Assembly (NCBI GenBank): GCA_001777665.1
Contig: MFEQ01000006.1
Location: 24,309-88,308 of the forward strand
DNA from: Candidatus Doudnabacteria bacterium RIFCSPHIGHO2_02_FULL_42_25
Lineage (GTDB): Bacteria > Patescibacteriota > Doudnabacteria > UBA920 > O2-02-FULL-48-8
DNA length: 64,000 nucleotides
Direction of reading: 5' to 3'
In this document: in pieces, positions 1 through 64,000 of the stretch
Layout of the letters: the number at the start of each line of letters is the position of its first letter
Numbering within the stretch: the first letter of the stretch is position 1
Notes under the pieces: generated by a model
The model's input: the letters and a program-made list of their open reading frames with translations, nothing else
Databases searched by the model: none
What the model was told of the DNA's origin: nothing
Translations under genes and position numbers: made by a program

Positions 1-1380
1 CGAACCATCGGATAATATTTTAGATCGCAAATTTGCCTTCTGGTCTATTTCTAGATCAGTTTTAGTACCACCCAAATTCGAATTATTGATCGATAGATAA
101 TCATATTGGGTGGATAAAACCTTACCACTGAATCCTAGGTTCTCAATTATTTTCTGGGTTTCAGCTTCTTTGCTATAAACCATTATGTGTCTTTGGTCCA
201 AATTGTTTTGCATAATCTGCATAAAATTTAACCAAGTCTCGTTGGAAAATCCCGACAATCGATCTAACAAAATCGGTGCGAAATCAGCTAACATTTTCTT
301 TGGTTCATTTTCGACGACGTCATAATCTATAGAAGTTTTATACTGAACAATCTCTTGAAAATTTTCCGCGGTCAGTGTCACTCCATAGTCCTTCATTTCA
401 ATCGGACCGGTCAGTTCTAGTAAATTTTCAAATATTTTAGGTGTAAATGACATCACACCATCAGCTGTCTGCTCCCCTTTTTCATAAAAATCTAAAAGTT
501 TTCTGGCAGATGTCGGAAAATCTACGAACCAATTAGCATCCCGGATCCCCCAACGTTTGATGTCAGGTTGAAACGGACCAGGTGCTGCGACCAATTCATA
601 AATTTTTCCATCCAAATCGTAGATGCTATCAATCTTTAATTGCGCTATCGATCCATTTTCGGTTTTGAGTACTCCGTAAGTTCCGATAAAACCACCAGTG
701 GCGCGCTGCTCGTCGTAGTTCTGGAAAATCAAAAGATAAGTTTTGGCATTACCAAAAATATTCAAATACAGGCTCTCCAGCCCGATCAATTTATCTAAAA
801 CGCTACTTAGCTGACTGACCTGCTTTTTTGCTTGCGACAACGTATCTTCATAATCTAGTGGAATGCTGCCGACATCATCAAACGCAGTAGCAGATTTATC
901 CAGCAGATCTTTGGTTTCTTTAAACAACTGAATGTTCGAAATTAATTTTTGGTTTAAAAGAACAGTCTCTACTCCTTTGCTGCTAACCTTCAATTCATTC
1001 AGTAAATTCAAAGACTGGGTTAATTTCTCTCCGGCTTGAGCTAAATACTGCGCGCCTTCCAGTAAATGGTTCGCACTATTCGCTTCGGGGTGAACCCATG
1101 TCAAAGGTTTATATGCATCTAGTTTGTCTTGTGCGACTTGAACATTGTTTGAAGCGGATTCAAATAACTGTGCTGCTTCATCAAACTTTTCTTCGCTTAA
1201 ATTCCTGGTGGCATTATTCAATTCCTCGTAAGCCACAGTTGCGACTCCCAGAATTTCTCCGGAATCGGATTTTGCATTCGATAAATACAATCCACTTTGC
1301 AGAACGAAAACTAAACCTGCCGAAACCAAGGCAAAAAGCAGACCGCCAAAAATTTTCCCACGTTTTGAGAGCTTCGGCAT
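1..1380 (-). CDS. DUF4012-domain secreted/membrane-anchored protein, 5' part only; gene continues past window start. Alternative start at 1413.
   Basis: Reverse-strand translation from ATG at 1380-1378 gives MPKLSKRGKIFGGLLFALVSAGLVFVL (N-terminal TM anchor) followed by NYDEQRATGGFIGTYGVL, a motif typical of DUF4012. No stop before window edge, so not in the ORF track. Confidence 0.5.
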   Translation of the reverse strand, partial: MPKLSKRGKIFGGLLFALVSAGLVFVLQSGLYLSNAKSDSGEILGVATVAYEELNNATRNLSEEKFDEAAQLFESASNNVQVAQDKLDAYKPLTWVHPEANSANHLLEGAQYLAQAGEKLTQSLNLLNELKVSSKGVETVLLNQKLISNIQLFKETKDLLDKSATAFDDVGSIPLDYEDTLSQAKKQVSQLSSVLDKLIGLESLYLNIFGNAKTYLLIFQNYDEQRATGGFIGTYGVLKTENGSIAQLKIDSIYDLDGKIYELVAAPGPFQPDIKRWGIRDANWFVDFPTSARKLLDFYEKGEQTADGVMSFTPKIFENLLELTGPIEMKDYGVTLTAENFQEIVQYKTSIDYDVVENEPKKMLADFAPILLDRLSGFSNETWLNFMQIMQNNLDQRHIMVYSKEAETQKIIENLGFSGKVLSTQYDYLSINNSNLGGTKTDLEIDQKANLRSKILSDGS

Positions 1381-1409
1381 GATTATAAAATTGTGTTTGG
1401 AAAATTGTT

Positions 1410-2525
1410 TCATTTTTCAACTACTCGCTGACGGGAAATATTCAGCAGTATCCCGACCGCTGCCAGACTGATAGCTAATGATGTCGAACCATAAGAAATA
1501 AAAATTAATGGAATTCCTGTCAAAGGAATGAGGGCGGTAATCCCTCCAATATTAATCACAGCCTGAATTATAATCCAAGCAGTAATTCCACCAGCAACTA
1601 ATTGACCAAACGTATCGGGTGCGGCTTTGGCAATTCTAAATCCTCGGTAAGCAATAAATAAATACAGAAATAGAATTAAACAAACTCTGATAAATCCCAG
1701 CTCTTCGGCAATAACTGCAAAAATCGAGTCACCTATAGTTTCTGGTAAATAGCTGTGTTTTTGTAATGATTGCCCAAATCCCTTCCCCCACCAGCCACCA
1801 CTCCCAATAGCCAATAATGCTTGATTGATTTGATAGGAAATTCCTTTGGCATCAACCGATGGATCCAAAAATGCTAAAAAGCGGTGCATTCGGTAAGGCG
1901 CGGCTTTGACCAGCAGCCAAAAAACTAAAAGGCCTGCACCAGCGGTGGCTGCTATATATCGAAGTCTCACGCCAGCAATAAAAAACATGACTGCCGAGAT
2001 CAGGGCCAAAACTAACATTGATCCGATATCAGGCTCCATAATAATTAATCCCGCCACAATCCCAGCAACGGCCAAGGTCGGTAAAAATCCATAGTACAAA
2101 TCATGAACATGGTGTTGTCGTTTATCATACCAACTTGCTAAATATAAAATAATGGCCAATTTTACAAATTCGGCTGGCTGAAAAAGAAATGCACCAAAGT
2201 TGATCCATCGTTTAGCTCCACCGACTTCAAAGCCGATACCCGGAATTAAAACTGCAATCAACATTCCTATCCCGGCTAGCACAAACAGCGGTGCAAATTT
2301 TTGTAAATTATGATAATCAAATTTAGAAAAAAAATATAAAAATATTAATCCGGGAATCGCGCCAAATAATAATTGCCGAACAAAGTAATAATAATTATTC
2401 TCAAACCTTTGATATGAAAGTACGCTCGAAGCCGAAAAAAGCATGATTAAACCAAAGCCCAGCATTATTAACACAGACCAAAATAAATATTTATCGACTG
2501 ATTGTTCAAAAGTTTGCTTTTTCAT
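1410..2525 (-). CDS. ftsW: SEDS-family peptidoglycan glycosyltransferase FtsW/RodA
   Basis: 371 aa polytopic membrane protein with FtsW/RodA-like sequence, adjacent to murD and mraY. Confidence 0.75.
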   Translation of the reverse strand: MKKQTFEQSVDKYLFWSVLIMLGFGLIMLFSASSVLSYQRFENNYYYFVRQLLFGAIPGLIFLYFFSKFDYHNLQKFAPLFVLAGIGMLIAVLIPGIGFEVGGAKRWINFGAFLFQPAEFVKLAIILYLASWYDKRQHHVHDLYYGFLPTLAVAGIVAGLIIMEPDIGSMLVLALISAVMFFIAGVRLRYIAATAGAGLLVFWLLVKAAPYRMHRFLAFLDPSVDAKGISYQINQALLAIGSGGWWGKGFGQSLQKHSYLPETIGDSIFAVIAEELGFIRVCLILFLYLFIAYRGFRIAKAAPDTFGQLVAGGITAWIIIQAVINIGGITALIPLTGIPLIFISYGSTSLAISLAAVGILLNISRQRVVEK

Positions 2526-2668
2526 CCCAGTATATCAACTTCGATAATGGTTTTTGAGTTCGCTTTTGCGAACAAAACCAGTTTAAATATATTATTTTCA
2601 AAAATCATCGAGTTAAAGTTAATTAATCAAAAACCATTGGGCAAAAGCATCGAAGTTGTATTACTGGG
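2526..2668 (+). repeat. 143-bp structured intercistronic element, copy 1. Exactly fills the gap between murD stop and ftsW ATG.
   Basis: About 97% identical to 52363-52505. Terminal inverted repeats cccagtatatcaacttcgat / atcgaagttgtattactggg. Internal palindromes gttcgcttttgcgaac and aatggtttttga/tcaaaaaccatt. Confidence 0.8.
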
Positions 2669-3970
2669 TCATAAACCATTAACCATCTTGATAAACTGCT
2701 CTCCGCGATCCTTATAATCTTTAAACATGTCGAAACTTGATGCTCCGGGAGAAAGTAAGACCAAATCCCCAGACACAGCCACGTTCTCTATTTGATCGAA
2801 AATTTCTTTCATATTCACAGCTCCCGTCAACAACTTGCCTTGAAACCCTTCTAACTGCTTGGTAATTTTTGACGCTTCCTCACCAATCACAATCACTGCC
2901 TTCACACTTGGAGATGTTTTTATGACGTTAGCTAAAACTTTGTACTGAAGTCCTTTGCTAGCACCTCCGACAATCAATATTTCTGATTGCGTAAAAGTTT
3001 TAATCGCCGCGATAGTGGATTCTTCATTCGTGCTGATTGAATCATCGACATATGTAATTCCATTTTTCACTGCAACGACGTTTAACCGGTGAGGTAACGG
3101 TTGAAATTCTGCCACAGATTTTCTTATCGATTCATCCGCAATTTTAAAAATTTTGGCGACTTCAATTGCGGCTGCAATATTGTCCCAATTGTGACTTCCT
3201 AAAAGCTTAGTCTGGTAATTTGATGCCGAATTTGGATCTATGAAAACCTTTTGACCTAATCCCAGTTTTTGGAACCATTCGGGAAGACTTTTATGAATTA
3301 CCGCGTAATCATCCTGCTTTTGATGAGCTATAATGTTCGACTTCGCTCGGAGGTACTCTTCCAAATTTTTATGATGATTTAAATGATCCGGTGAAATCGA
3401 TAACACAACCGCAATGTGCGGGGATTGTTCTAAATCTTGTAACTGAAAACTAGATAATTCTAAGACCACCAAGTCATCGGATTGAATTTGTTCAAGAAAT
3501 TCAAAAGGATCTTGGCCGATATTCCCAGCAACCCAAACCCGCCCGCCACGCAAGACAGCCCCGCCTGCAACGCGAGCTTGCGAGCGGGCAGGTTGCTGGC
3601 GTTGCGGGCTGGCTTTTTTACTACCGGTGGATAGCATTTCTGCAATCAAAACTGTTGTAGTCCCTTTTCCTTTCGTTCCGGTCACACCAATGATTGGAGC
3701 TGGACAAAGCTCAAAAAAAAGTTTCGTCTGACTGGAAATTTCGACTCCAGCTTCTTTCGCTTTCTGTATTGATTTTGACAGATACGGCAGTCCGGGTGTG
3801 CGAAAAATTATGTCGAACTTTGTCAGTTGATCGATTAGCTCGGCTTCCGATTTCCAATCATGGACAATCGTAAAACTAAGTTCGTTTTTGTTAAAAAAAT
3901 CGGCTAATTTTTGATTGTTGGTACCATAGCCGATGATGCCAATTTTTTTTCCTGTTAACTTCGAAAACAT
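2669..3970 (-). CDS. murD: UDP-N-acetylmuramoylalanine--D-glutamate ligase
   Basis: Mur ligase P-loop GVTGTKGKGTT; 433 aa. Carries an in-frame GC-rich insertion (about 3529-3616) encoding SPQRQQPARSQARVAGGAVLRGGRVW. Confidence 0.8.
   Translation of the reverse strand: MFSKLTGKKIGIIGYGTNNQKLADFFNKNELSFTIVHDWKSEAELIDQLTKFDIIFRTPGLPYLSKSIQKAKEAGVEISSQTKLFFELCPAPIIGVTGTKGKGTTTVLIAEMLSTGSKKASPQRQQPARSQARVAGGAVLRGGRVWVAGNIGQDPFEFLEQIQSDDLVVLELSSFQLQDLEQSPHIAVVLSISPDHLNHHKNLEEYLRAKSNIIAHQKQDDYAVIHKSLPEWFQKLGLGQKVFIDPNSASNYQTKLLGSHNWDNIAAAIEVAKIFKIADESIRKSVAEFQPLPHRLNVVAVKNGITYVDDSISTNEESTIAAIKTFTQSEILIVGGASKGLQYKVLANVIKTSPSVKAVIVIGEEASKITKQLEGFQGKLLTGAVNMKEIFDQIENVAVSGDLVLLSPGASSFDMFKDYKDRGEQFIKMVNGL
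3529..3616. repeat. GC-rich palindromic module inserted in-frame in murD (RPE-like)
   Basis: Starts aacccgcccgccacgcaag and ends gcgttgcgggctgg. The same termini occur in the module at 33857-33897. Local GC far above flanking coding sequence. Confidence 0.6.
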
Positions 3971-5526
3971 TATCGTTTTATAACCATGCCATTAAGGCCA
4001 ACGACTTCTTGGTTTGTATAAGATAATTTTCCGTTGACAATAACTCCATCGATCCCGACTGAAACCAAACTGGCATTTTTATAATCAGCTTTATCAGTTA
4101 TGGTTTTGGGGTCGAAAATTACCACATCAGCGAGTTTATCTTTGGCTAATTGTCCTAAGTTGGGAAGTCCAAGAAGTTTTGCTGGCTCTGAAGTAATTTT
4201 CATAATCGCTTGTTCCCATTTGAGCAGCTTATTTTCTCGAATCATTCGTAAAAATCTGGGCATGGTCCCGAAACATCGTGGGTGAATCAAATGTGGATGT
4301 TCTGTCGAGTGCCCAGCGCCATCAGTCGCGATCATAGACAGGGGGGATGCGCAGAGTAATTCTACGTGCTCATTTGATAGATTATGATCAAAAACCATAA
4401 CTTGAGCTCCACCAGCCAACAAAACATTCAACGTCGCTTCTTCAGCGCTGACTGATTGATTATCTCCAATTTGCTTCAAACTTTTCCCCACAAAGTTTGG
4501 GGCAGACGAAGCCTCCGAAACAATAACCTTATCAAAGTCATATTCTTGGGCTTTCAGATAATCCCAAATTTTTCGTCTGGTCACTGGATCACCGATCATT
4601 TTTAGAATCTGGTCGCGGCCACCTTCGTAAGTCCATTTCGGTAAATACGTATAAAGCACTGACCATGAAGTGTCATACGGATAGACATCAAATGAAATGT
4701 TAATACCTTGATGGTAAGCAATTTCTAACTTGGTCATCAGGCGTTCAAACAATGGCCAATTTTTCTTACCGCGAACTTTTAAATGGGAAATTTTTATAGG
4801 CACAGAAGCGATCAAGGCCAAATCTATAACTTCATCGAGGCTTTCCAGAATATGGGAATCTTCGGACCGCAAATGAACACTTAAATATTTCTGTTTTGGA
4901 TTAAGAACGGTAGCCAGTGTCCTTAACTCTTGTTCTGAAGAATTAACTTCGTGCGCGTAAACCAATCCCATAGACATTCCAAACGCTCCTTGATCGAGAG
5001 CATTTGTTAAAATGTTCTTCATTATTTTGATTTCGTCATCAGAAACCGGCCGGGTCGAATCACCCAAAATTCCTCGCCTGATCGTAGAGTGGCCTACTAA
5101 AGTTCCGACATTGACTCCATGCGGCACATTGCCGAGGTATTGCAAAAATTCTGCCATGGTCATCCAGTCAACATTCACCCCACTCAAATTATGCCACTTT
5201 TGTATAGACTTAATAGATTCTTTTGAAAGCAGTGGCGCTAATGATGCTCCGCAATTCCCCATGACGATGGTCGTGATTCCTTGCGAAAGCAAACTAAACT
5301 GACTAGGCTGATCCAAAATAGTCCAGTAAGAATCTGAGTGGTTTTGGATATCGATAAATCCTGGACTAACGATTCGATCACTGGCATCGATGGTTTGTAA
5401 AGACTTGGCTTTAATTACCGACTCAATCGCCGTGATTTTGCCATCCTGGATTGCAATATCAGCTTTATTTGCTGGTTTCCCCATCCCATCAATTACAGTC
5501 CCATTTTTTATGAGAATGTCGAGCAT
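3970..5526 (-). CDS. Amidohydrolase-superfamily enzyme, N-acyl-D-amino-acid deacylase (D-aminoacylase)-like
   Basis: 518 aa. N-terminus MLDILIKNGTVIDGMG...IVSPGFIDIQNHSD is typical of D-aminoacylase/amidohydrolase 3 family. Confidence 0.5.
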   Translation of the reverse strand: MLDILIKNGTVIDGMGKPANKADIAIQDGKITAIESVIKAKSLQTIDASDRIVSPGFIDIQNHSDSYWTILDQPSQFSLLSQGITTIVMGNCGASLAPLLSKESIKSIQKWHNLSGVNVDWMTMAEFLQYLGNVPHGVNVGTLVGHSTIRRGILGDSTRPVSDDEIKIMKNILTNALDQGAFGMSMGLVYAHEVNSSEQELRTLATVLNPKQKYLSVHLRSEDSHILESLDEVIDLALIASVPIKISHLKVRGKKNWPLFERLMTKLEIAYHQGINISFDVYPYDTSWSVLYTYLPKWTYEGGRDQILKMIGDPVTRRKIWDYLKAQEYDFDKVIVSEASSAPNFVGKSLKQIGDNQSVSAEEATLNVLLAGGAQVMVFDHNLSNEHVELLCASPLSMIATDGAGHSTEHPHLIHPRCFGTMPRFLRMIRENKLLKWEQAIMKITSEPAKLLGLPNLGQLAKDKLADVVIFDPKTITDKADYKNASLVSVGIDGVIVNGKLSYTNQEVVGLNGMVIKR

Positions 5527-6572
5527 TATCGTCCTATCAAGTTAACTGCAACTCCTACGATTGCGAACACCACGGAGACTACCCAGAGTCGCATCGTGAC
5601 TTTTGTTTCTGGCCAGCCCTTAGCTTCGAAATGGTGATGTAGTGGTGAAGATAAAAATAATTTTCGACCTGTCGTGTGGCGCCACGTCCACTGCAAAAGA
5701 GTGGATATGGATTCCAAAACTAAAACAAATCCGATCAAAGGTAGAACAATGACGGAATTAGTCAAAAACGCAATTACTGCCAGTACTGTCCCGAGTGACA
5801 TCGAACCCGTATCACCCATAAAAAACCTGGCTGGGAAAATGTTAAACCACAGAAATGCTAACAAAGCGCCACCAATGACTCCAGCCAGTGCGGCTAACTC
5901 GAAACGTCCTTGTAAAAATGCGATCAATCCGTACGACAAAAAAGCGACAGCTAAGACTCCACCTGCCAATCCATCTAACCCGTCAGTTTGGTTAACTGAA
6001 AAACTCGTTGCAATCACGACAAAAATAAACAATGGCACAATCCAGGCACCAATCACTAAATCACCAACTCCTGGAATATGTAAAATATCGAATTGAAGTT
6101 TATAGTAAAACCAGTAAGCCCCGATGATGGCAATCAGCGTATAAAACAGTAATCGGTGACGCATTCGGAGTCCCCCGCCCTTCCCACCTCCCGCTCCTTT
6201 TATTCCCAAATAATCATCTAGGAGTCCCAGAACCGCAGCCGCACCTAATACTCCCAAAGGCAGTAAGGTTTGCTGCCTCGTCAAAAAATTCAGTTTGTGA
6301 AATAGTTCAAAACCTAAAACTCGATCCAAAAACCAAAAAATTGCAGCCAGAGCTAGCGTTGTAAACCAAATCAAAACACCGCCCATGGTTGGCGTGCCAT
6401 TTTTCTTCTCGTGAAGCTTGGTATAAAACGGAGTGTCGCCTTCGGCTCGAATTTTTTTCCCAAATTTGTGTTTGTAGACAAAATTAGTAAAAATTGGCGT
6501 CAAACTGATCGCCACCGCGAAGCTAATTGCAGCAAGTGAAAATATTTTTATTAAAGCGTCCGCCGATGTCAT
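5526..6572 (-). CDS. mraY: Phospho-N-acetylmuramoyl-pentapeptide transferase
   Basis: MraY motifs (DDYLGIKG..., MGDTGSMSLG); 348 aa. Confidence 0.85.
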   Translation of the reverse strand: MTSADALIKIFSLAAISFAVAISLTPIFTNFVYKHKFGKKIRAEGDTPFYTKLHEKKNGTPTMGGVLIWFTTLALAAIFWFLDRVLGFELFHKLNFLTRQQTLLPLGVLGAAAVLGLLDDYLGIKGAGGGKGGGLRMRHRLLFYTLIAIIGAYWFYYKLQFDILHIPGVGDLVIGAWIVPLFIFVVIATSFSVNQTDGLDGLAGGVLAVAFLSYGLIAFLQGRFELAALAGVIGGALLAFLWFNIFPARFFMGDTGSMSLGTVLAVIAFLTNSVIVLPLIGFVLVLESISTLLQWTWRHTTGRKLFLSSPLHHHFEAKGWPETKVTMRLWVVSVVFAIVGVAVNLIGR

Positions 6573-6573
6573 T

Positions 6574-6609
6574 TTATTTGGGTTTCTGAATTGAAATTAG
6601 GACCTTCAT
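6574..6609 (-). other. 11-codon uORF (MKVLISIQKPK) ending 1 nt before the mraY start codon; its ATG lies inside the arm of the hairpin element
   Basis: ATG at 6609-6607, TAA at 6576-6574, mraY ATG at 6572. Confidence 0.35.
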
Positions 6610-6721
6610 CCCGTTAGAAGTTGATGTCTTAAAAAGCATTGCAGCCTAAAAATATAAAAATATAAATTTTCAGAATACAATAACGATTTTTCTGTACTTC
6701 TAACGGGATTCATGGTCCTAA
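6597..6721. promoter_or_regulatory. Long inverted-repeat element in the mraY 5' leader (arms ttcatcccgttagaagt / acttctaacgggattcat, about 74-nt loop), copy 1 of 2
   Basis: Arms about 22 bp with one conserved internal mismatch. Same arm core at 48643-48753 upstream of greA. Confidence 0.6.
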
Positions 6722-6753
6722 TTATACCACAAATGCCTTGTTATTGCCAACCT

Positions 6754-7665
6754 TTACCAACGATAAACCGTAAACACCCAATCTAATAGCTTCCGCGAAT
6801 CGTCTTCTCTGTTTTCACTATTCAAAATAATCGTCAGAACATAAGTACCATCGCGATTATACAGCGTGATCAGATTACCTAATGCTTTGGAAGTAAATCC
6901 GGTTTTTAATCCTTCCACGTGTTCGTCATCCAGAAGTAACTGATTCGTCGATTTAAGCCGATGAATATATTTGTTATCAACTGAAGCCACTGCAGTTTCT
7001 TTTATCTTAACAACTTCCAAAAGTTCTTCATGCTTTATAAACTCTTGAACAATTTTCAGCAAATCCAAAGAATTAGAAAAATTTTCTTGTTCTGCCCACA
7101 AATCCCAACCAGCGGGATTTGAAAAATTGGTTGCCACCAAATTTAATTCCTTGGCTTTCGTATTCATCAATTCCGCGAATTTTTCTGGCGAGCCGCTGAC
7201 AAAAGAAGCCAATGCCAAGGCCGCATCGTTACCAGATGGAATCAGCATTCCTTTCAAAAGGTCCGAAACTCTGATCTTTTCGCCTTCGACTAATCCTACG
7301 GTATTGCCAATCCCCAATAAATCCTCTTTTCTCACAGTGACTACGGCGTTTAGATCAACTCGCTCCATCACCACAACTGCGGTTATTAATTTAGTCAGAC
7401 TCGCGATAGGTAATTTCTGGTCTAAATTTTTCGAATAAAGAACAGTCCCGGAATTTAGATCATAAGCTACCGCTGATTTAGCGGTTAGAGTGGGTGCACT
7501 TAATGTAAGCGCTATTTCAGGGGCTGCATGCTCTGGTTTAGCTGATGCGGTTTGCAGGGCTACCCCAGAAAGAGCAGGCTTATGGGTGGTGTCTCTGGCC
7601 GTATGCGGAAAAAAGATAAAGGCAATCCCTATTCCGAGAATGACATAAACAATCTTGTGGAGCAT
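6754..7665 (-). CDS. dacA: D-alanyl-D-alanine carboxypeptidase (peptidase S11, low-MW PBP)
   Basis: SxxK (SLTK), SxN (SGN) and KTG (KTGFT) motifs; N-terminal signal anchor. Confidence 0.75.
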   Translation of the reverse strand: MLHKIVYVILGIGIAFIFFPHTARDTTHKPALSGVALQTASAKPEHAAPEIALTLSAPTLTAKSAVAYDLNSGTVLYSKNLDQKLPIASLTKLITAVVVMERVDLNAVVTVRKEDLLGIGNTVGLVEGEKIRVSDLLKGMLIPSGNDAALALASFVSGSPEKFAELMNTKAKELNLVATNFSNPAGWDLWAEQENFSNSLDLLKIVQEFIKHEELLEVVKIKETAVASVDNKYIHRLKSTNQLLLDDEHVEGLKTGFTSKALGNLITLYNRDGTYVLTIILNSENREDDSRKLLDWVFTVYRW

Positions 7666-7742
7666 TTAAGGAAATTACTTGCCTTTATTTTAACATATTT
7701 AGTATAATAACCAAGCGCATTAACGGCGGAGGAAAGAAAAAT

Positions 7743-8066
7743 ATGGAATTAACACTCACAGACGCAAACTTTGAAGCAGAAGTTTTGAAATCAGACAAGC
7801 CCGTACTCGTAGATTTTTGGGCGGAATGGTGCGGTCCATGTAAAATGGTCTCCCCTGCAGTCACACAGCTGGCCGAAGAACTTAAAGACCACATGAAGGT
7901 GGGCAAATTAAACGTGGACGAAAATCCTCAAACCACGCAGAACTATCAAATATTCAGCATCCCGTCATTGAAGATTTATAAGGGTGGAAAAATTATCGGA
8001 GAAATGGTTGGTGCTGCCCCTAAATCAATGATCGAAAAAACTATTCGCGGAATACTCGGAATCTAA
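7743..8066 (+). CDS. trxA: Thioredoxin
   Basis: WCGPCK active site, 107 aa. Confidence 0.9.
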   Translation: MELTLTDANFEAEVLKSDKPVLVDFWAEWCGPCKMVSPAVTQLAEELKDHMKVGKLNVDENPQTTQNYQIFSIPSLKIYKGGKIIGEMVGAAPKSMIEKTIRGILGI

Positions 8067-8078
8067 ACATGAATACAA

Positions 8079-8108
8079 AAAAGCCCCCAATTGGGGGCTT
8101 TTTTAGTT
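8079..8108 (+). terminator. Intrinsic terminator after trxA
   Basis: aaaaaagcccccaattgggggctttttt hairpin plus T-run. Confidence 0.7.
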
Positions 8109-8118
8109 ATTAATTGTA

Positions 8119-8385
8119 TTACATTCTTCCCTTTAAGGGGCTACGGAACCCTCGGACAATCCAAAGCAGAATTACAGCACCGAGGATCGCGACCAAAAAA
8201 CTCGACAGATTAAATCCGGTGATATCAGGACCTCCAAATAACGTCACGACCCATCCTCCGAGCAATGCCCCTAGAATTCCCACGATGATATTTGAGCCAA
8301 TTCCCATTTCAGCATCAGTTTTCATGATGATGCTAGCAGCCCAACCAACTATAGCTCCGAACACGATCCATAAGATTATATTCAT
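8119..8385 (-). CDS. GlsB/YeaQ/YmgE-family small stress membrane protein (transglycosylase-associated protein family)
   Basis: MNIILWIVFGAIVGWAASIIM...GILGALLGGWV. Internal ATG at 8385 preferred over ORF-track start 8493: it is preceded by aaaggagaaat, and a bidirectional hairpin terminator lies at 8451-8484 upstream. Confidence 0.6.
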   Translation of the reverse strand: MNIILWIVFGAIVGWAASIIMKTDAEMGIGSNIIVGILGALLGGWVVTLFGGPDITGFNLSSFLVAILGAVILLWIVRGFRSPLKGRM

Positions 8386-8450
8386 ATATTTCTCCTTTCT
8401 TCCTAAAATTCTAGCAATAATCCACTTAATCTCAACTGGATGATCTGACA

Positions 8451-8484
8451 AAAAAACCGCCCTATTTGGAGCGGTTTTTTTGTT
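8451..8484. terminator. Bidirectional hairpin terminator (aaaaaaccgccctatttggagcggttttttt)
   Basis: GC stem flanked by A-run and T-run; terminates the convergent or upstream minus-strand gene. Confidence 0.55.
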
Positions 8485-8498
8485 AATTGACATGGGGC

Positions 8499-8996
8499 TT
8501 ATGTATGCCGATCGGCAATAGACGAAGCGCCATATGAATCGGGCTTGGTTTTTACAGCAAATCCATTTCCTTTAATCATCCCCACTATTTCATGTAACAT
8601 TTTTTTAGTTTCGCCGTTGGGACCAACATCGACGTGAATCGTCAAATTAAAATCTGAAATATTTTTTTCTTTCAAACGTTCAATTAACTGCTCGGCCAAT
8701 CTTAGTGAAAATAATGCTTCCTGAAATATTCGCTGGCGCAGCGTGTGGAGACTTGTTTCGTGGCGTTTGGACCAGAAATATATTCCACCACGACTTTTAC
8801 GATGCACGACTATAGCTGATACGAATTCAGCTTCGATACCAGTAGGCATAGAATCCGTGCCGATAATCAGTTCGTATTCCAAGCCCGGCTCATTTCCGAC
8901 ATATTCTAAAAGTTTTTCCAAAACTTGGTCAAAATCTAATTGACCATGAGTCGGGCTTCGAAAATCGTTAAAATGTAGGGAATTCATTTTATTCAT
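8499..8996 (-). CDS. DUF458/YkuK-like RNase H-fold protein
   Basis: 165 aa; IIGTDS...VVHRK...IHVDVG pattern resembles the YkuK family. Confidence 0.4.
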   Translation of the reverse strand: MNKMNSLHFNDFRSPTHGQLDFDQVLEKLLEYVGNEPGLEYELIIGTDSMPTGIEAEFVSAIVVHRKSRGGIYFWSKRHETSLHTLRQRIFQEALFSLRLAEQLIERLKEKNISDFNLTIHVDVGPNGETKKMLHEIVGMIKGNGFAVKTKPDSYGASSIADRHT

Positions 8997-8999
8997 CTG

Positions 9000-9707
9000 T
9001 TATATTTTGCCTGACAAATAGTTTTTTTGCAATCCCTTCGGGAATTTCTCGATGGCATAACGGAGTGCGGTTCGGGGCATCTTTTTGTAATACTTTCTTA
9101 AAAATTTTTCCTCCGCTCTTTGATCACGATTCCCAACTTCGCGCAACATCCACCCAACTGCTTTGTGAATTAAATCATGCTGATCATTTAACAATATTTT
9201 GGCAATTTTGAACGCTTCATCAAATTGCTTCTCATAAATAAACCGGTGCGTCGCAATCATTGCAATTCGACGATCCCACAAAAGTTTGGATTTAGCTAAT
9301 TTAGTCAATAAACCCTTTGGTCGCTGCAGCAAATATCCACCCACAATATAACCGGCAGAAGTGTCCACCAGATCCCAATTATTAACCCTGGTTGTATTCT
9401 TGATATAAAAATCAAAAATCCGTTTCCTCGCATTTTCACCCGCTTTATTAAATTGAGTAACCAGAATAATCAATGCAACCAAGCGATGCTCGTGAATTTT
9501 ACTATTCAATAAAACTTGCAGATCTTTCAAACTTAAATCTAGATATTTCTTCGCGATTACACGCTGGACTGGTACTCTTATTCCCAAAAATACGTCGCCA
9601 TGACCATAACTCCCTTTTTCAGTCTTAAAAAACCACATACTAGCCTTTGCTCGCCGTGGACTCCCCGCTTTGTTTAATTCATTTTTTAGCTTTTTTAATT
9701 TATTCAT
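9000..9707 (-). CDS. DNA alkylation repair enzyme (AlkD/AlkC-like HEAT-repeat glycosylase family)
   Basis: 235 aa. GWMLREVG, WDLVDTSA, HRFI motifs typical of PF08713. Confidence 0.55.
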   Translation of the reverse strand: MNKLKKLKNELNKAGSPRRAKASMWFFKTEKGSYGHGDVFLGIRVPVQRVIAKKYLDLSLKDLQVLLNSKIHEHRLVALIILVTQFNKAGENARKRIFDFYIKNTTRVNNWDLVDTSAGYIVGGYLLQRPKGLLTKLAKSKLLWDRRIAMIATHRFIYEKQFDEAFKIAKILLNDQHDLIHKAVGWMLREVGNRDQRAEEKFLRKYYKKMPRTALRYAIEKFPKGLQKNYLSGKI

Positions 9708-9751
9708 ACGGAGTAAAATACTCCAATACTCTATAGTATTGGAGTAAATTG

Positions 9752-11233
9752 CTAAACATATCCCGGAAAGAAATCACTTTTGATATGTCTCTTGGATACA
9801 CCCATTGATTTTAACAGCTTCTCGAATGCAACAACCATGCCTCGCGGCCCTGAGACATAAAAGGTCCGATCGGACCAAATAGGTAATTCTGCTTCTAATC
9901 GCTTACGGTCAAGTAATCCATCACGATCAGTGACGACATAGATAATTTTAATTCCAAGCTTATTTGCAGCCTCTGACAAAATATCTTTATATGCAATTTC
10001 GCTCTCTGTCTTCACTGAATAGAATAAGACAATATCTCTTTTTTCTTTTTTATCTATGAGGTACTTCACCATACTCCGAAACGGGGTAATACCTATTCCA
10101 CCTGCGATAAATACTAATTTTTTAGTTGTATCTTTGGGTAGTGTAAAATCTCCGGCCAATTGTCCAGCGAGGACGGTTTCACCTGCATTAAGTGACGTTA
10201 GGGTTTGCTTAAAAGTACTGGGTTTATCATAAAATTTAATTCCTAAATCGATATGATCCTCTGTCGGTGATGATGCAATGGTGAAATAACGCCGGTTTCC
10301 TCGCAAATCATCTTTTTTGGTTTTCAAAGTCCATTCTAAATACTGACCGGGTTGGAAATTAATTTTTCGATTTGGAGTAAATTCAAACCCAAATGTCGCT
10401 GGAGCGATTTCTTTTTTTTCTTTCAGCGTCATTTTATATCTTCCCTTGTCAGAAACTAAAAACGAGAAAATGTTTCCTAAGACTAGAGCTAACTCTGGAC
10501 TAGAATACAATGGGCCTATGATAAAATTGGTTCCAGCAATAAACCCAACTATGGCTCCATAAGTAATTCGAAGTTTTCTGTTCGGGGGTGTAGTCAGCGG
10601 TTCGGTTAACATCACAAATGCAAAGTACAGTGTCGAGGAATTGATTAAGGTGCTTTTTATTGCCGACCAAGAATTGGCACCATCGGGAAGAGAAAAAACT
10701 AAACGAATCAAATAGACTATCAAAAAAGATATAACTAAATCAAAATGCTGGAGTTTCCGAGCAATCAGCAATCCTCCGACTATGACAAACGGAACTAAAT
10801 AGATATTGCCGACCCACCAACTAGCACCTTGCTGGATAACTAATAGCGTGGCAATTACAGCAATCGCAGCTGGATTGAATATGTGCTTCCCACGAAAATT
10901 AATAATGTATTTCGCGGCTTGAGAAAAAACAGCGGCCAAAACTACGAACAGCAAATCAGCCCCTGGCGTAATAATCAGAGTCAAAATCGCTGCAGTGATA
11001 TATGCAGATTCATTATTCGTGGGTACTCGAAATATTTTCGAAAAAATCCAGTTTGTAACCAAACAAACGGCAAATAAAATTAGCGACGTTTGAATAATAT
11101 CTAAAGTATCATACGGCACCCAACCAAAAAATGAAAAAATAATCGCTAAGCTGATCAATATAAGCAAAAAGTACAGCATGGCTCTGTACATAGTAATCTT
11201 ATTCAAAAAGCTATCTATGTATGGAACGGTCAT
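9752..11233 (-). CDS. Membrane-bound oxidoreductase: polytopic N-terminal domain fused to FNR-like FAD/NAD(P)-binding domain
   Basis: C-terminal RYFTIASSP (RxYS FAD motif) and GGIGITPFRSM (NAD-binding). About 260-aa hydrophobic N-terminal half. Confidence 0.5.
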   Translation of the reverse strand: MTVPYIDSFLNKITMYRAMLYFLLILISLAIIFSFFGWVPYDTLDIIQTSLILFAVCLVTNWIFSKIFRVPTNNESAYITAAILTLIITPGADLLFVVLAAVFSQAAKYIINFRGKHIFNPAAIAVIATLLVIQQGASWWVGNIYLVPFVIVGGLLIARKLQHFDLVISFLIVYLIRLVFSLPDGANSWSAIKSTLINSSTLYFAFVMLTEPLTTPPNRKLRITYGAIVGFIAGTNFIIGPLYSSPELALVLGNIFSFLVSDKGRYKMTLKEKKEIAPATFGFEFTPNRKINFQPGQYLEWTLKTKKDDLRGNRRYFTIASSPTEDHIDLGIKFYDKPSTFKQTLTSLNAGETVLAGQLAGDFTLPKDTTKKLVFIAGGIGITPFRSMVKYLIDKKEKRDIVLFYSVKTESEIAYKDILSEAANKLGIKIIYVVTDRDGLLDRKRLEAELPIWSDRTFYVSGPRGMVVAFEKLLKSMGVSKRHIKSDFFPGYV

Positions 11234-11262
11234 AACTCATTATAACAAAAATTCCCTGCAAT

Positions 11263-11337
11263 TGGCTGGGGAGGAAGGATTCGAACCTTCGAATGCCGCC
11301 TCCAAAGGGCGGTGCCTTACCGCTTGGCGACTCCCCA
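11263..11337 (-). tRNA. tRNA-Gln (anticodon UUG)
   Basis: Hand-folded cloverleaf. 7-bp acceptor stem UGGGGAG/CUCCCCA, T-arm GAAGG-UUCGAAU-CCUUC, anticodon stem CCGCC/GGCGG with loop CUUUGGA, discriminator G, encoded CCA. Confidence 0.8.
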
Positions 11338-11393
11338 ACCAATCACAGAGAATTAATTTAGCCATGTAAATATAGCATTTTTTGGAGTTTTTT

Positions 11394-11888
11394 TCAACTC
11401 TTTTGATATACAAAAACACTTCCAATCTTAGTTGATTCCCAATTCGGAAAGTGAAAAATGTTCGAGACCACACGACTGCCGGGCGGAAGCTCGGTTTTTA
11501 ATTTTTGCTCAAGCTTGCCCATAATTTTAGTAATTCCAAAAAGCATAACGACGTTGTAATCCGAAAAGTCCTGAAACCAAAAGTTTTTCCAGTGCACGAA
11601 AGCTAGATTCTGTAATCCAGCTTTTTTTATTTTATATCTCGACCACCAAACCAGTAGTGGGTTGATTTCAAATCCATGAGATTCGATTCCTAGTTTAGCT
11701 GCGGCAATTAGTATGCGCCCATCCCCAGAACCGATGTCTGCTAATCTATCTCCAGTTTTCAGCTCGGCTGCCTGGATCATTTGATCCACTGTTTCTATAT
11801 TGGTCGGTACAAATGGAGCGCCTCGAATAACCCCTAAAAAATACGTCACAACAAGGACAACTATGATTATCAAAACCTCAATAAGCAT
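11394..11888 (-). CDS. Class I SAM-dependent methyltransferase (small, N-terminal TM helix)
   Basis: DRLADIGSGDGRILIAAAKLG (motif I) ... FEINPLL. Confidence 0.5.
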   Translation of the reverse strand: MLIEVLIIIVVLVVTYFLGVIRGAPFVPTNIETVDQMIQAAELKTGDRLADIGSGDGRILIAAAKLGIESHGFEINPLLVWWSRYKIKKAGLQNLAFVHWKNFWFQDFSDYNVVMLFGITKIMGKLEQKLKTELPPGSRVVSNIFHFPNWESTKIGSVFVYQKS

Positions 11889-11909
11889 AGGGTTATTATA
11901 GCTTAACTC

Positions 11910-11938
11910 TTGACAAAATAGCCAAAAAGGAGTACAGT
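11910..11938 (+). promoter_or_regulatory. Sigma70-like promoter of GC-rich island 1 (TTGACA-17-TACAGT)
   Basis: TTGACA at 11910-11915, 17-nt spacer, TACAGT at 11933-11938. Followed by AAGGAGG at 11950-11956. Confidence 0.55.
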
Positions 11939-11965
11939 AATTTGTTCTTAAGGAGGAATAGCGCG

Positions 11966-12169
11966 ATGACCAAGAACCATCGAGACGGCGAAAAGTTCGG
12001 GGGTAATCACACTACCCTTCTAGATTTGGCCGTGACGATGGTAGACATCGCGGCCAAGTACTCTGAAGTAAAAACTATTAGTCCGGGCATGCTTCAGGTA
12101 AACCCCAACAAATCCGGCGGATCCCAGCGTGTGAAATTCGCTTGGATGAAGGGGGGGGGCTTCTTATGA
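11966..12169 (+). CDS. GC-rich island 1, ORF1 (67 aa, MTKNHRDGEKFGGNHTTLLDL...), unknown function
   Basis: ATG 8 nt after AAGGAGG. GC-rich codon usage unlike the host. Stop overlaps the next ATG (ttATGA). Confidence 0.5.
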   Translation: MTKNHRDGEKFGGNHTTLLDLAVTMVDIAAKYSEVKTISPGMLQVNPNKSGGSQRVKFAWMKGGGFL

Positions 12170-12312
12170 CCGTTCGGCAAAACCGATCGGTCCAGGAAGT
12201 TCGAGTCTACACGTCGGACACTCAGACGACCATGGTCGCGCTAGCAAGAGCCGCTCGAGACCGAGATATTCCCATCGGGTTTCTGAAGAAGGATAAGACG
12301 CAAACCTACTAG
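12166..12312 (+). CDS. GC-rich island 1, ORF2 (48 aa, MTVRQNRSVQEVRVYTSDTQTTMVALARAARDRDIPIGFLKKDKTQTY), translationally coupled
   Basis: ATGA start/stop overlap with ORF1. Not in ORF track (<60 aa). Confidence 0.45.
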   Translation: MTVRQNRSVQEVRVYTSDTQTTMVALARAARDRDIPIGFLKKDKTQTY

Positions 12313-12329
12313 GCTTGGAGGATACGCAG

Positions 12330-12791
12330 ATGGCAGTCAACGCAATGGGAGCCTCGGCGGTTGCCGAGTTGCTGGGTGACCTGACAGATCGGACGAAGTA
12401 CACTGAGGGGGTCCTGAAAGGGATGCTCGGTGTCATCCGAAACGAAGAGCTGCATCACACGACGATCATCGGCAAGATCGGAATCGTGCCGCTGTCGCTT
12501 GAGCAGCTCAACAAGCTCAAGTACGTGGACGAGGCCAACCAGAAGACGGCATTCGGTTCTGACATCGCCACGGCCATCCGGGCTGAAATGACGCGACGGA
12601 CGAGCATCAAGATCGAATTCGAGTCCCTCTTCCGGACGCTCTACGCCGGCGCAGAGTACGGACCCGAGAAAGTGATGGACGCAATCCAGCGTTACGAGGA
12701 GGCCATGCGCTCGAGCTCGACCTCGTTCGCTCCTCCCCCGCCGGTTCCAACGACGGATAGCAACGACGGCTTCGCGGCACGGACGCACTAA
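12330..12791 (+). CDS. GC-rich island 1, ORF3 (153 aa, MAVNAMGASAVAELLGDL...APPPPVPTTDSNDGFAARTH), unknown function
   Basis: GGAGGA at 12317-12322 precedes ATG 12330. ORF track offers TTG 12315. Pro-rich C-terminal tail. Confidence 0.5.
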   Translation: MAVNAMGASAVAELLGDLTDRTKYTEGVLKGMLGVIRNEELHHTTIIGKIGIVPLSLEQLNKLKYVDEANQKTAFGSDIATAIRAEMTRRTSIKIEFESLFRTLYAGAEYGPEKVMDAIQRYEEAMRSSSTSFAPPPPVPTTDSNDGFAARTH

Positions 12792-12814
12792 TCACCCGCG
12801 TCGTCAGGACGCAC

Positions 12815-12856
12815 AAACGGCGAGCCCAACACTGGGCCCGCCGTTTTTCTTTTGTT
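12815..12856 (+). terminator. Intrinsic terminator of island 1
   Basis: aaacggcgagcccaacactgggcccgccgtttttctttt. Confidence 0.65.
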
Positions 12857-12877
12857 CTATTATCTGTGACACCTGTC

Positions 12878-12909
12878 TTACCTAGTTGCCCATATGGGCA
12901 ACTAGGTAA
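12878..12909. repeat. Perfect 32-bp palindrome ttACCTAGTTGCCCATATGGGCAACTAGGTaa (CATATG-core palindrome family, copy 1)
   Basis: Identical 28-bp core at 49787-49814 and 63554-63581. Variants at 43124-43157 and 62962-62989. Confidence 0.9.
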
Positions 12910-12925
12910 TCTCTTTTTTTACTTG

Positions 12926-12957
12926 CCTCTAATTTCAGCGATCGCTGAAATTAGAGG
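12926..12957. repeat. Perfect 32-bp palindrome cctctaatttcaGCGATCGCtgaaattagagg, immediately 3' of the dnaX stop
   Basis: Self-complementary. Same GCGATCGC core as the palindrome at 43164-43195 and the direct repeats at 56335/57514. Confidence 0.85.
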
Positions 12958-12959
12958 AA

Positions 12960-14444
12960 CTAGTTCTCTACTTCCCCGCCCATAATTTTGAGGGCGGACT
13001 CCACTAACTCATCTTTTTGCTCCACTTGAGCCTCACCTTTTTGTAACGTAGGTTTTACCATCAGTTTCAGTCCCGTCACTTCTTCGATTACTTGATCGAC
13101 AACGATTCGATTCTTACGCGCTTCGATCGCATCTTTATGAAATTTATATGGAAATATCACTACCAGTTCTTTTCCTTCTATAGAAATAGGCTGAGCTAGT
13201 TTTAAACTCGAGATAAGCGAGTGGTTATATTCTTTTAGTTTTTCCAGAATCTGCGGCCAGTGAGCTTGGACTTTGGCAAATAACTCCCCCTCGCCCTCTC
13301 TTACATTAAGAGGGGGTTCCTCTGCTGCTTCATCCCCCCTTAATATAAGGGGGGATTGAGGGGGGTTATTCTCCTCGGTCGCCTCTACTGCGGCTAATTC
13401 AAGTGGCAGACTCTGGATCGATGACCATTTGATTTCACCTTCAGCTTTCTGGAATATCTGAATGATCTGCATAATTCTTGGCAATTCCAAAGCTTGGGCT
13501 TGATCCTTCATCTTCTGTGAAATTTCTTCGGTATAACCAAAATCAGAAGTTGTCCCCACTTTCGTCAACAATATTTTTCGCAAATACTCTAAAAAATCTT
13601 TTTCAAATTGATATAAATCTTTGCCCCCATAAGTCAGATCTGAAATAAAACTCACCGCTTCTTGGGTTTGATTTTCTACGAGCAGATCTAGGAATTTACT
13701 CAAAGTCTTCACGCCTGTTAAACCGAGGACTGTTTCGACTAATTCTTCAGTAATCTCGCCTTCGGCGTAATTCATAACTTGATCGAGTAGTGATAGCCCA
13801 TCTCGAAAACTGCCATCCGCAGCAGTCGCGATTTCCATCAGGGCTCCTTCACTAACTTTGATCTGATTATCGGAAGCCACATATGCGAGATGCTTGCTTA
13901 AATCTGCAATGCCGACTTTTTTAAAATCAAATCGTTGCGTCCGCGAAATAATCGTGGCTGGAACTTTATGAATTTCGGTCGTGGCCAAAATAAATACGGC
14001 ATGACTCGGTGGTTCTTCCAAAGTCTTAAGTAATGCATTAAAAGCGCCTTTTGAAAGCATGTGCACTTCATCGACAATAATCACTTTATATGTGGCCTTA
14101 GTTGGGGCAAATTGCAAATGATCGATCAATTCTCGAATATTATCCACGCCAGTGTGCGACGCCGCATCTATTTCCAGCAAATCTAAACTGGTATTCTCTA
14201 GAAATGGTTTACAGATCTCGCATTCGTTGCAGGGTTCCGAGCCTGTTCTATTCTGACAATTAATAGCCCGCGCAAAAATCCGAGCTAGCGTCGTTTTCCC
14301 GACCCCTCTGGGTCCGGTGAATAAATAAGCGTGGCCCACGCGATTATTGGCGACCGCATTGGCGAGCGTGGTTTTGATGTGTTCCTGATTGACCACGGAA
14401 CCGAAATTCAGTGGCCGATATTTTCTATACAATACTAAGTTCAT
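12960..14444 (-). CDS. dnaX: DNA polymerase III subunit gamma/tau
   Basis: Walker A GPRGVGKTT, clamp-loader motifs. Contains an in-frame GC-rich insertion (about 13290-13375) encoding EENNPPQSPLILRGDEAAEEPPLNVREGEGE. Confidence 0.85.
   Translation of the reverse strand: MNLVLYRKYRPLNFGSVVNQEHIKTTLANAVANNRVGHAYLFTGPRGVGKTTLARIFARAINCQNRTGSEPCNECEICKPFLENTSLDLLEIDAASHTGVDNIRELIDHLQFAPTKATYKVIIVDEVHMLSKGAFNALLKTLEEPPSHAVFILATTEIHKVPATIISRTQRFDFKKVGIADLSKHLAYVASDNQIKVSEGALMEIATAADGSFRDGLSLLDQVMNYAEGEITEELVETVLGLTGVKTLSKFLDLLVENQTQEAVSFISDLTYGGKDLYQFEKDFLEYLRKILLTKVGTTSDFGYTEEISQKMKDQAQALELPRIMQIIQIFQKAEGEIKWSSIQSLPLELAAVEATEENNPPQSPLILRGDEAAEEPPLNVREGEGELFAKVQAHWPQILEKLKEYNHSLISSLKLAQPISIEGKELVVIFPYKFHKDAIEARKNRIVVDQVIEEVTGLKLMVKPTLQKGEAQVEQKDELVESALKIMGGEVEN
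13334..13374. repeat. Copy of the ccccttaatataagggg-ggttag-gaggggttat element embedded in-frame in dnaX
   Basis: ccccccttaatataaggggggattgaggggggttattctcc. Compare 60616-60669 and 21040-21085 (reverse orientation). Confidence 0.65.
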
Positions 14445-14582
14445 AAGATTTCTACGAAAGTACGAATTCTCGAATTACGAACTGTTCGTAGTTTCGTAAG
14501 TTCGTATTTCGTAGATAGTTTACCACAAATCAAAAAAGAACTAAATCAGTTCTTCTGTTTACTTCTTACTGTTTACTAATTA

Positions 14583-14930
14583 CTACTTTTTAAACACGAA
14601 TAATTTATACCCAGTGAAATTCCAGACCAGACTAACACCTGTGGCGATAACTTTGGCCCCGAATAGCCATGGTCGGGCCTCCACTCCAAACATTGGATCC
14701 ACAAACGTCGTGATCGCAACTACTACTCCAGTATTAATTGCGACTCCGATAATACTCACGAATAAAAACATGCTCGCTTTCCTACCTTCGTGAGCATGGC
14801 TATGATCATGGAAGGCCCAATTCTTGTTCAAAAAATAACTGTTCGTCGTCGCGATAGTGAACGAAACAACATTCAACGGAATCAAGTCAGCACCACCTGT
14901 GATGCCTGTGACTTTAGAAAGAATAAACAA
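14583..14930 (-). CDS. gtrA: GtrA-family membrane protein (bactoprenol-sugar translocase-like)
   Basis: Four hydrophobic segments, 115 aa from TTG. In-frame upstream extension encodes KRTVAQFSRFFVVGLINTGIDYIV, a typical GtrA N-terminus, but has no ATG/GTG/TTG, so the true start is probably near 15005 via a non-canonical codon or a frameshift. Confidence 0.5.
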   Translation of the reverse strand: MFILSKVTGITGGADLIPLNVVSFTIATTNSYFLNKNWAFHDHSHAHEGRKASMFLFVSIIGVAINTGVVVAITTFVDPMFGVEARPWLFGAKVIATGVSLVWNFTGYKLFVFKK

Positions 14931-15047
14931 AACGATGTAATCGATTCCAGTATTGATTAACCCAACAACAAAAAACCGTGAGAATTGCGCTACGGTTCTT
15001 TTAATTTCAGCTTTCGGTATTTGTGCCTCTGTACTTATTACTTTTTA

Positions 15048-15067
15048 CCTGCCTGCCGGCAGGCAGG
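15048..15067. repeat. Perfect 20-bp GC palindrome cctgcctgccggcaggcagg flanked by attactttttac direct repeats
   Basis: Self-complementary. Degenerate relative cctgcggttgagcaggcagg at about 48790-48809, likewise just 3' of a minus-strand gene. Confidence 0.6.
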
Positions 15068-15085
15068 CTTATTACTAATTACTTT

Positions 15086-15703
15086 TTACAGTTCCTCAAG
15101 CTCAGTCTCATCTGAGCTGTCATTTCTGGAGACACTGGCCATGTTAGCAGCGGCTTCACCGGCCTTGATGACGTTCTCGACAGCTCCCCAATTCGCATCT
15201 TTATCTTTCGGTAAAACTATAGTAACTTGGTCCCCTGGTTCAGCTTTAAAGTAAGTCAGGGATGCCAACAACACTTTAAATGGCTTACCTTCTGCCACGA
15301 CTTTGTATTCACCTTTTTCGTCCTGTACCAAATTGCCCAAAACTTTTCTTCGTTCCACTGGTCCTATTTGCTTATAGATAAACGAACCGTCTTCGGCAAT
15401 TGTCAATTTCAACACGTCGCCCTCGACTAATTTACTTTTCGAGGCATAGTTTGATGGCACTGGGTATTGCTTACTATCCGGACCGATCATGTTCTGGCCA
15501 TCGAAAACTCCTTCTATAATTTTGCCACCTTCGGAGACAGACAAAACTTGAGCTTTTTTCATTATATCTGCATTGCTAACAACGCCACCGCCCATCATTT
15601 CGCGGAGGAGTTGTCTGGCTGATTGGATGTTTTTTTCTGCCGATTCGATCATTTGCGCTATCAGCGCTATATTTGAAATGTTATCCATTGTTGTTGGTGT
15701 CAC
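15086..15703 (-). CDS. Hypothetical protein (205 aa), acidic C-terminal tail
   Basis: ORF only; no recognisable motif. Confidence 0.35.
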   Translation of the reverse strand: MTPTTMDNISNIALIAQMIESAEKNIQSARQLLREMMGGGVVSNADIMKKAQVLSVSEGGKIIEGVFDGQNMIGPDSKQYPVPSNYASKSKLVEGDVLKLTIAEDGSFIYKQIGPVERRKVLGNLVQDEKGEYKVVAEGKPFKVLLASLTYFKAEPGDQVTIVLPKDKDANWGAVENVIKAGEAAANMASVSRNDSSDETELEEL

Positions 15704-15739
15704 TGGCTAAAATCGCACGATTTTGCAATTTTAACCTAT

Positions 15740-15748
15740 TTATCCACA
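15740..15748 (+). promoter_or_regulatory. Consensus DnaA-box-like 9-mer TTATCCACA (single copy)
   Basis: Exact match to TTATCCACA in intergenic DNA. An isolated box, so function uncertain. Confidence 0.25.
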
Positions 15749-15806
15749 GTTTGTCAATTGTCTTTTGTTTCGGGGAAAGCTTTATTTAAAGCTAAATTAT
15801 TATAAC

Positions 15807-15941
15807 ATGGAAAAGGTTTTTTGTGCAAACCCTAATAGCACCATCACGGACGCTACAAGCGAAGCGCGGGCGATCCGGGATCCATGCAGTGGACCCCGGA
15901 TCTCGGTCCGGGGTGGCAGCTATTTTTTGCCTATTAAACTC
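15807..15941 (+). other. Short GC-rich structured transcript or 44-codon ORF (MEKVFCANPNSTITDATSEARAIRDPCSGPRISVRGGSYFLPIKL) ending in an intrinsic terminator
   Basis: Terminator accccggatctcggtccggggtggcagctattttttgcc. Contains the ggatcccggatcgccc...gtagcgtccgkgatgg element (reverse orientation) also found at 49865-49922. Overlapped on the other strand by a 58-codon ORF (16093..15920). Confidence 0.3.
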
Positions 15942-16071
15942 TGAACCCAAACAATAAACGCTCGGAGGCCTGCCACAAAGTCGCCATCGGGTGGATTTTC
16001 GAGTAATTCCACAGCTTTTTCTACATCTTTCTCTGGCTGTTCTACTCTACCCGCGACTCCCTGCTCGTCTT

Positions 16072-16512
16072 TTATGCGTGGTTCTTGTTCCATAATTTTG
16101 GATTAATTTCTACATACTCTTTAAACCCAGGAAATTTTTGACATAACGCTTCTTCGGTCACACCATCGACGATGGCTTCCTCTAAAATCTTAACCGCTAG
16201 ACCCATATCCGATGGCATGATACTTGCTACATACATACTGACTTTATTTTCCAAATCTTTACGCGCTGACATGTGTACGTGCATATGAACTATATCCACC
16301 AGCGCGTGTAATTCATCAAAGTCTCGATGCAGTTCTTTCACAAACTCCAAAAACTGACTTTCGGAATCGATAAGATTGATATTTTGAACAACTTTCTGCG
16401 CAATGTCAGCCGCACGCTGTAAATCTATCCGACGTGAACGAATTAATTCCGCCAAAAACAAGGCGACATGTTTTGCAAACTCATTCTTATTATTATCGTT
16501 GGCTGGTGGCAT
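16072..16512 (-). CDS. Hypothetical protein (146 aa)
   Basis: ORF; no motif recognised. Confidence 0.35.
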   Translation of the reverse strand: MPPANDNNKNEFAKHVALFLAELIRSRRIDLQRAADIAQKVVQNINLIDSESQFLEFVKELHRDFDELHALVDIVHMHVHMSARKDLENKVSMYVASIMPSDMGLAVKILEEAIVDGVTEEALCQKFPGFKEYVEINPKLWNKNHA

Positions 16513-16537
16513 AACGTTACAGACTATTATTTTTTAT

Positions 16538-16638
16538 TTTAACCATTTCGAGGGCCGGTCAATTGACCGGTTAGCGAGAAATCGATTTTCCGAGAGTGAC
16601 TCCTCTTAGGAGGGATCTCTCACTTCGTTCGAGATGGG
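16538..16638 (+). repeat. Structured repeat family ccatttcga...GGAGGGATCTCTCACTTCGTTCGAGATGG, copy A
   Basis: Shares aaccatttcga, an internal GC hairpin (ggccggtcaattgaccgg), gagaaatcg and a 29-nt 3' block with copies at 19844-19919 and 27001-27082. 5' ccatttcga pairs with 3' tcgagatgg (one G-U pair). Confidence 0.7.
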
Positions 16639-16658
16639 GTAGGAGAGCCCGCTTCAGG

Positions 16659-19193
16659 TTAGAGAGACCGTTCTACTGCGGCTGGGCCAGTCTCTGCAGG
16701 AGACCCCAATTGTGTCCGTTTGAGAATTTCATCATACACTTCAGATCGAGGTTTTCCGTATTTCAAACGCGACAAATTACGAATAACCTGGGCGGATTGC
16801 TTATCAGCTCCATCTGGTTTTGGATAAGTCTCCATATTAAATGGGCGGGAAGCTGTGCCATTGATCATCAATTTCACATAGGCATTAAATCGATCAATGT
16901 TGATAACATCAAACTGATTAAACACCGGTGCAAATTCTTTAGCCATAATTTCCGCATCTTCGACACCGATCCGGAAAGCAGTAATCGTGCCGGTATTGCC
17001 AAACACCGCGTCTTTCATGCGAGTATCCAGAGCGGAGGAACCTTCTTTTTCCTGGGCAAGTTGAGAAATAAACTGATGAGCCATGATCAAATTGAGCCTG
17101 TACTTACGAGCCTCTGATAGAATAGTCGCGAAGCTATCCGTCACAAAGTTTTGAAATTCATCGACATAGAGATAAAAGTCTCGTCGATTTTGTTCTGGAA
17201 TATCAGCTCTAGAAAGCGCGGCCATCTGGAGTTTCGAAACAATTATCAATCCCAGCAATTTGGCATTGACTTCTCCGGTTTTGCCTTTCGATAAATTGAT
17301 CAGCAAAATTTTACCTTCATCCATGACTTGCCGGAAATCAAATGCTGAATGCGGCTGGCCAATGATATTTCGCATCATTTCGTTTTCCACGAACCGACCG
17401 ACTTTAGAAATCAAATAACCCAGCATCTCTGATTTATGGAAATCAGAAGTTTTCGCCATTTCTTTTTCCCAAAAACTTCTCACTATCGGATCTTTGACTT
17501 TTGCGACTTTGTATTTCTGGAAATTCACATCAGTAAACATCCGTGGAATATCAGCAATTGTCCCCGGATATTGCTGATCTTCCATCAGAGTCAGCATGAC
17601 ATTGCGCATATTATGCTCAAACATCGGTCCGATAGTCTCTGGTGGGAAAAGTTTGTAGAAAATCGCAATCATTTCCTGAATCATGAAATCTTTTTGGGAT
17701 GGATCCTTGGCTTCGAGCATATTTAATCCGAGCGGACGATCCATATCAAACGGTTCAAACAAAATCACATCTTCAGCCCGTTCTTTCGGAATATATTGCA
17801 GTACATCTTCCACCAGATCACCGTGTGGGTCCACGATACAGATCCCTTCGCCATTTCGAATATCTTGGATGGCCATGTTTTTGAGTAATTCAGTTTTACC
17901 AGTACCAGTGCGCCCAATAATATACATGTGTCTCGTCCGATCCTCTCTCTGGATCCGAATTTTCGTATCTACGCCGCGATAGAGGTTGTGGCCGAGCAAC
18001 ACACCTTCAGCCGGGACATTGGTCGGGGCCGGTGCTTTTTTGGCTGCGACCCACTTGATATTCGGAGTTTCCAGATATGCTGTAGGCAGATGCCAGATAG
18101 ACGCCAATTCTTCGGTATTGAGAATCGCGGAAGTGTTTCGGAAAACTCGGAAAATATAATCAGAGATTACTTGTTGAGGTTTGCGTCGCAACACTTGAAA
18201 GCCATTGAACGGCGGCATAGAGTACTGCATAAATGAAGATAGAATATTTCGGAGGTTACTCTGGGCCATTTCTTGGCTGGGCGCAGAGCTGACCACGCGC
18301 AAATTAAATTTGTAACCAGGACGCGACGCTTTTTCTTCAAACTTTTTTATCATTTCCTGCTGCATCGGGGTCAGATGCAGCGGTTTGTTCATCCCTGAAC
18401 GATCCATGTACCCCATTTGTTGTTGCTGCGGTTTACCAGAATTCATAAATGAATTAAATGCTTCGCTGAAAAGTTTGAAAAATCCATTCATGCCTTTCAT
18501 TGCCATCGACGATGTAACCACATCAGGATTGCGACCTTGTTGAATTTCCAATGCATAATGCCGAGGTTTAGATTGCCAATGATCAGTGGAAGGACTGATC
18601 AGAAGCTGGATCGCAGCACCTTCGGTTTCTGTAAGTTTGGATAAACTGTTCGTCAGAGCATTCAAAGGATCAGTTTCCATGACTTTGTATGTCCGAACTG
18701 GAAAAGCGTAATCTTTCTGCAACGATAACTCCGCGGCAGTCACTACAGAATCTTTGCCGAAAATATTATAGGGTTTGATAACTTCAATATTCGCTTTTGA
18801 ATATTGAGCATGTAACTGTTTCTCGATTAAATCTTGCAAGTGCTTGGGCGTATTAATAAAAAATGAAATTTTCTTGGCATGGGCCGCGATTTCGACACTG
18901 ATATATTCATTGATCCCCAAAAAACTACTAACTCCGCGATCTTGGTGGGTCGTGATAGTCGTGAAGAACTGCTCGGCGATGGCTATCATTTCTTTTTCTT
19001 GCTTCTGTGGCTCTTTTTCCGGATCAGAATTTTCTTTTGGGATCGATACTTCGAGGAATACTGATTTCAAAACTCTTGGCGCCCAGGTTTTTTTCCGTAA
19101 GACATCGATAAAAACGTAATACAAAAGCAACCCACCCATTCCTAGGATGGCGATCAGTATCACCCAAAAAATTATCATTGCTGGACTAGACAT
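16659..19193 (-). CDS. VirD4/TraG/TraD-like type IV secretion coupling protein (T4CP) ATPase
   Basis: N-terminal TM helix. Walker A IIGRTGTGKT followed by ICIVDPHGDL (T4CP DPKG-like motif). Walker B LYVDEFQNF. 844 aa. Confidence 0.55.
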   Translation of the reverse strand: MSSPAMIIFWVILIAILGMGGLLLYYVFIDVLRKKTWAPRVLKSVFLEVSIPKENSDPEKEPQKQEKEMIAIAEQFFTTITTHQDRGVSSFLGINEYISVEIAAHAKKISFFINTPKHLQDLIEKQLHAQYSKANIEVIKPYNIFGKDSVVTAAELSLQKDYAFPVRTYKVMETDPLNALTNSLSKLTETEGAAIQLLISPSTDHWQSKPRHYALEIQQGRNPDVVTSSMAMKGMNGFFKLFSEAFNSFMNSGKPQQQQMGYMDRSGMNKPLHLTPMQQEMIKKFEEKASRPGYKFNLRVVSSAPSQEMAQSNLRNILSSFMQYSMPPFNGFQVLRRKPQQVISDYIFRVFRNTSAILNTEELASIWHLPTAYLETPNIKWVAAKKAPAPTNVPAEGVLLGHNLYRGVDTKIRIQREDRTRHMYIIGRTGTGKTELLKNMAIQDIRNGEGICIVDPHGDLVEDVLQYIPKERAEDVILFEPFDMDRPLGLNMLEAKDPSQKDFMIQEMIAIFYKLFPPETIGPMFEHNMRNVMLTLMEDQQYPGTIADIPRMFTDVNFQKYKVAKVKDPIVRSFWEKEMAKTSDFHKSEMLGYLISKVGRFVENEMMRNIIGQPHSAFDFRQVMDEGKILLINLSKGKTGEVNAKLLGLIIVSKLQMAALSRADIPEQNRRDFYLYVDEFQNFVTDSFATILSEARKYRLNLIMAHQFISQLAQEKEGSSALDTRMKDAVFGNTGTITAFRIGVEDAEIMAKEFAPVFNQFDVINIDRFNAYVKLMINGTASRPFNMETYPKPDGADKQSAQVIRNLSRLKYGKPRSEVYDEILKRTQLGSPAETGPAAVERSL

Positions 19194-19831
19194 CAGTTTG
19201 TAAACTTAAAAGTCGAAAGGATTTGATCAAAATCCAGTATTAAGTTCTCCTGATTATAAAAATGCGAATCAGACCCTAGTCTTAGGATATAAATTTTATT
19301 ATTGTTTGGTAAAAAAACATAAATAACTGCACCTCCTTCACCATCATATTTCTGTTTAAGGCCAATTTTATCATCTACTCTAAGCTCATTTTGCTGAAAG
19401 GAAAAACCGACTTCACTTTCATTGAGTATTTTGTCTATTTCATCTTTTGAATTATATTGTTCAGAACTTGTAAGCCATTGAGTTAGATTTAAATTCGACA
19501 AATTATTTTCTGTACTGATCTCTAATCCCGAAAACTCATCAATATCAAATATTATAGTTTTATCATCAGAGGAAATTATAAAATAACTTGGATATTTAAA
19601 CTCAAATCCATAATCTGTATTTGTATAAGTTTTCCAATCTGACGGAACGTCAGATTGCTCCGACCGAAGCGTCGGAGCTTCTTGACTGATCTCTGACTTT
19701 TTTATCTCCTGCCACCAGAAATATGAACCTGCGATTAATACTAAAAGCAAAACTCCAAGGACGGTATACAAAACCTTGTGGTTTAATACTGGATGGTTTG
19801 GTGGAATTGGGTTTTGGTTTTCTATTTGCAT
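19193..19831 (-). CDS. Membrane-anchored hypothetical protein, paralog 1 (shares ITQIAPTLRSEQSDVPSDWKTYTNT(E/D)YGFEFKYP module with next gene)
   Basis: N-terminal TM helix. About 90-nt stretch nearly identical to 20731-20810. Confidence 0.45.
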   Translation of the reverse strand: MQIENQNPIPPNHPVLNHKVLYTVLGVLLLVLIAGSYFWWQEIKKSEISQEAPTLRSEQSDVPSDWKTYTNTDYGFEFKYPSYFIISSDDKTIIFDIDEFSGLEISTENNLSNLNLTQWLTSSEQYNSKDEIDKILNESEVGFSFQQNELRVDDKIGLKQKYDGEGGAVIYVFLPNNNKIYILRLGSDSHFYNQENLILDFDQILSTFKFTN

Positions 19832-19843
19832 TGTTTATTATTT

Positions 19844-19919
19844 TAACCATTTCGACCCCGGACTTGATCCGGGGGAGAAATCGCTCTTGGGAGGGATCTC
19901 TCTCTTCGTTCGAGATGGG
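19844..19919 (+). repeat. ccatttcga...GGAGGGATCTCTCTCTTCGTTCGAGATGG element, copy B
   Basis: ttttaaccatttcga + hairpin ccccggacttgatccgggg + gagaaatcg + gggagggatctctctcttcgttcgagatggg. Confidence 0.7.
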
Positions 19920-19967
19920 AATCTACGTAGTTAACTACGTAATAAATTTTGTTTTTCTATTTGCACA

Positions 19968-21017
19968 TTAATTCGCGAATTTAAAAGTCGAAAGCAATTT
20001 ATTTGCATCAATTAATGCGCCCTCTCCACCATTATAAACATCTAAGTTAATCTCATTATCTTCTCCCCAACTTGATGGGTAATTCGTTAGTTGAATTGAA
20101 ATGGTCTCTATGAGCTGGTTCGGGCACTTAATCATTCGCGGGCATTCGTAGCGCTTTGCTGAAAATCCTGCAAATTTAGTTTCTTCGATAGGAACATTCG
20201 CTCCTATGTCGAAAACACTTTCTCTTCCAATATTTTCTGCGGCAATTTCAAATTCTACGTACACGGTACCATTTTCTTCGTTAGCCAAGTAAGCACTCGT
20301 TCTGTCGCCAACTGATCTTACCTGCCAATATTCATTGGGAAAAATAAATTCATACCCATATTTATAACTAATAAACTTTTTATAAAAACCTGTAGTAACT
20401 ATCGAGTACTCATTAATCTTAATAGTCGAAAGGACTGGCAGTATAATTTTAGGGTTACCAGAAAATGTCAAAACATTTTCACCAGATTTAATTTCATAAT
20501 TTCCTGTTTCATGTCCACCTTGACCTCCCGAATAATAAGTAAATTCATAACCGTTTATTGCCTCTTTGTTTACACTTTGTGGGTCAGCCGTATTTAAATA
20601 TGATTCCCAACTAAACCAAAGGTCTATATCTCCCTCGAACAGAGGATTTTCCATCTTTTGTTTAGTCTCGGCTGAAATAAAACCTACTGCGTGAGGATCA
20701 AGATAAATTTCCCAGTCATTGGGATATTTAAACTCAAATCCATATTCGGTATTCGTATAAGTTTTCCAATCTGACGGAACGTCAGATTGCTCCGACCGAA
20801 GCGTCGGAGCAATCTGAGTGATCGCTGCTTCCTTCTTTAACTCATACCACCAATCGACAGAGCCAATCACCACGACAAAAAGCAGGACCCCGATAGTGGT
20901 CCAGAGAACTTTCGTTGTAAATAGTTTTAGTATTTCGTCGAGTTTGTTTTTATTTTCCATTGTGTTTATTTCAATTTTATTCTCCCCCTCGAGGGGGAGA
21001 CAGAACCAAGAATTCAA
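19968..21017 (-). CDS. Membrane-anchored hypothetical protein, paralog 2 (349 aa from ORF-track TTG; an internal ATG near 20961 is an alternative start)
   Basis: Same signal-anchor + APTLRSEQSDVPSDWKTYTNTEYGFEFKYP module as paralog 1. 5' region contains palindrome tctccccctcgagggggaga. Confidence 0.45.
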   Translation of the reverse strand: MNSWFCLPLEGENKIEINTMENKNKLDEILKLFTTKVLWTTIGVLLFVVVIGSVDWWYELKKEAAITQIAPTLRSEQSDVPSDWKTYTNTEYGFEFKYPNDWEIYLDPHAVGFISAETKQKMENPLFEGDIDLWFSWESYLNTADPQSVNKEAINGYEFTYYSGGQGGHETGNYEIKSGENVLTFSGNPKIILPVLSTIKINEYSIVTTGFYKKFISYKYGYEFIFPNEYWQVRSVGDRTSAYLANEENGTVYVEFEIAAENIGRESVFDIGANVPIEETKFAGFSAKRYECPRMIKCPNQLIETISIQLTNYPSSWGEDNEINLDVYNGGEGALIDANKLLSTFKFAN

Positions 21018-21039
21018 CTGCAGTCTAAGGCTTAGGATA

Positions 21040-21085
21040 TAACCCCTCCTAACCTCCCCTTATATTAAGGGGAGGAACAACTGCA
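21040..21085 (-). repeat. gcagttgttcctccccttaatataaggggaggttaggaggggttat element (reverse orientation) in the 5' leader of paralog 2
   Basis: Reverse complement is about 95% identical over about 46 nt to 60616-60669. Confidence 0.75.
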
Positions 21086-21088
21086 AGT

Positions 21089-21514
21089 TTAGGCTGCCTT
21101 CGGAATTTCGCCTTTTCCTATTTCATCTATTCGGGCACGAGCCTCCATTGCTTGATTAGGAGTGAATTTACCAGTTGTTACTCCTTGCATCCAACTAGTT
21201 AAAACTACGTTTTTTTCATCCGAGGTTTTGGCTGCTTCAAGTTCGGCAATCATTTTATCTATTACATCCTCATCTGGGCTTTTCACCTTCTTGACTTGCT
21301 CGAATTTTGGCTCAACTTTCAAAGCATTACTATCTACATCATCTTTTAATCTTTGCATTTCTGCCTCTGTAGACCAACCGCGACTTACCCCAGCCCCCTC
21401 TTTTTCTTTGACATTAGCAAATTCAGCAGCGGTTTCTTGCTGCTTTTTCATAGCTTCTATAGCCTCTGGACTCAATTCAGAATCAGGGCGTTTAAATGGT
21501 AATTTTTCGGCCAT
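21089..21514 (-). CDS. Hypothetical charged protein (141 aa)
   Basis: ORF only. Confidence 0.35.
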   Translation of the reverse strand: MAEKLPFKRPDSELSPEAIEAMKKQQETAAEFANVKEKEGAGVSRGWSTEAEMQRLKDDVDSNALKVEPKFEQVKKVKSPDEDVIDKMIAELEAAKTSDEKNVVLTSWMQGVTTGKFTPNQAMEARARIDEIGKGEIPKAA

Positions 21515-21656
21515 AACGGAGAATTATATACTAATTTTTGGTTTCTGGCAACCCCATGATATTTGCTAAATTATAACATAATTGGTATGCTTTAAGCAAA
21601 GTTTTTCGTATTTTCGTAAGTTTTCGTACTTCGTAGACAGAAACAAAAGCTTCAAC

Positions 21657-22589
21657 ATGAGCCTGAAAATAATTCATACCAAAAATTTACGTTGGATCGA
21701 CATCGTCGGACCTGAAGACAGCGATCTCACCTATCTCAAAGAACACTTCAAATTTCACCCGCTTGATTTTGAAGATATCATCACGCCATCGATCCGGACA
21801 AAAATCGACGAATATCCGGCCTACCATTTCATCGTTTTGCTTTTTCCATACTATAGTAAAGAAAACAATGAAATCCGTTCAGTGGAGGTTGATTTTTTGA
21901 TCGGTCCGGATTATGTGATCACTATTCACAATGGCAAAATGAAAACTCTGAACAACCTGGTACACAACGCGCAGCAGTACGACCAGACCCGGAATGCGAT
22001 GATGATGCAAGGATCAGGATTTTTGCTGTTTACTATTTTGGAAGCATTGTTCAAAAGAAGCTCTCCGATTCTGGACCACATCAATCGAGAAGTCCTAAGT
22101 GCCGAGAAAAATGTGTTCCAACTTGACATCAAAACTTTGGAAAAATTATCTGAACTTAAAAAAAACATCATCATCTACCGCCGTATCGTAAAAATGCACC
22201 GTTATGTTTTAAACAAAATTCTGCACTCTTCAAATGACTATCTGAAATTCAAAGACCACAAAACTTATTTTCAGGATTTGATCGAATACGGAGAAAACAT
22301 TTGGAACGTGCTGTCTTCTGACAAAGAAAGTGTGGAGAGCTTCGAAGAAACCAACCAATCTCTAGGCACGCATCGTATCAATGATATTTTGCAAGTCTTA
22401 ACAGTCCTCTCTGTTGTTTTAGCAGCACTAAATTTGATTACAAATATTTTGGTATTTATGGAACGAACCAACATCGAAGAAAACTACGGTCTGTCGAACG
22501 ATTTATACTTAATCAGCTTCATCACTGGCTTCATGTTTGTTGTTACCATAACCATGCTTTATTACTTCCGTAAACGCCGCTGGTTGTAA
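21657..22589 (+). CDS. corA: CorA-family Mg2+/Co2+ transporter
   Basis: Two C-terminal TM helices; typical CorA N-terminal WIDI..P motif. Start moved to ATG 21657 (MSLKIIHT). Confidence 0.65.
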   Translation: MSLKIIHTKNLRWIDIVGPEDSDLTYLKEHFKFHPLDFEDIITPSIRTKIDEYPAYHFIVLLFPYYSKENNEIRSVEVDFLIGPDYVITIHNGKMKTLNNLVHNAQQYDQTRNAMMMQGSGFLLFTILEALFKRSSPILDHINREVLSAEKNVFQLDIKTLEKLSELKKNIIIYRRIVKMHRYVLNKILHSSNDYLKFKDHKTYFQDLIEYGENIWNVLSSDKESVESFEETNQSLGTHRINDILQVLTVLSVVLAALNLITNILVFMERTNIEENYGLSNDLYLISFITGFMFVVTITMLYYFRKRRWL

Positions 22590-22600
22590 AATTAGTTATT

Positions 22601-22628
22601 TGCTACCATACTTGGTAGTATGGTAGCA
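22601..22628. promoter_or_regulatory. Palindromic operator-like site TGCTACCATACT-tggt-AGTATGGTAGCA upstream of the TrpR-like gene
   Basis: Perfect 12-bp inverted arms, 4-bp spacer, about 29 nt upstream of ATG 22657. Second degenerate copy at 23186-23213 upstream of cysS. Confidence 0.5.
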
Positions 22629-22656
22629 TTTTGCTCAAGTATTAAAAGCTAAACAA

Positions 22657-23175
22657 ATGTCAAAGTTTCCACGAGTTTTAACTAAAAAAGAACAAGAAGA
22701 ACTCTTTATAGAATTTGCGCAAGCCCTCGCGAGTTTGCATTCGGCTGTAGAAATGGCAAATTTTATCAAAGATCTATTATCGGAACCAGAAACAATGATG
22801 TTGGCACGAAGATTGCAAATAGCAAAATTGCTCTATAAAGGTTTGAATTACCGAGAGATAAAAGAAGAGTTGAAGGTCAGTTTCGGCACAATTGCTAGAG
22901 TTCAGACTTGGATGCAAATATACGGGGAGGGCTATCGGACAGTTCTTGAACGAGTCAGCCGAAAAAAATATGACCCTACAAAAGATGTCTCTGACTGGAA
23001 AAAGGTTAAGCGCCGATATCCTTTATACTTTTGGCCGGAATTACTATTAGATGAGATAATAAAATCATCGAATAAAAAACAAAAGCAAAAACTTTTGGCT
23101 GTATTGGCAAAGCAAAAAGAAAAAACCGGTTTAAGTAAAGAGTTGGAACATATTCTCAAAAGCGCTCAACTCTAA
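22657..23175 (+). CDS. TrpR-like YerC/YecD-family HTH protein
   Basis: LSEPETMMLARRLQIAKLL..GLNYREIKEELKVSFGTIARV matches TrpR/YerC HTH. Confidence 0.5.
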   Translation: MSKFPRVLTKKEQEELFIEFAQALASLHSAVEMANFIKDLLSEPETMMLARRLQIAKLLYKGLNYREIKEELKVSFGTIARVQTWMQIYGEGYRTVLERVSRKKYDPTKDVSDWKKVKRRYPLYFWPELLLDEIIKSSNKKQKQKLLAVLAKQKEKTGLSKELEHILKSAQL

Positions 23176-23185
23176 TTTAGCAATT

Positions 23186-23213
23186 TGCTACCATACTTGG
23201 TAGTATGAGAGCA
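23186..23213. promoter_or_regulatory. Second (degenerate) copy of the TGCTACCATACT palindrome, upstream of cysS
   Basis: tgctaccatacttggtagtatgagagca; two mismatches in the right arm. Confidence 0.4.
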
Positions 23214-23269
23214 TTTAGCTAGTTCATCGAATTAATTAAAATTTATTTAAAATTTGTTATAATAGAGCA

Positions 23270-24664
23270 ATGTTGAAGCTATTTAATTCCCTAACACGAA
23301 AAATTGAAGAATTTAAGCCCATAACCGACAAAGCAGTCGGTCTTTATACTTGTGGTCCCACAGTTTATAACTATGCGCATGTAGGCAATCTTCGGACATA
23401 TCTGTTTGAAGACTTCTTGAGACGCGCTTTGGAATATAATGGTTACACAGTTAAACACGTAATGAATATTACTGACGTTGGACACTTAACCGGCGATCAA
23501 GACTTTGGGGAAGATAAGATGGAAAAAGAAGGTGGGTCAGTGGAGGAGATTCTAAACTTGGCAAAAAAATATACGGATGCCTTTCTGGCTGATCTCAAAA
23601 CGCTGAATATCTTGCAAGCTGAAACACTGGCTCCAGCAACTGAATATATCCCGCAACAAATTAAATTAATTGAAAAACTTTTTCAAAAAGAAATCGCTTA
23701 CGAGACTGAATTGGCTATTTATTTTGACGTTTCAAAATTTGAAAATTACGGACAACTCACTGGTCAAAAAATGGAAGATAAAAAAGTTGGGGCCAGATCA
23801 GATGTTGTAGTAGATAAAAATAAAAAACACCCTGCGGATTTTGCACTCTGGTTTAAACTAGCTGGGAAGTACAAAAATCATCTTTTACGATGGGATTCGC
23901 CGTGGGGGCAAGGCTTTCCTGGCTGGCATATAGAATGTTCTGCTATTTCTGAACATTTTTTGGGACAACCTTTTGATATTCATACTGGGGGCATCGACCA
24001 TCTTTTTCCACATCACACAAATGAGATAGCTCAAAGCGAAGGAGCTAACGATAAGCCCTTAGCTAATTATTGGCTCCATGGTGAGCACCTTTTGATCCGT
24101 GAAGGTAGAATGGGAAAATCTGAAGGTAATATCTTAACTTTGTCAGCTTTGGTAGACAAAGGCTTTAACCCTCTCGCCTATCGATATTTAGTTTTGACCT
24201 CTCATTATCGCAGTAAATTAAATTTTACTGAAGAAAGTCTGACTGGCGCCCAACATGCGTTAAATAATCTTTACCAAGAGATTTCTAATTACGACGAACC
24301 CAAAGTTGGTTGCGCCCAGTTTGAAGAAGATTTTTTAAATGCTGTTAATAATGATCTGGATACGCCGAAAGCCCTGGCAATTATGTGGGATCTTATCAAA
24401 ACTGACGAGTTCCCAACCTCGGCGAAAGCTCAAACCTTGTTTAAATTTGATGAGATTTTAGGTCTGAAAATGAAAGCAGTCTGGGAAGCAGCCAAAGTCA
24501 TACCCGATGTGGTCCACAAATTAATCGACGAGCGTGAAGTAGCGCGCAAATCAAAAGATTTCGTCCGCTCCGATGAATTACGCCGAGCCATCGAATCCAA
24601 TGGTTACATCGTCGAGGATACTCTCGATGGCTTTCGAGTCAAGAAAAAATTTGACAAAAATTGA
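23270..24664 (+). CDS. cysS: Cysteine--tRNA ligase
   Basis: Class I HIGH-type (HVGN) and KMSKS-type (RMGKS) motifs; CysS-like zinc ligands. Confidence 0.85.
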   Translation: MLKLFNSLTRKIEEFKPITDKAVGLYTCGPTVYNYAHVGNLRTYLFEDFLRRALEYNGYTVKHVMNITDVGHLTGDQDFGEDKMEKEGGSVEEILNLAKKYTDAFLADLKTLNILQAETLAPATEYIPQQIKLIEKLFQKEIAYETELAIYFDVSKFENYGQLTGQKMEDKKVGARSDVVVDKNKKHPADFALWFKLAGKYKNHLLRWDSPWGQGFPGWHIECSAISEHFLGQPFDIHTGGIDHLFPHHTNEIAQSEGANDKPLANYWLHGEHLLIREGRMGKSEGNILTLSALVDKGFNPLAYRYLVLTSHYRSKLNFTEESLTGAQHALNNLYQEISNYDEPKVGCAQFEEDFLNAVNNDLDTPKALAIMWDLIKTDEFPTSAKAQTLFKFDEILGLKMKAVWEAAKVIPDVVHKLIDEREVARKSKDFVRSDELRRAIESNGYIVEDTLDGFRVKKKFDKN

Positions 24665-24985
24665 GCTTGGGTGTATAATTATTTTAATAATTTGTATCAA
24701 CTAGGCGGCCCAGGGCCGTTTTTATGTTTTCATTTTCTTTTCTTCATCTTCTTTAAGTCGAAGGGGCGAGCACTTTGGCAAGAAAACTAGCTTTCGCAGG
24801 TCGCGTGGGGCGACCGAGAACGCAGGCTGCAAAAATTGGCTTTCCAATGCCGATTTTTGACAGCCGTTAGTTTTTTGCCAAAATGCGAGCAAAGCTTCGA
24901 CTTTATCCCCACTGTCCACAGTTTCCACAGGGTTGCTAAATATTTTTGTACAATCTAATAATTAGAGTACGTTTTAAAGTCAAGC

Positions 24986-26401
24986 ATGCCTAAAAAGTCA
25001 GCCGAAATCAAACCGACGGAAAATTACATCAATCGTATCCCGCCACAAAATAAAGAAGCCGAACAATCTGTTTTGGGCTCTTTATTGCTAGATCGTGATG
25101 CTGTGATCAAAATCGCGGATTTAATCACTGCTGATGATTTTTACGAAGATAAACACAAGGTAATCTATCTGGCGATCTTAGCGCTTTATGACGAACGGTC
25201 TTCCATCGATATTTTAACTGTATCAAACAAGCTCGATGAAGGTCACAGTTTAGATAAAATCGGAGGTATGAGTTACCTTACGACTCTGGTCAACTCTGTC
25301 CCTTCTAGCGCTCACATAGTGCACTATGCCAACATCATCCGTCGAAAAGGCACTCTCCGAAGACTGATCTCGGCTTCTACAGATATCGTGGGCCTGGGTT
25401 ACCAAGAAGATCTGGATCTCGAGTCGCTGCTTGATCAAGCTGAACAAAAATTATTTTCAGTATCCCAAAAATACCTCAAACAAAACTTCATCGCTTTATC
25501 AGAAATTCTGCATGAAACTTTTGATCGTATCGATGAACTACACAGGGAAAAAGGAAAATTACGCGGCGTGCCGACTGGGTTCACTGACCTCGATAATAAA
25601 TTGGGCGGCTTACAAAAATCCGATTTGGTGATTCTCGCCGCTCGTCCATCAATGGGTAAAACTTCATTGGCTCTCGACATCGTCCGCCAAGTCGCTATGA
25701 ATGAAAACAAAGCTGTGGCCATATTTTCTCTGGAAATGAGTAAAGATCAATTAGTGGACCGATTGTTGGCTGCTGAAGCTGATGTTGATCTTTGGAAAAT
25801 GCGCACTGGCAAACTCAATGATTTAGGTCCCGATAACGACTTTGAACGCATCGGGCACGCGCTCGGCAGACTGTCTGAAGCACCTATTTACATAGATGAC
25901 TCGGGAGCATTAAATATAATGGAGCTGCGCACCAAAGCTCGGAGACTACAAGCAGAACACGATCTCGATCTAATCGTGGTTGATTATCTGCAGTTAATGC
26001 AAGGCCGTAGCACAGAGAATCGTGTCCAAGAAGTATCTGAAATTTCCCGATCTCTGAAAATCCTGGCCAAAGAATTAAACGTACCGGTGCTTGCACTGTC
26101 CCAGTTATCTCGTGCAGTTGAACAGCGCGGCGGCGACAAAAAACCACAGCTCTCTGATTTACGCGAATCAGGATCGATCGAACAGGACGCTGATGTGGTA
26201 ATGTTTATTTACCGTGATGAAATGTACTCGGGCAAAGACTCGAAAAAGCCTCATATCGCTGAAATTTTGATCCGTAAGCACCGCAATGGACCGACTGGCG
26301 ACGTGGAATTGTTCTTCGATGCTGAAAAGACATCGTTTAAGAATCTGGCTAAATCCCCTCCTCCAATCGAGGAAGCTATGATGGAACAAATAATGGAATA
26401 G
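24986..26401 (+). CDS. dnaB: Replicative DNA helicase
   Basis: DnaB N-terminal domain plus RecA-like domain with Walker A ARPSMGKTS; 471 aa. Confidence 0.85.
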   Translation: MPKKSAEIKPTENYINRIPPQNKEAEQSVLGSLLLDRDAVIKIADLITADDFYEDKHKVIYLAILALYDERSSIDILTVSNKLDEGHSLDKIGGMSYLTTLVNSVPSSAHIVHYANIIRRKGTLRRLISASTDIVGLGYQEDLDLESLLDQAEQKLFSVSQKYLKQNFIALSEILHETFDRIDELHREKGKLRGVPTGFTDLDNKLGGLQKSDLVILAARPSMGKTSLALDIVRQVAMNENKAVAIFSLEMSKDQLVDRLLAAEADVDLWKMRTGKLNDLGPDNDFERIGHALGRLSEAPIYIDDSGALNIMELRTKARRLQAEHDLDLIVVDYLQLMQGRSTENRVQEVSEISRSLKILAKELNVPVLALSQLSRAVEQRGGDKKPQLSDLRESGSIEQDADVVMFIYRDEMYSGKDSKKPHIAEILIRKHRNGPTGDVELFFDAEKTSFKNLAKSPPPIEEAMMEQIME

Positions 26402-26508
26402 CGCTCGGAATAAAATTTTTATGCACCGGCCATAAAATTCTGCTGAATTTTTGGCCTACGCGCTCGGTCCGTCGACCTGCGCGAGTTGCTAAAAATTTAT
26501 TCCTCGCT
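26402..26508 (+). ncRNA. Candidate structured RNA (about 105 nt), copy 1 of a two-copy family with compensatory changes
   Basis: Conserved core accggccRtaaaattctgctgaattttYggcctacgcgctcggtccgtcgacctgcgcgagtt. Closing stems differ between copies but are each self-complementary. A/G and T/C substitutions maintain a base pair in the ggccRtaaaattc hairpin. Confidence 0.45.
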
Positions 26509-26518
26509 CAAGGTTTAA

Positions 26519-26986
26519 TTGAATATTAATAAAAAATTTATGACAATAATAAGCAAAAGTCGGGTGAGGGTGAAGCCATATATCTTTGGGTTCAGTAAGG
26601 ACGAAGAGCCTGTGCTTAAAGTTGGGTTGAATTTGGAATCAGTCGGGACCAAAACCACCCAGCTCGCCAGCCTAGTCTATACCTTAGTGAAATTTGAGCT
26701 TATCCGCCGCGATGCTTACAGCCGTTGGCGAAAATATTTGAATGAGGTTGGGTTGAGACTTCAGGGTTTAATTTCTTACATGAATGTCCTGTACGATGAC
26801 GATCAACTCATCTATTCGCTGAAATCATATTATTACAAATCTGTTACCCCAGATTATGATAAATTGGCACTGCTTCGCGAAGCCAATGAGCTTCTGGAAA
26901 CGCTTAAAGAAAAGGTTGAAAAAATGAAACTCTTGTCAGAATTTCAAGTCCAGTCTATTCGCAATATAGTCCCACCCCAGACTTGA
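26519..26986 (+). CDS. Hypothetical protein (155 aa)
   Basis: ORF only. Stop overlaps terminator hairpin ccaccccagacttgatctgggtggttttt. Confidence 0.35.
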   Translation: MNINKKFMTIISKSRVRVKPYIFGFSKDEEPVLKVGLNLESVGTKTTQLASLVYTLVKFELIRRDAYSRWRKYLNEVGLRLQGLISYMNVLYDDDQLIYSLKSYYYKSVTPDYDKLALLREANELLETLKEKVEKMKLLSEFQVQSIRNIVPPQT

Positions 26987-27000
26987 TCTGGGTGGTTTTT

Positions 27001-27082
27001 TACCACTTCGAACGATTAGTGAGAAGTCGCTCCTACAAGGGTTAGCGCTTGGAGGAGGGATCTCTCACTTCGTTCGAGATGG
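27001..27082 (+). repeat. ccacttcga...GGAGGAGGGATCTCTCACTTCGTTCGAGATGG element, copy C
   Basis: Shares 5' accaYttcga, gagaaRtcg and the 29-nt 3' block with copies A and B. Confidence 0.65.
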
Positions 27083-27139
27083 TAAAACGCTTTCGCTGGG
27101 ATGGTAAAAAAAGTCATGATTTAGTAGAATATGTAGGCT

Positions 27140-27763
27140 ATGTCCACTCTACCAAAATCGATTCATAATTTAATCAATGAATTTTCCAAACTTCCTGGGA
27201 TCGGACCCAAAAGCGCTTCCCGGCTGACTTTTTATTTACTCAAAAATCCGGAGATTGATTTACAAGGATTTTCTACTGCCATCGCCAATCTCAAAAAAGA
27301 TGTCATCTATTGTTCGACTTGCTTCAATATGGCCGAGACTAGTCCATGTAAAATTTGTTCTGATCCGAAAAGAGACCAGAAACTGATCTGTGTGGTAGAA
27401 GATGCTCTCGATGTCGTGGCCATGGATCAGATCGCTGATTTCAATGGTGTCTACCACGTCTTAGGTGGTGTTATCTCTCCGCTAAATGGAGTTAGTCCTG
27501 AAAATCTGAAAATCAAAGAACTGCTCAATCGATTAGAGCAGTTGGATCTAGGTGAAATCGTTCTGGCGACAAATCCTTCGCTTGAAGGCGAAGCGACAGC
27601 TATGTATATCACTAAACAAATCAAAATTCAAAATTCAAAATTCAAAAATATCAAAAATATCAAAATCACCCGAATCGCGAGAGGATTGCCCACTGGTGCT
27701 GATCTCGAGTATGCGGATGAGTATACTTTATCCAAAGCCTTGGAGGGCCGAAGGGAGTATTAA
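27140..27763 (+). CDS. recR: Recombination protein RecR
   Basis: C4 zinc finger CSTCFNMAETSPCKIC and Toprim domain. Contains an in-frame simple-sequence repeat (27622-27668). Confidence 0.85.
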   Translation: MSTLPKSIHNLINEFSKLPGIGPKSASRLTFYLLKNPEIDLQGFSTAIANLKKDVIYCSTCFNMAETSPCKICSDPKRDQKLICVVEDALDVVAMDQIADFNGVYHVLGGVISPLNGVSPENLKIKELLNRLEQLDLGEIVLATNPSLEGEATAMYITKQIKIQNSKFKNIKNIKITRIARGLPTGADLEYADEYTLSKALEGRREY

Positions 27764-27765
27764 TT

Positions 27766-27808
27766 AAAAAGGAGGCCACCGCGAGCATGCTCGCGGTGGC
27801 CTTTTTGC
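27766..27808. terminator. Bidirectional terminator (aaaaaggaggccaccgcgagcatgctcgcggtggccttttt)
   Basis: Perfect 14-bp GC stem flanked by A-run and T-run. Confidence 0.75.
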
Positions 27809-27864
27809 GTCAGTTAAACCTACCCGACATTGGTAGGTGCCCATTATAACCGACGCGGCGGGAC

Positions 27865-28077
27865 CTATCCGTGAATACGTCTCAGGAGCTGGTGCCGGCT
27901 CTCTGCAGTAGCGAGTTGGTTCGAAGCGAACCGACGCGCCTGTTGAACCAACTCCTTCATCGCAGGATCCTGGCTTTCCAGGATGACCTGGGGATCGAGC
28001 TTCCTTTCACGGATGTAAGTTTCAAACTGCTGCTGCTCGAACTCTTCGAGTGGCAGGATGTGGCGGGATTCAGGCAC
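27865..28077 (-). CDS. GC-rich small ORF (70 aa, MPESRHILPLEEFEQQQFETYIRERKLDPQ...), unknown; sits where rpmA would be expected downstream of rplU
   Basis: GTG start 7 nt after AAGGAGG on the minus strand. GC-rich island about 27860-28120. Confidence 0.4.
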   Translation of the reverse strand: MPESRHILPLEEFEQQQFETYIRERKLDPQVILESQDPAMKELVQQARRFASNQLATAESRHQLLRRIHG

Positions 28078-28159
28078 GGGGCTACCTCCTTGGGGAAGCG
28101 GTCGGCGAACTTAACAGCCAAAAGCAAATCACAAAAAGCTTGTGACCTAGTTTCGGATT

Positions 28160-28468
28160 TTAAGCGATGCTTTGGATTTCGACCACTGTTTGTTGCTGGC
28201 GGTGCCCAGTTTTTCTTCGGTACCGAGACTTCGCTCGATATTTAAACACCACTAATTTTTCACCTTTTTGTTGCTTCAAAACTTTGCCAGTAACCTTAGC
28301 TCCTGACAAATATGGTTTACCTAAATTAACGCTATCATCAGACGCGACTAAAAGAACCTTATCAAAGGTCACAGTGTCGCCTTCTTGGGCGGTGAGTTTT
28401 TCGATTATGAGTTTGTCCTTTGGGGAGACCAGATACTGCTTCCCGCCGGTTTCAATTACTGCTTGCAT
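28160..28468 (-). CDS. rplU: 50S ribosomal protein L21
   Basis: MQAVIETGGKQYLV... matches the L21 N-terminus. Start moved to the internal ATG at 28468. Confidence 0.8.
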   Translation of the reverse strand: MQAVIETGGKQYLVSPKDKLIIEKLTAQEGDTVTFDKVLLVASDDSVNLGKPYLSGAKVTGKVLKQQKGEKLVVFKYRAKSRYRRKTGHRQQQTVVEIQSIA

Positions 28469-28515
28469 GATTTTACGAATCTTATAACTAAGACAGTTTA
28501 GCAAAAAACTGCACG

Positions 28516-28926
28516 CTAGTCAACAATTGCCTGATCCCCGACTTTAATCCCATTTTTGGACGCCCAGCCAGCATTTACCTCTAATACGCTATCAACAGCG
28601 CTTTTGGGCGTATATATAGTCGTCTGGTCCCTAAACCCGACATTCGGAGTTATCTCTATGACCTTGCCATCTTTGATCCAGATAAAATCAAGCGGGAATT
28701 TCATGTCCTTCATCCAGAATCCATAAGCGTCTGGGGACTCGAAAATGAATAACATGCCACTATTTTCGCCTAGGCTTTCTCTACCAGATAGCCCCTGATT
28801 TCGTGCATCTGGAGTCTGTGCAATTTCAATCTCAACTCTTTCATTGCCTACACTCATAGTCGGAACTCGGTTGCAACTCACCGCCATAAAAACTAAAGAG
28901 ATAAAAACAATTGCTATCTTACTCAT
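28516..28926 (-). CDS. DUF192-domain secreted protein
   Basis: Lipoprotein-like signal (AVSC). GMLFIFESPDAYGFWMKDMKFPLDFIWI pattern of DUF192. Confidence 0.5.
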   Translation of the reverse strand: MSKIAIVFISLVFMAVSCNRVPTMSVGNERVEIEIAQTPDARNQGLSGRESLGENSGMLFIFESPDAYGFWMKDMKFPLDFIWIKDGKVIEITPNVGFRDQTTIYTPKSAVDSVLEVNAGWASKNGIKVGDQAIVD

Positions 28927-29968
28927 GGGTTCTTCCTTTGGCCCTTAATACTGAATACAAAGAAGCGATGATCGAGAGCATGACCAGAAATAATATAATC
29001 AAAGCGATAAATTTACCTCGGGATTGAAGAAATAATCCGACTCCCCCAAATATCCCAGCCAAGGCGTAGAGGAATAACACCGCTTGAGGCACAGAAAATC
29101 CAATTTCGGTTAGCCTGAAATGCAAATGTTTCCGATCCCCTGAAAACGGCGATTGTTTATTGGCTAGTCGCTGCACGATAACCCAAGCCATATCCAGAAG
29201 TGGAATACCCATAACCAATAATGTCGTGGCCATTTTTCCTCCGGAAATAATAGCGAGCACGGCCAGCATAAACCCGGCAAAAGTTGAGCCGCCTTCCCCC
29301 AAAAATATTTTCGCGGGATGAAAATTCAAAATCAAAAATCCCAAAAGGCTACCGGCAAAAGTAATAGCGAGAATAGCAGTTTGTGGTTGCATCACTTGCG
29401 GGGATAACGAAAGAGCAAAAATCGAGAGTGCTGCAATTGCGGAAATGCCAGTGACTAATCCATCCATCCCATCTAAAAGTTTGGTTGTATAGGTCATGGT
29501 CATGGTCCACAAAAAAACTATAACCCCAGAAAGTAATGGGCTAAGTTCGATGATCGCATTGGTCAACGGGTGATGAACACTGACCGCCTGGATTCCAGAA
29601 GTAATAATGGCCAAGCACGCCATAATCGGAAAAATAATCGAAAGCTTTGCCGGCAGTCGATAGCGATCATCGAGATAGCCTCCGATCATCAAAATCGCGC
29701 CCCCGATCCAAATTCCCATCAATGCTTCCAGCGGGATGTGGCCATTGAGTAGATATCCTCCGAAAATTCCGATCGCTAACGTCACTAAAAAGAAACTCGA
29801 AAAAATTGCAATTCCTCCGAGCTGTGGAACAGGGCCTTCATGAAAACGTCTTTCGGTATCCGGGACGTCCAGAATTTTTCTTCGAACAGCAATTCTCGAA
29901 ACTAGAAATGTCGCGATAAATGAAATTAGAAATGCCAGAGCAAAAGAAACAAAATAAATAGATCTCAC
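28919..29968 (-). CDS. Glycosyltransferase family 4 polyprenyl-phosphate HexNAc-1-phosphate transferase (WecA/TagO/MraY-like)
   Basis: DDRYRL, KLLDGMDGLVTG and NFHPAKIFLGEGGS motifs. 349 aa, polytopic. Confidence 0.65.
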   Translation of the reverse strand: MRSIYFVSFALAFLISFIATFLVSRIAVRRKILDVPDTERRFHEGPVPQLGGIAIFSSFFLVTLAIGIFGGYLLNGHIPLEALMGIWIGGAILMIGGYLDDRYRLPAKLSIIFPIMACLAIITSGIQAVSVHHPLTNAIIELSPLLSGVIVFLWTMTMTYTTKLLDGMDGLVTGISAIAALSIFALSLSPQVMQPQTAILAITFAGSLLGFLILNFHPAKIFLGEGGSTFAGFMLAVLAIISGGKMATTLLVMGIPLLDMAWVIVQRLANKQSPFSGDRKHLHFRLTEIGFSVPQAVLFLYALAGIFGGVGLFLQSRGKFIALIILFLVMLSIIASLYSVLRAKGRTHE

Positions 29969-31611
29969 AGAGTTTTATCCTTCCTAAATTTCGGGGTCAC
30001 CCAAAATTCCATATATTTGCCGAACATTAATCGGGTTTGAGCGTCTATGGCTGGAAATGATCCAAACACCGAAGACACAATTGGCGAAAAAATCCACTGC
30101 CAGATCATGGAAAATGATTTCCATTTACTGTACCCGGCTGGCCTTTTGGGTAACAAAACCAAACTCACGTAAACTGAAAAAATCAAAAAGAAAGTCGCAA
30201 TACTCATAATCGCTCTGGTCATGAGAGGTAAATTGAGTGCCAAAACTGTGGTCCCAAATCTGTCTCCGCCAAAAATCAAAGGCAACCACCCCAGCAACGC
30301 AATCATGATCGAAGCCGTCGCCCAAAAATAATATCCTTCGACCATCCGATAACCATAAAGTAATTTTTTCCAAAGGGGCATTTTTTTATTGCGCGCGAAC
30401 TGTGGGAAAACGATCGAAATTTGAATTGCACCCCAGGCCCAGCGTCGTTTCTGTTTGTACTGCGCGACCAAAGTTCCCCAGTATGATTGTCCTAAGACTG
30501 CATCCATCGAAACTACTGTAAACAATGGGTGGGTTCGATAGTCACCATTAAAATAATTGAAGCACTGCCAAAAAATATAGGAATCTTCTGGAATTAAATC
30601 TCGACGCCAAAACCCGACTTCGACTAAAGTTTTAAAACTCATGGAATGAGATGAAAAAGTTACCAATCGATCAGGCCTCGAAGCTTCAACCAGCTGCCAA
30701 AACGAAGATGAGATAGCGATTACGCGCGCAATTGCTGGAGTATCCCAAATATTATTATGGAACATGGGCATGGGCTGATAACTCGCTTGATGAGGTTTAT
30801 CAATGGTTAGGAAATCAAACGTTAAGTGAGCAAAATAATTCGTTGCGACAGAAGTATCACAATCAAAATTAGAAACAATAACATTCTCGTATGGAATCCC
30901 CCAGTTGATCAGGTCTTGTGCAATTTTTTCAGCTGCGAAAGCACAGTTCGCGCCTTTGCCCCGAGCTTCCCCTAGCAACCCATCTGGATGAACGACAATA
31001 GAAAATGAATGAAATTCTTTTGAGAACTTTTCTTTTAAAATTTGTGCTCTCTGCAACGCTTCAGTTCCGGCCCGTTCTTCCACAGCCAAAACAAAAATTA
31101 GTTTCTCATTGGGATAATCAGCGTTTGAGTAAGAACGAATGGCTGGTTCCAGAACATCCAGCCCTTCTTGATATAACGGGACAATTATTAAATGATAAAT
31201 TTTGGTCCAATCCAAATCTCGATTGTCATTTATAGCTTCGATTCTTGCTAGATGTTCTTTAAAAGTTCTTTTGGTAACTCTTTTATTCGCTTCGAGTACT
31301 TGTTGGTTTAAATATTTTTTAAAACCATCCGTGTCGATCAGGCGCTGACACCAATCCTTCCAATCAATTTTGTCGTGAACTTTCAAACGATAATAAGAAT
31401 GCATTAAATGGGTGGCCACATTACCACCTTTCAAAAACCAATACAAATCAAAAAGAATAATATAAACAGAAATCCACACTGGGTGGTAATATGACAAAAG
31501 AGGAGCACCAATCAAAGTGACCCAAGTTAAAAATCCCGGTAAAATTTCGAGCAACCTGATTCCAAAAGTCCGTTTATTCATTGACAAAAATGAGCACAAT
31601 CGTGGCAGCAA
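29965..31611 (-). CDS. Processive family-2 glycosyltransferase (cellulose/chitin-synthase-like)
   Basis: DxD-type SNFDCDT and QxxRW (QYKQKRRWAWG) motifs with flanking TM helices. Confidence 0.6.
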   Translation of the reverse strand: MLPRLCSFLSMNKRTFGIRLLEILPGFLTWVTLIGAPLLSYYHPVWISVYIILFDLYWFLKGGNVATHLMHSYYRLKVHDKIDWKDWCQRLIDTDGFKKYLNQQVLEANKRVTKRTFKEHLARIEAINDNRDLDWTKIYHLIIVPLYQEGLDVLEPAIRSYSNADYPNEKLIFVLAVEERAGTEALQRAQILKEKFSKEFHSFSIVVHPDGLLGEARGKGANCAFAAEKIAQDLINWGIPYENVIVSNFDCDTSVATNYFAHLTFDFLTIDKPHQASYQPMPMFHNNIWDTPAIARVIAISSSFWQLVEASRPDRLVTFSSHSMSFKTLVEVGFWRRDLIPEDSYIFWQCFNYFNGDYRTHPLFTVVSMDAVLGQSYWGTLVAQYKQKRRWAWGAIQISIVFPQFARNKKMPLWKKLLYGYRMVEGYYFWATASIMIALLGWLPLIFGGDRFGTTVLALNLPLMTRAIMSIATFFLIFSVYVSLVLLPKRPAGYSKWKSFSMIWQWIFSPIVSSVFGSFPAIDAQTRLMFGKYMEFWVTPKFRKDKTL

Positions 31612-31951
31612 AAAATACCAGCTGAACCGGAATGCTGCTGAAACTTATAAAATATGAGGCAAGTTTTTCCTTCCGATAAAATCGGATAGCCAAAATTAAA
31701 TTAACAAAAAGCAAAACCAGTGCTAACAGGGGGATCCAATATAGATACAAACTTCTCCCAATAAAGTCAGCGCCGAGTATGACATTGTAGTGCAGCAACA
31801 GTTGTTCTTCAGTCGGTTTGATCTTGATATAGAGGGTTATCCAATGTATAATATTGATTAAGAACGCGACTGAAATTCCCACTGAATTCATTCGGTCAGA
31901 AATAAACGGTTTTTTGGAGGCTAATGCCTCATGAAGTTTGGTCGAAAACAT
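31574..31951 (-). CDS. Small polytopic membrane protein (125 aa), hypothetical
   Basis: ORF with three hydrophobic segments. Confidence 0.3.
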   Translation of the reverse strand: MFSTKLHEALASKKPFISDRMNSVGISVAFLINIIHWITLYIKIKPTEEQLLLHYNVILGADFIGRSLYLYWIPLLALVLLFVNLILAIRFYRKEKLASYFISFSSIPVQLVFFAATIVLIFVNE

Positions 31952-33539
31952 CTATCAAATTATAATGAAAAAGTTCCTAAAAGACAACTGGATTCTGCTT
32001 TTAATTGCTGCCCTGGCTGTTTTTTTTCGATACTGGCAAATCACGAGTTTGCCGGGTGGATTATTCCCTGACGAAGCCGCCAACGGCTTAGATGTTAATA
32101 ATATTTTAAAGGGTGAAATTCAGCCCTTTTATGAACGGGGCAATGGTCGCGAAGCCTTGTTTTTTTACTTTTTGGCAGCGGTCGTAGAGTTTTTTGGTCG
32201 CGGGGCCTGGCAACATCATGTGATCTCCGCGGGATTTAGTGTCGCCACTGTGATTGCCACTTATTTTTTGGCCAAACGAATGTTTGGAAAAAATGTGGCT
32301 CTGCTCTCCTCTTTTTTCATGGCAGTATCGAGCTATGCTGTAATCGTGTCTCGAACCGCGTTTCGAGCCAACACTGTGCCCCTGATGGCAACTCTGACTC
32401 TTTTTTTCTTAGTCAAATTTTTTCAGGCCGAAGATAAAAAAACAAAGTATTGGTCAGCTGCTGCCTCCGGCTTATTTTTTGCTTTAGGGTTTTACACCTA
32501 CATTTCTTTCCGAATGATGGTCCCGCTCCTCGTCGGGTTTGGAGCCCTCCTGTTTTTAGCCAAACGAAGCAACTGGAAAGAAGTGTTCAGGGTTTATACA
32601 AAATACAAACTGGTGTTTGCTGGAGCATTCATCCTTGGGATTAGCTGGATCGCTAATTACTTTTATCAGCATCCAGGAAGTTTCGTTGGCAGAGCTGGCC
32701 ACGTTTCAATTTTCAACAAAGATTTAAACAACGGTAACATTCTTGGCACTTTCTTCGACGTTTTCATTAAAACTATGGTTGGGTTTTTCACTGAAGGTGA
32801 TCTGAATTGGCGACATAATGTCTCGGGACAACCGTTTCTCTCGCCGTACATCAGCCCATTTTTTGCTGTAGGCTTGATTTTGTTTACAATAGCGATGTTT
32901 GTTCTGCTGAAACAAGTTTGGGAACAAAAACTCAAAGCCGAAACTGTCTACATGGCCCTCTGCGGCACTTGGTTTTGGTTTATGTTAGCCCCTGAAGTGA
33001 CAACCGCAGAAGGCATTCCGCATGGACTGCGACTGATAGGGGTCATCCCAGTTGTGTTTATTATTTCAGCTTGGGGTATTTACTGGGTTTGGAAAAAACT
33101 TACCGTCAATCATCATGGCTGGCCGAAATATTATTTCGCAACCTTATTTTTATCAATTGTCGCAGTATTTAATTTTTATTTATACTTTGTCGTTGCTGCT
33201 GGGTCTCCCGAATACTATTATTCGTTCCGATCAGACTTAACCTCGGTTTCGGAATATTTGAATCAACGCAATCTCAAAGATCGAACTTATTTATCACTGG
33301 ATAAGTTTTCCGTGCAAACTGTTGATTATCTGACCACGGAAAAAAACCAGCCATTTATTCTAGTTGATCCCGCGCACACTTATGAAGTAAAATTAAAAAA
33401 AGGTGACCAGGTTGTCTTCACCATGAGCACGATCTACGATCGGATAAAATTTACAGAATTTCATCCAAACGCTCAATTAGTTGGTGAATACTTCAACCAA
33501 TTCAATGAGCTAATTATGTTGGTCTATGAGCAAAAGTAA
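31938..33539 (+). CDS. GT39/GT83 (ArnT/PMT-like) membrane glycosyltransferase
   Basis: N-terminal FRYWQITSLPGGLFPDEAANG..GREALFFYF pattern of ArnT-family enzymes; 533 aa polytopic. Confidence 0.6.
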   Translation: MVENIYQIIMKKFLKDNWILLLIAALAVFFRYWQITSLPGGLFPDEAANGLDVNNILKGEIQPFYERGNGREALFFYFLAAVVEFFGRGAWQHHVISAGFSVATVIATYFLAKRMFGKNVALLSSFFMAVSSYAVIVSRTAFRANTVPLMATLTLFFLVKFFQAEDKKTKYWSAAASGLFFALGFYTYISFRMMVPLLVGFGALLFLAKRSNWKEVFRVYTKYKLVFAGAFILGISWIANYFYQHPGSFVGRAGHVSIFNKDLNNGNILGTFFDVFIKTMVGFFTEGDLNWRHNVSGQPFLSPYISPFFAVGLILFTIAMFVLLKQVWEQKLKAETVYMALCGTWFWFMLAPEVTTAEGIPHGLRLIGVIPVVFIISAWGIYWVWKKLTVNHHGWPKYYFATLFLSIVAVFNFYLYFVVAAGSPEYYYSFRSDLTSVSEYLNQRNLKDRTYLSLDKFSVQTVDYLTTEKNQPFILVDPAHTYEVKLKKGDQVVFTMSTIYDRIKFTEFHPNAQLVGEYFNQFNELIMLVYEQK

Positions 33540-35067
33540 AGAAATAATTACTCGCGACAATTCTGGAATATTTAAACTCCTGGGTATTTTAATCCTCGGC
33601 GGTTTGCTTCGATTTTACAACAATACTGCTGTAGCACTCTGGCACGATGAAGCCTTTTCTGCTCTTTACATCAAGTACTCTTGGTCAGAAATGATGCATC
33701 GAATCGGCCTGGATGTGCACCCTCCCCTCTACTATTGGGTCTTGCGTTTGTGGAGCTATGTCTTCGGTGACGGACTACTTTCGTTACGGTTCTTGTCGAT
33801 ACTCTTTGGAGTCCTCACGATCTACGCTGGCTATCTGTTCGTTAAAAAGGCTTTTAACCCGCCCGCCCCGCAAGCGGGAGCGTTGCGGGCAGGTAATCCG
33901 AAGCTGGCTTTGATTGCCGCGTTCTTTCTGGCGATCAACCCTTTTCAAATTCAGTACTCACTGGAAGCGAGAATGTATACACTCGGAACTTTTCTGGTTT
34001 TGATAAGCACCTGGTTGCTACTGAAAGCATTAGAAGATAACAAGTACTCAACTTGGGCCTGGTATGGAGTAGCTACTGCAGCAGGACTACTCACCCATTA
34101 CTACATCGTGTTTTCAATCATGGCTCAAGGGCTTTATGTCCTCTATTTATTTATCCGAAATCGAAAAATCAACTACAAAGCGGTCGGGAGTTATATTTTG
34201 GCCGCTATCCTCTTTTTGCCGTGGCTACCGACATTCCTGATCCAAATCAAGCGCGTCACTTCAGCTTTTTGGATTCCAGAACCTGATCGATGGAGCGTAC
34301 CCAGTACAATTTTCAAAATGATTTTTGGAGGCCAGGGTAATGATCACTTAACTTTGATCGTTATTTTGATTGTCGCAATTTTTGTCATCTATTATTTTTT
34401 TAAAGAAACCAAGCCTCCAATTCGATGGTTAATTATTTCAGGTGTGGCTATCCCATTTCTCGCAGCCATCCTGTTATCTTTTAAGCAAGCTATCTACCTG
34501 GATCGATACTTTGTCTTTGCTTCACTCTTTTTCACTATCCTTATAGCGGCAGCTTTGTTTTATGTGCCTAAATATACCACTCGCAGAACGCTCACGATCG
34601 TCTTTGCACTGATCAGTCTTATTCTATTTTTCAAAAACTGGCAGGACCTTGGTGTGAAAAATTTAATTTTTAATCGACAGGTCAATTACAAACCGGGGAT
34701 GGCCGCGGCGGCGGAATTTATCAATGATGGTGCCCAATCAACTGATAAAATTTATGTCGGCTCCAGTTTTATCTACTTTACTTTCAAATATTATAACCAA
34801 ACCGAAATCAGGCCACTTCTCTATTCTTCAGGTTCACTTGAAACAATTCCACATTTTTCCGGCACTGCAATTCTCACCAATGATGATTTAATTCTGGATT
34901 TTAAACCAACAGAAAAAAACAGCAATGTCTGGTTGCTGTGGACAACAGGATTTAGCGGTTCCAAGCCAAACGTTCCAGGAAATTGGAGTATAGTCACCGA
35001 GAAGCAATGGACTGACACCCCCGGGTTTAAAGGTGAAATAATCGTTACCGAGTACCGGGTGGATTAA
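33526..35067 (+). CDS. Second GT39/ArnT-like membrane glycosyltransferase (paralog)
   Basis: LRFYNNTAVALWHDEAFSALYI...HPPLYYW. Contains in-frame GC module 33857-33897 (FNPPAPQAGALRAGNPK). Confidence 0.6.
   Translation: MSKSKEIITRDNSGIFKLLGILILGGLLRFYNNTAVALWHDEAFSALYIKYSWSEMMHRIGLDVHPPLYYWVLRLWSYVFGDGLLSLRFLSILFGVLTIYAGYLFVKKAFNPPAPQAGALRAGNPKLALIAAFFLAINPFQIQYSLEARMYTLGTFLVLISTWLLLKALEDNKYSTWAWYGVATAAGLLTHYYIVFSIMAQGLYVLYLFIRNRKINYKAVGSYILAAILFLPWLPTFLIQIKRVTSAFWIPEPDRWSVPSTIFKMIFGGQGNDHLTLIVILIVAIFVIYYFFKETKPPIRWLIISGVAIPFLAAILLSFKQAIYLDRYFVFASLFFTILIAAALFYVPKYTTRRTLTIVFALISLILFFKNWQDLGVKNLIFNRQVNYKPGMAAAAEFINDGAQSTDKIYVGSSFIYFTFKYYNQTEIRPLLYSSGSLETIPHFSGTAILTNDDLILDFKPTEKNSNVWLLWTTGFSGSKPNVPGNWSIVTEKQWTDTPGFKGEIIVTEYRVD
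33857..33897. repeat. GC-rich palindromic module in-frame in the GT39 gene (same family as the murD insert)
   Basis: aacccgcccgccccgcaagcgggagcgttgcgggcagg. Shares the 5' 19-mer and 3' gcgttgcgggc with 3529-3616. Confidence 0.6.
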
Positions 35068-35076
35068 CTCCTTGTT

Positions 35077-35757
35077 TTATTCAATGACCGTACCCTTGAA
35101 AGATCTGCCTGAAAGCAGGTTTTTTAAATTCGATAAGGGTTTACCATTCATCACTACAACTTTTAATTTCAGCTTCTCAGCCAGTTTCGAGGCGACAGGA
35201 TCAAATGGCAAGTTTAATCCTGGGTCCCATTTGTTTCCCACAATTTTGCGAAAATCTTTCCAGGAAATATTTTTTAAAGGTTTAGCCCCTTTGAATTTTT
35301 TCGGATTTTTGTCGTAAACATAATCGATATTGCTCAAATTAATCATAGCCTCGGCTCCATATTTTTTGGCCAAAAGTACAGCGACATAATCTGTTGACCA
35401 GCCTGGCCGAAAACCAGCTGATACAATTATCGGCTCGTTCGCATTTTCAATTTTGTTGGGGTTCTTGATAATTCTTTCATGTGCATGCTTTCGGAATATT
35501 GTTCGCAGCAAATGTCCATTGAGTCTGGTTGAATGTATTCCTAACCAATCTAAATCAACGGACTCCAGATCTCCTAATTTTTTTGCGGCTTCGGAATATC
35601 TTCTACTAGTTCTGCCGCCACCGGTTATTAAAATAAATTTCTTACCTTTTTTAATTTCCGATTCAATTAACTTTTTGAACTGTAACAAAAAATTAACATC
35701 AACTTCGTCAGGAACAATTAACGAACCACCCAAAGAAATAATATACCTATTACTCAT
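35077..35757 (-). CDS. pyrH: UMP kinase / amino-acid-kinase-family protein
   Basis: IISLGGS and ILITGGG nucleotide-binding motifs. Start placed at internal ATG (MSNRYIISLGGS) to avoid overlap with ftsQ. Confidence 0.55.
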   Translation of the reverse strand: MSNRYIISLGGSLIVPDEVDVNFLLQFKKLIESEIKKGKKFILITGGGRTSRRYSEAAKKLGDLESVDLDWLGIHSTRLNGHLLRTIFRKHAHERIIKNPNKIENANEPIIVSAGFRPGWSTDYVAVLLAKKYGAEAMINLSNIDYVYDKNPKKFKGAKPLKNISWKDFRKIVGNKWDPGLNLPFDPVASKLAEKLKLKVVVMNGKPLSNLKNLLSGRSFKGTVIE

Positions 35758-36679
35758 TTGTTGTACTCGCTCCCGCTTCAGTCGGAATCGGTTGTTGTTC
35801 ACAAGGACTCTGTTTGAAGCAATAATATGCCCATTTATTTAATCGCAAATCTATATACGCTAAATTCGGCAGTTCCGAGGCTCTAATCTGTTTCGATAGA
35901 ATAACAGACAAATCAGAGAGCTGTACAGCCACAGAACGGCCAGTATCAAAAAGTACTGCCCAGCCTGTGGTGGTAATAAATTGAACTTCGGTGCTGCTTT
36001 TGCCCGGAAATTTAATAGTATCAATCGGAGTTGTAATTTTACTATTCCAGGATTTATTCATGGTCATAATAAATGGAACCAACTTCTGATTTGGCAATCG
36101 ATCGCCACGAGCAAAGCTCTCGGTTAACTGATCATGCACGACTAAGAAACTTTTCGGATCTTGGACCTCTTCGACGATCACGCCTTCGTCATCAATCAAA
36201 AAATAATTTCCATTGGATTCGATGACAAATCCTGGGGTATGTTCGACGATCTCAATAGTAATTTTATTTGGCCACTTCCGGTCAGAGTTCGTAATTGATT
36301 TAATCGTCGGTATGCCTTTGGTTAGAAGTTTGTTAACTCTTCCCTCGCTCATCAATAAAAAATGATTCTTTTTAATAAAAAATAATCGAGAATTGGCATT
36401 GGCACTTAAGACTTCATCAATTTGTGCAGTAGAAACCTGAGTATTACCTCTCACGGTAACTTCTTTAATCAACAGTGCATCTGAAATAATCAAAAAATAA
36501 ATTAGCAAAAACAATGTAATTACACAAATTATGCGAATTATAGAAAACTTGGATTTACCTTCATTCTTTAAATAAACCCGCTTATAATTACCGGCGGCTT
36601 TGATTTTATTCCGAAATTCCATCGATCCAAATCGTTTTTTCGCCTCAACTTTTTTCCTGTGTCCTGAAAATATCCGCAT
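35750..36679 (-). CDS. ftsQ: FtsQ/DivIB-like cell division protein (TM + POTRA)
   Basis: Single TM then POTRA-like EVTVRGNTQVSTAQIDEVL. Located between ddl and pyrH. Confidence 0.55.
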   Translation of the reverse strand: MRIFSGHRKKVEAKKRFGSMEFRNKIKAAGNYKRVYLKNEGKSKFSIIRIICVITLFLLIYFLIISDALLIKEVTVRGNTQVSTAQIDEVLSANANSRLFFIKKNHFLLMSEGRVNKLLTKGIPTIKSITNSDRKWPNKITIEIVEHTPGFVIESNGNYFLIDDEGVIVEEVQDPKSFLVVHDQLTESFARGDRLPNQKLVPFIMTMNKSWNSKITTPIDTIKFPGKSSTEVQFITTTGWAVLFDTGRSVAVQLSDLSVILSKQIRASELPNLAYIDLRLNKWAYYCFKQSPCEQQPIPTEAGASTTNE

Positions 36680-37707
36680 TATTCTTTATCTAACGCCAAT
36701 TGGATTAATTTATCTAACAATTTGGAATACGAAATCCCGGCAGCTTTGGCTGATTTCGGAACTAGAGAATTTTCAGTCATTCCAGGAATCGTATTGATCT
36801 CCAAAAAATATATTTGGCCTTTCTGCGTGACAATAAAATCAGACCGAGTGACTCCTCGGCAACCGAGTAACTCATGGACTTCCATGGCAATTATCTGTAA
36901 ATTTTCTGCTAACTTTTTGGGGATTGGAGCAGGAACTATTTCGTCACTAAAGTTCGAATTATATTTGGCTCGAAAATCAAAAAATTCCGAACCACCTTTC
37001 GGCACAATTTCAATTACCGGTAACGCTTGCAGATGCTTATTCCCTAAGACCGGGACAGTTAACTCCCGTCCTTTGATGTACGGTTCTACAATAACTTCCA
37101 GATCATGCTTAAAAGCGTCTTCTAACCCTTTTTTTATTTGATCTTTTTTATCCGAAATTGTGATTCCGATAGATGAACCAATCCGATTGGGCTTGATAAC
37201 AATTTTTCCTTTGAGATTTTTAAGATACTTCTGAGGATTTTTTTTGTAATCTTGTTTGGAAACAACGATATGCGGTGCGACCAAAATTCCCTCTGAAGCA
37301 ACCATTCTTTTAGTTTTGGCTTTATCCATGGCTAAAGCAGAGGCCAGAACTCCAGAACCGGTATATTTTATCTTTAACGATTCTAAAACTCCTTGGATTG
37401 TCCCATCCTCTCCACCTGGTCCATGTAAGGCCAGAAAAGCTAAATCTATATTCGATTCAGAATTTTTATCTATCGGGACAATTGCTCGATTATTCGCAAC
37501 TTTTTTTGTGGAAACTGAATGCTCTAACTGTTTGATCGTTGGGCTGCTGATTAACCATCTGCCTGCTGCGGATATTTCTACTGGAATCAATTCATATTTA
37601 TTCTTATTCAAATTTTGTGCAACATTTTTACCTGACTCTAAAGACACTTCACGTTCCTGTGAAGTCCCACCAAAGATTACAGCAATTTTTAATTTTTTCT
37701 TTGCCAT
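36679..37707 (-). CDS. ddl: D-alanine--D-alanine ligase
   Basis: ATP-grasp Ddl signature (IAVIFGG.S.E.EVSL, GPGGEDG...). Confidence 0.85.
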   Translation of the reverse strand: MAKKKLKIAVIFGGTSQEREVSLESGKNVAQNLNKNKYELIPVEISAAGRWLISSPTIKQLEHSVSTKKVANNRAIVPIDKNSESNIDLAFLALHGPGGEDGTIQGVLESLKIKYTGSGVLASALAMDKAKTKRMVASEGILVAPHIVVSKQDYKKNPQKYLKNLKGKIVIKPNRIGSSIGITISDKKDQIKKGLEDAFKHDLEVIVEPYIKGRELTVPVLGNKHLQALPVIEIVPKGGSEFFDFRAKYNSNFSDEIVPAPIPKKLAENLQIIAMEVHELLGCRGVTRSDFIVTQKGQIYFLEINTIPGMTENSLVPKSAKAAGISYSKLLDKLIQLALDKE

Positions 37708-38831
37708 TATTTTATTGTTCTCGAAATTTCCGGATTAATTCTCGCTACCACTTCATAATTTATCGTCCCGATTTGTTTAGCGATTTCATCAGCAGATATC
37801 ACTTCTTTCGCTTGTGATCCAATCAAAACCACTTCGTCTCCAACCTTAACTTTCTTTACATCAGTCACATCTACCATGGTTAAATTCATACAGACCCGAC
37901 CCAAAATCTTACAGCGTTTACCACCGATTAACACATGTCCTATGTTTGAGAGTCCACGATCATAGCCTTCAGCATAGCCAATTGGTAGCACGGCTAGCGT
38001 AGTGGTTCGATGAGTTTGGTAAGATTTACCATAACCAATATACACCTTAGCACCAATCTTCTTCAGTTGAATTATTTTCGTTTTCCAGCTAAGAGCAGCT
38101 TTCAATTCGAAGTTAGGATAGCTTTTTAAAGTATGGCGTTTAGCCTGTTCTGATGGCCAAAGCCCATAGAGCCCTATCCCCAATCGAATCGCACTCCTGT
38201 GGCTAGTTTTGAACACTAGGGATGCTGCAGAGCAGGCAATGTGGCTGATTTTAGGCTCTAACCCGGCTCGATAAAGCTCGAACAGAATTTGGTCAAATAA
38301 GTTTATTTGCTCAGTAGTAAAATCAATGTCTTCTTCTGATGCTGCCAAGTGACTAAATACTCCCTCGACTTCTATGTTTGAAAACTTTCCGACCGCTAGA
38401 GCAAATTGGATAATTTGATTTTCTAGCACTCCAAGCCTGTGAGTGCCGATATCAACCTTGAGATGAATTTTGGCTTTCTTTTTTAGTTTTCGCGCGCTCT
38501 GGTCAATAACTTTCGCTTGTTTCAAATCGTAAACGATCAGTGAAATATTATGTTTGATAGCCTCACCGACTAAATCCAAATCATAGTAGCTCAAAACCAA
38601 AATTGGTTTTTTTATCCCCGCTTTGCGCAAAACCAAAGCTTCATCGAGATTCACAGTCGCAAACCAATCCGTTGTTTGCTCAATAGCTCGGGCAACTTCA
38701 ACAATGCCGTGGCCGTAGGCATTACTTTTAACCACAGACATGATTTGAGAACCTTTGGTAATGTTTTTAAATTGCCGCAAATTATGCAGCAAGTTTTGCT
38801 TGCTGATGACTACTTGAGAGGAGGATGACAT
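37707..38831 (-). CDS. alr: Alanine racemase
   Basis: PLP-binding VVKSNAYGHG motif; 374 aa. Confidence 0.8.
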   Translation of the reverse strand: MSSSSQVVISKQNLLHNLRQFKNITKGSQIMSVVKSNAYGHGIVEVARAIEQTTDWFATVNLDEALVLRKAGIKKPILVLSYYDLDLVGEAIKHNISLIVYDLKQAKVIDQSARKLKKKAKIHLKVDIGTHRLGVLENQIIQFALAVGKFSNIEVEGVFSHLAASEEDIDFTTEQINLFDQILFELYRAGLEPKISHIACSAASLVFKTSHRSAIRLGIGLYGLWPSEQAKRHTLKSYPNFELKAALSWKTKIIQLKKIGAKVYIGYGKSYQTHRTTTLAVLPIGYAEGYDRGLSNIGHVLIGGKRCKILGRVCMNLTMVDVTDVKKVKVGDEVVLIGSQAKEVISADEIAKQIGTINYEVVARINPEISRTIK

Positions 38832-40132
38832 TATTGCTTTTTGATTACATCAGAACCGATAAATGGAATCAGGACTTTTGGCACCCGGATTGAACCATCT
38901 TCCATTTGATTGTTTTCCATAATCGCAATCGGGATGCGAGACATAGCAATCCCGGTCGCATCATTGGTATGCGCATACTCGCTAGACCCGTCTGCTCGTT
39001 TGATTCGGATATTCAACCTTCTGGCTTGATAATCTGTCATGTAATCAGCGCTGTGCGTTTCTCGATATTTTTTTTGCCCAGGCAGCCATGTTTCGATATC
39101 AACCTGTCTGGCATTTGGTTTACCCATGTCGCCTGTGGAATTGATCACAACCTGGTAGGGTAATTCTAATTGTTGCATCAAATACTCCTGAACCGCTACC
39201 AAAAATTTGTGTTCTGCCAAAGAATTCGCTGCAGAGGTAAATGATTCCATTTCGACTTTATCGAATTGATGGACGCGGAGCATGCCTTTCGTATCTTTTC
39301 CGTATGACCCAGCCTCGCGTCGAAAACAAGTCGAAAATCCGACATAGCGCAGCGGGATGTCTTTTTCATTGATCGATTCGTCCATGTGCATGGCGACCAG
39401 TGTATGTTCAGCGCTGCCGATGAGATAAAGTTCGTCCTTCGCCATTTTGTATTTCTCATCTTCGTCCTGGGGGCTCAAGCGTCCAGTTCTAGTATAGACA
39501 TCGGGTTTGATCATGACTGGCGGCAAGACTGGGATAAATGGTTTCGGGCTGACCCCGACTGATCCTGCAATCTGTTGAATTATTTGGGGATCAGTTAAAG
39601 CTTTAAATGCAAACTGCATCAGCGCTGCATCCAGCATGGCTGCACCACCTTTTTTGAATCCAAATCTGGCTCCAGAAATTTTCACAGCCCGGGTCATGTC
39701 GATAATATCCAAAGCTTCACCGAGTTGCAGGTGATCTTTCGGCTCAAATTTAAATTCAGTGGGCTCGCCCCATTTTTTCAAAACTTGATTCTCTGTTTCA
39801 TCCGCTCCCACTGGCACATCAGGCAGCGGAATGTTTGGAATTTCCTGCATCGCAACCAACCACTGGGCTTCTATTTCTTTCAGTTCCGTTTCTTTCATGC
39901 CCAGCATCTCTTTTAGCTTTTTGCTTTCCTCGATCAGATCTTCTTTCTTTTCTTTCTGCAGGTCCGCGGTAATTTCATTTCGTCTGCTCCGAATAGCTTC
40001 GGATTCGATAATCAGTTTCCGGCGTTGATCATCCAAAGTTAAAGCATGGTCCAAATTTGCGTTGGAATTTTTGTTTTTTATAGCTGCCCTGACTTTATCT
40101 AGATTTTCTCTTATAAATTTGATATCAAGCAT
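38831..40132 (-). CDS. serS: Serine--tRNA ligase
   Basis: Coiled-coil N-terminus MLDIKFIRENLDKV and class II core. Confidence 0.85.
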   Translation of the reverse strand: MLDIKFIRENLDKVRAAIKNKNSNANLDHALTLDDQRRKLIIESEAIRSRRNEITADLQKEKKEDLIEESKKLKEMLGMKETELKEIEAQWLVAMQEIPNIPLPDVPVGADETENQVLKKWGEPTEFKFEPKDHLQLGEALDIIDMTRAVKISGARFGFKKGGAAMLDAALMQFAFKALTDPQIIQQIAGSVGVSPKPFIPVLPPVMIKPDVYTRTGRLSPQDEDEKYKMAKDELYLIGSAEHTLVAMHMDESINEKDIPLRYVGFSTCFRREAGSYGKDTKGMLRVHQFDKVEMESFTSAANSLAEHKFLVAVQEYLMQQLELPYQVVINSTGDMGKPNARQVDIETWLPGQKKYRETHSADYMTDYQARRLNIRIKRADGSSEYAHTNDATGIAMSRIPIAIMENNQMEDGSIRVPKVLIPFIGSDVIKKQ

Positions 40133-40730
40133 ATTCTTTCTTTATTTCCTTAAAAATATTTTTAATCTTCTCAAACGCATGGCGACGCACGTTCATGATG
40201 TCGTATTCGGAATCTTTCAATTCACACACAAATTTTCCATAGTTCGGAAGGTAGATCACAGAATCGTACGGATAACCTTCTGTTATTTTACTAGAGTGCT
40301 GCTCGCCTACTACTCCTTCCACAGTCGCATCCGAGGTAAAAATCCCAAATGGTGTGGCTAGGGCCAGCACAACCGTGAATCGACAACCTCGTTCTTCTTT
40401 CGGTACATCTTTCATTCTTTTGATAACTTCTGACACGATTTCATGGTCAGTCATTTCTCTACCGATCCATCTTTTACTTTTGATTCCTGGTTCCATATTC
40501 AGTGCGACAATTTCCATACCCCCGTCATCTACTAAAGACGGTAATCCCGATTTTTGAAAATAATATTTAGCTTTGGCTATAGCTTGTTCCTCGAAATTTC
40601 TGCCAACTTCTTCAGGTGATGGAATTTTTAAATCTTTCGATGTTACAACTTCAAAATCGAAATCTTTGAGAAATTCCCGATAAGTATCCAGTTTCGCACT
40701 ATTGCCAGTGCCTATTAATAGTTTATTCAT
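40125..40730 (-). CDS. rdgB: Non-canonical purine NTP pyrophosphatase (RdgB/HAM1)
   Basis: IGTGNSAKL N-terminal motif; 201 aa. Confidence 0.6.
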   Translation of the reverse strand: MNKLLIGTGNSAKLDTYREFLKDFDFEVVTSKDLKIPSPEEVGRNFEEQAIAKAKYYFQKSGLPSLVDDGGMEIVALNMEPGIKSKRWIGREMTDHEIVSEVIKRMKDVPKEERGCRFTVVLALATPFGIFTSDATVEGVVGEQHSSKITEGYPYDSVIYLPNYGKFVCELKDSEYDIMNVRRHAFEKIKNIFKEIKKEYA

Positions 40731-40739
40731 ACGATTATT

Positions 40740-41159
40740 TTAACTATCGAAATAATTTCTTCCGGTTTTATAAGATTCTACAGAAAGCTCACACATATAA
40801 AACATTGGGGTCGGCAATTTATCAATCTCGTACCAATTCCATTCTTCGCATTTGTCTGGCTCTAAAACTTTTGGCTCTCCACTTTTCCAATCAGCTATCA
40901 ACCCAATATGGCAATAGTGCTTATTGGCATATTTTTTTATATTCGCTAAAAATTGAAATCTAATATTTTCAATTTCAATTCCCGTTTCCTCTTTAACTTC
41001 TCTAATTGCACATCCTTCAAAGGATTCTGTATATTCCAAATGCCCACCTGGCCAAGCGTACTCACCTGATCCATGGGCGTTTTTTCTCTTACCCATCAAA
41101 ACCATTCGATCCTTAAAAATCATAACGCCAATTCCAACTTTTGGACGGTTTTCATCCAT
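40740..41159 (-). CDS. NUDIX hydrolase
   Basis: Nudix box GHLEYTESFEGCAIREVKEETGI. Confidence 0.7.
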   Translation of the reverse strand: MDENRPKVGIGVMIFKDRMVLMGKRKNAHGSGEYAWPGGHLEYTESFEGCAIREVKEETGIEIENIRFQFLANIKKYANKHYCHIGLIADWKSGEPKVLEPDKCEEWNWYEIDKLPTPMFYMCELSVESYKTGRNYFDS

Positions 41160-41160
41160 A

Positions 41161-42633
41161 TTATTGCTCTTTCATTGGTGGGAAAATTACGGTTTCCCGC
41201 ATTGGTTTATTCATAATTACTGAAAAAAATCTTTCGCTCATCCCAAACCCGACAGCCGGTGGCATGCCATACTCGAGAGCTTCGACATAATCAGCGTCCA
41301 ACATCTGGGCTTCCTTGTCTCCCGCTTCGCGTAATTTCATTTGCTCTTGGAATCTCTGCATTTGATATAGCGGATCGTTGACTTCGGAGAAGCCATTGCC
41401 CAATTCAGTTTTCGCCGCTAACACTTGAAAGCGCAAACTTTTCTTGGAATTTACAGGGTCAACTTTGGCCAATGGGGATAATTCAAACGGATGCCCGACT
41501 AAGAAACATGGTTGAACCAGCTTTTGGCGCACTGTTCGCTTATATATAGAATCAATCAATTTTCCTCTGCCCCAATTCTTATCATACGGAGCACCAAGTG
41601 CATCTGCTTTTTTTTGTAAATCCGCGATTGTAGCAGAATTCAAATCCAATCCAGTCTCTTTTTTAAACACCTCGAAGTAATCTAGTCTAGGCCATCCGCC
41701 AGCTGGCGGATTTCCCCAATCAATTTTTTGCTCCTCATATTCTGTCACGAGTCCGCCCGTAACGTTTTTAATCACTTCTTTAAACATTTCTTCGACTAAC
41801 TTCATCCCTTTTTCATGATCAGCAAATGCCCAATAGAATTCCATGTCATCGTATTCCTGCAAATGTTCCCGATCAATCCCTTCGTTCCGGAACAATCTAC
41901 CAATTTCAAAAACTTTTTCATAACCCCCGACCAGTAATCTTTTGAGTGGTAACTCCAAAGAGATCCGTAAATAAAAATCTCGATCAAGTGCATTATGATG
42001 GGTCATGAACGGTTCCGCATCTGCTCCTCCAGGTACGTTTTCCAAAACTGGTGTCCAGACTTCCAAAAAATCTTTTTTGATCATAAAGTTTCGGATAGTT
42101 TGCCAGAAAAGCGCTTTTTTCCGAAACATTTCTTTGGTTTCTGGATTCATGAGCAAATCCAAATATCGTTTGCGGAGACGAGTTTCAGTATCTTTCAATC
42201 CGAAATATTCTTGTGAAATCGGGCGGATCGATTTCGTGAGTAATTTGTAATCTAATGTCTGAAGAGTTTTTTCGCCGGTTTTTGACAGCTCCAAAAACCC
42301 AGTGACTTCGATAAAATCCCCTATATCAAAAAAGTTTCGGAAATCACCGAACATTTGCTCACCGAGAGTTTCGGAACGGAGCATGAATTGGATCGAGTCC
42401 GATGAATCTTCGAGATTGCCAAAAGTTAATTTGCCATGAGTGCGAATTGATCGAATTCTCCCGGTGATGGTGATCTCTTTTTTTGTACTCGAAAGTAAAT
42501 CGAACTGTTCCAATGCAGAACCTATCAAATGCGTGCGATGTGATTCGACTGGATAGGGATCAATCCCTGATTTTTTAAGTTGTTCTAATTTTTGTATCCG
42601 AACTTGTCGGAGCTCTTCGATCTTCTCAGTCAT
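41161..42633 (-). CDS. lysS: Lysine--tRNA ligase (class II)
   Basis: N-terminal OB-fold MTEKIEELRQVRIQKL and class II motifs. Contains an 18-mer atccgccagctggcggat (41694-41711) also found intergenically at 63774-63791. Confidence 0.85.
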   Translation of the reverse strand: MTEKIEELRQVRIQKLEQLKKSGIDPYPVESHRTHLIGSALEQFDLLSSTKKEITITGRIRSIRTHGKLTFGNLEDSSDSIQFMLRSETLGEQMFGDFRNFFDIGDFIEVTGFLELSKTGEKTLQTLDYKLLTKSIRPISQEYFGLKDTETRLRKRYLDLLMNPETKEMFRKKALFWQTIRNFMIKKDFLEVWTPVLENVPGGADAEPFMTHHNALDRDFYLRISLELPLKRLLVGGYEKVFEIGRLFRNEGIDREHLQEYDDMEFYWAFADHEKGMKLVEEMFKEVIKNVTGGLVTEYEEQKIDWGNPPAGGWPRLDYFEVFKKETGLDLNSATIADLQKKADALGAPYDKNWGRGKLIDSIYKRTVRQKLVQPCFLVGHPFELSPLAKVDPVNSKKSLRFQVLAAKTELGNGFSEVNDPLYQMQRFQEQMKLREAGDKEAQMLDADYVEALEYGMPPAVGFGMSERFFSVIMNKPMRETVIFPPMKEQ

Positions 42634-42707
42634 AATTTACGAAATTAGTAAATTCGTACCAATTAGTAATTAGTAAAGCTCAATAATTATACAATAAACC
42701 CCTAGTA

Positions 42708-42736
42708 TTGACAAATTGCCAAGAAGAATGTATTAT
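42708..42736 (+). promoter_or_regulatory. Sigma70-like promoter of GC island (TTGACA-17-TATTAT)
   Basis: TTGACA 42708-42713, TATTAT 42731-42736, GGAGG 42760-42764, ATG 42771. Confidence 0.55.
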
Positions 42737-42770
42737 ATTGTGTTCTACTGCTGAAAATTGGAGGATTTTC

Positions 42771-43031
42771 ATGAGACGAAAAGGAAAAAACCACATCTGT
42801 GAAGACCACAGTTCGTGGTTGAGTATGCGGAACACGGGGGTCTGTCACGTCGAGTTACGTGGATCCAGGGCCTACCTCAGCGTGGCCTACTACAACGGCA
42901 CGACGTGGCTGCCTAAATTGGTCAGAATCCACTTCTGCCCTTTCTGCGCTAAACCTCTGGGGAAGAGGAAGGTGCGCAAGCTCCGCAAGACAGGGACGAA
43001 GTCGCTTCACTCCCGCCCCCTCTCGAAGTAG
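42771..43031 (+). CDS. GC-rich small ORF (86 aa), putative zinc-ribbon protein (HICEDH...CPFC)
   Basis: ORF with SD. Cys/His pairs; basic C-terminal tail KRKVRKLRKTGTK. Confidence 0.45.
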   Translation: MRRKGKNHICEDHSSWLSMRNTGVCHVELRGSRAYLSVAYYNGTTWLPKLVRIHFCPFCAKPLGKRKVRKLRKTGTKSLHSRPLSK

Positions 43032-43050
43032 TATCCACTCTACTTCGCTG

Positions 43051-43092
43051 CCGAAATCGCGTTGGGCGCCAGCTCGACGCGATTTTTCTTTT
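43051..43092 (+). terminator. Intrinsic terminator of the 42771 island
   Basis: gaaatcgcg...cgcgatttttctttt. Confidence 0.6.
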
Positions 43093-43123
43093 AAGCTTCA
43101 CAATTTTAACTTGCCGCGGTCAT

Positions 43124-43157
43124 GTACCTATTTGCCCCATATGGGACAAATAGGTAC
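43124..43157. repeat. 34-bp near-perfect palindrome gtacctatttgccccATATGggacaaataggtac (variant of CATATG-core family)
   Basis: One mismatch. Same architecture: ACCTA..TTGCCC-CATATG-GGGCAA..TAGGT. Confidence 0.8.
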
Positions 43158-43163
43158 CCCTGC

Positions 43164-43195
43164 AACATAAAAGGTGCGATCGCACCTTTTATGTT
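43164..43195. repeat. Perfect 32-bp palindrome aacataaaaggtGCGATCGCaccttttatgtt
   Basis: Self-complementary. Paired with the preceding palindrome exactly as at 12878/12926. Confidence 0.85.
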
Positions 43196-43211
43196 CACTT
43201 CTTATTTTATT

Positions 43212-43463
43212 TCATTTTAGCTTATCATAAACGCCTTGATAGTTTACGTCAGTGGAACTATTAAGTTCGTTTTGGATCTCGATTTCATGTTCGCGCTCTG
43301 ATTTCGCGGCATCCTCTGCTTGCTTCACAGCATCATTCCCTGCTTCAATCTGGTTTTTGTCGCGACCAAAAAAACTTTTGCCACCGAAAACAATGAGTGC
43401 AATAATCGCGATGGCTATCAAAAGCCCTATTAGTCCAAAACCTTTTTCCTTTAGATTCCGCAT
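43212..43463 (-). CDS. Prepilin-type (type IV pilin/pseudopilin-like) small protein
   Basis: N-terminus MRNLKEKGFGLIGLLIAIAIIALIV resembles the class III signal/methylation motif (with Gly at +5). Confidence 0.45.
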   Translation of the reverse strand: MRNLKEKGFGLIGLLIAIAIIALIVFGGKSFFGRDKNQIEAGNDAVKQAEDAAKSEREHEIEIQNELNSSTDVNYQGVYDKLK

Positions 43464-44362
43464 AGTTTTTTAACTTCAAATATATCTTGTGATGTTGCTC
43501 TTTCGTTATCCCCGCTATTTAGTCTATACATTATAGCATCTGGATTCGAGTCGATGTGTTCTAGCCCCAGTGCATGGCCTAGTTCGTGAGCTAAAACCCT
43601 AACCAGTCGTTCTTTGGAATCAAATTCATAAATATCAATTTGTTTGTTGCGCCCGCTTTCGATATATACACCCTCTTCAAACTCCCCGCCGCGGGACTCG
43701 CCGATGTTATTATAGGTATCGACATTCAAATTCAAACTTGCTGCCATCCTATTTAGCACATCTACTACGGCATTAATGTCATTGACCAAACTATTCACAA
43801 TCGCTTGATCGCTATTTATTTTTGCAGCAAGTGCATTAAGCGCATCTCGTTCTTTATTAAGCTTGGTCACGACATTACTTGGAGCACCTCCTTGATCATT
43901 CCATTTTTTTACTTCATCTTCGTACGCTTTTTTTCTGACATTATAAGAAGCAATTTGGGATTCTAAATTTACTTTCAGAAAAGAATAATCTGATGTCATT
44001 TGATTATAGCGCTGTTTCAATAAATCATAAGAGCTTTGCGTATTGTCAATATTGTATCCTAAATCTCTTAATTTATCTGTGGCTTGCTGGCGATAATCGT
44101 AAATCAGATTTATTTTCAAACGGCCTTGGGCATTATAAGCAAATAAATCCTTATTGACTGACGATTCCCAAATATTTACGGCTTGGTCGATAACTTGCAA
44201 ATATTCTGTTTGTGACAATCCAAACCCAGAATCAATCGTACCGATACTATATTCAATCGGTTTACTACAGGGTTTTGTAAACAAACCGAAATAGGCCTGG
44301 CCATAATAAACCACGCCTCCGAGTACAGCGACTATAATTAAACTACCTATAACTTTTTTCAT
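43451..44362 (-). CDS. Membrane-anchored metzincin-like zinc metalloprotease
   Basis: HELGHALGLEH (HExxHxxGxxH). N-terminal TM helix. Confidence 0.55.
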   Translation of the reverse strand: MKKVIGSLIIVAVLGGVVYYGQAYFGLFTKPCSKPIEYSIGTIDSGFGLSQTEYLQVIDQAVNIWESSVNKDLFAYNAQGRLKINLIYDYRQQATDKLRDLGYNIDNTQSSYDLLKQRYNQMTSDYSFLKVNLESQIASYNVRKKAYEDEVKKWNDQGGAPSNVVTKLNKERDALNALAAKINSDQAIVNSLVNDINAVVDVLNRMAASLNLNVDTYNNIGESRGGEFEEGVYIESGRNKQIDIYEFDSKERLVRVLAHELGHALGLEHIDSNPDAIMYRLNSGDNERATSQDIFEVKKLCGI

Positions 44363-44886
44363 TTAAGTAATGGTGCGAACTTTGTTCGAAGCTTAGCAAT
44401 CTTTGGACTGATCACGAGCTGGCAATAAGGTTTATTTTGATTTTGATCATAATATCGTCGATGGTAACTTTCTGCTGGCCAAAATTTGTTTAAAGCCGAG
44501 ACTTCTGTGACAACAGGGTCATCGTATACTTCATCGTCTTCTAACTGTTTGATAAAAGCTAGAGCCACATTGCGTTGTGTTTCGTTGGTGTAAAAAACTG
44601 CTGAACGATACTGCGTCCCGACATCATTACCCTGTCTATTTAGAGTGGTTGGATCATGTGTAGCAAAGAAGACATTCAGCAAATCTTTATATTTAACGAT
44701 AGAATCATCAAAACGTATCTCGATCGCTTCCGCGTGTCCAGTATTACCCCCGGAAACCTCTTCGTATGTCGGATTGGCAGTAGCTCCTCCAGCATACCCG
44801 GATTCAACTGCTTCAACTCCTTTCAAACGACTAAAAATCGCTTCCGTGCACCAAAAACATCCACCTCCAAATACTGCTGTTTCCAT
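44359..44886 (-). CDS. msrA: Peptide methionine sulfoxide reductase A
   Basis: GGGCFWC active site. Confidence 0.85.
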   Translation of the reverse strand: METAVFGGGCFWCTEAIFSRLKGVEAVESGYAGGATANPTYEEVSGGNTGHAEAIEIRFDDSIVKYKDLLNVFFATHDPTTLNRQGNDVGTQYRSAVFYTNETQRNVALAFIKQLEDDEVYDDPVVTEVSALNKFWPAESYHRRYYDQNQNKPYCQLVISPKIAKLRTKFAPLLK

Positions 44887-45365
44887 TATCGTATAACCTC
44901 CACTAGAAAATATATAAACATACTTACCCCAACAATTAGCTTAAATGCTGAACCAATAACCAATCCAAACATGGATGCGATGGCAACTTTCAGAGCGTGA
45001 TCCGTGGTCGCCGCGTTCATCATCTCCCCTATAAACGCTCCTACAAAGGGCCCGAGCAAAATGCCGATTGGACCTAGGACAAAAATCCCAAGAATGCCGC
45101 CGATCAATGCGCCCATAACTCCTAATTTCGATGCTTTCCGGCCTTTGGCCGCAATCGCTGGGGCAATCACGTCCACTATAATTGTGAGGAGAATTAATAC
45201 CCCAAATACCACGATCCCCCAAACTGGAATCGATTTAGTAATTATAGCAAACAAAATCAGCGCCCCTAATGCCAAAGGCAGTCCTGGCAAGAACGGTAGG
45301 ACTGCCCCAAGAGTACCGAGTACAATTAAGAAACCACAAATTACTGCCCAAACTAATTCATTCAT
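44886..45365 (-). CDS. DUF456-family membrane protein
   Basis: Four TM helices, Gly-rich pattern typical of DUF456. Confidence 0.45.
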   Translation of the reverse strand: MNELVWAVICGFLIVLGTLGAVLPFLPGLPLALGALILFAIITKSIPVWGIVVFGVLILLTIIVDVIAPAIAAKGRKASKLGVMGALIGGILGIFVLGPIGILLGPFVGAFIGEMMNAATTDHALKVAIASMFGLVIGSAFKLIVGVSMFIYFLVEVIR

Positions 45366-46735
45366 TATCTAATCGATTTTTCCATGGGCATGATATCCAT
45401 GATTGGTTGCTGCGCATCCAAAACTTCTTTGATCAACGGCACGATAACGTTTTGGGTGTAATAATCAGTTGGTTGATTTGTGACTGGGAACACGAGACTA
45501 GGAACGTACAAATCTTTTGTTTGATTATTGATCGTTTGCCACATTCGGACGTACTCGATTTTGGGTGTACCCAATTCTACAGTAACTGTTTTCGCATCAG
45601 GTTCTATTACTTCGTTAGCGAGTGGCATATAAGAGCGGAATCCGCCATTTTCAGCAATTTTCATCAACCGTGCTGTATCTTTTTCAGTTGGATAAGCAGA
45701 TGCTTGAAATCGTTGGGAGGTTATCTCACCGACAGAAGTTACTTGTTTGGTTCGAGCATTGATAGAAACAAACATTCCAGTTTTATTTCCACCTTCGTCC
45801 ATGACTTCGTTGCCTTCAATTTTTATCGGATAGACCACCGAAACCGCGTCAGGAACATAGAGTGAATTTTTATCAGTAGCACGCTCATACATTATGCGCC
45901 AATAATTTTGAACAACTGGAGTGCCATAGTTTTCTTTAGAGATTCCATATTCGTTCAAAAATTGATCAGCGATAGCGATTGCTTCTTCATCGGAAGGCAC
46001 TTCCCCCATTGATGTTGGTTGAGAATAATCAAGCATCGGCCATCTCTCCCAATTTTGACTAATGTATAAGGTTCCCTGTTTTAGATCCATATCTATCGCG
46101 TATCCTTGGTCACGATTCTCGGAAGCCCGAAGATAATCGACAGTGGCACTCTGAAATTTGGAAATATTGAATAGTCCAATATCAAATCGTTCCAGGAATG
46201 AGGCTAAATCTGCGCCTGCCCCAAACCCTTTTTGTCGTTCATAAACATCCATTTGATCTGAATCCACAGTGATAGGTTCGCCGTTGTACACATATTTGAA
46301 ATAAGTAGGATACCAAATCGCTGGAGTTGCAACTCCTGTCCCACCACCGCCCATTCCCACAGCCGGTTCTGTACCGGGTGCCATCATTTTGGCATCAGCA
46401 GAAAGCGACATATTCTCAGCCCCTCCGCCGCCACCCTGGCCGCGTCCAACTGCATTCAAAGTATTGAGTTGACCGAAAGCATTGCTGCCGACTCGAATGA
46501 TTTCTTGTTTACCGCCAAGCAATTGCTGGGTAGTATTTTGGTTGTTAGGTTTGACCACTAACATAATGACCGCAACGACAGCTATCGCCGAAATCGGCAA
46601 AAGCATTTTTAAATTGAACCGATCCATAAATTTTCCTTTCGTGAGTAGAACGTATAAATTATTTTTGAAACGAGGATCAACTTGAGTATTTGGTTTTGCT
46701 TTTGATAGAAGATTTTCGATGTCATTGATACTCAT
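45365..46735 (-). CDS. Membrane-anchored protein with large extracytoplasmic domain; putative anti-sigma factor (by position downstream of the ECF sigma)
   Basis: Short cytoplasmic N-terminus, one TM (LLPISAIAVVAVIMLVV), 4-nt overlap with the sigma gene. Confidence 0.35.
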   Translation of the reverse strand: MSINDIENLLSKAKPNTQVDPRFKNNLYVLLTKGKFMDRFNLKMLLPISAIAVVAVIMLVVKPNNQNTTQQLLGGKQEIIRVGSNAFGQLNTLNAVGRGQGGGGGAENMSLSADAKMMAPGTEPAVGMGGGGTGVATPAIWYPTYFKYVYNGEPITVDSDQMDVYERQKGFGAGADLASFLERFDIGLFNISKFQSATVDYLRASENRDQGYAIDMDLKQGTLYISQNWERWPMLDYSQPTSMGEVPSDEEAIAIADQFLNEYGISKENYGTPVVQNYWRIMYERATDKNSLYVPDAVSVVYPIKIEGNEVMDEGGNKTGMFVSINARTKQVTSVGEITSQRFQASAYPTEKDTARLMKIAENGGFRSYMPLANEVIEPDAKTVTVELGTPKIEYVRMWQTINNQTKDLYVPSLVFPVTNQPTDYYTQNVIVPLIKEVLDAQQPIMDIMPMEKSIR

Positions 46736-56370: not shown

Positions 56371-56960
56371 ATTCTTTTTACAGCTTCAATGAACATTTTG
56401 TTAGTATCGTCAGATACAATTATGAGCCCTCGCACTATTCTTCTGTATGCAGGATCATCGGATTGGCCTCTTCCTCTCGTTATATGATCGAAGCCTCCTA
56501 CTGCAGTCACTAAAATCCAAGGATTGTGCTCTTCCACATCAGGTAATTCATGCCGGTGCTCATTGAAATCCCGACGGTATTCATCTAACCGTAACTGCAG
56601 TAATTTATCCCAATCGATCAAGAATTTCTCCTCAATCCCGAAAGATTTTAAAATTTCTTTGTATGCAGTGAGAATTCCATTTTTTACTTCTTTCAAATAC
56701 TCCCTAAAAAAATCTTCGTGAAAATTAATCAGTGTTTCAGTTTGAAAATAGACTAAACAGAGCGCCGTGACTACTAATTCATTAAAGATCCGATCTTGTT
56801 CAGTTTGGGATAACGAGTCAAAATTAATTTCGCTTCTAAAATCTATATTTCGAAATAAGTCAAAAGCTGACTTTATTGCCTTCATAGTAATGGCCACAGT
56901 ATCTTTTGCCGAATTTGGAGGACCGTAAACAAGTTTTCTGAACATAAAATAGAGTCTCAC
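56367..56960 (-). CDS. Hypothetical protein (197 aa) with possible HEPN-like Rx4H motif (RRDFNEH)
   Basis: ORF. The motif call is weak pattern-matching only. Confidence 0.3.
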   Translation of the reverse strand: MRLYFMFRKLVYGPPNSAKDTVAITMKAIKSAFDLFRNIDFRSEINFDSLSQTEQDRIFNELVVTALCLVYFQTETLINFHEDFFREYLKEVKNGILTAYKEILKSFGIEEKFLIDWDKLLQLRLDEYRRDFNEHRHELPDVEEHNPWILVTAVGGFDHITRGRGQSDDPAYRRIVRGLIIVSDDTNKMFIEAVKRI

Positions 56961-56965
56961 TACGC

Positions 56966-57514
56966 CTAATTGTGCGATCGTGTATTTTGCGTAGAATCAA
57001 ACAGCATTCTGCCTTCTAGGATATTAACATTTAATTCTACTTGTAATTCTTTTAATAGCTCTTTAAATTCTGGTAGTAGCTCCCAAGGTCCGATAAAAAC
57101 ACTCTTTTGCAACATCATAAAGCCGTTTTGAATTAAAAATCGTCTTAAAAATTGTCTGGCTTTTTTCTTTTCTTCGGGGATATCAAACATAACTAGAGTT
57201 GAAAATCCGTTATTCTTTGCCCTTCTCAACTTTCTTGAGTATATATATTTCAAACTCCTTGCCCGCCCTAAATTCGTTATCTGATAGTATGTTTTTCTTT
57301 CTTTTTTGATTTTTTTTACTAAGCCATCTCTGTCTAGTTCCCAAAAAGCTCTGGAAATTTTATAGCGATCATAATATTTAAGCCTTTTGATATATTGATA
57401 CTTGCCTTCAAAAGGATAAGGAATCAGCTCCCCCATATCGCGCAAAAACCAAAGCAATTCTCCAGTAATTGTCTTTAGACGCTTCTTGATTTTTCTTTTG
57501 GTAGTACGTTTCAT
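56966..57514 (-). CDS. wHTH + Cas2-like (VapD/Cas2 fold) protein, paralog A
   Basis: C-terminal half LVMFDIPEEKKKARQFLRRFLIQNGFMMLQKSVFIGPWE matches the Cas2 signature (V.YD.s....R..l...L...G.r.Q.SVF). Basic N-terminal domain. Paralog at 62995-63546. Confidence 0.4.
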   Translation of the reverse strand: MKRTTKRKIKKRLKTITGELLWFLRDMGELIPYPFEGKYQYIKRLKYYDRYKISRAFWELDRDGLVKKIKKERKTYYQITNLGRARSLKYIYSRKLRRAKNNGFSTLVMFDIPEEKKKARQFLRRFLIQNGFMMLQKSVFIGPWELLPEFKELLKELQVELNVNILEGRMLFDSTQNTRSHN

Positions 57515-57549
57515 ACGTATTTTACGCGATCGCGCATTTTACGTATTAT
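57514..57549 (+). repeat. 36-bp direct repeat (right copy) tacgtattttacGCGATCGCgcattttacgtattat
   Basis: See 56335-56370. Confidence 0.8.
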
Positions 57550-57556
57550 AGCAAAT

Positions 57557-58675
57557 TTAAAAAATATTGCTAAATAATCGCTTAAAGCCTTCGCTGTATC
57601 TCGTTACATCTTTCACTGTCACGAAAATCATTAACAAAATAAGCAAGGCAAAGCCAGCAGCATTGGCATACTGCTCGGCTTTGATGTTCAATTTCTTTCT
57701 TCGAATTTTTTCAATTGCTAGAAATAGAATCCGTCCACCATCCAGCGCTGGAAATGGCATGGCGTTTAAAATAGCCAGATTAATCGATAGCACTGCTGTG
57801 AATTGCAGTAAATAAATTATTCCAAGCTGTGTCACATCCCTGGTTAATACTGCTATACCCACTGGACCTGAAAGTGCGGCCCCGACATTTTGTCCTTGAA
57901 ACAAGCCCGCTATTAAAGCTCCGAATGCAGAAAGCGTTAGCCACAAAATATTAACTGTGGCTTCGAATCCTTTGATCGGGGCCATATACCAAGGATAAGA
58001 AACAAATCCTACACTACCTAGAGCAACTCCTAATGGCCCTTGGCCTTCCGGTGGATTTGCTCTCGGAATAATAGTTTTTTCGACAAAGTCATCGCCGTGC
58101 TTGATGGTATAAATCGTTGGCTGACCACCCTTTATTTGAGTTATTTCTCTCGCATGATCGATTGAGGCCACATCCTGTCCATCGATACGAGTAATAAAAT
58201 CTCCGACCTTAACTCCAGCTTGAGCAGCTGGGCTATCTGGAGCTACTTCCAGGATTCCCACCCGTACATCTCGCAGTTTTGCATATGATGGCAACTCTTC
58301 TCCGTCCGCTAAAACGGTTGGTAGTCCCAGTCCCATCCCGATTGAAATCAAAACCCAGGCAAAAATCACATTCATCGTCACCCCCGCTACAAGTACCGCG
58401 AATCGCTGCCAGCCAGTTTTATTCCCAAAGCTCTTCGGATCTTGAGTATCTGATCCATCTTCACCAACGATTTTGACAAAGCCCCCAAGAGGTATCGCAT
58501 TCACGCTATAAACCGTGTCACCTTTCTTGATTCCAAAAATTCGAGGTGGGAACCCAAATCCAAATTCATCCACTTTCATCCCCGCCCGTTTGGCCATGAC
58601 AAAGTGCCCTAGTTCGTGCACGAACACCAGGAGACCCAGAACTATAATAAAAACTATTATCGTAAGTAAAATCAT
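57557..58675 (-). CDS. rseP: RseP-like site-2 protease (M50 zinc metalloprotease with PDZ)
   Basis: HELGHF zinc motif in TM1, PDZ-like middle. Start placed at an internal ATG (MILLTIIVF). Confidence 0.65.
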   Translation of the reverse strand: MILLTIIVFIIVLGLLVFVHELGHFVMAKRAGMKVDEFGFGFPPRIFGIKKGDTVYSVNAIPLGGFVKIVGEDGSDTQDPKSFGNKTGWQRFAVLVAGVTMNVIFAWVLISIGMGLGLPTVLADGEELPSYAKLRDVRVGILEVAPDSPAAQAGVKVGDFITRIDGQDVASIDHAREITQIKGGQPTIYTIKHGDDFVEKTIIPRANPPEGQGPLGVALGSVGFVSYPWYMAPIKGFEATVNILWLTLSAFGALIAGLFQGQNVGAALSGPVGIAVLTRDVTQLGIIYLLQFTAVLSINLAILNAMPFPALDGGRILFLAIEKIRRKKLNIKAEQYANAAGFALLILLMIFVTVKDVTRYSEGFKRLFSNIF

Positions 58676-59007
58676 AAAACTATCATAGCAGAAATTAAAC
58701 CCAAAACTCCAATAAAGATTATCCAAAAGAAGGTTAAAATAATCCTCCAAGGATTAACTTTGGACCCTGAAATATCAGCTGCTTTCACCCTTTCCTTTAA
58801 AAAAATAAATGCTGTTATAAATAAAGATAAGAAAGATAAAACAACAGTAACAATAAAAATAGCGAAACTTATAAATTGAAGATTGCAATTATTATCTGGC
58901 GTTGTGAATAAAATATCACAGCTCGTATTGGCGGCAACAATTAAAGAAATAATGGCAATTGGTATACAAAAACTTAAGATACCGACCAAAATTTTCCTTG
59001 TTATCAT
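58672..59007 (-). CDS. Small membrane protein (111 aa), hypothetical
   Basis: Three hydrophobic segments. Confidence 0.3.
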   Translation of the reverse strand: MITRKILVGILSFCIPIAIISLIVAANTSCDILFTTPDNNCNLQFISFAIFIVTVVLSFLSLFITAFIFLKERVKAADISGSKVNPWRIILTFFWIIFIGVLGLISAMIVL

Positions 59008-59564
59008 ATCGTCATTACTTCTTTTTCTTTAGCTTCGGCGATTTGCTTGATCTGTTCATTAAACCCATCTATTACTTTCTGCATCTCATCCTTCCCTGCT
59101 CTCAAATCATCTTCGGAAATTTTCCCATCTTTTTCCATTTTCTGAATTTCTTTCCAAATTTCTTCTCTGACGTTGCGGATGGCTACTCGAGACTTCTCGG
59201 CCATCTGGGCGACTACTTTTACCAACTCTTTTCTTCGTTCTTCGGTCATCTGCGGAATAATTAGTCGAATATAGTTCCCATCGTTTACCGGATTGATGCC
59301 GAGGTTAGAAGCCTGGATGGCTTTCTCTATATCCTTCAAAGCATTTTTATCATAAGGCTGGATAGCGATTTGTCTCGGTTCAGGCACAGAAATTTGCGCA
59401 ATGGTTAGCAACTGTGTCGGTGCACCATAATAATCAACAGTAATATTTTCAACTAATCCACCATTGGCTCGGCCAGTACGCAGGGTGGCGAGTTCAGATT
59501 GGAGATGCTGAACAATTTTTTCAAACTCAACTTGTTTTTTATCTAATACTGGTAACATCGTCAT
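59004..59564 (-). CDS. frr: Ribosome recycling factor
   Basis: Typical RRF sequence (ITVDYYGAPT..., RLIIPQMTEERRKELVK). Confidence 0.85.
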   Translation of the reverse strand: MTMLPVLDKKQVEFEKIVQHLQSELATLRTGRANGGLVENITVDYYGAPTQLLTIAQISVPEPRQIAIQPYDKNALKDIEKAIQASNLGINPVNDGNYIRLIIPQMTEERRKELVKVVAQMAEKSRVAIRNVREEIWKEIQKMEKDGKISEDDLRAGKDEMQKVIDGFNEQIKQIAEAKEKEVMTI

Positions 59565-59565
59565 A

Positions 59566-60609
59566 CTACCTTAATCCTATATAAATAATATTTGAACTAC
59601 TGGGGTTAATTAGTATACTATCGATTATCGAAGATGTCGGCAAGACCTTCGTCTCCCAAGTTAACCCGCCATTTACTGATTTGTAAATTGTAGATGCCAC
59701 ACTAGCGTATACTGCATTGGAATTATTTGGCTCTACAGTGATGGAGGAAACACTAAGCGCACCATTACGTACTGGAAGGGATAAAAACGACCAATTCGAA
59801 GCAGAGTCCACGGTTCGATACAAACCTTCTTCAGTACCGAGATAGACGACTCCGGCTTGCTTCGGATCTATTGCCAAATCATTAAAGGCACTCACAGAAG
59901 GAAGTGCATTGTTGGAGCTAAACAAATTGTCTTCAGTAAGGACTGACGATACTTCAATCCAAGACAATCCGGCATCAGGACTTTTGTACAATCCAGCTTG
60001 CACGGCCAAAGCATACGCGATATTCGAGGAATCGAATTCGATATCGACTACGCGATTAGTTAAATCTTTTACTGTTTGCCAGGTCCGGCCCGCATCAGTG
60101 GAACGGATGATCTCACCATTATTTAAACCAGCCAAAATTGTCGAAGAATTATTGCGAGCGAGAGTAATCGATAAAACTGTGTTGCTATCTGACGGTTCAG
60201 AATAAATATCCACCCAGGACGTTCCGCCGTCCACGCTTTTGATAATTTTCCCACTTTTACCGACGATTCCCGAAGCATAAACCGTGCTCCCATTGGCTGG
60301 GTCCAGAACCAGGTCCCCTACAGAAATTCCAGATAAAATATACTTCCAAGATTTCGCCCCATCTTCAGATTTATACATCCCTGCTCCAGCCGCTGCATAA
60401 ACTATTTCGGAATTATTCGGATCAAAAGCCAAAGCTGTAATCGGTAAACTATTTATATCTCCTTTGGGCAACAAAGCATTGCTAGCCGAATATGTCTGGC
60501 CTCCGTCCTCGGATTTGAATACACCACGAGTCCCACCACCCAAATCAAAAACATTGCAGCTGGCTGCAGTCAGTGAAAGCCCTAAAATTAAGATGAAAAA
60601 TCTTTGCAT
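59566..60609 (-). CDS. Secreted lipoprotein with BNR/Asp-box (S-x-D-x-G-x-T-W) repeats, Ycf48-like beta-propeller
   Basis: Lipobox LTAASC. Repeated SxDGGxTW motifs. Confidence 0.55.
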   Translation of the reverse strand: MQRFFILILGLSLTAASCNVFDLGGGTRGVFKSEDGGQTYSASNALLPKGDINSLPITALAFDPNNSEIVYAAAGAGMYKSEDGAKSWKYILSGISVGDLVLDPANGSTVYASGIVGKSGKIIKSVDGGTSWVDIYSEPSDSNTVLSITLARNNSSTILAGLNNGEIIRSTDAGRTWQTVKDLTNRVVDIEFDSSNIAYALAVQAGLYKSPDAGLSWIEVSSVLTEDNLFSSNNALPSVSAFNDLAIDPKQAGVVYLGTEEGLYRTVDSASNWSFLSLPVRNGALSVSSITVEPNNSNAVYASVASTIYKSVNGGLTWETKVLPTSSIIDSILINPSSSNIIYIGLR

Positions 60610-60615
60610 ACTTTC

Positions 60616-60669
60616 GCAGTTGTTCCTCCCCTTAATATAAGGGGAGGTTAGGAGGGGTTATTCATAAGG
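60616..60669 (+). repeat. gcagttgttcctccccttaatataaggggaggttaggaggggttattc element in the 5' leader of the BNR-repeat gene
   Basis: See 21040-21085 and 13334-13374. Confidence 0.75.
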
Positions 60670-60683
60670 ATTAGGCTGCTGTT

Positions 60684-61451
60684 TCAAGTCTTAAGCATTA
60701 AATTAGTCAAAAGCAACTTCGAATTGACGTTCTGGTCCAAAAATTTTCGAGCCAACATTACTTGGCTAACTTTTTTCGCCAAAGCTTTAGAGGCTTGGGT
60801 CTGCAAATTCTGTTGTAATTGATTTAGCCATAAATCAAAAATCTTTTTTATTTCCTCTGTTTCAAAACCAGCCATATCATAAGCAGAAATCAACCGATCC
60901 ACTTTTGAATTACTCATAAAAATTTTATAGAGACGATCTGCTTCGAGAGTTTCATCAGTAACTTCGGGTATTCTTTCAATCGGGCCAAATGTAATTTTCT
61001 GACAACGAGACAAAATAGTCTTTGGCAACTTATTCGGATTGCTTGTGATCAAGAATAAAAAAGTATAACTTTTGGGTTCTTCGAGAACTTTCAAAAGCGC
61101 GTTCGCCGCTTCAGTGGTCATCTGGTCAGCATGATCGATCAGTGCCACTTTGTGTTTGGCTTGGTAAGGCTTCAGTGACAATTTGTACGCCAACTCTCGA
61201 ATTTGTTCAATTTTTATTCCTTCAGCGCCATTTATCTCTAATAGATCTGGATGGAAATAGTCGGGCGAAAGTTTGGGTAGATCGCTGAATGAAGATGCCT
61301 CGATTAACTCCAGGGCTAATTTTTTCGCGACAGTTTTTTTCCCTACACCTTCAGGTCCAGCAAACACATAAGCATGAGCTAGTTTGCCATTCCGTAGAGC
61401 TTTTTCCAGTAATTCTAATTGTCTTTTGTGTCCTGAAATTGATTCAAACAT
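60684..61451 (-). CDS. holB: DNA polymerase III delta-prime subunit
   Basis: AAA+ clamp-loader fold with degenerate Walker A GPEGVGKKT. Confidence 0.6.
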   Translation of the reverse strand: MFESISGHKRQLELLEKALRNGKLAHAYVFAGPEGVGKKTVAKKLALELIEASSFSDLPKLSPDYFHPDLLEINGAEGIKIEQIRELAYKLSLKPYQAKHKVALIDHADQMTTEAANALLKVLEEPKSYTFLFLITSNPNKLPKTILSRCQKITFGPIERIPEVTDETLEADRLYKIFMSNSKVDRLISAYDMAGFETEEIKKIFDLWLNQLQQNLQTQASKALAKKVSQVMLARKFLDQNVNSKLLLTNLMLKT

Positions 61452-61479
61452 GGATTAATTATACCATTTCACCCCAGTA

Positions 61480-61509
61480 TTGACAAAAACACCCAAAAAA
61501 CAGTATACT
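61480..61509 (+). promoter_or_regulatory. Sigma70-like promoter (TTGACA-18-TATACT) of GC island; followed by SD + 6-codon uORF (MQPLRS, 61545-61565) and an 11-bp-stem hairpin (61580-61631)
   Basis: TTGACA 61480-61485, TATACT 61504-61509, AAGGAGG 61533-61539, inverted repeat gcagaagagtg/cactcttctgc. Confidence 0.5.
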
Positions 61510-61650
61510 TATACGTTGCACATTTCGTGCACAAGGAGGATAAGATGCAACCTTTACGTAGTTAGATTTTGAACTCACTGCAGAAGAGTGCTTATAACTT
61601 CAGATAATCCTGTCTGATCCACTCTTCTGCTAACAGCAGAGGAGAGGGTC

Positions 61651-62265
61651 ATGATCAGGAACATCGCAGACGCGTCAGAACAGTACCACAACGCCGTCAA
61701 CGCCTGCCGCGAGGTCTTCGCGGCGGCCGAGCGCGAATTCGTAGAGCCGAAGGGCGTGAAAGCCCACATCGAGGAAGCGCGGCGGCTCTACGCGGAACTG
61801 GGTGACGAGGCGTCAGCCGTGAAAGAGGTGGACAATGCAAGGCAGTGGCTGATCGGGATCGCCGGGAAGTTCTTGCGCGGTGCGGTCGAGTTCTTCGGCG
61901 ACCGCATCTACGAGCTCTCCTACATGTCGCTCGACCGCGACATCGTCGAGAACATGCAGGCTAGGTTGCGCGAGTACGAGGAAGCAGTGCGCGTCGGCGA
62001 AGCCAGCAGCTTCGAGGTACGACTCACCGCATACAAAAAACTCGCGACCGTGGTCAACGGCGCGCGCACGGAGCAGCAGCGGCGCATCGAGCACCGCGAG
62101 AAGCTGGCGCAGGAACGCGCTGAACGGGAGCAACACGAACGTCGGCGGCGTCGGGAGGAAGAAGCCGAGGCCGATCGCGTTCGAGCGAAGCAGCAACAGG
62201 AGGCTGCTGAGGCTGCGGCGCGCGAGGAACGCGCGAAGCAGTTCGACGAGCTCTTCGGAGCTTAG
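61651..62265 (+). CDS. GC-rich island ORF (204 aa) with highly charged C-terminal helix (ERAEREQHERRRRREEEAEADRVRAKQQQEAAE)
   Basis: ATG 6 nt after GAGAGGG. GC-rich. Confidence 0.5.
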   Translation: MIRNIADASEQYHNAVNACREVFAAAEREFVEPKGVKAHIEEARRLYAELGDEASAVKEVDNARQWLIGIAGKFLRGAVEFFGDRIYELSYMSLDRDIVENMQARLREYEEAVRVGEASSFEVRLTAYKKLATVVNGARTEQQRRIEHREKLAQERAEREQHERRRRREEEAEADRVRAKQQQEAAEAAAREERAKQFDELFGA

Positions 62266-62267
62266 GG

Positions 62268-62308
62268 GGTCCCTAGGGGTGTGGCACACAGGTGCCCGCC
62301 CCTTTTTC
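62268..62308 (+). terminator. Intrinsic terminator
   Basis: GC hairpin ...ggcacacaggtgcccgcccctttttc. Confidence 0.55.
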
Positions 62309-62323
62309 ATTTCCAGGTTAGGG

Positions 62324-62352
62324 TTGACAGTGGCCTCAAAATCTTATATACT
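62324..62352 (+). promoter_or_regulatory. Sigma70-like promoter (TTGACA-17-TATACT) with about 170-nt structured leader
   Basis: TTGACA 62324-62329, TATACT 62347-62352. Leader hairpins gcggcaacttcgccgc and ccgctcgcgg. AGGAGG 62514-62519. Confidence 0.5.
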
Positions 62353-62525
62353 GTTAAGCTTTAAACGGAGAAAGTTTCGTTAGCCCTGTCTGCTAAGCGA
62401 AACGGGAAAAGCAACTCAAAAAGAGCGAACGCAAGATCATATCAAACAAGTAACTCTAATTGAATGCAGCTTCGCGGCAACTTCGCCGCAAGTTTACCCG
62501 TCCGCTCGCGGACAGGAGGTCAACC

Positions 62526-62888
62526 ATGCCTGACCCACAGGACATGGACCCCACGGTCGCTCAGTTCGCTGAGGACCTGAAGTACACCCAGTGCCACGCT
62601 GAGGTTCACTACCTCAGTGTGGATGGGACGCCCCGGATGCTACGGTTCCACCCGTGGACATCCGTACTTGTCGAAGTCTCTGAGGACTGCCTAAAGGTGG
62701 TCGAGAGATTCGATAAGCGCCCCGGGGAAACCTGGAGCGAGAAGACGACGGTGATCGAGCTGAATAAGCTCTTGATCGCCAAACTCTTCGACTGCGAGGG
62801 ATGTGAACGATGCGACGACAAAGGGTCGGGCGCATTGTGGACATTCTTGCAGGGGCAACGTTCTAGGAGTACTTGGGGGTACTGTTAG
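62526..62888 (+). CDS. GC-rich island ORF (120 aa, MPDPQDMDPTVAQFAEDL...CEGCERCDD), unknown; C-terminal Cys cluster
   Basis: ATG 6 nt after AGGAGG. ORF track gives upstream ATG 62460, which lacks an SD. Confidence 0.5.
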   Translation: MPDPQDMDPTVAQFAEDLKYTQCHAEVHYLSVDGTPRMLRFHPWTSVLVEVSEDCLKVVERFDKRPGETWSEKTTVIELNKLLIAKLFDCEGCERCDDKGSGALWTFLQGQRSRSTWGYC

Positions 62889-62896
62889 AATAAACA

Positions 62897-62932
62897 CCCG
62901 GGCGACACGCAGTGTCCCCGGGTTTTTCTTTT
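62897..62932 (+). terminator. Intrinsic terminator (cccgggcgacacgcagtgtccccggg + T-run)
   Basis: Near-perfect stem with 1-nt bulge, then tttttctttt. Confidence 0.7.
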
Positions 62933-62961
62933 CCCCAATTCCTTACACATACCAACCTTTT

Positions 62962-62989
62962 TACCTAGTTGGCCATATGGGCATTTAGG
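62962..62989. repeat. Degenerate copy of the CATATG-core palindrome (acctagttgGccatatgggcaTTtaggt)
   Basis: Three substitutions relative to the perfect copies. Lies between the GC island and the Cas2-like gene. Confidence 0.7.
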
Positions 62990-62994
62990 TAAAG

Positions 62995-63546
62995 TCAGCC
63001 AAGTTTAAATCTTTTTATTAAATCGGCTTTTATATCTATTTCTTCAGCAGTTATTAATCGTACAAAAGGCCTTATCTCATAGATCTCTTTTAAAAAATCA
63101 ACTTCATCCTCACAAGGATAAGGACATGCCCAAAGACTTTTCTGGACGAGCTCAAAACCAATCTCCCCCAACTTCCTAGTAAACTCTTTTCGGTTATTAT
63201 TAAATTCGACTGGTATATCGTACGTTACTAATCGCCATTTTCTATCCCATTTTTTCTGTGGTTTAATTTTCATATCGTCAATTTTAAATTTCAACCATTT
63301 CTCCTTCCCTTTTTTCGTTAATTTAATAACGGTTTTATCTCCTTCCTGACCTATACTGACCATCCTTGAATTTTCTAAACCCTTAAAAGATCGATCTATT
63401 TGAGTCTTGCTATATTTCTTATATAAATCATACTGACGAAAAATTTCTGCCATACCTGGTGCCACTATGACCACTGCTAAAATCCCGACCTTGGACAGGA
63501 CGTATAAAATATCTTTAGCAATTTCCGAGCGTTTAGCCATACACAA
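62995..63546 (-). CDS. wHTH + Cas2-like protein, paralog B; bracketed by CATATG-core palindromes
   Basis: WRLVTYDIPVEFNNNRKEFTRKLGEIGFELVQKSLWACP matches the same signature as 56966-57514. Confidence 0.4.
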   Translation of the reverse strand: MCMAKRSEIAKDILYVLSKVGILAVVIVAPGMAEIFRQYDLYKKYSKTQIDRSFKGLENSRMVSIGQEGDKTVIKLTKKGKEKWLKFKIDDMKIKPQKKWDRKWRLVTYDIPVEFNNNRKEFTRKLGEIGFELVQKSLWACPYPCEDEVDFLKEIYEIRPFVRLITAEEIDIKADLIKRFKLG

Positions 63547-63553
63547 ATTCTAT

Positions 63554-63581
63554 ACCTAGTTGCCCATATGGGCAACTAGGT
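63554..63581. repeat. Perfect 28-bp palindrome ACCTAGTTGCCCATATGGGCAACTAGGT (copy 3), 8 nt upstream of the Cas2-like gene start
   Basis: Identical to copies 1 and 2. Confidence 0.9.
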
Positions 63582-63627
63582 TACGGGTGTACCCAGTTGT
63601 TCACTTATTAAAAAGACTTGTTCTTAA

Positions 63628-63700
63628 ACAAAAAACAGTGGATTTTTTTAATCGATCCTGCAACTACTTTGCGAAGTGTCGATTACAATCCACTGTTTTT
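63628..63700. repeat. Inverted repeat aaaaaacagtggat / atccactgtttttt with about 45-nt spacer in ORF-free terminal region
   Basis: 14-bp arms. Followed by hairpin atccgccagctggcggat (63774-63791). Confidence 0.45.
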
Positions 63701-64000
63701 TATCTCTTGAGATTTTCTAAACGTTTAATAGGCTTAACCTCAAGTAGTCTACAAAGAGTAAATATTCGCGTCAATCCGCCAGCTGGCGGATCAAAAAAAC
63801 AGTGTAACTAAAAGGGTTTTCTTTCGATGTGTGCAGAACTTGTGTGTAACACGTGAGTAATCTGTGATGAAGCAAACTCCGACGCTCCGGTCCGGAGTTG
63901 CTACCGCAACAAAAAAACCACCGTTAGGAGGTTTTTTTGATAAAGACCGGTGTGCTGCGATGAAACTTGGATTGCACTTACGAACTCCCCAAGCCTAGGA

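Follow-up and report, generated by a model that had tools for sequence, protein, structure and literature searches.

A recurrent palindrome in a Doudnabacteria chromosome as the candidate operator of a short PaaX-like protein

A palindrome, perfect over 28 bp in three of its five copies, recurs along a 64,000-nucleotide stretch of bacterial DNA (the whole stretch analysed, called here the window), and two of the copies bracket a small gene whose product resembles the repressor PaaX. We propose that the palindrome is the cognate site of this protein, called here mini-PaaX, which would repress its own gene through the copy lying at its promoter. Judged from the comparison of sequences, we rate this proposal a little better than even. 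It draws on the repeat and its positions, on the fold predicted for the protein, and on the way in which protein and palindrome occur together and vary together across a large family. Binding to the palindrome, repression of the gene and any function of the more distant copies are inferred from these.

The repeat and its copies

The window matches, at 100% identity, a 345-kb contig of Candidatus Doudnabacteria bacterium RIFCSPLOWO2_02_FULL (GCA_001780055.1), which belongs to the candidate phyla radiation (CPR, Patescibacteria). It is chromosomal, has 41% GC and carries housekeeping genes, most of them on the minus strand (ftsW, mur genes, mraY, dnaX, dnaB, recR, cysS, PBP2, mreBCD, proS, holB, frr). 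Rfam, at the gathering threshold, finds only tRNA-Gln. A first, sequence-only reading of this DNA had reported three exact 28-mers and two divergent copies. All five are present (Table 1), the exact ones at 12880-12907, 49787-49814 and 63554-63581 as given, while the second divergent copy lies at 62963-62990 rather than 62962-62989. None of the five is expected by chance, and the 28-mer found no match in 100 dinucleotide-preserving shuffles of the window. Successive copies are 30244, 6663, 13176 and 591 nt apart. Counts refer to 73.5 kb, that is the window plus 9.5 kb reached through locus L002, and these additional 9.5 kb hold no further copy. A pattern scan with CCTANTTGNCCATATGGNCAANTAGG gave no match in the collections genome_contigs, viral_contigs and metagenome_contigs.

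What do the copies share? The outer 9-bp half-site reads ACCTA(G/T)TTG, the two half-sites of a palindrome being 10-12 bp apart, and the half-site form of the palindrome was written as ACCTANNTG-N10-12-CANNTAGGT. A further half-site-like sequence, ACCCAGTTG, follows copy 63554 at 63591. The sequence-only reading held that the dyad is preserved in the divergent copies, which is true of one of them. Copy 43124-43157 keeps 16 of 17 arm pairs in a palindrome scan, with two extra central bases; a G->T change in one arm is mirrored by C->A in the other, and the outer half-sites ACCTATTTG/CAAATAGGT enclose a 12-nt centre. Copy 62963, on the other hand, has three changes, all of them unmirrored across the dyad, and its single-stranded hairpin has an energy of -7.8 kcal/mol, where the perfect copies reach -13 to -14.6. 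An alignment of the five contexts finds no similarity past ~30 nt (T-ACCTAG...CTAGGT-A/T). Within that span three copies are identical across 28-31 nt, those at 49787 and 63554 sharing an identical 31-mer, which looks like recent copying. An extended element of the MITE kind around the palindrome was considered and rejected for this genome, given that the five contexts are unconserved beyond those ~30 nt.

Copy 12880 is followed by the T-run TCTCTTTTTTT and was flagged as terminator-like; the other four have no T-run beside them on either strand. The earlier statement that the palindrome lacks a T-run thus holds for four copies and fails for this one. Two of the copies have a second, unrelated palindrome nearby, centred on GCGATCGC: one at 43163-43196, 5 nt past copy 43124-43157, and one at 12924-12959, between copy 12880 and the dnaX stop codon. 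GCGATCGC occurs four times in the window against 0.43 expected, always within such stacked palindromic elements. Its reading as cyanobacterial HIP1 was dropped, the host being a Candidatus Doudnabacteria.

Table 1. Palindrome copies, mini-PaaX genes and GC-rich cassettes in the window
Feature	Position	Strand	Description
Palindrome copy 1, perfect satellite	12880..12907	.	exact ACCTAGTTGCCCATATGGGCAACTAGGT; 26 nt past cassette A terminator
Palindrome copy 2, variant satellite	43124..43157	.	GTACCTATTTGCCCCATATGGGACAAATAGGTAC; 31 nt past cassette C terminator
Palindrome copy 3, perfect satellite	49787..49814	.	exact ACCTAGTTGCCCATATGGGCAACTAGGT; 9 nt past cassette B terminator
Palindrome copy 4, degenerate	62963..62990	.	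3 mismatches; 4 nt beyond mini-PaaX stop codon, 30 nt past D2 terminator
Palindrome copy 5, perfect, putative autoregulatory operator	63554..63581	.	exact ACCTAGTTGCCCATATGGGCAACTAGGT at mini-PaaX gene promoter
Mini-PaaX gene, 181 aa	62995..63540	-	Pfam PaaX_M, AF2, Foldseek; between copies 62963 and 63554
Mini-PaaX promoter-like site	63547..63575	-	-35 TTGCCC (63575-63570), 17-nt spacer, -10 TAGAAT (63552-63547); consensus scan
Second mini-PaaX paralogue, 182 aa	56966..57514	-	31% identical to first; cas2 model 37.9 bits, above cut-off
Cassette A	11910..12853	+	TTGACA-17-TACAGT, AGGAGG, three orphan ORFs (67, 48, 153 aa; GC3 0.62-0.78), intrinsic terminator
Cassette B	49227..49777	+	promoter, Shine-Dalgarno, 149-aa orphan ORF (GC3 0.55), terminator
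Cassette C	42708..43092	+	promoter, Shine-Dalgarno, 86-aa orphan ORF (GC3 0.75), terminator
Cassette array D1 + D2	61480..62932	+	D1 204 aa, GC3 0.80; D2 120 aa, GC3 0.73
Cassette F	55800..56371	+	promoter, AAGGAGG, GTG, 104-aa ORF, terminator ending 56327

The bracketed gene and its promoter

The protein encoded between copies 62963 and 63554 has two recognisable parts. Residues 98-172 match PaaX_M (PF20803), the central Cas2-like domain, with an E-value of 8.8e-19 and 67.8 bits against a cut-off of 24; residues 1-97 match no Pfam model. The AF2 model (pLDDT 84) places a winged helix-turn-helix in this N-terminal part (helix 4-18, a strand, helices 30-42 and 45-57, a β-hairpin wing at 61-74 and helix 76-89), followed by a β-α-β-β-α-β fold. 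Foldseek ranks Escherichia coli PaaX (8a39, E 8e-5) first, then Rv0674 and Cas2 structures, and the matches also include many winged-helix proteins. The PaaX equivalog model TIGR02277 reaches 34.9 bits, far from its cut-off of 264.55, over profile positions 49-150 of 279, and the NCBIfam PaaX and cas2 models both match under their cut-offs. The C-terminal helical domain of PaaX is absent, as the chain ends at residue 181. The β-1 aspartate of Cas2 is kept: FDIP aligns with MFDMP, and D108 is invariant. Neither a His-hydrophobic-His motif nor a catalytic tyrosine is found among the conserved columns of the family. An orthologue, P0003, is 68% identical to the 181-aa protein.

How would such a protein control its own gene? 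The TAGAAT -10 box is followed by 6 nt and the ATG at 63540; there is no Shine-Dalgarno sequence, so the gene is probably leaderless. Several other minus-strand genes, those adjoining the cassettes described below, likewise have TATAAT six bases ahead of the ATG and no Shine-Dalgarno (promoter calls in the window are consensus matches). The -35 hexamer TTGCCC lies inside the perfect copy 63554, which overlaps both the -35 box and the spacer, so a bound protein would block RNA polymerase and the gene would be autorepressed. Repression of this kind would parallel that by E. coli PaaX, a winged-helix repressor which recognises the inverted repeat TGATTC-N27-GAATCA and keeps its own promoter repressed through steric hindrance, as shown experimentally at the Px promoter (PMC9493321). 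A dimer of the 181-aa protein would probably read the two outer 9-bp half-sites, set 19-21 bp (two helical turns) apart from centre to centre, with the Cas2-like domain probably mediating dimerisation; the predicted reading of the duplex would depend on ACCTAGTTG. The weaker copy past the stop codon could, together with the upstream one, help to loop or insulate the gene. A sizeable part of the family repeats this bracket, with one copy before the gene and one behind it.

The window holds a second paralogue, and its sequence suggests the same logic with a different motif. The motif TACGTATTTTAYGCGATCGCGCATTTTACGTA lies at the promoter of this gene (57514-57550) and again at 56335-56371, 7 nt past the terminator of cassette F, in a layout like that of the cassettes that end in the 28-mer. 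Every plus-strand cassette array here thus ends at a motif tied to one or other of the mini-PaaX paralogues.

Palindromes beside related genes

Is the arrangement peculiar to this genome? A degenerate-pattern search over one genome per species returned more than 582 relatives, and the family comprises 5,551 clusters at 50% identity (E <=0.001). The 80-82 best-scoring loci, which are not a random sample, were kept; all are annotated as Patescibacteria or are likely mis-binned. Of the 86 homologous genes in these 82 best-scoring loci, 46 lie within 350 nt of a palindrome whose arms measure 12 nt or more, and 21 are flanked by one on either side. Palindromes occur at 1.11 per kb near the genes versus 0.15 per kb over the remainder of these loci (~7-fold). 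Most are perfect, and lengths range from 26 to 52 nt in the measured set; the raw list also contains a 66-nt example. Upstream and downstream copies prove related in more than 20 loci. Each lineage has a sequence of its own, of which the two copies at a locus are versions. A -10 box lies no more than 30 nt past the upstream copy in 20 of 28 loci (nine with a perfect TATAAT), compared with 9 of 28 (one perfect) in the mirror window on the far side. Locus L017 also has a remote palindrome copy. Indels beside the gene in L054 and L062 were inspected as possible cassettes and rejected, since they are ordinary genes.

The co-variation of palindrome and protein can be followed among orthologues. Loci L006, L007 and L010 encode proteins 53-60% identical to the 181-aa protein and keep the outer half-site, ACCTAnnTG (the versions being ACCTATTTG, ACCCATTTG and ACCTAAATG), around centres of 10 or 12 nt which all differ (AACAATTGTT, TGCCATGGCA and ATCCGTACGGAA); in L006 a TATAAT -10 box lies directly past the site. 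More widely, palindrome type tracks recognition-helix type, as in the '..QI.NA..NLKR.KL' group, which goes with a GCATATGC centre. A short C-NNNN-G centre appears to be a family-wide feature of these sequences, being found in 29 of the 29 palindromes examined, with GCnnnnGC in 20 of them. The sequence-only reading had suggested a recognition site for a dimeric protein. This idea gains from the comparison, in which a winged-helix/Cas2-fold neighbour, the palindromes of its homologues and the common outer half-site all point the same way.

The differences between the two copies at a locus follow a less expected pattern. Across the dyad, 42 are mirrored and 20 unmirrored, or about 36 and 19 when one out-of-register pair is left aside. 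Mirrored differences suggest pairing as a hairpin or cruciform, or symmetrisation by template switch, rather than plain reading of the duplex; template switching during replication is a known mutational process that symmetrises quasi-palindromes. A further case concerns L060 and L070, two contigs of one Moraniibacteriota metagenome-assembled genome, which may derive from different strains, as contigs in such an assembly can. They have in common a 788-nt segment of 97% identity that ends just outside two palindromes, with unrelated flanks, and one of the two gene copies is a broken ORF.

GC-rich cassettes and the satellite copies

The three copies away from the mini-PaaX gene, termed here satellites, lie near a set of unusual genes. 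Six plus-strand units (A, B, C, D1, D2 and F), dispersed across 50 kb, each open with TTGACA-N17/18 and a -10-like hexamer, continue with AGGAGG and between one and three orphan ORFs, and close with a canonical terminator. D1 and D2 do so separately, each with a TTGACA-N17/18-TATACT promoter, a long 5' UTR and its terminator. GC3 is 0.55-0.80 in five of the six (that of F was not computed), against 0.31-0.42 in neighbouring genes. The ORFs match nothing in Pfam, PHROG or NCBIfam save for one weak DUF2103 match in cassette A. A phage origin was rejected: the cassette A region has no blastn match in the phage collection and the cassettes have no PHROG matches. There is no palindrome at the D1/D2 junction, and a minus-strand GC-rich cassette at 27865-28077 has an ordinary bidirectional terminator instead of a palindrome copy.

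The sequence-only reading placed every copy near a cassette terminator or beside the Cas2-like gene, and this is borne out: four copies lie 9-31 nt past a terminator T-run, two flank the gene, and copy 62963 does both. Behind the A, B, C and D2 terminators, each copy has the cassette on one side and the 3' end of a convergent gene on the other; for copy 49787, for instance, that gene is PBP2, whose stop codon lies 108 nt further on. Are the satellites promoters themselves? This was rejected, because copies 12880, 43124, 49787 and 62963 have no suitably spaced -10 box on either strand.

The link between cassette and palindrome loosens once relatives are considered. D1 has only 16 homologues, all 54-61% identical and ~200 aa long. 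It adjoins holB in every context fetched, with neighbours that vary, and orthologues occupy the same site in L006, L088, L089 and L090; L089 and L090 have neither the mini-PaaX gene nor a palindrome. D1 keeps a GC3 near 0.8 at this site across Doudnabacteria, where locus GC is 41-51%. At the sites equivalent to B and C, L091, L092 and L093 have different cassettes without palindromes, or no cassette, and cassette content differs among relatives at the holB-mreB, PBP2 and aspS sites. In L088, two cassette arrays have a different palindrome, TGCCACTTTTTWGTGCAGACAAAAAAGTGGCA, past their terminators, and the habit thus appears again with other sequences. A palindrome that differs from the 28-mer (GCCAC...GTGGC) is seen in L088, L089 and L092 beside an element of ~150-220 nt, which BLAST finds conserved between L088 and L092. 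The earlier generalisation that the repeat always lies 3' of GC-rich cassettes holds for four of the five copies here and does not extend to relatives in general; the common denominator of the palindrome positions may be the convergent spacer rather than the cassette.

What, then, would the satellites do? Copies 12880, 43124 and 49787 occupy the short gap that separates the terminator of a strongly promoted cassette from the end of a convergent housekeeping gene. A protein bound there would keep colliding transcription units apart, as a boundary or a roadblock, or would anchor a loop. Satellites may also be neutral dispersed copies; a boundary or looping partner is the least strained idea.

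Alternative explanations

The operator proposal has strains of its own. The satellites lie away from promoters and lack an adjacent -10 box, an unusual arrangement for a regulon, and perfect palindromes of this kind exceed the length that a dimer operator needs. The mirrored differences between copies, the three identical copies and the duplicated palindrome-gene-palindrome unit (97%, unrelated flanks) also count against it, as do the relatives that have cassettes at the same sites without palindromes. Which other explanations would accommodate these features?

One is that the palindrome is an element of the REP/RAYT kind: a dispersing, hairpin-forming extragenic palindrome that the bracketed Cas2-fold protein cleaves, copies or maintains. 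Satellites would then be recent insertions into permissive convergent spacers, and their link with cassettes incidental. A gene flanked by cognate palindromes, with further extragenic copies, is the layout described for REP-associated tyrosine transposases (RAYTs) and their REP elements (PMC3116915, PMC3337134). Over 28-31 nt the satellites do not differ, every copy away from the promoter sits between genes that converge, and the stacking with GCGATCGC-centred palindromes at sites A and C is like a BIME-type REP cluster; the mirrored substitutions, the stable single-stranded hairpins and the retained Cas2 aspartate (D108) would fit as well. So would the L060/L070 unit, bounded at its palindromes, with unrelated flanks and one broken ORF, were it not that these contigs could be strain variants within one metagenome-assembled genome. 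The protein itself, however, has no HUH/Y1 transposase fold, since only PaaX_M and Cas2 come out of Pfam, NCBIfam and the fold search. Copy number is low, with five in 73.5 kb and elsewhere usually just the two flanking copies within +/-10 kb. In most loci the upstream copy coincides with a promoter, and the half-site stays constant among orthologues while the centre varies, as expected if a helix reads the DNA. Taking these together, we consider this explanation unlikely but the main rival to the operator.

A bolder variant would make the Cas2-fold protein and the hairpin-forming palindrome a new structure-specific DNA system of the CPR, with an evolutionary link to the DNA handling of Cas2. 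It could be a counterpart of REP/RAYT without the HUH fold, spreading copies of its palindrome through the genome, or else a system for tagging and insulating orphan cassettes. We give it only a slim chance. In its tagging and insulating version, it would perhaps help to capture the self-expressed GC-rich orphan cassettes.

The sequence-only reading also entertained an attC-like recombination or attachment site. In this explanation, a site-specific recombination site (attC-, dif- or pdif-like, 11-6-11) would insert and excise the cassettes and the mini-PaaX gene, and a copy standing alone would be an empty or one-sided attachment site. The 28 bp can be parsed into two 11-bp arms around a 6-bp centre, copies stand at cassette 3' ends, and cassette content varies among relatives at the three sites named above. 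The gene lies between two copies as it would after integration of a circle, and the L060/L070 unit has its boundaries at palindromes. Direct checks go the other way. Neither an integrase nor an Xer recombinase nor a transposase is found among the window proteins scanned. The cassettes bring promoters of their own and have a copy at the 3' end only, the D1/D2 junction has none, and D1 stands in place in L089 and L090, as do the cassettes of L091 and L092 at the B and C sites, without a palindrome. The sites are perfectly symmetric, centre included, and so give no orientation, yet all palindrome-bearing cassettes point one way. Recombination between two unlike sites further predicts reciprocal hybrid, asymmetric sites, whereas the flanking copies are each internally symmetric. 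Several checks having failed, this explanation looks very improbable and the attC-like suggestion is not supported.

Least credible of all is a role as an RNA hairpin, that is a terminator or 3'-end stabiliser for convergent transcripts (dnaX, PBP2, an 83-aa gene and the mini-PaaX mRNA) or a back-up cassette terminator: the stems are stable, copy 12880 with its T-run is terminator-like and the copies fall in what would be the 3' UTRs of convergent genes without obvious intrinsic terminators, but it too fails several direct checks, because four of five copies lack a T-run on either strand, every cassette already has a canonical hairpin with a TTTTTCTTTT-type T-run 9-31 nt before the palindrome, transcription would miss the promoter copy and, across the family, most of the upstream copies, which precede the -10 box, and a terminator would leave unexplained a lineage-specific sequence that tracks the neighbouring protein.

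Significance

The operator proposal matters mainly for the organisms concerned. To our knowledge, CPR bacteria encode very few recognisable regulators and their gene control is almost wholly unknown. PaaX was nowhere mentioned together with Patescibacteria or Candidate Phyla Radiation in the literature searched, and the top-ranked CPR literature from a broader search does not mention it. The PaaX-like annotation of these proteins in databases is already known. The two-domain form, the long perfect palindromes that bracket the gene and the satellites at cassette ends are new elements, and the layout of a gene with flanking palindromes, seen in many of the 82 loci, is apparently undescribed. A large family that often has a lineage-specific candidate operator on both sides of the gene offers ready-made protein-site pairs for EMSA and DAP-seq and for CPR genetic tools, and it forms a natural series in which the co-evolution of winged-helix specificity and site can be followed. 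Whether the protein recognises the duplex or an extruded hairpin is a question prompted by the Cas2-like domain and by the mirrored evolution of the palindromes. Unusual orphan cassettes, GC-rich and self-expressed, end at these sites in this genome, and the stable GC3 of D1, near 0.8 across Doudnabacteria, is a puzzle in itself.

Comparison with known systems

The cassettes recall phage morons in being self-contained promoter-gene-terminator units of deviant composition between unrelated genes. They differ in their chromosomal housekeeping context with no phage genes or PHROG matches, and at least D1 is conserved in place across Doudnabacteria. Intrinsic terminators consist of a GC-rich stem-loop followed directly by a U-run, a description that among the palindromes suits copy 12880 only. 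CRISPR systems come to mind because the C-terminal domain aligns with Cas2, β-1 aspartate included, and a 28-nt palindromic repeat is like many CRISPR repeats. CRISPR arrays, however, are direct repeats regularly spaced by spacers of ~25-50 bp, whereas here the copies are kilobases apart, and a regular repeat-spacer array, cas1 and a leader are all absent.

Recombination sites share other features. The dif and pdif sites resemble the palindrome in that its 28 bp can be parsed 11-6-11 and that sites bound modules. A chromosome has one dif site, at the terminus, used by XerC/D-type recombinases, and pdif modules are plasmid-borne with alternating XerC/XerD orientation; here, five copies lie in 51 kb, with no Xer gene among the window proteins scanned and no orientation signal. 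Integron attC sites are likewise palindromic elements at the 3' end of small gene cassettes of foreign composition. They are imperfect, 57-141 nt long and built of R''/L''-L'/R' boxes with extrahelical bases, and their cassettes are promoterless and arrayed beside intI and attI. In contrast, the present element is a perfect 28-mer and the cassettes are self-expressed and dispersed, with no integrase among the proteins scanned.

REP/RAYT systems come closer: a single gene with flanking cognate palindromes, extragenic copies that are often in convergent spacers, a hairpin-capable element, and each palindrome type paired with its own protein. A GTAG or CGTC tetranucleotide at one end of the palindrome is the criterion for a REP taken from PMC3733652; TACCTAGTTGCCCATATGGGCAACTAGGTA has neither tag, which argues against that assignment. 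The fold here is Cas2-like and that of RAYTs is HUH/Y1 (IS200/IS605-type), the copies are few (five in 73.5 kb, against tens to hundreds of REPs per genome), and the upstream copy doubles as a putative promoter operator.

PaaX is the phenylacetyl-CoA-responsive repressor of the paa operon in E. coli and Pseudomonas (PDB 8a39, 3l09). Mini-PaaX differs from it in lacking the C-terminal helical inducer-binding domain, and no paa genes are present. Its candidate site is also different, with 9-bp half-sites 10-12 bp apart in a perfect palindrome where PaaX has hexamers 27 bp apart, and the gene is bracketed by two copies, with satellites outside promoters. The likeness lies in the N-terminal winged helix joined to a Cas2-like middle domain (PaaX_M), and PaaX is the best structural match. 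PaaX is known to bind an inverted repeat and to occlude RNA polymerase at its own promoter; mini-PaaX is predicted to bind the copy that overlaps its promoter-like site.

Orphan cassettes and their translation signals

The window carries a set of small orphan-gene cassettes on the plus strand and a further one on the minus strand (coordinates of these and all other features are in the table). Every plus-strand cassette is equipped with a promoter (TTGACA-N17/18 and a -10-like hexamer), a strong Shine-Dalgarno sequence and a clean terminator. Each is oriented opposite to the strand of the neighbouring genes. GC3 is 0.55-0.80 in the seven cassette ORFs scored (cassette F was left out) versus 0.31-0.42 in host genes. 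D1, a 204-aa cassette product, has only 16 homologues, at 54-61% identity; in other Doudnabacteria its gene still has a GC3 near 0.8 and keeps its position next to holB, while the remaining array varies. The minus-strand GC-rich cassette lacks a full palindrome, and its presumed promoter region holds a single half-site-like GACCTAGTTT, an 8-mer match of a kind for which chance alone predicts about two in the window.

How are the cassette genes and the genes beside them translated? All cassette genes carry AGGAGG. By contrast, several minus-strand housekeeping genes adjoining cassettes have no Shine-Dalgarno sequence but a TATAAT exactly 6 nt upstream of the ATG, in some cases with an extended TG, and this arrangement suggests that their mRNAs are leaderless. 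D1-type cassette genes also have a conserved 5'-UTR hairpin, CTCTTCTGCTAACAGCAGAGGAG, which pairs their Shine-Dalgarno sequence; in the window a 6-codon upstream ORF (MQPLRS), which has an AAGGAGG of its own, comes before it. The hairpin looks like a translational control element.

Coordinates of the features discussed (window positions unless a locus is named; L002 is the same genome's contig reaching beyond the window, and the other loci are from relatives)
Feature	Coordinates	Strand
Small orphan-gene cassettes	11910-12853; 42708-43092; 49227-49777; 55800-56327; 61480-62932	plus
Small orphan-gene cassette	27772-28170	minus
Half-site-like GACCTAGTTT	28144-28153	
TATAAT-type start regions	61452-61486; 49206-49226; 11889-11906; 63541-63575	
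Hairpin CTCTTCTGCTAACAGCAGAGGAG	61625-61647; L088 9970-9994 and about 10775-10797	
mini-PaaX-mreB noncoding stretch	63582-64000, continuing L002 9267-9540; L090 10660-10960; L006 9700-9790	
CCTCCCCTTAATATAAGGGGAGG element	60616-60661; 21039-21084; 13336-13371	
155-nt direct repeat	2518-2672; 52355-52509	
63-nt inverted repeat	26425-26487; 55710-55772	
36-nt repeat CTCTTAGGAGGGATCTCTCACTTCGTTCGAGATGGG	16603-16638; 19884-19919; 27048-27083	
Trp-repressor-family gene	22657-23175	plus
Palindrome TTGCTACCATACTTGGTAGTATGGTAGCA	22600-22629; 23185-23213; 9719-9746 (diverged)	
GCGATCGC-centred palindromes	12924-12959; 43163-43196	
GCCAC(C)TTTT...AAAAG(G)TGGC regions	L088 5570-5860 and 12112-12449; L089 5990-6184; L092 1-249	

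Noncoding stretch and other repeats

Between the mini-PaaX gene and mreB lies a noncoding stretch that has several hairpins and stems resembling terminators. It is about 82-90% conserved between the relatives' loci L006 and L090, the likeness of the window being judged by eye, and its window part matches no Rfam family. The stretch is a candidate small RNA locus.

A repeated element includes CCTCCCCTTAATATAAGGGGAGG, a hairpin that would pair with a GGAGG. Two of its versions are intergenic and 100% complementary, and one is located within the dnaX reading frame. Both copies of the 155-nt direct repeat (97% identity) occupy intergenic gaps of minus-strand cell-wall genes. Of the inverted repeat (97% complementary), one arm immediately precedes the cassette F promoter and its partner is found immediately past dnaB. 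The three copies of CTCTTAGGAGGGATCTCTCACTTCGTTCGAGATGGG are 89-100% identical, and in two of the three the repeat is 73 nt long.

Palindromes beyond the 28-mer

Is the 28-mer, the putative mini-PaaX site, the only palindrome here? The Trp-repressor-family gene (PF01371) has a palindrome of its own, TTGCTACCATACTTGGTAGTATGGTAGCA, on either side, with one copy ahead of it and another ahead of the next gene, cysS. Relatives have a second family, GCCAC(C)TTTT...AAAAG(G)TGGC, which in L088 and L089 comes after GC-rich cassette terminators. It adjoins a sequence of about 150-220 nt that is conserved between L088 and L092 (BLAST), although the way it faces with respect to the palindrome is opposite in the two; in L089 the likeness of the flank is by eye only.

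Two differing GCGATCGC-centred palindromes of 34-36 nt directly separate 28-mer copies A and C from the stop codons of the convergent genes. GCGATCGC occurs four times in the window against 0.43 expected, always within these two palindromes or the two motifs of paralogue 2, the second mini-PaaX gene. These palindromes could be the sites of additional mini-PaaX paralogues.

Follow-up and report, generated by a model that had tools for sequence, protein, structure and literature searches.

The 64,000-nucleotide stretch of DNA analysed here (the window) is carried by contig MFFA01000003.1 of assembly GCA_001780055.1, from a Candidatus Doudnabacteria member of the CPR/Patescibacteria. Its background is 41% GC, and it encodes the housekeeping genes dnaX, lysS, PBP2, mreBCD and proS as well as one tRNA; at the Rfam gathering threshold, tRNA-Gln alone was matched. 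A custom dyad scan calls two perfect 32-bp palindromes (16+16) with the core GCGATCGC: CCTCTAATTTCAGCGATCGCTGAAATTAGAGG at 12926-12957, which starts 2 nt past the stop codon of dnaX, and AACATAAAAGGTGCGATCGCACCTTTTATGTT at 43164-43195, which lies 16 nt past the stop codon of a pilin-like gene. From its sequence, each can be read as a 12+8+12 arrangement of arm, symmetric core and arm, and each is an orphan site, by which we mean a dyad without an adjacent regulator gene. Both follow a CATATG palindrome, at gaps of 16 bp (12926 pair) and 6 bp (43164 pair), as an earlier sequence-only reading had described them. That reading had also recognised the octamer at the centre of direct repeats at 56335 and 57514. 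The repeat, here called the B-type element, measures 37 nt, is identical at 36 of 37 positions between 56335-56371 and 57514-57550, and has GCGATCGC as its exact centre; its 32-nt unit is TACGTATTTTAY-GCGATCGC-GCATTTTACGTA. One copy (57514-57550) is located directly 5' of the ATG of a regulator gene, paralog B, and the other (56335-56371) is found 3' of B and a 197-aa ORF, 6 nt past the terminator of a high-GC cassette. Inside an oxidoreductase ORF (9752-11233), 29 nt at 9848-9876 are 86% identical to 43158-43186, that is, to the spacer and left half of the 43164 dyad, and have CCGATCGG in place of its core; this resemblance may be due to chance.

The association of octamer and palindrome is real and far beyond chance. 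Four copies of GCGATCGC are present in the 64-kb window where 0.66 are expected, a number that none of 100 shuffles reached, and all six copies in a total of ~95 kb are intergenic and form the centre of such an element. GCGATCGC is the cyanobacterial HIP1 octamer as well as a restriction site of the AsiSI/PvuI type. It might represent a HIP1-like background or the footprint of a restriction-modification system, its position within the palindromes being incidental, and some non-palindromic matches in a metagenome scan indeed look like HIP1 in coding sequence. We consider this reading barely credible. The organism belongs to the Doudnabacteria, related Doudnabacteria have CCGATCGG or ACGATCGT at the same position, and HIP1 in cyanobacteria is roughly a thousand-fold commoner and is found within genes too, whereas the octamer is rare here and strictly dyad-centred. 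The link to a methyltransferase or restriction system that the sequence-only reading had raised was not borne out, as the Pfam tables jointly covering the window list neither kind of gene. For the window, octamer frequency and gene content together refute both versions of this candidate, including the general over-representation that the same reading had named as what would refute its own proposal.

The CATATG palindromes constitute a second class (A-type) with five copies in the 64 kb, three of which are 100% identical over 28 bp; both classes are intergenic throughout the window. A perfect orphan copy (12878-12909) precedes the 12926 dyad and lies 24 nt past the terminator of a high-GC cassette, and an imperfect variant (43124-43157), in which one arm change is compensated and one position is mismatched, precedes the 43164 dyad. 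A further orphan (49786-49816) is found after a high-GC cassette that is convergent with the PBP2 gene. The remaining two flank a second regulator gene, paralog A: a variant located immediately 3' of the gene and 27 nt past a cassette terminator (62961-62992), and a copy positioned over its promoter (63553-63583). The CATATG dyads at 49786, 62961 and 63553 lack a GCGATCGC partner, and the GCGATCGC elements at 56335 and 57514 lack a CATATG partner. Where the two classes do occur side by side, their centre-to-centre distances differ (48 bp versus 39 bp), and the pairing is thus without fixed geometry. The sequence-only reading had envisaged a composite recombination or regulatory site. Its regulatory part has held up, in that both classes are tied to PaaX-like winged-helix genes and place a copy on the promoter or start of each. 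The notion of a composite two-dyad architecture finds no support, given the variable spacing, the occurrence of each class alone and the apparent assignment of the partners to different paralogs.

What are the genes that these sites accompany? Paralog A (62995-63540, minus strand) encodes a protein of 181 aa composed of a winged helix and a Cas2-like PaaX_M domain. Paralog B (56966-57514, minus strand; 182 aa) is syntenic in other Doudnabacteria, where it lies between an M50 peptidase gene and proS. A third member, paralog C (181 aa, 50% identical to A), is located 6.7 kb to the left of the window, in the 10 kb that were read beyond its left end, so that at least three paralogs reside within ~95 kb of this Doudnabacteria chromosome. 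A and B match the Pfam family PaaX_M (PF20803) with E-values of 8.8e-19 and 4.4e-17, and an AlphaFold model of B (pLDDT 81.5) finds E. coli PaaX as its best PDB match in Foldseek (8a39; 170 columns, E 7.8e-6), followed by Cas2 proteins for the C-terminal half and by MarR/ArsR-type winged helices for the N-terminal half. Neither A nor B matches the PaaX_C domain (PF08223), and against the PaaX equivalog TIGR02277 the proteins score 33-35 bits, where the cutoff is 264.55. The protein is therefore a mini-PaaX and not PaaX itself. Its C-terminal domain also matches Cas2 models (Pfam 7.8e-9, TIGR01573 1.6e-9), and the Asp of a conserved (F/Y)DIP motif is invariant in the family; mini-PaaX adds a fused winged helix to what it shares with Cas2. 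The NCBI name "CRISPR-associated endonuclease Cas2" for mini-PaaX is probably a misannotation, and no cas1 gene was found among the Pfam-annotated genes. The Pfam tables list no paa genes in the window and hence offer no sign of phenylacetate control, no conserved partner gene emerged across 155 neighbouring genes, and a literature search retrieved no description of the mini-PaaX family or of the dyads.

Each of the three paralog genes is bracketed by its own kind of site. A is flanked by the CATATG dyads at 62961 and 63553, and C by CCCTATGTTCAGCGATCGCTTAAATTAGGG and CCTAAGGTAAGCGATCGCTTAATTTAGGG. B is enclosed by the GCGATCGC repeat (56335 and 57514) jointly with the 197-aa ORF (56367-56960), a low-GC reading frame between B and the downstream dyad that has no family match and is missing from the orthologous loci L007 and L008. 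The upstream copies coincide with promoter-like sequences. At paralog A, the dyad contains or borders on the hexamers TTGCCC-17-TAGAAT, with the start codon 6 nt past the -10 element. At paralog B, TTAGCA-17-TATAAT is found, the TATAAT being supplied by the 3' end of the repeat on the minus strand, and at other mini-PaaX loci a TATAAT is located immediately 5' of the dyad. The orphan palindromes can be related to these cognate sites by their half-sites. The C half-site GCGATCGCTTAAATTAGGG nearly equals the 12926 half-site GCGATCGCTGAAATTAGAGG, which implies that at 12926 the C site is present in perfectly symmetric form. The 43164 half-site AACATAAAAGGTGCGA agrees with the B half-site TACGTAAAATGCGCGA at 12 of 16 positions and with the site of a Doudnabacteria paralog in locus L010 at 13 of 16; the L010 site has the arms closest to those of 43164, and a search of the source genome for an ortholog of its paralog found none.

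The arrangement is widespread among relatives. In Doudnabacteria, B is embedded in the conserved gene order holB, BNR, frr, M50 peptidase, B, proS, mreBCD and PBP2, and its orthologs on four other Doudnabacteria contigs are flanked on either side by the element TACGTaAAA-N-xCGATCGx'-N-AAAAyACGTA. Among these elements, the bases next to CGATCG show palindromic co-variation, giving GCGATCGC, CCGATCGG or ACGATCGT. The paralog at the A position differs between species (26% identity). A family profile built from 17 members detected at least 531 relatives among species-representative genomes, and at least 5,067 clusters (50% identity, E<=1e-10) in a library of 1.84 billion proteins. Among 79 loci that were fetched, nearly all from Patescibacteria, 72 could be tested for a dyad shared between the 150 nt upstream and the 150 nt downstream of the gene, and in 54 of these the shared dyad was stronger than in any shuffle. 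The same dyad is present on both sides of 52/78 mini-PaaX genes, as compared to 3/140 control genes from the same loci. In 1.05 Mb of related sequence, 102 strong dyads were counted (0 in shuffled sequence), 60 of which fall within 200 nt of mini-PaaX genes, a territory amounting to 3.2% of the sequence. The dyads are 28-56 bp long with variable arms, and their cores belong to a few types, namely CGGCCG, CTATAG, CGATCG, GCGACCGC and GCTATAGC. Differences between the two copies around a single gene comprise 31 that are compensated, 18 that are one-sided and 2 that are uncompensated. When metagenomes were scanned for the two GCGATCGC dyads, the hits included long, perfect palindromes built in the same way on unrelated contigs of 31-63% GC, and three of these palindromes abut mini-PaaX genes; the collection does not contain the source genome, so that the cognate paralogs could not be found there.

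How might these palindromes act? On balance, we think that the GCGATCGC palindromes are probably operators, i.e., duplex-DNA binding sites, of a set of dimeric, autoregulatory mini-PaaX paralogs. The association in sequence, the fold, the overlap with promoters and the match of cognate half-sites are shown by the analysis; that mini-PaaX proteins bind these sites and repress transcription is what we infer from them. PaaX of E. coli recognises TGATTC(N27)GAATCA and acts, through steric hindrance, as a repressor of the promoter of its own gene (PMC9493321). In both systems, a Cas2-like domain comes after the winged helix at the N terminus, and the DNA element is a long dyad with distant inverted hexamers. 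The CPR proteins differ in that they have no C-terminal ligand-binding domain, are not found beside paa genes and come as several paralogs per genome, and the CPR dyads, which enclose the gene from either side, have a conserved CG-rich core in addition and are frequently perfect over 30-50 bp. We class the finding as a PaaX-like repressor/operator system, but one that is truncated, multiplied into paralogs and equipped with long palindromes that bracket its genes.

We envision a scenario whereby each paralog gene carries its own site of ~32 bp, composed of an outer arm, an A/T tract and a CG-rich core of 8-14 bp, and whereby the Cas2-like domain serves for dimerisation. One copy of the site covers the promoter or 5' end and would mediate autorepression, as in E. 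coli PaaX, and a second is placed just past the stop codon of the paralog. The 12926 dyad would then probably represent an extra site for paralog C, the 43164 dyad an extra site for paralog B or a B-like paralog, and the neighbouring CATATG dyads extra sites for paralog A. On this reading, the pairs are two independent sites, side by side, for two paralogs, A and C-like at 12878/12926, and A-variant and B-like at 43124/43164. A corollary of the operator model is that each dyad family should map to one paralog, including one flanked by AACATAAAAGGTGCGATCGC-like sites.

A point against operators is that the orphan sites, the 12926 and 43164 palindromes among them, are situated between convergent genes, and that no -10 hexamer can be recognised there, which implies that classical promoter repression cannot be their role. 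The possibility that a downstream dyad is the operator of the next gene was considered and rejected: the gene after the downstream copy is co-directional in 20 and convergent in 14 of 34 cases, a proportion equal to background, and hence downstream copies are not simply the next gene's operators. Where they follow the 3' ends of high-GC cassettes and of convergent genes, the orphan sites would most likely provide a roadblock or insulation, or support looping to other sites. A gene for a YerC/TrpR-like helix-turn-helix protein (22657-23175) is bracketed by a dyad of its own, TTGCTACCATACTTGGTAGTATGGTAGCA (22589-22635 and 23174-23220), the second copy of which precedes cysS, and a related CTATAG-centred dyad (9707-9753) lies upstream of a DNA-alkylation-repair gene. 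That an unrelated regulator gene is bracketed in a like manner supports a general logic of transcription factors and flanking operators in this genome.

Alternatively, the dyads may function as RNA or single-stranded DNA hairpins akin to REP elements, that is, as bidirectional terminators or stabilisers of 3' ends that spread through intergenic regions, and mini-PaaX genes would then merely be associated with them in the way RAYT genes are with REPs. The orphan dyads do fold very stably (-20.9, -18.8 and -23.9 kcal/mol; z -6.5 to -7.6) and are located in 3' regions between convergent genes, as noted above for the GCGATCGC dyads past their stop codons; similar orphan dyads between convergent genes are seen in other CPR contigs. 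A lax terminator scan flags 12878 and 43164 on the plus strand. The identity of three A-type copies over 28 bp, and the excess of compensated over one-sided differences that keeps the symmetry despite variation of the arms, fit the same idea, and both are also awkward for an operator. Preservation of symmetry while the arms differ, even between the two copies of one gene, is not obviously required for recognition by a single protein, and the A-type copies are more uniform than typical operators. It further counts against operators that a cognate protein for 43164 was not found among the proteins searched.

The likeness to REP/RAYT systems (REPtrons) extends to a gene flanked by palindromic repeats, with more copies in 3' regions between convergent genes. 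We nevertheless judge the hairpin alternative unlikely. The B-type element is conserved across species but has direct rather than inverted A-tracts and folds poorly (-8.2 kcal/mol, z -1.4), and this poor folding argues for recognition as duplex DNA. The 12926 dyad has no U-tract on either strand, and a canonical terminator is already present just upstream in each cassette. The mismatch spectrum, used to tell an RNA hairpin from a DNA site, shows no significant G-U signal (18 sense versus 11 antisense among 54 mismatches) and does not discriminate between the two. Moreover, upstream copies overlap promoter hexamers, each paralog has a dyad of its own, and the protein that is flanked is a winged-helix DNA binder with a Cas2-like domain and not an HUH tyrosine transposase.

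A further peculiarity of the window is the proximity of the dyads to islands of high GC. Five or six such islands are present, all on the plus strand, with 51-64% GC in a genome of 41% GC. In each, small ORFs are equipped with a TTGACA-type promoter, an AAGGAGG ribosome-binding site and a terminator that has TTTT(T)CTTTT at its end. The cassette at 11910-12853 reaches 63% GC and comprises all of these parts, with three small ORFs, and the cassette at 42708-43093 has an 86-aa ORF between promoter and terminator; both are followed by the paired dyads. Further islands are located at ~49220-49779, ~55790-56328 and 61480-62933, the last consisting of two units. Five palindromes lie 6-30 nt past the intrinsic terminator of a plus-strand island. 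Essentially no family was assigned to the island ORFs by Pfam, apart from one weak DUF2103 match. The islands resemble "morons", i.e., self-contained foreign gene units, and a megablast of the locus against phage records gave no match that would support a phage origin. Divergent promoter pairs with a common palindromic -35 element (TTGACAA/TTGTCAA) are found at 42686-42736 and 61458-61509, within a 32-nt block repeated at both places; in each pair, lysS or holB, both of them host genes, is driven by one promoter and a high-GC cassette by the other.

As another alternative, the dyads might be recombination sites of the lox or dif kind. The bracketed regulator gene would then be inverted or excised through exchange at the centre of the core, which would also account for the solo sites and for the capture of foreign high-GC cassettes next to them. 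Inverted arms of ~12 bp around a centre of 6-8 bp, the bracketing of a gene and solo sites beside foreign-looking cassettes are all reminiscent of lox, FRT and dif sites and of integron attC sites, the 12+8+12 architecture being a resemblance only; the central region of the dyads is symmetric, which sets them apart. Upstream and downstream dyads are often of the form a-rc(a) and rc(b)-b, each pairing one half with the reverse complement of itself, an outcome that inversion between two directly repeated copies of an asymmetric element would be expected to have. Reflected halves of this kind are exemplified by loci L015, L018 and L029, in which the A-tracts are exact reverse complements. At ~8340-8415 of locus L017, 3' of a mini-PaaX gene, the dyad core GCGA^TCGC is split exactly at its centre by a GC-rich insert of 33 bp, CCCGCCTGCCTCTGCGAGGCACGAGCGGGCAGG. 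In addition, unrelated high-GC cassettes are found 6-50 nt from dyads, and the same syntenic slots hold different high-GC genes in the window, L007 and L005 and nothing in L008. The divergence of the paralog at the A position between species points in the same direction.

Against this stands the gene content: the Pfam tables jointly covering the window contain no tyrosine or serine recombinase, integrase, resolvase or transposase, and there is no conserved partner gene. Paralog B is stably syntenic across species, and no half-dyads, which would indicate insertion into a dyad, were found at the far ends of the cassettes. An association of dyads with high-GC cassettes was seen in the source lineage alone when the CPR loci were compared, and the available assemblies of the source strain are identical and thus offer no strain-level variation at the dyads. 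We regard recombination sites as quite improbable. A bolder version would treat the mini-PaaX genes and their dyads as recombination-active modules across the CPR. Exchange would generate the perfect palindromes, the solo sites and landing pads of fixed orientation for foreign high-GC cassettes, and the protein itself would be the site-recognition or catalytic component, in line with its invariant Cas2-type Asp. We hold this proposal to be similarly doubtful.

How genes are regulated in the CPR/Patescibacteria has, to our knowledge, hardly been explored, and few transcription factors can be recognised in their genomes. Mini-PaaX is an abundant family in this group. Our findings tie this large family, often mislabelled "Cas2", to a recognisable class of long palindromes that bracket its genes and recur elsewhere. 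They provide the first predicted pairs of mini-PaaX proteins and sites, which are directly testable and can be read computationally across thousands of genomes. Two features could point to new biology, namely the strict and perfect symmetry despite variation of the arms, and the orphan sites next to foreign-looking cassettes.

The window contains several other repeated elements. A direct repeat of 155 nt (2518-2672 and 52355-52509; 97% identical) is located immediately 5' of ftsW and mreD. It harbours a long-range stem, CCCAGTAATACAACTTCGATG ... ATCGAAGTTGATATACTGGG, that ends at the ATG, has a similar 3' arm at ~2430 of L007 and finds no Rfam match; it may be a structured leader of cell-wall and division genes. 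A repeat of 63 nt (26425-26487 and 55710-55772; 97% identical) is inverted within the window but has the same orientation relative to the downstream 26519 ORF and proS; it contains two hairpins with a T-rich tail behind them and resembles a terminator or insulator placed ahead of the promoters of these genes. A 46-nt element (21039-21084 and 60616-60661; 100% identical) contains a CCTCCCC that pairs with a GGGGAGG ribosome-binding site (CCTCCCCTTATATTAAGGGGAGG). Its copy at 60616 directly precedes the BNR-repeat gene, and a diverged copy (13332-13371) lies within dnaX, in the part of the ORF that separates domain III from the C-terminal domain. Three copies of CTCTTAGGAGGGATCTCTCACTTCGTTCGAGATGGG (16603-16638, 19884-19919 and 27048-27083; 89-100% identical) occupy intergenic or leader positions. 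Finally, a perfect GC-rich palindrome of 30 bp, AGGCCACCGCGAGCATGCTCGCGGTGGCCT, is located at 27773-27802, right past recR and ahead of an ORF of elevated GC content (27871-28245).

Follow-up and report, generated by a model that had tools for sequence, protein, structure and literature searches.

Inverted hairpin pairs in a Candidatus Doudnabacteria genome as probable Ssn-related repeats that have lost their GIY-YIG nuclease gene

Three intergenic repeats and their hairpin arms

The DNA considered here, referred to as the window, is a 64-kb stretch (64,000 nucleotides) from Candidatus Doudnabacteria bacterium RIFCSPHIGHO2_02_FULL_42_25, a tiny-genome groundwater organism, in which one repeat is present in three copies, A, B and C, all on the + strand (Table 1). 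The stretch corresponds to part of contig MFFA01000003.1 (GCA_001780055.1). Each copy occupies an intergenic space, as had originally been predicted and as is borne out by the ORF borders on its two sides, which lie at 16512 and 16659 for copy A, 19831 and 19968 for copy B, and 26986 and 27140 for copy C. Copy A has an 844-aa T4SS-coupling-protein-like gene, which stops on one side of it, and a 146-aa ORF, which starts on the other, as its - strand neighbours. The neighbours of copy B are also encoded on the - strand, and they are a 212-aa PsbP-like gene whose start follows the copy after 13 nt and a 349-aa gene whose stop precedes it by 50 nt. Copy C has + strand neighbours, a 155-aa ORF that stops before it and recR, which starts after it. 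The orientation common to the three copies is not significant by itself, since it would arise by chance in 1 case in 4. Copies A and B, which share this orientation, bracket a two-gene block (16659-19831) consisting of the T4SS-coupling-protein-like and PsbP-like genes, an arrangement that resembles the repeat-gene-repeat configuration discussed for Neisseria and may be a matter of chance.

The signature of the repeat is a 29-nt 3' block, GGAGGGATCTCTC(A/T)CTTCGTTCGAGATGG, which occurs on the + strand at 16609-16637, 19890-19918 and 27054-27082 with 0 mismatches to the degenerate pattern, where 100 shuffles give an expectation of 0. A 20-mer search allowing up to 3 mismatches found no further copy of this block within the 64-kb window. 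The remaining parts described in the original prediction, namely a 5' block, (A)ACCAYTTCGA, a gagaaRtc block and a variable inner hairpin, are likewise found in all three copies, so that the repeat as first described from the letters of the DNA is real.

Table 1. Hairpin features of the window (bits and E, covariance-model scores for a single arm; - strand arms are given in the - strand reading).
Feature	Position	Strand	Basis or remark
Copy A, whole ORF-less inverted pair of hairpin modules	16541..16639	+	covariance model, flanking ORFs
Copy A left arm: tag AACC, stem ATTTC/GAAAT, tandem GA..GA	16541..16583	+	11.5 bits
Copy A spacer with small hairpin CTCCTCTTAGGAGG	16584..16613	+	most likely the place of the deleted nuclease ORF
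Copy A right arm, CCCC-CATCTCGAACGAAGTGAGAGATC	16614..16639	-	35.2 bits, E=7e-7
Copy B, whole inverted pair	19845..19920	+	29-nt block, flanking ORFs
Copy B left arm, AACC-CATTTCGA-CCCCGGACTTGATCCGGGG-GAGAAATC	19845..19882	+	24.2 bits, E=6e-4
Copy B right arm, TCCC-CATCTCGAACGAAGAGAGAGATC, one loop-side substitution	19895..19920	-	31 bits, E=9e-6
Copy C, whole inverted pair	27001..27084	+	29-nt block, flanking ORFs
Copy C left arm, TACC-CACTTCGA-ACGATTAGT-GAGAAGTC	27001..27028	+	34.6 bits, E=1e-6
Copy C right arm, TACC-CATCTCGAACGAAGTGAGAGATC	27059..27084	-	40.9 bits, E=2e-8
Hairpin CCACCCCAGACTTGATCTGGGTGG followed by a T-run, just upstream of copy C	26972..26995	+	terminator-like

The two ends of each copy are complementary, and the question is what this complementarity reflects. 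The right arm, GATCTCTCACTTCGTTCGAGATGG, is the reverse complement of CCATCTCGAACGAAGTGAGAGATC, and in this opposite-strand reading the 3' block is the same module as the 5' part of the element, from which it follows that the copies are inverted pairs. Each copy thus comprises two inverted examples of a single hairpin module of ~24 nt, CCAYYTCGA-(inner hairpin)-GAGARRTC, arranged around a small, structured and self-complementary spacer, with the left arm having the form CCAYTTCGA-(hairpin)-GAGAARTC. The complementarity of the ends is explained by this inverted arrangement of one module, each module being a hairpin in its own right. In every arm the module forms a 5-bp stem that starts with an A-T pair and is followed by a tandem G·A and then by an inner stem-loop.

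A single long hairpin between the left and right arms was considered as the selected structure and rejected. The second stem pair of the left arm, compared over 20 pairs from the window and other genomes, is T-A in 11, C-G in 8 and T-G in 1, and a long hairpin across the arms would have a C-A mismatch in 8 of the 20; compensation takes place inside the arm rather than between the two arms, and therefore the arms fold separately. The left arm of copy C provides an example within the window, as its stem pair has changed on both sides from T-A to C-G. Among 37 different arms from many phyla both-side changes are seen in 6 of the 7 pairs, where it is the number of pair types that is informative rather than the percentage paired, given that this set was chosen for pairing. 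A further constant feature is the C that lies directly 3' of the palindrome, which is present in all six window arms and forms an invariant column in the 37. It is also retained in the left arm of copy A, where the inner part is 24 nt long, made up of the hairpin GGCCGGTCAATTGACCGG plus TTAGC, an insert that accounts for the low score of this arm.

The conserved framework surrounds parts that vary. All three copies, together with 17 relatives, are inverted pairs of unlike arms (ATTTC versus ATCTC stems) with self-complementary spacers, in which the left-arm inner hairpin and the spacer behave as freely replaceable modules. Within the window the inner hairpins and spacers differ strongly among copies A, B and C, such that the copies are not recent duplicates of one another. 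The predicted folds of the copies are more stable than those of shuffled sequences (z = -3 to -8), and both strands fold about equally well.

The original prediction had also noted that the hairpin CCCCGGACTTGATCCGGGG of copy B (19856-19874) recurs in similar form immediately before copy C, where it was indeed located at 26975-26993, and had taken this as consistent with modular rearrangement. The replaceable nature of the left-arm inner hairpin and spacer agrees with this idea; membership of the upstream hairpin (26972-26995) in the repeat element, on the other hand, is only putative, and from its sequence this hairpin looks like a terminator. A nearly identical hairpin, whose stem differs by compensatory changes, serves as the inner hairpin in copy B (left arm) and in the locus L015, and the stop codon TGA (26984-26986) of the 155-aa ORF falls within the loop, ACTTGAT, of the upstream hairpin. 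Copy C is interrupted in a scaffold of the same population from another sample (L034, 545-760), where an N-run inside the copy is followed by a different left flank; after the gap there is a variant left arm and spacer, with compensatory changes in the spacer hairpin. The assembly has probably broken at the repeat here, which points tentatively to another copy or allele within the population.

How many such hairpins are there in the window? A covariance-model search, put forward in the original prediction as the appropriate check, was run over the 64 kb with a single-arm model and with filters off, and it recovered exactly the six arms of copies A-C and nothing else of significance, whereas a looser hairpin detector was too noisy over the whole window (49 matches against 41 expected). 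Two inverted GC-rich hairpins with CC tags are present at 15841-15916 on the - strand, CCACCCCGGAccgagaTCCGGGGTCC followed by GGATCCCGGA...TCCGTGATGG, which look like a diverged pair of the same hairpin class, although the arm model scores them at only 9.3 bits (E=5).

The same arms around a nuclease gene in related genomes

The exact 20-mer of the right arm was found in 31 stretches of a collection of species-representative genomes, a number to be set against the ~17 chance matches expected for 19 specified bases, and several of the 31 are clearly coding. Real arm pairs are found in several Doudnabacteria MAGs, Uhrbacteria, Chloroflexota and Sandaracinaceae, and the right arm occurs alone in Anaerococcus/Peptoniphilaceae, Bacteroidota and Verrucomicrobiia MAGs, the tags of the right-arm sequence in other phyla being TGTC or TGCC. 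In the relatives the single-arm covariance model finds arms only as convergent pairs on opposite strands.

In some relatives the arms enclose a gene. For instance, in the Doudnabacteria genome JAIFWV01 (L025) a 92-aa ORF is located between both arms, in the order CCATCTCGAACGAAAGTGAGAGATC-tcggtgttaaaacat-ATG...TAA-tcgcga-GATTTCTCGCTTCACTCGAAATGG, and cassettes in which the same arms surround a 92-93-aa single-domain GIY-YIG ORF are found here and at five other loci (L035, L036, L124, L127 and L128). The upstream arm in L127 is identical to the right arm of the window over 24 nt, and the + orientation of the window copies is antisense to the GIY-YIG gene of the cassettes. In the 92-aa protein of the Doudnabacteria cassette the only domain is PF01541 (E=4e-14), and the protein shares 46% identity (E=5e-28) with the gonococcal ssnA-type ORF, with conservation of the residues equivalent to Y6, Y17 and E64, the catalytic Tyr, Tyr and Glu. 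Across 24 homologues Y15, R61, E62 and K63 are invariant and Y5 is nearly so. The only solved structures matched by the profile of the nuclease family are those of the UPF0213 proteins BH0048 (PDB 1zg2, E=1e-7) and EF2693 (PDB 1ywl, E=3e-5), which are likewise small single-domain GIY-YIG proteins and represent distant relatives.

Full cassettes and empty pairs can be matched to one another directly. An ORF-less copy in L006 (7545-7694) retains the first ~9 and the last ~5 codons of the ORF, in L124 a full cassette is followed by a precise ORF-less copy, and copy B, read on the - strand as GAGAGATCCCTCCCAAGAGCGATTTCTC, corresponds to the L036 cassette minus its ORF. Given that the same arms flank the nuclease gene in relatives and that remnants of the ORF persist in some copies, the window copies are most likely ORF-deleted derivatives of an ssn cassette. 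No ssn gene was detected within the 64-kb window when it was searched with the nuclease by tblastn, and copy C gave no blastn match in the plasmid and phage collections. A scan of viral contigs returned 0 exact arm matches and only 12 ssn homologues, indicating that carriage by phage is rare, and a full-text search of the literature with the arm sequence strings gave only chance primer matches.

The small size, terminal inverted repeats and dispersed intergenic copies are also what would be expected of a classical MITE, an insertion-sequence derivative mobilised by a DDE transposase. However, no target-site duplication flanks any of the ~20 copies, the full-length relatives carry the 92-aa GIY-YIG gene rather than a transposase, and each arm is itself a hairpin with covarying pairs. 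With neither duplications nor a transposase present, a MITE of this type is excluded and is hardly credible as an origin of the repeats. Site specificity of the homing-endonuclease type was considered as well and is unlikely, as the protein has no DNA-binding domain and the copies reside in unrelated flanks.

The occupancy of orthologous intergenic sites varies among related genomes. At the site of copy A the flanking genes abut in L013, and other, unrelated sequence is present in L006 and L025; at the site of copy C, upstream of recR, the element is absent from three genomes (L129, L130 and L131). The site upstream of dnaX holds the full cassette in L025 (4250-4605), L035 (1440-1816) and L127 (167-519), in each case directly upstream of dnaX and downstream of its promoter-like -10 box. 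There is no cassette at this site in the window or in L006, and in L013 (2090-2230) a diverged ORF-less pair with ATCGC and ATTGC stems is found. The dnaX site may be either an old inherited insertion or a preferred site. In the window, the - strand directly upstream of the dnaX start (14460-14525) contains a palindromic TACGAA/TTCGTA run, ctacgaaatacgaacttacgaaactacgaacagttcgtaattcgagaattcgtactttcgtag.

The site upstream of dnaB has a cassette in L036 and a different inverted-repeat element in the window. The latter is ~150 nt in length (24755-24905; AAGTCGAAGGGGCGAGCACTTTGGCAAGAAAACTAGC ... GTTAGTTTTTTGCCAAAATGCGAGCAAAGCTTCGACTT) and fills the cysS-dnaB spacer; a promoter-like TTGACA...TATAAT and a small upstream hairpin are common to the window and L036. 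Judged by sequence comparison, the occupancy pattern fits gain and loss at many sites; the compared genomes are too diverged for exact insertion boundaries, such that insertion and loss are indistinguishable.

Relation to known palindromic repeats and their enzymes

The closest counterpart is the Ssn/SRM system, described by Chenal et al. (2025, Nat Commun 16:2388; PMC11893778) for the NTS of Neisseria and for the wider group of 'Ssn-related motifs'. In this system ssnA, a 94-aa single-domain GIY-YIG gene, lies between motifs, and ssn homologues in general (single-domain GIY-YIG genes of the cd10448 type) have at least one motif nearby in 71% of cases and motifs on both sides in 42%. The hairpin is recognised by SsnA exclusively as ssDNA and in a single orientation, with cleavage a few nt to the 5' side of the tag. 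Binding depends critically on the C that follows the palindrome and cutting on the 3 nt that precede it, and removal, replacement or extension of the NTS loop is tolerated (PMC11893778). The enzyme lowers transformation by NTS-bearing DNA, and the IS-like NTS-ssnA-NTS architecture was remarked upon by the authors, who proposed domestication (PMC11893778).

The window arms are also hairpin repeats of 20-50 nt, multi-copy and intergenic, with flanks that define an orientation, and they have the C directly after the palindrome and a loop that can be replaced or extended; the variable inner hairpin agrees with the loop tolerance reported for the NTS. CTTGA-type loops recur in Ssn-related hairpins of other phyla. 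Inverted repeats on both sides of a ~92-94-aa single-domain GIY-YIG gene are seen in the Doudnabacteria relatives, and the window itself has ORF-less pairs only. The arms differ in tag and stem. Firstly, the SRM/NTS tag is (C/T)GTC, whereas the tags of the window are AACC, TACC, CCCC and TCCC, with only the last C in common; secondly, the continuous 8-9-bp stem of the SRM/NTS is replaced by a 5-bp stem, a tandem G·A and a replaceable inner hairpin of 7-24 nt. The published SRM string, HGTCWYN(0-2)YYVSBRHN(0-5)WNVSBRGN(0-2)RNCYNB, has 0 matches in the window, none of the six arms included; it matches the gonococcal NTS and none of the tested interrupted-stem arms from other phyla. The Patescibacteria (CPR) are not mentioned in the main text of PMC11893778.

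The CGTC-tagged REPs, defined by Di Nocera, De Gregorio and Rocco (2013; PMC3733652) and including dRS3 of Neisseria and RPE-4 and RPE-6 of Rickettsia, represent a second point of comparison. They are mostly head-to-head dimers with structured spacers and have, according to the authors, no dedicated enzyme (PMC3733652). The window arms share with them the short palindrome, a stem that begins with A-T pairs, an unpaired 5' tag ending in C, a C-rich tail and an intergenic location, and the window copies and the 17 relatives are similarly head-to-head dimers, often heterodimers, with structured spacers. Unlike these REPs, which have CGTC, TGTC or CCTC as the tag, a continuous 8-9-bp stem, a 4-5-nt loop and the tail CCA, the window arms combine the tags AACC, TACC, CCCC or TCCC with a stem that is broken after 5 bp by the tandem G·A, a loop region of 7-24 nt and a tail of CCC or CG, and their stem starts with A-T and continues with T-A or C-G. 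With this tag and interrupted stem they fall outside the four families of CGTC-tagged REPs. The enzyme missing from PMC3733652 has its counterpart here and in Chenal et al. in the associated GIY-YIG ssn gene.

A third comparison is with REPINs and their RAYT enzymes (Bertels and Rainey 2011; PMC3116915), where two inverted REP hairpins and a spacer form a non-autonomous unit, a nuclease gene is associated with, and lies between, the same hairpins, and the enzyme acts on single-stranded hairpin DNA. The enzyme in the present case, however, belongs to the GIY-YIG hydrolases rather than to the IS200-like HUH tyrosine transposases, and there is no GTAG tag.

The association of nuclease and hairpin is not peculiar to these relatives. 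Homologues of the nuclease number at least 7,962 at E<=1e-5, many of them on contigs of ~1 kb, and 80 metagenome loci were picked by protein homology only and scored with a strict detector of the form C-AT-stem ... stem-AT-C with 5 perfect pairs. A correctly oriented hairpin is found within 150 nt upstream at 43 of 74 loci (58%) and a mirror-image hairpin downstream at 37 of 75 (49%), compared with 2.4% in shuffled flanks and 4-7% in windows >500 nt away when the same detector is applied. The hairpin lies at a median of 26 nt from the ATG on the upstream side and 8 nt from the stop on the downstream side, and the upstream tag is TGTC at 31 of 48 loci and CGTC at 7 of 48. Two hairpin types are present among the loci, one with the stem interrupted by the tandem G·A and one with a continuous stem of 8-9 bp, and the type follows the protein: the nearest protein neighbour has the same hairpin type at all 55 of 55 loci, and 0 of 2000 permutations reach the observed statistic. 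Across the phyla sampled, the nuclease family and its flanking hairpins, as compared at the sequence level, diversify together. In N. gonorrhoeae, Azospirillum lipoferum, Sinorhizobium meliloti and Novosphingobium aromaticivorans the homologous gene is likewise located between the species' own CGTC-tagged palindromes.

On this basis each window copy is, with a probability of about 0.8, a head-to-head pair of SRM hairpins, of the class that includes the Neisseria NTS/dRS3 and the 'CGTC-tagged REPs', from which the ssn gene between the arms has been lost. Since the nuclease of the relatives is 46% identical to the gonococcal ORF and has kept the catalytic Tyr, Tyr and Glu, the published Ssn/SRM system largely explains the repeats, which would represent a variant form of it in a CPR bacterium.

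Could the hairpins nonetheless act at the level of RNA? Small RNA, terminator and REP-like element had been offered together as possible functions in the original prediction, and only the last of these holds. An intrinsic terminator is excluded, as neither strand has a U-run or T-run after the elements. A separate gene for a small regulatory RNA, or a riboswitch-like element, in three copies would be in keeping with the conserved sequence, the predicted structure and the intergenic location, but it is very improbable. There is no sign of promoter or terminator logic, the two strands fold about equally well, and the orientation to the flanking genes is inconsistent. The best-conserved portion belongs, as one arm, to an inverted repeat that surrounds a protein-coding gene in relatives, and the covariance-model matches are invariably convergent pairs on opposite strands. 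The only Rfam match in the whole window at the gathering threshold is a tRNA gene (11266-11337, - strand, 63.6 bits), and at E<=10 nothing relevant emerges around copy A or around the full cassette. A role as a host-level RNA hairpin, that is to say a REP-like mRNA stabiliser, processing site or attenuator co-transcribed within an operon, with or without the nuclease, is not exclusive of the Ssn reading and has the short spacers between co-directional genes occupied by copies A and B in its favour, including the 13 nt between copy B and a start codon, as well as the stability of the folds relative to shuffles; REPs of both superfamilies, too, mostly follow coding regions and are believed to function at the RNA level (PMC3733652). 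It is nevertheless an unlikely explanation, given the equal folding of both strands, the inconsistent orientation with respect to the flanking genes (copies A and B antisense, copy C sense), the want of an Rfam family or of a U-run after the hairpins and, finally, the failure of SsnA to bind RNA (PMC11893778).

A proposed mechanism and its significance

If the window arms are recognised in the manner of their Neisseria counterparts, there would, by analogy, be one cleavable arm per strand, the left arm on the + strand and the right arm on the - strand. A cognate Ssn would then bind the left arm as + strand ssDNA and the right arm as - strand ssDNA and, with one cleavable arm on each strand, would cut just outside either end of the element. 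The ssDNA substrate could arise in uptake by natural competence, in replication or in repair, and incoming ssDNA would as a result be restricted or trimmed. Repair or recombination at the arms might also lead to the spread or loss of the cassette and of its ORF-less derivatives, analogous to REPINs and RAYT. The GIY-YIG nucleases are not known to have a DNA-joining (strand-joining) chemistry, and so any mobility must depend upon host repair.

A tentative extension of this scheme is that the ORF-less pairs are REPIN-like non-autonomous elements that are still spreading, or are copied and erased, via the action of Ssn on ssDNA; that the ssn cassettes make up a class of mobile elements, selfish or domesticated, in which a GIY-YIG hydrolase takes the place of a transposase; and that the tandem-G·A form constitutes a large uncatalogued branch, extending over CPR, Chloroflexota, Bacteroidota, Myxococcota and Bacillota, that was missed by the published motif.

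Alternatively, the copies may be orphan relics that descend from an ssn cassette in a genome from which the nuclease has been lost, where they persist as palindromes that are neutral or of slight use and no longer have any Ssn-dependent activity. The empty window is consistent with such a state: no ssn gene occurs in its 64 kb, and the site upstream of dnaX, which bears a cassette in three relatives, is vacant. Furthermore, the Doudnabacteria Ssn has at least 7,962 homologues, of which the best 120 include none that is named from this MAG, and 19% of SRM-rich genomes are reported to have no ssn homologue (PMC11893778). However, the search for the gene covered 64 kb of the genome, MAGs tend to drop multi-copy cassettes, and the stem, the G·A pairs, the C after the palindrome and the whole of the right arm are intact while the spacers and inner hairpins have diverged freely. 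Such preservation of the parts predicted to contact the protein, amid diverged spacers and inner hairpins, suggests continued constraint, and a purely relict status is accordingly regarded as somewhat improbable.

What does the assignment of the repeats to the Ssn/SRM system mean? At the level of the window, an unexplained repeat of a Candidate Phyla Radiation genome becomes tied to an experimentally characterised family of enzymes. At the level of the family, the hairpin class is broader than the published search pattern, with about half of the typed loci having the tandem-G·A-interrupted stem that the pattern misses, and the new pairings of nuclease and hairpin are of practical interest as ssDNA-cutting tools. 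The ORF-less pairs, the copies with ORF remnants and the differing occupancy of sites also provide comparative evidence for the IS-like behaviour that Chenal et al. only hypothesised. Finally, the Ssn system is extended to the CPR bacteria. As these organisms are thought to depend on DNA uptake, a restriction system that acts on ssDNA would be relevant to them.

Follow-up and report, generated by a model that had tools for sequence, protein, structure and literature searches.

A family of small structured interspersed repeats with features of mobile DNA in Doudnabacteria and related CPR bacteria

An element of about 107 nt with an extensive self-complementary fold occurs in seven copies, three of them in the window (the whole stretch of DNA that was analyzed, 64,000 nt), three in other Doudnabacteria (L007, L213 and L254) and one on a Paceibacteria-like contig (L128). 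Its fold, the covariation of its paired positions, its patchy distribution, the near-identity of copies at multiple loci and the discordance between its modules were observed directly. On balance we favor the view that the family consists of small non-autonomous structured interspersed repeats, a mobile or selfish DNA of Doudnabacteria and related CPR bacteria. Note that the copies of the window are designated copy 1, copy 2 and copy 3 (w1, w2 and w3), and that L-numbers refer to loci outside of it.

Copy 1 occupies positions 26402-26508 of the plus strand and consists of the 5' terminus CGCTCGG, an arm X, a double-hairpin core, the arm X' and the 3' terminus CCTCGCT (120.5 bits with the covariance model R1, see below). 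It follows a dnaB-like ORF (24986-26401) with a TAG stop codon at 26399-26401, the element beginning on the very next base, and 31 nt separate its end from the ATG of the next ORF (148 aa). The 5' terminus (26402-26408) is unchanged in all five close copies and holds the first of three direct CTCG motifs, the third of which is found in the conserved 3' terminus (26502-26508). The outer stem is formed by the variable 5' arm (26409-26425; identity to the arms of other copies 0.35-0.53) and the variable 3' arm (26488-26501), again on the plus strand, as are the two hairpins of the core. Hairpin 1 (26428-26456) reads GGCCA(U)AAAAUUC, a UGCU loop and GAAUUUUUGGCC, an A+U-rich stem with a covarying A-U/G-C pair. 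Hairpin 2 (26459-26483) reads CGCGC UC GGUC, a CGUC loop and GACC U GCGCG, and its 5' strand carries the second CTCG within a CGCTCGG heptamer that is identical to the 5' terminus. Copy 2 is located on the minus strand at 55689-55794 (134.4 bits with R1), between a proS-like ORF (54413-55651, minus strand, start at 55651) and a divergent, G+C-rich ORF of 104 aa (55896-56210, plus strand).

The original prediction had described these two copies in this place, one behind the dnaB stop codon and one between proS and a GC cassette, with a common two-hairpin core, and all of this was borne out by the sequence. As evidenced by a repeat search of the window, the core common to both comprises 63 nt (arms 26425-26487 and 55710-55772, 97% complementary), and a 33-nt piece of it has two exact occurrences in the window, where none is expected from shuffles. 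The only two differences between the cores, A/G and T/C, are paired with each other in hairpin 1 and convert an A-U into a G-C pair, precisely the compensated change that had been reported. The outer closing stems had also been correctly described as different and yet self-complementary: the arms of copies 1 and 2 are 53% and 43% identical, but each pairs with its own partner. In these two copies the order of parts is CGCTCGG, arm X, CCGGCC(R)UAAAAUUC-UGCU-GAAUUUU(Y)GGCC, UA, CGCGC-UC-GGUC-CGUC-GACC-U-GCGCG, AGUU, arm X' and CCTCGCT. Throughout the family a clamp stem of 16-20 bp lies between the asymmetric termini and the two-hairpin core. The G+C content is 46-52%, against approximately 41% for the window, and the CTCG motif is present three times in direct orientation and in equivalent positions (5' edge, 5' strand of hairpin 2, 3' edge) in seven out of seven copies, with a background frequency of 3.3 per kb.

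Copies 1 and 2 fold into a three-way junction, with z-scores of -5.2 and -6.7 as RNA and of -6.2 and -7.2 as DNA. Among the five close copies, standard pairs make up 96.6% of the 205 pair cells, a value that falls to 28-44% when the pairing partners are slid against each other; over all slid controls the range is 28-49%, against 97%. Of the 41 pairs, 14 have both partners replaced and none has a change confined to a single partner, and not one of 500 shuffles matched any of the pairing or covariation measures. Four covarying pairs belong to the core alone, three of them in hairpin 1 (C-G/U-A, G-C/A-U and A-U/C-G) and one in hairpin 2 (A-U/U-A). With the newly found homologs, compensatory changes are seen in hairpin 1, in hairpin 2 and all along the outer stem, and where the original prediction would have been contradicted by homologs lacking structure-preserving substitutions, they in fact display more of them than two copies could show. 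Across all seven copies 26 of 39 pairs covary, in an alignment that was fitted to the model and is therefore biased towards structure. The loops and the junction of the core are strongly conserved as well. The self-complementary fold is thus real, and it is either under selection or kept by the mechanism that propagates the element.

The element had initially been considered to have two copies only, and this was corrected by the covariance-model search. R1 was trained on four close copies, a set that included neither copy 3 nor L128, and on the minus strand of the window, at 24760-24896, it revealed a third copy (34.3 bits, E 4e-8); it also scored the L128 copy (26.1 bits, E 2e-5). Copy 3 is a diverged member spanning approximately 24766-24890 (minus strand) and comprises GCTCGC, a 19-bp stem, a longer hairpin 1, hairpin 2 and a second GCTCGC, scoring 69 bits with the improved model R2 and folding with z = -8.0. 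It is situated between cysS and dnaB, antisense to both, and is bracketed by an additional inverted repeat, AAGTCGAAG and CTTCGACTT. With filters switched off, R2 recognized no copy in the window beyond these three, and its search of about 100 kb of sequence from five other Doudnabacteria was negative, so that the copy number is low. Within copy 3, at 24857-24884 on the plus strand, we noted a promoter-like TTGACA-16-CAAAAT with an upstream TG that faces dnaB; judging from this predicted site, insertion of an element could place an outward-facing promoter next to a gene.

Copies outside of the window were found in several ways. A scan of one genome per species with a degenerate pattern gave seven matches, six of them chance matches in high-G+C genomes and one real, the copy of L007. 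This is a Doudnabacteria MAG in which the element, the single pattern match in the whole genome, lies immediately downstream of the thioredoxin gene (trx) and before its terminator. The same type of scan on metagenomes yielded at least 114 matches, and L213 and L128 are the real copies among the matches listed. The L213 copy is downstream of ndk and the ndk terminator. In L128 a diverged copy lies in the spacer between 16S, tRNAIle and tRNAAla, antisense to the operon, and the protein encoded next to it has its best named relatives in Pacebacteria/Paceibacterota. A synteny search of the dnaB neighborhoods of relatives added L254 as the fifth close copy, at the same dnaB-stop junction as copy 1. 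Pattern scans of viral contigs returned no real copy, and a search of 5.8 billion proteins with the three ORFs of the core, intended to reveal spurious ORF calls over further copies, returned none that scored. The element has no family match in Rfam 15, neither with the whole window at the gathering threshold nor with all three copies in E-value mode (best score 16.5 bits, threshold 45). Note that L128 contains a second junction-like structure at 5981-6102 with a weak R2 score (20.5 bits, E 0.002), at the start of which the 3' end of the adjacent tRNA-Ala is partially duplicated (GGACCCAAGGAGATTCG), as is seen at integration sites.

The distribution of the copies is patchy. The element is present at the dnaB stop codon in the window and in L254 and absent from the orthologous site in five of six relatives (L247, L248/L249, L250, L251 and L253). 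At each of the six further dnaB loci that were compared, the DnaB protein shares 89-94% identity with that of the window, with approximately 77% identity of the dnaB nucleotides, and the four-fold sites of dnaB are saturated between the window and L254 (31% identical). In place of the element, the site after dnaB holds a different G+C-rich hairpin in L247, a GIY-YIG ORF in L248/L249, a terminator in L250, almost nothing in L251 and an opposite-strand gene in L253. At the same time, the cores of copies 1 and 2, L007 and L213 are 92-97% identical, with arms that are 35-86% identical, and the four loci are unrelated and belong to at least three organisms. At the trx site, L007 carries the element and the window does not, and as the empty site of the window contains no CTCG (nor CGCTCGCT), the conserved termini are read as part of the element; the left CTCG is compatible with an origin from either the target or the element.

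The modules of the element are moreover discordant. L254 and L007 agree to 94% and 87% in their arms, but the core of L254, the most diverged one, agrees with that of L007 to only 81%, and copy 1, at the same locus as L254, combines a canonical core with unrelated arms. Two biallelic covarying pairs of the core occur in all four combinations among four copies. Arm and core discordance together with these four combinations argue for recombination among dispersed copies, and in conjunction with the patchy sites and the near-identical cores they point to insertion or replacement on more than one occasion, accompanied by recombination, across genomes. An RNA that is bound to its locus and inherited vertically explains neither the distribution nor the discordance of modules, and the pattern of presence and absence at orthologous sites, as judged from sequence comparison, is the behavior of a mobile repeat; a conserved ncRNA gene, or a cis-regulator specific to one gene, would behave differently. 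The contexts of the copies are mixed (intercistronic, 3' UTR, behind a terminator, between divergent promoters, antisense in the dnaB leader and antisense in an rRNA/tRNA spacer). Among the annotated genes of the 64-kb window there is no transposase or recombinase, and no RAYT either; together with the low copy number this speaks against a mobile element, as does, for the IS200/IS605 type, the dissimilarity of the two hairpins.

Several further observations were made on the surroundings of dnaB. Unrelated G+C-rich hairpin insertions of about 100 nt are found in L247 (11420-11530, starting with TGCTCGG) and in L253 (approximately 3800-3900, complement), at the same two sites around dnaB. Based on the loci compared, the two intergenic regions flanking this gene appear to be insertion hot spots that also take up GIY-YIG ORFs. 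In L248, at approximately 9880-9900 (complement), the site orthologous to copy 3 reads TCGCTCGGCCTCG, the two termini joined without an interior, between inverted DnaA boxes; this single case may be the deletion remnant of an element. A cluster of DnaA-box-like sequences (TGTGGACAGTGGGGATAAAG; GTGGATAA ... TTATCCAC) lies upstream of dnaB at approximately 24900-24935, in minus-strand reading, and is conserved in all relatives from L247 to L254. Ahead of the cluster lie a promoter with a perfect match to TTGACA-17-TATAAT (24651-24679) and a hairpin terminator that is likewise conserved (24703-24721), and the GC skew does not switch sign here. Genes for a reverse transcriptase and bAvd, components of diversity-generating retroelements, are located near the dnaB region in L248 (14215-15586) and L250 (7760-8119).

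A host-functional structured RNA that resides in untranslated or intercistronic regions and was spread by duplication is the strongest alternative, if a distinctly less probable one. Such an RNA could serve as an RNase III-type cassette, in which cleavage of the clamp of about 20 bp releases a double-hairpin RNA of about 65 nt, as an mRNA-stabilizing 3' structure or as a protein-binding RNA. The covariation in both alignments, beyond anything seen in the shuffles, is what a conserved RNA would be expected to leave, and the strong conservation of the core including its loops, which speaks against a mobile element, also fits a host-functional RNA or a protein-binding site. This conservation extends across CPR classes, as in L128 the CUGCUG loop and CGCGCUCGG are kept and the stem sequence of hairpin 1 is replaced, although it was with these two motifs that the copy had been searched for. 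Each of the five close copies has the same orientation as a neighboring gene, the L007 copy lying within the trx transcript, in the 3' UTR ahead of the terminator, and copy 1 and the L254 copy being intercistronic. This could reflect a role as RNA, or selection acting on the RNA, and no other observation favors either as much, in a small sample of which two copies are probably untranscribed. In the diverged copies, finally, some of the non-Watson-Crick positions turn into G-U on the reverse-complement strand.

The same data also contain what argues against the host RNA. The element is non-syntenic and missing from most orthologous sites, and its neighbors (dnaB, proS, trx, ndk and an rRNA spacer) are unrelated across copies. 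Our promoter and terminator scan revealed neither a conserved promoter nor a conserved terminator accompanying it. Copy 2 is enclosed by the -35 boxes of two predicted promoters that point away from each other, those of proS (minus strand) and of the 104-aa ORF (plus strand), the L213 copy sits between a terminator and the next promoter, and both are therefore probably outside of transcripts. In copy 3 and in L128 the element lies antisense to its transcription unit, so that no strand is consistently transcribed. All 14 covarying pairs of the close family pass from one Watson-Crick pair to another with no G-U intermediate, and there is not a single G-U among the 205 cells; in the diverged copy 3 and L128, wobble positions occur on both strands. 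The two strands fold about equally well, with a slight advantage in stability for the reverse complement in each of the five copies compared, and as single-stranded DNA both strands reach z-scores of -6.2 to -7.6. The original prediction had taken covariation as the hallmark of selection on RNA structure. With changes that are exclusively Watson-Crick, with both strands folding and with single-stranded DNA folding equally well, this step is insecure, and as DNA elements that depend on hairpins leave the same signature, even perfect covariation is in itself no proof of an RNA. The fold and the covariation stand, and the proposal of a novel structured ncRNA is supported in part: the element is structured and without a match in Rfam, but its patchy occurrence, the lack of a promoter and terminator of its own and the mixed orientation are not those of an ncRNA gene.

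To return to the mobile repeat, we infer mobility itself, a substrate at the level of DNA and the class of the enzyme involved, and mobilization as single-stranded DNA is the route that we regard as the most likely. It is the best fit to an element without terminal inverted repeats (TIRs) or target duplication, in which either strand folds and covariation is strictly Watson-Crick. A putative trans-acting enzyme would recognize the double-hairpin core, the clamp stem would hold both termini next to each other where the junction begins, and the three direct CTCG motifs would be sites of recognition or cleavage. The clamp requires complementarity only, and the core is constrained in sequence. Known examples of such a route are the 'peel-and-paste' of HUH/Y1 transposases, with the IS200/IS605-derived PATEs, and the REP/RAYT system. 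More tentatively, and with a lower chance than the host RNA, the family might represent a novel kind of mobile structured nucleic acid common to more than one class of CPR bacteria (Doudnabacteria and Paceibacteria-like), be it a single-stranded-DNA transposon that offers its three CTCG sites on a three-way junction to an HUH-like or other nuclease or an RNA element with the variable clamp stem as its processing site, from which a conserved double-hairpin RNA would be released. If this were true, the architecture of a conserved core and a free clamp would constitute a recognition principle new for bacterial repeats.

A classical miniature element (MITE) with TIRs and target-site duplications that is moved by a DDE transposase is improbable. 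Such elements are likewise short, non-coding and intergenic, with a long hairpin-like fold and several copies, and short direct CTCG/CGCT repeats at the flanks can be read as a duplication. The arms that would have to be the TIRs are, however, the least conserved part (0.35-0.86, versus 0.92-0.97 for the core), and the conserved termini, CGCTCGG and CCTCGCT, do not form an inverted repeat. The five close copies share no consistent direct repeat outside of their termini, the empty trx site contains neither CTCG nor CGCTCGCT, and CGCTCGCT is absent from the window altogether. Nor is the element the pair of TIRs of a high-copy MITE that the original prediction had named as its own refutation. Just as poorly, or slightly worse, fares a binding module for proteins on double-stranded DNA (an operator or a site for nucleoid or replication proteins) or an intrinsic terminator of unusual type: CGCTCGG recurs as a heptamer within the element and copies are near promoters and the DnaA-box cluster upstream of dnaB, but a duplex site needs neither compensatory changes across 40 pairs nor a three-way junction, the neighboring genes are mutually unrelated, and no T-run follows the stem in a family for which the terminator scan lists no terminator at the elements and in which the L007 and L213 copies have separate canonical terminators beside them.

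Four more specific ideas were discarded. That the variable arms derive from the target, the core having been inserted into an existing hairpin, was rejected as the same arms are found at four loci and no empty CGCTCGG-hairpin-CCTCGCT exists in the window. Likewise, CGCTCGCT has no support as a pre-existing target, with no occurrence in the window and none at the empty trx site. A similarity of arm X to the downstream flank is attributed to chance, for it concerns one copy, copy 1, whose score of 11 compares with 5-8 for the controls, the A+T sequence being of low complexity. A hammerhead-like CUGAUGA was considered for CUGCUGA in loop 1, where the invariant A is missing, the motif forms a hairpin loop and not a junction, and Rfam is silent.

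The window contains other repeats. A perfect palindrome of about 30 nt, TACCTAGTTGCCCATATGGGCAACTAGGTA, is present in four copies (12879-12909, 49786-49816, 62962-62992 and 63553-63583), two of which bracket the gene for a 183-aa PaaX_M-domain protein (62995-63546), and these palindromes look like operator sites of that regulator. A similar palindrome, TTGCATTTTGTGCCCGTACGGGCACAAAATGCAA, precedes a promoter in L213. At a distance of 0.6 kb from copy 2, the palindrome TACGTATTTTAYGCGATCGCGCATTTTACGTATTATA occurs twice (56335-56371 and 57514-57550) around a two-gene unit consisting of a 197-aa ORF and a 182-aa protein with PaaX_M and Cas2-like domains. An A+T-rich repeat of 155 nt (2518-2672 and 52355-52509, 97% identity) has inverted ends of about 20 nt, CCCAGTATATCAACTTCGAT ... 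ATCGAAGTTGTATTACTGGG, and each of its copies abuts the start codon of a minus-strand gene; by its sequence features it would be classed as MITE-like or as a shared 5'-leader element. Another G+C-rich family with the core GGGATCTCTCACTTCGTTCGAGATGG is found at 16565-16637, 19884-19919 and 27010-27082, and related sequence in L254 (approximately 9800-9990) adjoins the GIY-YIG ORF between cysS and dnaB. The palindrome CCTCCCCTTATATTAAGGGGAGG with the shared flank GGTTAGGAGGGGTTAT is seen three times and in both orientations (13294-13371, 21039-21084 and 60616-60663).

CPR bacteria have tiny genomes with scarce non-coding DNA, and we know of no small interspersed repeat family described for them; a literature search on this point returned general papers on repeats only. 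A junction fold that is kept across numerous compensatory changes in an element that probably moves between loci and genomes, with neither TIRs nor target duplication, points to a mobilization route yet to be found in these organisms. In practical terms, the element can mark places that are prone to insertion, such as the intergenic regions on either side of dnaB. It also calls for caution in genome scans, as the covariation signature is common to RNA and to hairpin-dependent DNA elements.

Among known systems, the IS200/IS605-derived PATEs have neither TIRs nor target-site duplication, and they combine asymmetric ends with two hairpins. They insert 3' of a fixed tetra- or pentanucleotide, and an identical or similar oligonucleotide closes the right end. 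The present element likewise lacks TIRs and duplications and has asymmetric ends and two hairpins, and CTCG/CGCT at both boundaries of all seven copies may correspond to the oligonucleotide. The hairpins of IS200/IS605 are subterminal and similar to each other (LE and RE), and their ends do not pair with one another. In our element, by contrast, the hairpins are central and unlike, one A+U-rich and one G+C-rich, a long stem of variable sequence holds the ends together, a conserved target tetranucleotide is absent from the flanks, and there is no strand bias within one replichore, with copies on both strands of the window. Integron attC sites also combine short conserved end motifs with a variable self-complementary middle and are recognized as a folded single strand. 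Their R''/R' boxes, RYYYAAC and GTTRRRY, are complementary and enclose no conserved internal core; they are absent here, where the termini are CGCTCGG and CCTCGCT and a core is present. Fungal mitochondrial double-hairpin elements, such as the DHEs of Allomyces and the GC clusters of yeast (the field to which PMC4478555 belongs), are short, G+C-rich and composed of two adjacent hairpins in an A+T-rich genome; they are scattered through intergenic regions and rRNA spacers and vary in presence between relatives, and to our knowledge no enzyme encoded by them has been described. The possible likeness is one between unrelated hosts and without sequence similarity, and our element adds the long clamp stem and the conserved asymmetric termini. 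From structured RNAs it has the secondary structure supported by covariation but no consistent transcription context, with unrelated neighbors, mixed orientation and no promoter or terminator of its own; nor is it an intrinsic terminator, given the canonical ones next to the L007 and L213 copies.

REPs are single stem-loops of 21-65 nt, often present in hundreds of copies and with GTAG at the 5' side in the SMAG type (PMC3184786). Like the REP/BIME/REPIN group with its RAYT (Y1 HUH) enzymes, the element is G+C-rich, extragenic and hairpin-forming, lacks TIRs and target-site duplications and has a short conserved 5' motif. REPs are thought to be mobilized as single-stranded DNA, as we propose here, and can stabilize upstream transcripts. 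The element differs from them in its length of about 107 nt, its three-way junction of two unlike hairpins, its low copy number and its CTCG in place of GTAG, so that neither a palindrome of 21-65 nt nor tens to hundreds of copies are found. The bacterial MITEs (Correia/NEMIS, ERIC/IRU, RUP and BOX) resemble it in being non-coding, intergenic units of about 100-200 nt with long folds at the RNA level that are often co-transcribed (PMC3184786). They possess conserved TIRs around a more variable core, plus target duplications (PMC3184786), and the element with its conserved core, variable arms and no such duplication shows the opposite pattern. Going by its sequence and fold, it is to be filed among the small structured interspersed repeats, as a variant of its own.

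Follow-up and report, generated by a model that had tools for sequence, protein, structure and literature searches.

A dispersed repeat of the BoxC/PIT/TM type in a CPR bacterium, with copies inside dnaX and with relatives beside DUF559 nuclease genes

Introduction

A class of short E. coli repeats, of the BoxC/PIT/TM_ECO type, was reportedly treated by Hoyne et al. in 2000, and to our knowledge neither an enzyme nor an origin nor a function has been assigned to intrastrand-triplex repeats since the 1990s. The architecture that we find in the repeat presented here has been described under the names BoxC, PIT (potential intrastrand triplex) and TM motif (Holder et al. 2015, PMC4666352). For TM_ECO, the consensus has been given as CCCTCNCCC N3-6 GGGNGAGGG N3 GGGNGAGGG, with a second loop of TTA in type A and of CCG in type B; E. 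coli K-12 carries 23 copies, whose inverted pairs always combine one type A unit with one type B unit, and the motif is present in more than 260 genomes (PMC4666352). The TM_ECO triplex was seen in vitro by CD and NMR and was undetected in vivo by DMS footprinting, a quadruplex being excluded by NMR; the authors did not find promoter or terminator activity, and they report that the motif is always intergenic and unlinked to mobile elements, yet tied to locus variability (Holder et al. 2015, PMC4666352).

The proteins of the DUF559 family have been classed with Vsr and with the homing endonuclease I-Bth0305I (PMC3424549), and their genes are enriched among genes that are flanked by inverted repeats (PMC9881135). 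In the searchable literature, we found no link between DUF559 and triplex-type repeats; likewise, searches of the literature for the sequence strings of the present repeat and for repeats of CPR bacteria returned nothing relevant.

Here, we have followed up a repeat in a 64-kb window, i.e. the whole stretch of DNA that was analysed (64,000 nucleotides), from a CPR bacterium of 40% GC. The reading that we prefer, to which we give a probability of about 0.72, is that this repeat belongs with the intrastrand-triplex class (BoxC/PIT/TM), and that its units would be gene-less derivatives of DUF559 cassettes, spread in trans and present here as passengers.

Results

Four units of one family in the window

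The 46-nt string GCAGTTGTTCCTCCCCTTAATATAAGGGGAGGTTAGGAGGGGTTAT occurs exactly twice in the window, once on each strand (units A and B, Table 1), which agrees with the sequence-only reading of a repeat upstream of the BNR lipoprotein gene and, reversed, near 21 kb; in 100 dinucleotide-preserving shuffles, no match was obtained. The flanks of the two copies are unrelated and the identity ends at position 60661, positions 60662-60669 being flank that lies outside the repeat. Both units read CCTCCCCTTA-ATA-TAAGGGGAGG-TTA-GGAGGGGTT, i.e. three consecutive blocks on one strand: the two arms of a 10-bp pyrimidine/purine hairpin, which is strong (about -17 kcal/mol), and, after a 3-nt linker (TTA), a G-rich tail whose sequence mirrors that of the purine arm.

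A scan of the window with a covariance model of the family, which was built from 53 members and run with the filters off, returned four units and nothing else above noise. The two further units (X1 and X2) are located in dnaX, where a single diverged in-frame copy had been proposed; the copy is indeed in frame, but it consists of two units placed head-to-head. Close to unit B, a tail-less pyrimidine/purine palindrome that the model scores weakly is possibly a degenerate relative of the units.

Table 1. Positions in the window of the repeat units, of their parts and of the genes around them.
Feature	Position	Strand	Sequence	Remark
Unit A	60616-60661	+		exact 46-nt repeat
Unit A, 5' spacer	60616-60624		GCAGTTGTT	
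Unit A, pyrimidine arm	60625-60634		CCTCCCCTTA	
Unit A, loop	60635-60637		ATA	
Unit A, purine arm	60638-60647		TAAGGGGAGG	
Unit A, linker	60648-60650		TTA	
Unit A, mirror tail	60651-60657		GGAGGGG	
Unit A, terminal TTAT	60658-60661		TTAT	
Unit B	21039-21084	-	same as unit A, inverted	hairpin 21053-21075
Unit X2, inside dnaX	13331-13369	+	TCCCCCCTTA-ATA-TAAGGGGGGA-TT-GAGGGGGG-TTAT	covariance model 62 bits
Unit X1, inside dnaX	13280-13318	-	CCCCCTCTTA-ATG-TAAGAGAGGG-CGA-GGGGGAG-TTAT (minus-strand reading)	covariance model 48 bits; head-to-head with X2
Tail-less palindrome	20981-21000		TCTCCCCCTCGAGGGGGAGA	38 nt from unit B; covariance model 7.8 bits
39-nt unit sequence			GTTCCTCCCCTTAATATAAGGGGAGGTTAGGAGGGGTTAT	
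dnaX	12960-14444	-		
holB-like gene	stop 60684	-		upstream of unit A
BNR lipoprotein gene	ATG 60609	-		downstream of unit A
141-aa gene	stop 21089	-		upstream of unit B
PsbP_2-like gene	likely ATG 20960	-		downstream of unit B

The mirror rule and the folding of the units

The purine arm and the tail of a unit form mirror pairs, namely TAAGGGGAGG with GGAGGGG, TAAGGGGGGA with AGGGGGG and TAAGAGGGGG with GGGGGAG. The positions of the interruptions in arm and tail agree in 78 of 84 units; over the same 84 units, the mean mirror match is 6.67 of 7 positions, versus 5.61 +/- 0.08 for shuffled pairings, with none of 2000 shuffles reaching as high. The hairpin is 99.8% paired in an alignment of 53 sequences, with four covarying pairs, and the comparison of the 5' arm with the tail in the parallel register gives 44 double-change cells versus 14.2 +/- 4.6 after shuffling (0 of 500 shuffles), while slid controls give at most 7. 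At the orthologous dnaX site, where the same dimer occurs in five genomes, hairpin 1 is found in four variants, each with a matching tail, and in the dnaX of locus L096 the tail tracks the purine arm across a Watson-Crick mismatch. The three-block structure of the family is under selection, and the covariation of arm, arm and tail is kept even at this orthologous site.

In some units, a perfect hairpin whose sequence varies is nested in place of the 3-nt linker, the spacing between hairpin and tail tolerating nested hairpins of 10-25 nt, and therefore the tail must be brought back to the hairpin in the folded single strand. Such a mirror repeat conforms to the established pairing rules for an intramolecular triplex, those of the purine motif on the G-strand and those of the pyrimidine motif on the C-strand, and the order of pyrimidine arm, loop, purine arm, TTA and mirror tail means that a single strand can fold back twice. 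Read from the sequence, the purine-motif triads (C-G.G, T-A.A and T-A.T) are canonical at 9 of 9 positions of units A and B; a non-canonical triad, with C opposite an A-T pair, occurs in about 40% of the class-III tails. The units may form a triplex in vivo.

Three other folds have been considered. A long extended hairpin in which tail pairs with tail is excluded, since in two-tailed units the tails are non-complementary at the interruption (24 of 24 units of class I, with a CCTCCCC arm, and 5 of 6 units of class III, with a CCCCCTC arm; 29 of 30 overall) and the linkers are unpaired, being non-complementary in 22 of the 24 class-I units. If the tail were to pair with the 5' arm in the Watson-Crick manner, an inverted arrangement would serve better than a mirror one, and this fold hence appears disfavoured. 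An intramolecular G-quadruplex was rejected because each unit has only two long G-runs.

A binding site had also been proposed, and one form of it would be a duplex-DNA operator, where a dimeric regulator recognises the palindrome CCTCCCCTTA..TAAGGGGAGG. In favour of such an operator, the palindrome is perfect and lies close to the boundaries of genes; nevertheless, we regard it as highly improbable, as the loop and linker sequences vary freely, the arms change by compensatory substitution, nested hairpins between hairpin and tail would be intolerable for a duplex site, copies occur inside ORFs, and a mirror repeat has no two-fold symmetry that a dimer could read.

Gene context of units A and B

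The four genes that flank units A and B are co-directional. The spacer that separates the holB-like gene from the BNR lipoprotein gene measures 74 nt; unit A sits in it, with its end 6 nt from the ATG of the BNR gene, and unit B sits between the 141-aa gene and a gene for a PsbP_2-like protein, which had been mistaken for a paralog of the BNR protein. Units A and B are mutually inverted, and thus one transcript would carry the C-rich form (unit A, on the mRNA-sense strand) and the other the G-rich form (unit B).

The repeat had been suggested to be a leader or RBS module. As an oriented module, it would provide the BNR and PsbP_2-like genes with a Shine-Dalgarno (SD) motif, the embedded GGAGG, or else with a translational operator. 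Both copies do lie upstream of a gene start, and the suggestion stands for gene-bearing relatives (such as L299 and L206), where the G-tail is located 0-20 nt ahead of the start of a DUF559 gene. For the two window genes, we consider it very unlikely: the two units are oppositely oriented relative to transcription; the sole sense-strand GGAGG of unit A lies within the 10-bp stem, as one of its arms, at a distance of 15 nt from the BNR ATG, while the tail of unit B is 78 nt away from the likely ATG of the PsbP_2-like gene; and the SD motif is absent in 49 of the 61 window genes (~80%), many of which look leaderless, with TATAAT 6-10 nt ahead of the ATG in many of them. An SD leader in the strict sense (an accessible sense-strand SD 5-10 nt from the start) was rejected on the grounds of spacing, orientation and the rarity of SD motifs in the genome. 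The family as a whole has no orientation rule either, since tails point toward gene starts and toward gene ends with about equal frequency. The terminal TTATG was also considered as a general start codon and rejected, given that a long ORF starts from its ATG in just 22 of 153 cases, below the rate of control ATGs.

Consensus scans for promoters and terminators found none at units A and B, and a test for intrinsic terminators found no terminator-like site at either unit; a T-run follows neither strand; the search against Rfam, applied to the whole window at the gathering threshold and permissively at both loci, returned only a tRNA and noise. The units appear not to regulate the adjacent window genes.

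The dimer inside dnaX

Units X1 and X2, with a 12-nt spacer between them, form a dimer of ~90 nt, which is translated in frame in the linker that follows domain III of DnaX; together, the two units encode NNPPQSPLILRGDEAAEEPPLNVREGEGEL, and they pair one unit of the CCCCCTC type with one of the CCCCCC type. The linker is polymorphic and hypervariable among orthologues that are 64-78% identical, with element-derived peptides in some of them only; about half of the dnaX orthologues are without the element, and these often carry peptides of other repeat families.

Another explanation is a cis-acting structured RNA, i.e. an element that would stabilise mRNA 3' ends or bar their processing between cistrons, as REPs do, and that in dnaX would stimulate ribosome pausing or frameshifting at the tau/gamma junction. 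In its favour, the hairpin is strong, the intergenic copies favour 3' ends (see below), and the dimer is located exactly after domain III, with compensatory changes between orthologues of such limited identity; moreover, a TGA in the -1 frame occurs just after hairpin 1 in 5 of 5 dnaX orthologues with the dimer, and in the dnaX of L092 a slippery A8 run is located 9 nt ahead of hairpin 2. We nonetheless judge this explanation unlikely, because a slippery heptamer is missing from the window's own dnaX, only some half of the orthologues contain the element, units occur in both orientations relative to transcription, and a U-tract, a terminator or promoter consensus and an Rfam match are all absent. 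Purine-motif triplexes, furthermore, do not form in RNA (PMC4666352), so that the covariation of the tail would lack an explanation for the transcripts that carry the G-form. The conservation of the dnaX dimer across orthologues could still reflect a local function rather than passenger status.

The Rickettsia palindromic elements (RPEs) resemble the dnaX copies in being palindromic, in lying in frame in housekeeping genes and in being translated in tolerant regions, but they are unrelated to our units in sequence, longer (about 100-150 bp) and confined to one lineage, and we know of no nuclease gene that is associated with them.

Distribution and mobility of the family

Homologous units, with hundreds of copies in total, were found in CPR bacteria, in other phyla and in phage contigs, and arm, arm and tail covary in register across them. 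A pattern scan of genomes returned 9 loci, mostly in Ca. Doudnabacteria, with others in further Patescibacteria and in one deltaproteobacterial genome; pattern scans of viral contigs returned 14 and 69 loci, and that of metagenomes at least 120 loci, with a GC content of 0.33-0.63. The tail and the TTAT are conserved beyond the search pattern, and thus the scanned loci are homologues. In the unit of the family, a pyrimidine arm and a purine arm enclose a 3-nt loop whose sequence is free, and a short linker then leads to a G-rich tail with TTA(T) at its end. The commonest larger form is a dimer of ~90 nt, composed of two different units with their tails outward, as in dnaX; its ends read ATAAC...GTTAT, often TCATAAC...GTTATGA, and solo units have only one such end. 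Neither a target-site duplication that could be separated from the conserved termini of the dimer nor an exact insertion boundary could be defined.

The unit-bearing phage-like contigs are structural modules of tailed phages; the small ones among them, once considered as ssDNA Microviridae, encode HK97-like capsid and portal proteins, on which ground that assignment was rejected. In Doudnabacteria, housekeeping genes harbour in-frame copies; besides those in dnaX, in-frame copies occur in ORFs that are ValS-like, PurL-like, PrmC-like and TrmB-like (gene identity by Pfam). The intergenic copies prefer the 3' ends of genes, with 11 convergent versus 2 divergent configurations, and follow no orientation rule. 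The copy number is low: the window has 4 units per 64 kb, and a further 115 kb of DNA from other Doudnabacteria contains no copies but those in dnaX, which is unlike the classic high-copy REPs or MITEs.

The junction between holB and the BNR gene is informative, as it can be compared in relatives, where a conserved flank, G(G/C)YTAAT(T)CCT, precedes each insert. In L093 the two genes overlap by 4 nt, and thus the site is empty; the spacer of L094 contains a GTAG-tagged palindrome that belongs to a different repeat family, and that of L095 contains another palindrome, ATTCCCGCTTTCGCGGGAAT, neither of the two being related to our units. An extension of the 46-mer similarity in the 3' direction (TCATAAGGATTAGGCTGC) was considered as part of the element and rejected, being the conserved orthologous flank.

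The suspicion that the repeat is mobile is supported by the empty and otherwise occupied junctions, by identical copies with unrelated flanks in both orientations, and by homologous units in many genomes and phage contigs: the family has been copied to unrelated sites, in both orientations, and is tolerated in coding linkers.

Association with DUF559 genes

When the ORFs around the units were clustered, the commonest recurrent neighbour, among the metagenome matches listed, was a DUF559 protein of ~120 aa (PF04480, E about 1e-35). The DUF559 gene is bracketed by units in L001, L117, L172, L195, L206 and L215, and the tails of the bracketing units face the gene. The upstream unit or dimer places its G-tail 0-20 nt ahead of the start codon of DUF559, and in L206 the start ATG itself is supplied by the terminal TTATGA; the 3' end of the gene enters a unit in the form of C-tail and hairpin, from which its last residues and stop codon derive. 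The upstream G-tail serves the DUF559 gene as its SD.

An independent set, which consists of 80 viral-contig loci retrieved by the DUF559 protein alone, gives the same picture. Within 220 nt of DUF559, perfect pyrimidine/purine hairpins are found upstream in 44 of 60 loci and downstream in 36 of 45, and 28 of 43 loci have them on either side, counts that do not represent independent events, since the viral loci are phylogenetically clustered. The density of such hairpins is 4.5/kb near DUF559 versus 0.40/kb elsewhere. At least 10 sequence classes can be distinguished among these hairpins; they have 51 exact mirror tails versus 11 exact direct copies, and the tails lie on the gene-proximal side (31/43 and 26/41) far more often than on the distal side (9/43 and 10/41).

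The bracketing was then predicted, and confirmed, in a sibling Doudnabacteria MAG (GCA_001779925.1, L299), where a DUF559 homologue is located between two tRNA genes. Upstream of it, we read CCCCTCTTA-AGC-TAAGAGGGG-TTA-GGGGAGTTAA, whose tail, GGGGAG, is followed after 7 nt by the TTG start; the end of the gene falls inside AACTCCTCC-TAG-CCTCCCCTTA-GCC-TAAGGGGAGG. The units of L299 and those of the window belong to one TTA-NNN-TAA sub-family. As a separate observation, a hairpin that is nearly identical to the tail-less palindrome next to unit B, and that has a mirror tail in addition, adjoins the cassette of L299.

In E. coli K-12, the gene ycjD, which is annotated as DUF559, terminates in a degenerate TM-like hairpin, and TM_ECO no. 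9 (Table 1 of Holder et al.) is located 168 nt downstream of it, past a degenerate duplicate of the ycjD 3' end; as a rough estimate, such an adjacency would be expected by chance with a frequency of about 0.003.

In many lineages, then, a physical coupling exists between the family and DUF559 genes. A tblastn search for DUF559 in the 64-kb window found none, and the cassette is present in relatives (L001, L117, L172, L206, L215 and L299), so that the window copies are at most gene-less derivatives.

The coupling might also arise if DUF559 cassettes inserted by preference into the units, as some IS elements do into REPs, instead of having the units as their own ends, in which case the window copies were never parts of a cassette. 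For each gene-bearing unit there are more than 20 gene-less ones (among the matches listed), several unrelated palindromes colonise the same spacers, and the two ends of a cassette carry different hairpin classes, all of which would fit with targeting. Yet in many lineages the units themselves contain the start codon, the SD, the last codons and the stop codon of DUF559, and their tails are consistently turned toward the gene, which argues for co-evolution of gene and unit rather than random targeting; we therefore hold the target explanation to be quite unlikely.

Discussion

The units of the window share with BoxC/PIT/TM repeats a pyrimidine arm, a complementary purine arm and a G-rich third block that obeys the purine-motif rules, as well as the short loops, the TTA second loop of 'type A' and the substitution of A by T in the tail. 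Also shared are the dispersal on both strands, the inverted pairs of two unit types and the location at variable intergenic sites. The two differ in the arms, which are CCTCCCCTTA or CCCCCTCTTA here versus CCCTCNCCC in E. coli, in the top of the hairpin, which reads TTA-NNN-TAA here, and in the host, which is a CPR bacterium; with the TM_ECO consensus, the units have just the architecture and the TTA second loop in common. Moreover, the family has in-frame copies within genes and occurs in phage contigs and beside DUF559, in contrast to the intergenic location of TM_ECO and to the lack of a mobile-element link in the analysis of Holder et al. GC-rich intermediates beside DUF559 genes suggest a continuum with TM_ECO. 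The element is a member of the BoxC/PIT/TM type in a new phylum, with new arm sequences and with insertions in coding regions.

With the REP/REPIN-RAYT system, the family has in common short GC-rich palindromes in 3' intergenic spacers, as singlets and as inverted doublets, and a dedicated single-copy nuclease gene with flanking repeats. The partner gene, however, is a Vsr-like PD-(D/E)XK protein (DUF559) here and an HUH Y1 transposase in REP/RAYT; the units are low-copy and span several phyla, the REP tag (GTAG or CGTC at the foot of the palindrome) is absent from them, and the mirror-tail (triplex) rule is lacking in REPs. A second comparison is with the Vsr-like homing endonuclease I-Bth0305I and with the free-standing homing endonuclease genes of phages, which likewise are small nuclease genes that are placed between conserved genes and bring the signals for their expression with them. 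The DUF559 domain has matches among the phage 'homing endonuclease' PHROGs and in PDB 3HRL. Classical homing endonuclease genes are, unlike the DUF559 cassettes, without structured inverted ends or many gene-less copies, and cleavage and homing by DUF559 proteins are putative.

In the reading that we prefer, the G-strand of a unit would fold into a purine-motif triplex (G.G-C, A.A-T and T.A-T) and the C-strand into a pyrimidine-motif triplex; the triplex, or else the mismatch where two tails meet, may be the structure that the DUF559 nuclease recognises. The two solo units and the dnaX dimer would be gene-less, MITE-like derivatives or relics of DUF559 cassettes, which the nuclease may have spread in trans, by acting on the folded or mismatched structure or through homing-type repair. 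In the window itself, the units would be passengers, tolerated because two of them lie within 3' spacers and the dnaX dimer is translated as a flexible linker. The orientation of the tails constrains the derivation: the tails are outward in gene-less dimers and inward in the DUF559 cassette, so that an outward dimer corresponds to the right end of a cassette joined to a left end, and a simple internal deletion does not yield it. A wider reading, in which BoxC/PIT/TM repeats in general would be the structured ends and gene-less derivatives of small selfish DUF559 cassettes, a class both widespread and undescribed, with the fold or the tail mismatch as the substrate of the nuclease and with the ability to colonise coding linkers of CPR bacteria, is tentative, and we place it somewhat below even odds.

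The coupling with DUF559 is the part that would matter if it is upheld. Intrastrand-triplex repeats are abundant in enterobacteria, cyanobacteria and pathogens, where they mark unstable loci, and DUF559/YcjD is a very common family of orphan nucleases; the coupling, if true, would give both of them a testable role, with YcjD and TM_ECO of E. coli K-12 as an immediate experimental system. That relatives of the repeat consistently bracket an endonuclease gene may explain how such repeats spread. In the genomes of CPR bacteria, repeats of this kind are written into essential proteins (DnaX, ValS, PurL and PrmC), which bears on annotation, on protein alignments and on the tolerance of selfish DNA by reduced genomes.

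Repeat sites in the dnaX linker and the holB-BNR spacer

Palindromic repeats of several unrelated families occupy the inter-domain linker of Doudnabacteria DnaX (window 13270-13400; orthologues P0002-P0070), and the same is seen in the spacer at the junction of the holB-like and BNR-lipoprotein genes (L094 ~9934-10000; L095 ~7777-7826, both from relatives); the peptide signatures of these families include ASEAKQS.., VILNEVKDLK.., FRPPQDGNLKVSAT and VIPAKAGIQ, and examples at the DNA level are a GTAG-tagged, REPIN-like palindrome and ATTCCCGCTTTCGCGGGAAT.

In all five dnaX orthologues, the -1 frame meets a TGA at most three codons past hairpin 1. The dnaX of the relative L092 (GCA_964405805.1, 5600-5680) carries an A8 run (A AAA AAA), after which the -1 frame reads AGC TGA, with a strong hairpin located 9 nt 3' of the run; this arrangement of run, -1 frame TGA and hairpin resembles the tau/gamma frameshift site of E. 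coli dnaX and lies at the equivalent position. The slippery run is absent from the window dnaX (13331-13360).

DUF559 neighbourhoods

At two loci (L206 3500-4500; L117 4240-4860), the genes of the Vsr-like endonuclease DUF559 adjoin arrays of many triplex-type units of differing classes. At L117, the gene is located between identical, directly oriented dimers; this suggests that the cassettes are in tandem or that the arrangement is circle-junction-like. The Doudnabacteria cassette L299 is flanked by two tRNA-like sequences, and directly upstream of it we have found more pyrimidine/purine hairpins with mirror tails, i.e. TCTCCCCCTCATGAGGGGGAGA with AGAGGGGG, and ACCCCTCC..GGAGGGGT. The 3' end of E. 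coli K-12 ycjD (L303) is a degenerate TM-like hairpin, followed by a degenerate duplicate of this 3' end; next comes TM_ECO no. 9, one of the E. coli triplex repeats of Holder et al. The median number of places of a 78-nt segment at this locus is 15 per E. coli genome.

Other repeats and GC-rich islands of the window

Both GC-rich islands terminate at a copy of the 31-nt palindrome, and their ORFs, for which Pfam gave no match, are preceded by SD motifs that are otherwise rare in the genome; the islands look like foreign insertions, bordered by a repeat family other than the triplex-type units. The palindromes centred on GCGATCGC constitute a further palindromic repeat family of this small genome. 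The 155-nt direct repeat spans the beginning of two minus-strand genes, whose ATGs are at 2525 and 52362, together with the sequence upstream of them.

Features of the window and DUF559 loci of other sequences
Feature	Position	Remarks
GC-rich islands	12000-12870; 61600-62950	GC 0.55-0.67 vs 0.40
TACCTAGTTGCCCATATGGGCAACTAGGTA, perfect 31-nt palindrome	12879-12909; 49786-49816; 62962-62992; 63553-63583	
ORFs in the islands	12315-12791; 61651-62265; 62460-62888	SD motifs present
Perfect palindromes centred on GCGATCGC	12926-12957; 43164-43195; 56335-56371; 57514-57550	HIP1-like core
155-nt direct repeat	2518-2672; 52355-52509	97% identical
63-nt inverted repeat	26425-26487; 55710-55772	97% complementary; copies 29 kb apart
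ycjD (L303)	E. coli K-12 NC_000913.3, 1351040-1351830	annotated DUF559
DUF559 cassette (L299)	GCA_001779925.1 MFEK01000016.1, 3780-4480	Doudnabacteria

Gene starts

Across the window, 49 of the 61 long ORFs have no SD motif of any kind, and a TATAAT-like hexamer is located 6-10 nt 5' of the ATG at many starts (e.g. 61451, 55651, 11888, 11233 and 23270); this suggests that the mRNAs of the window are mostly leaderless or have very short leaders.
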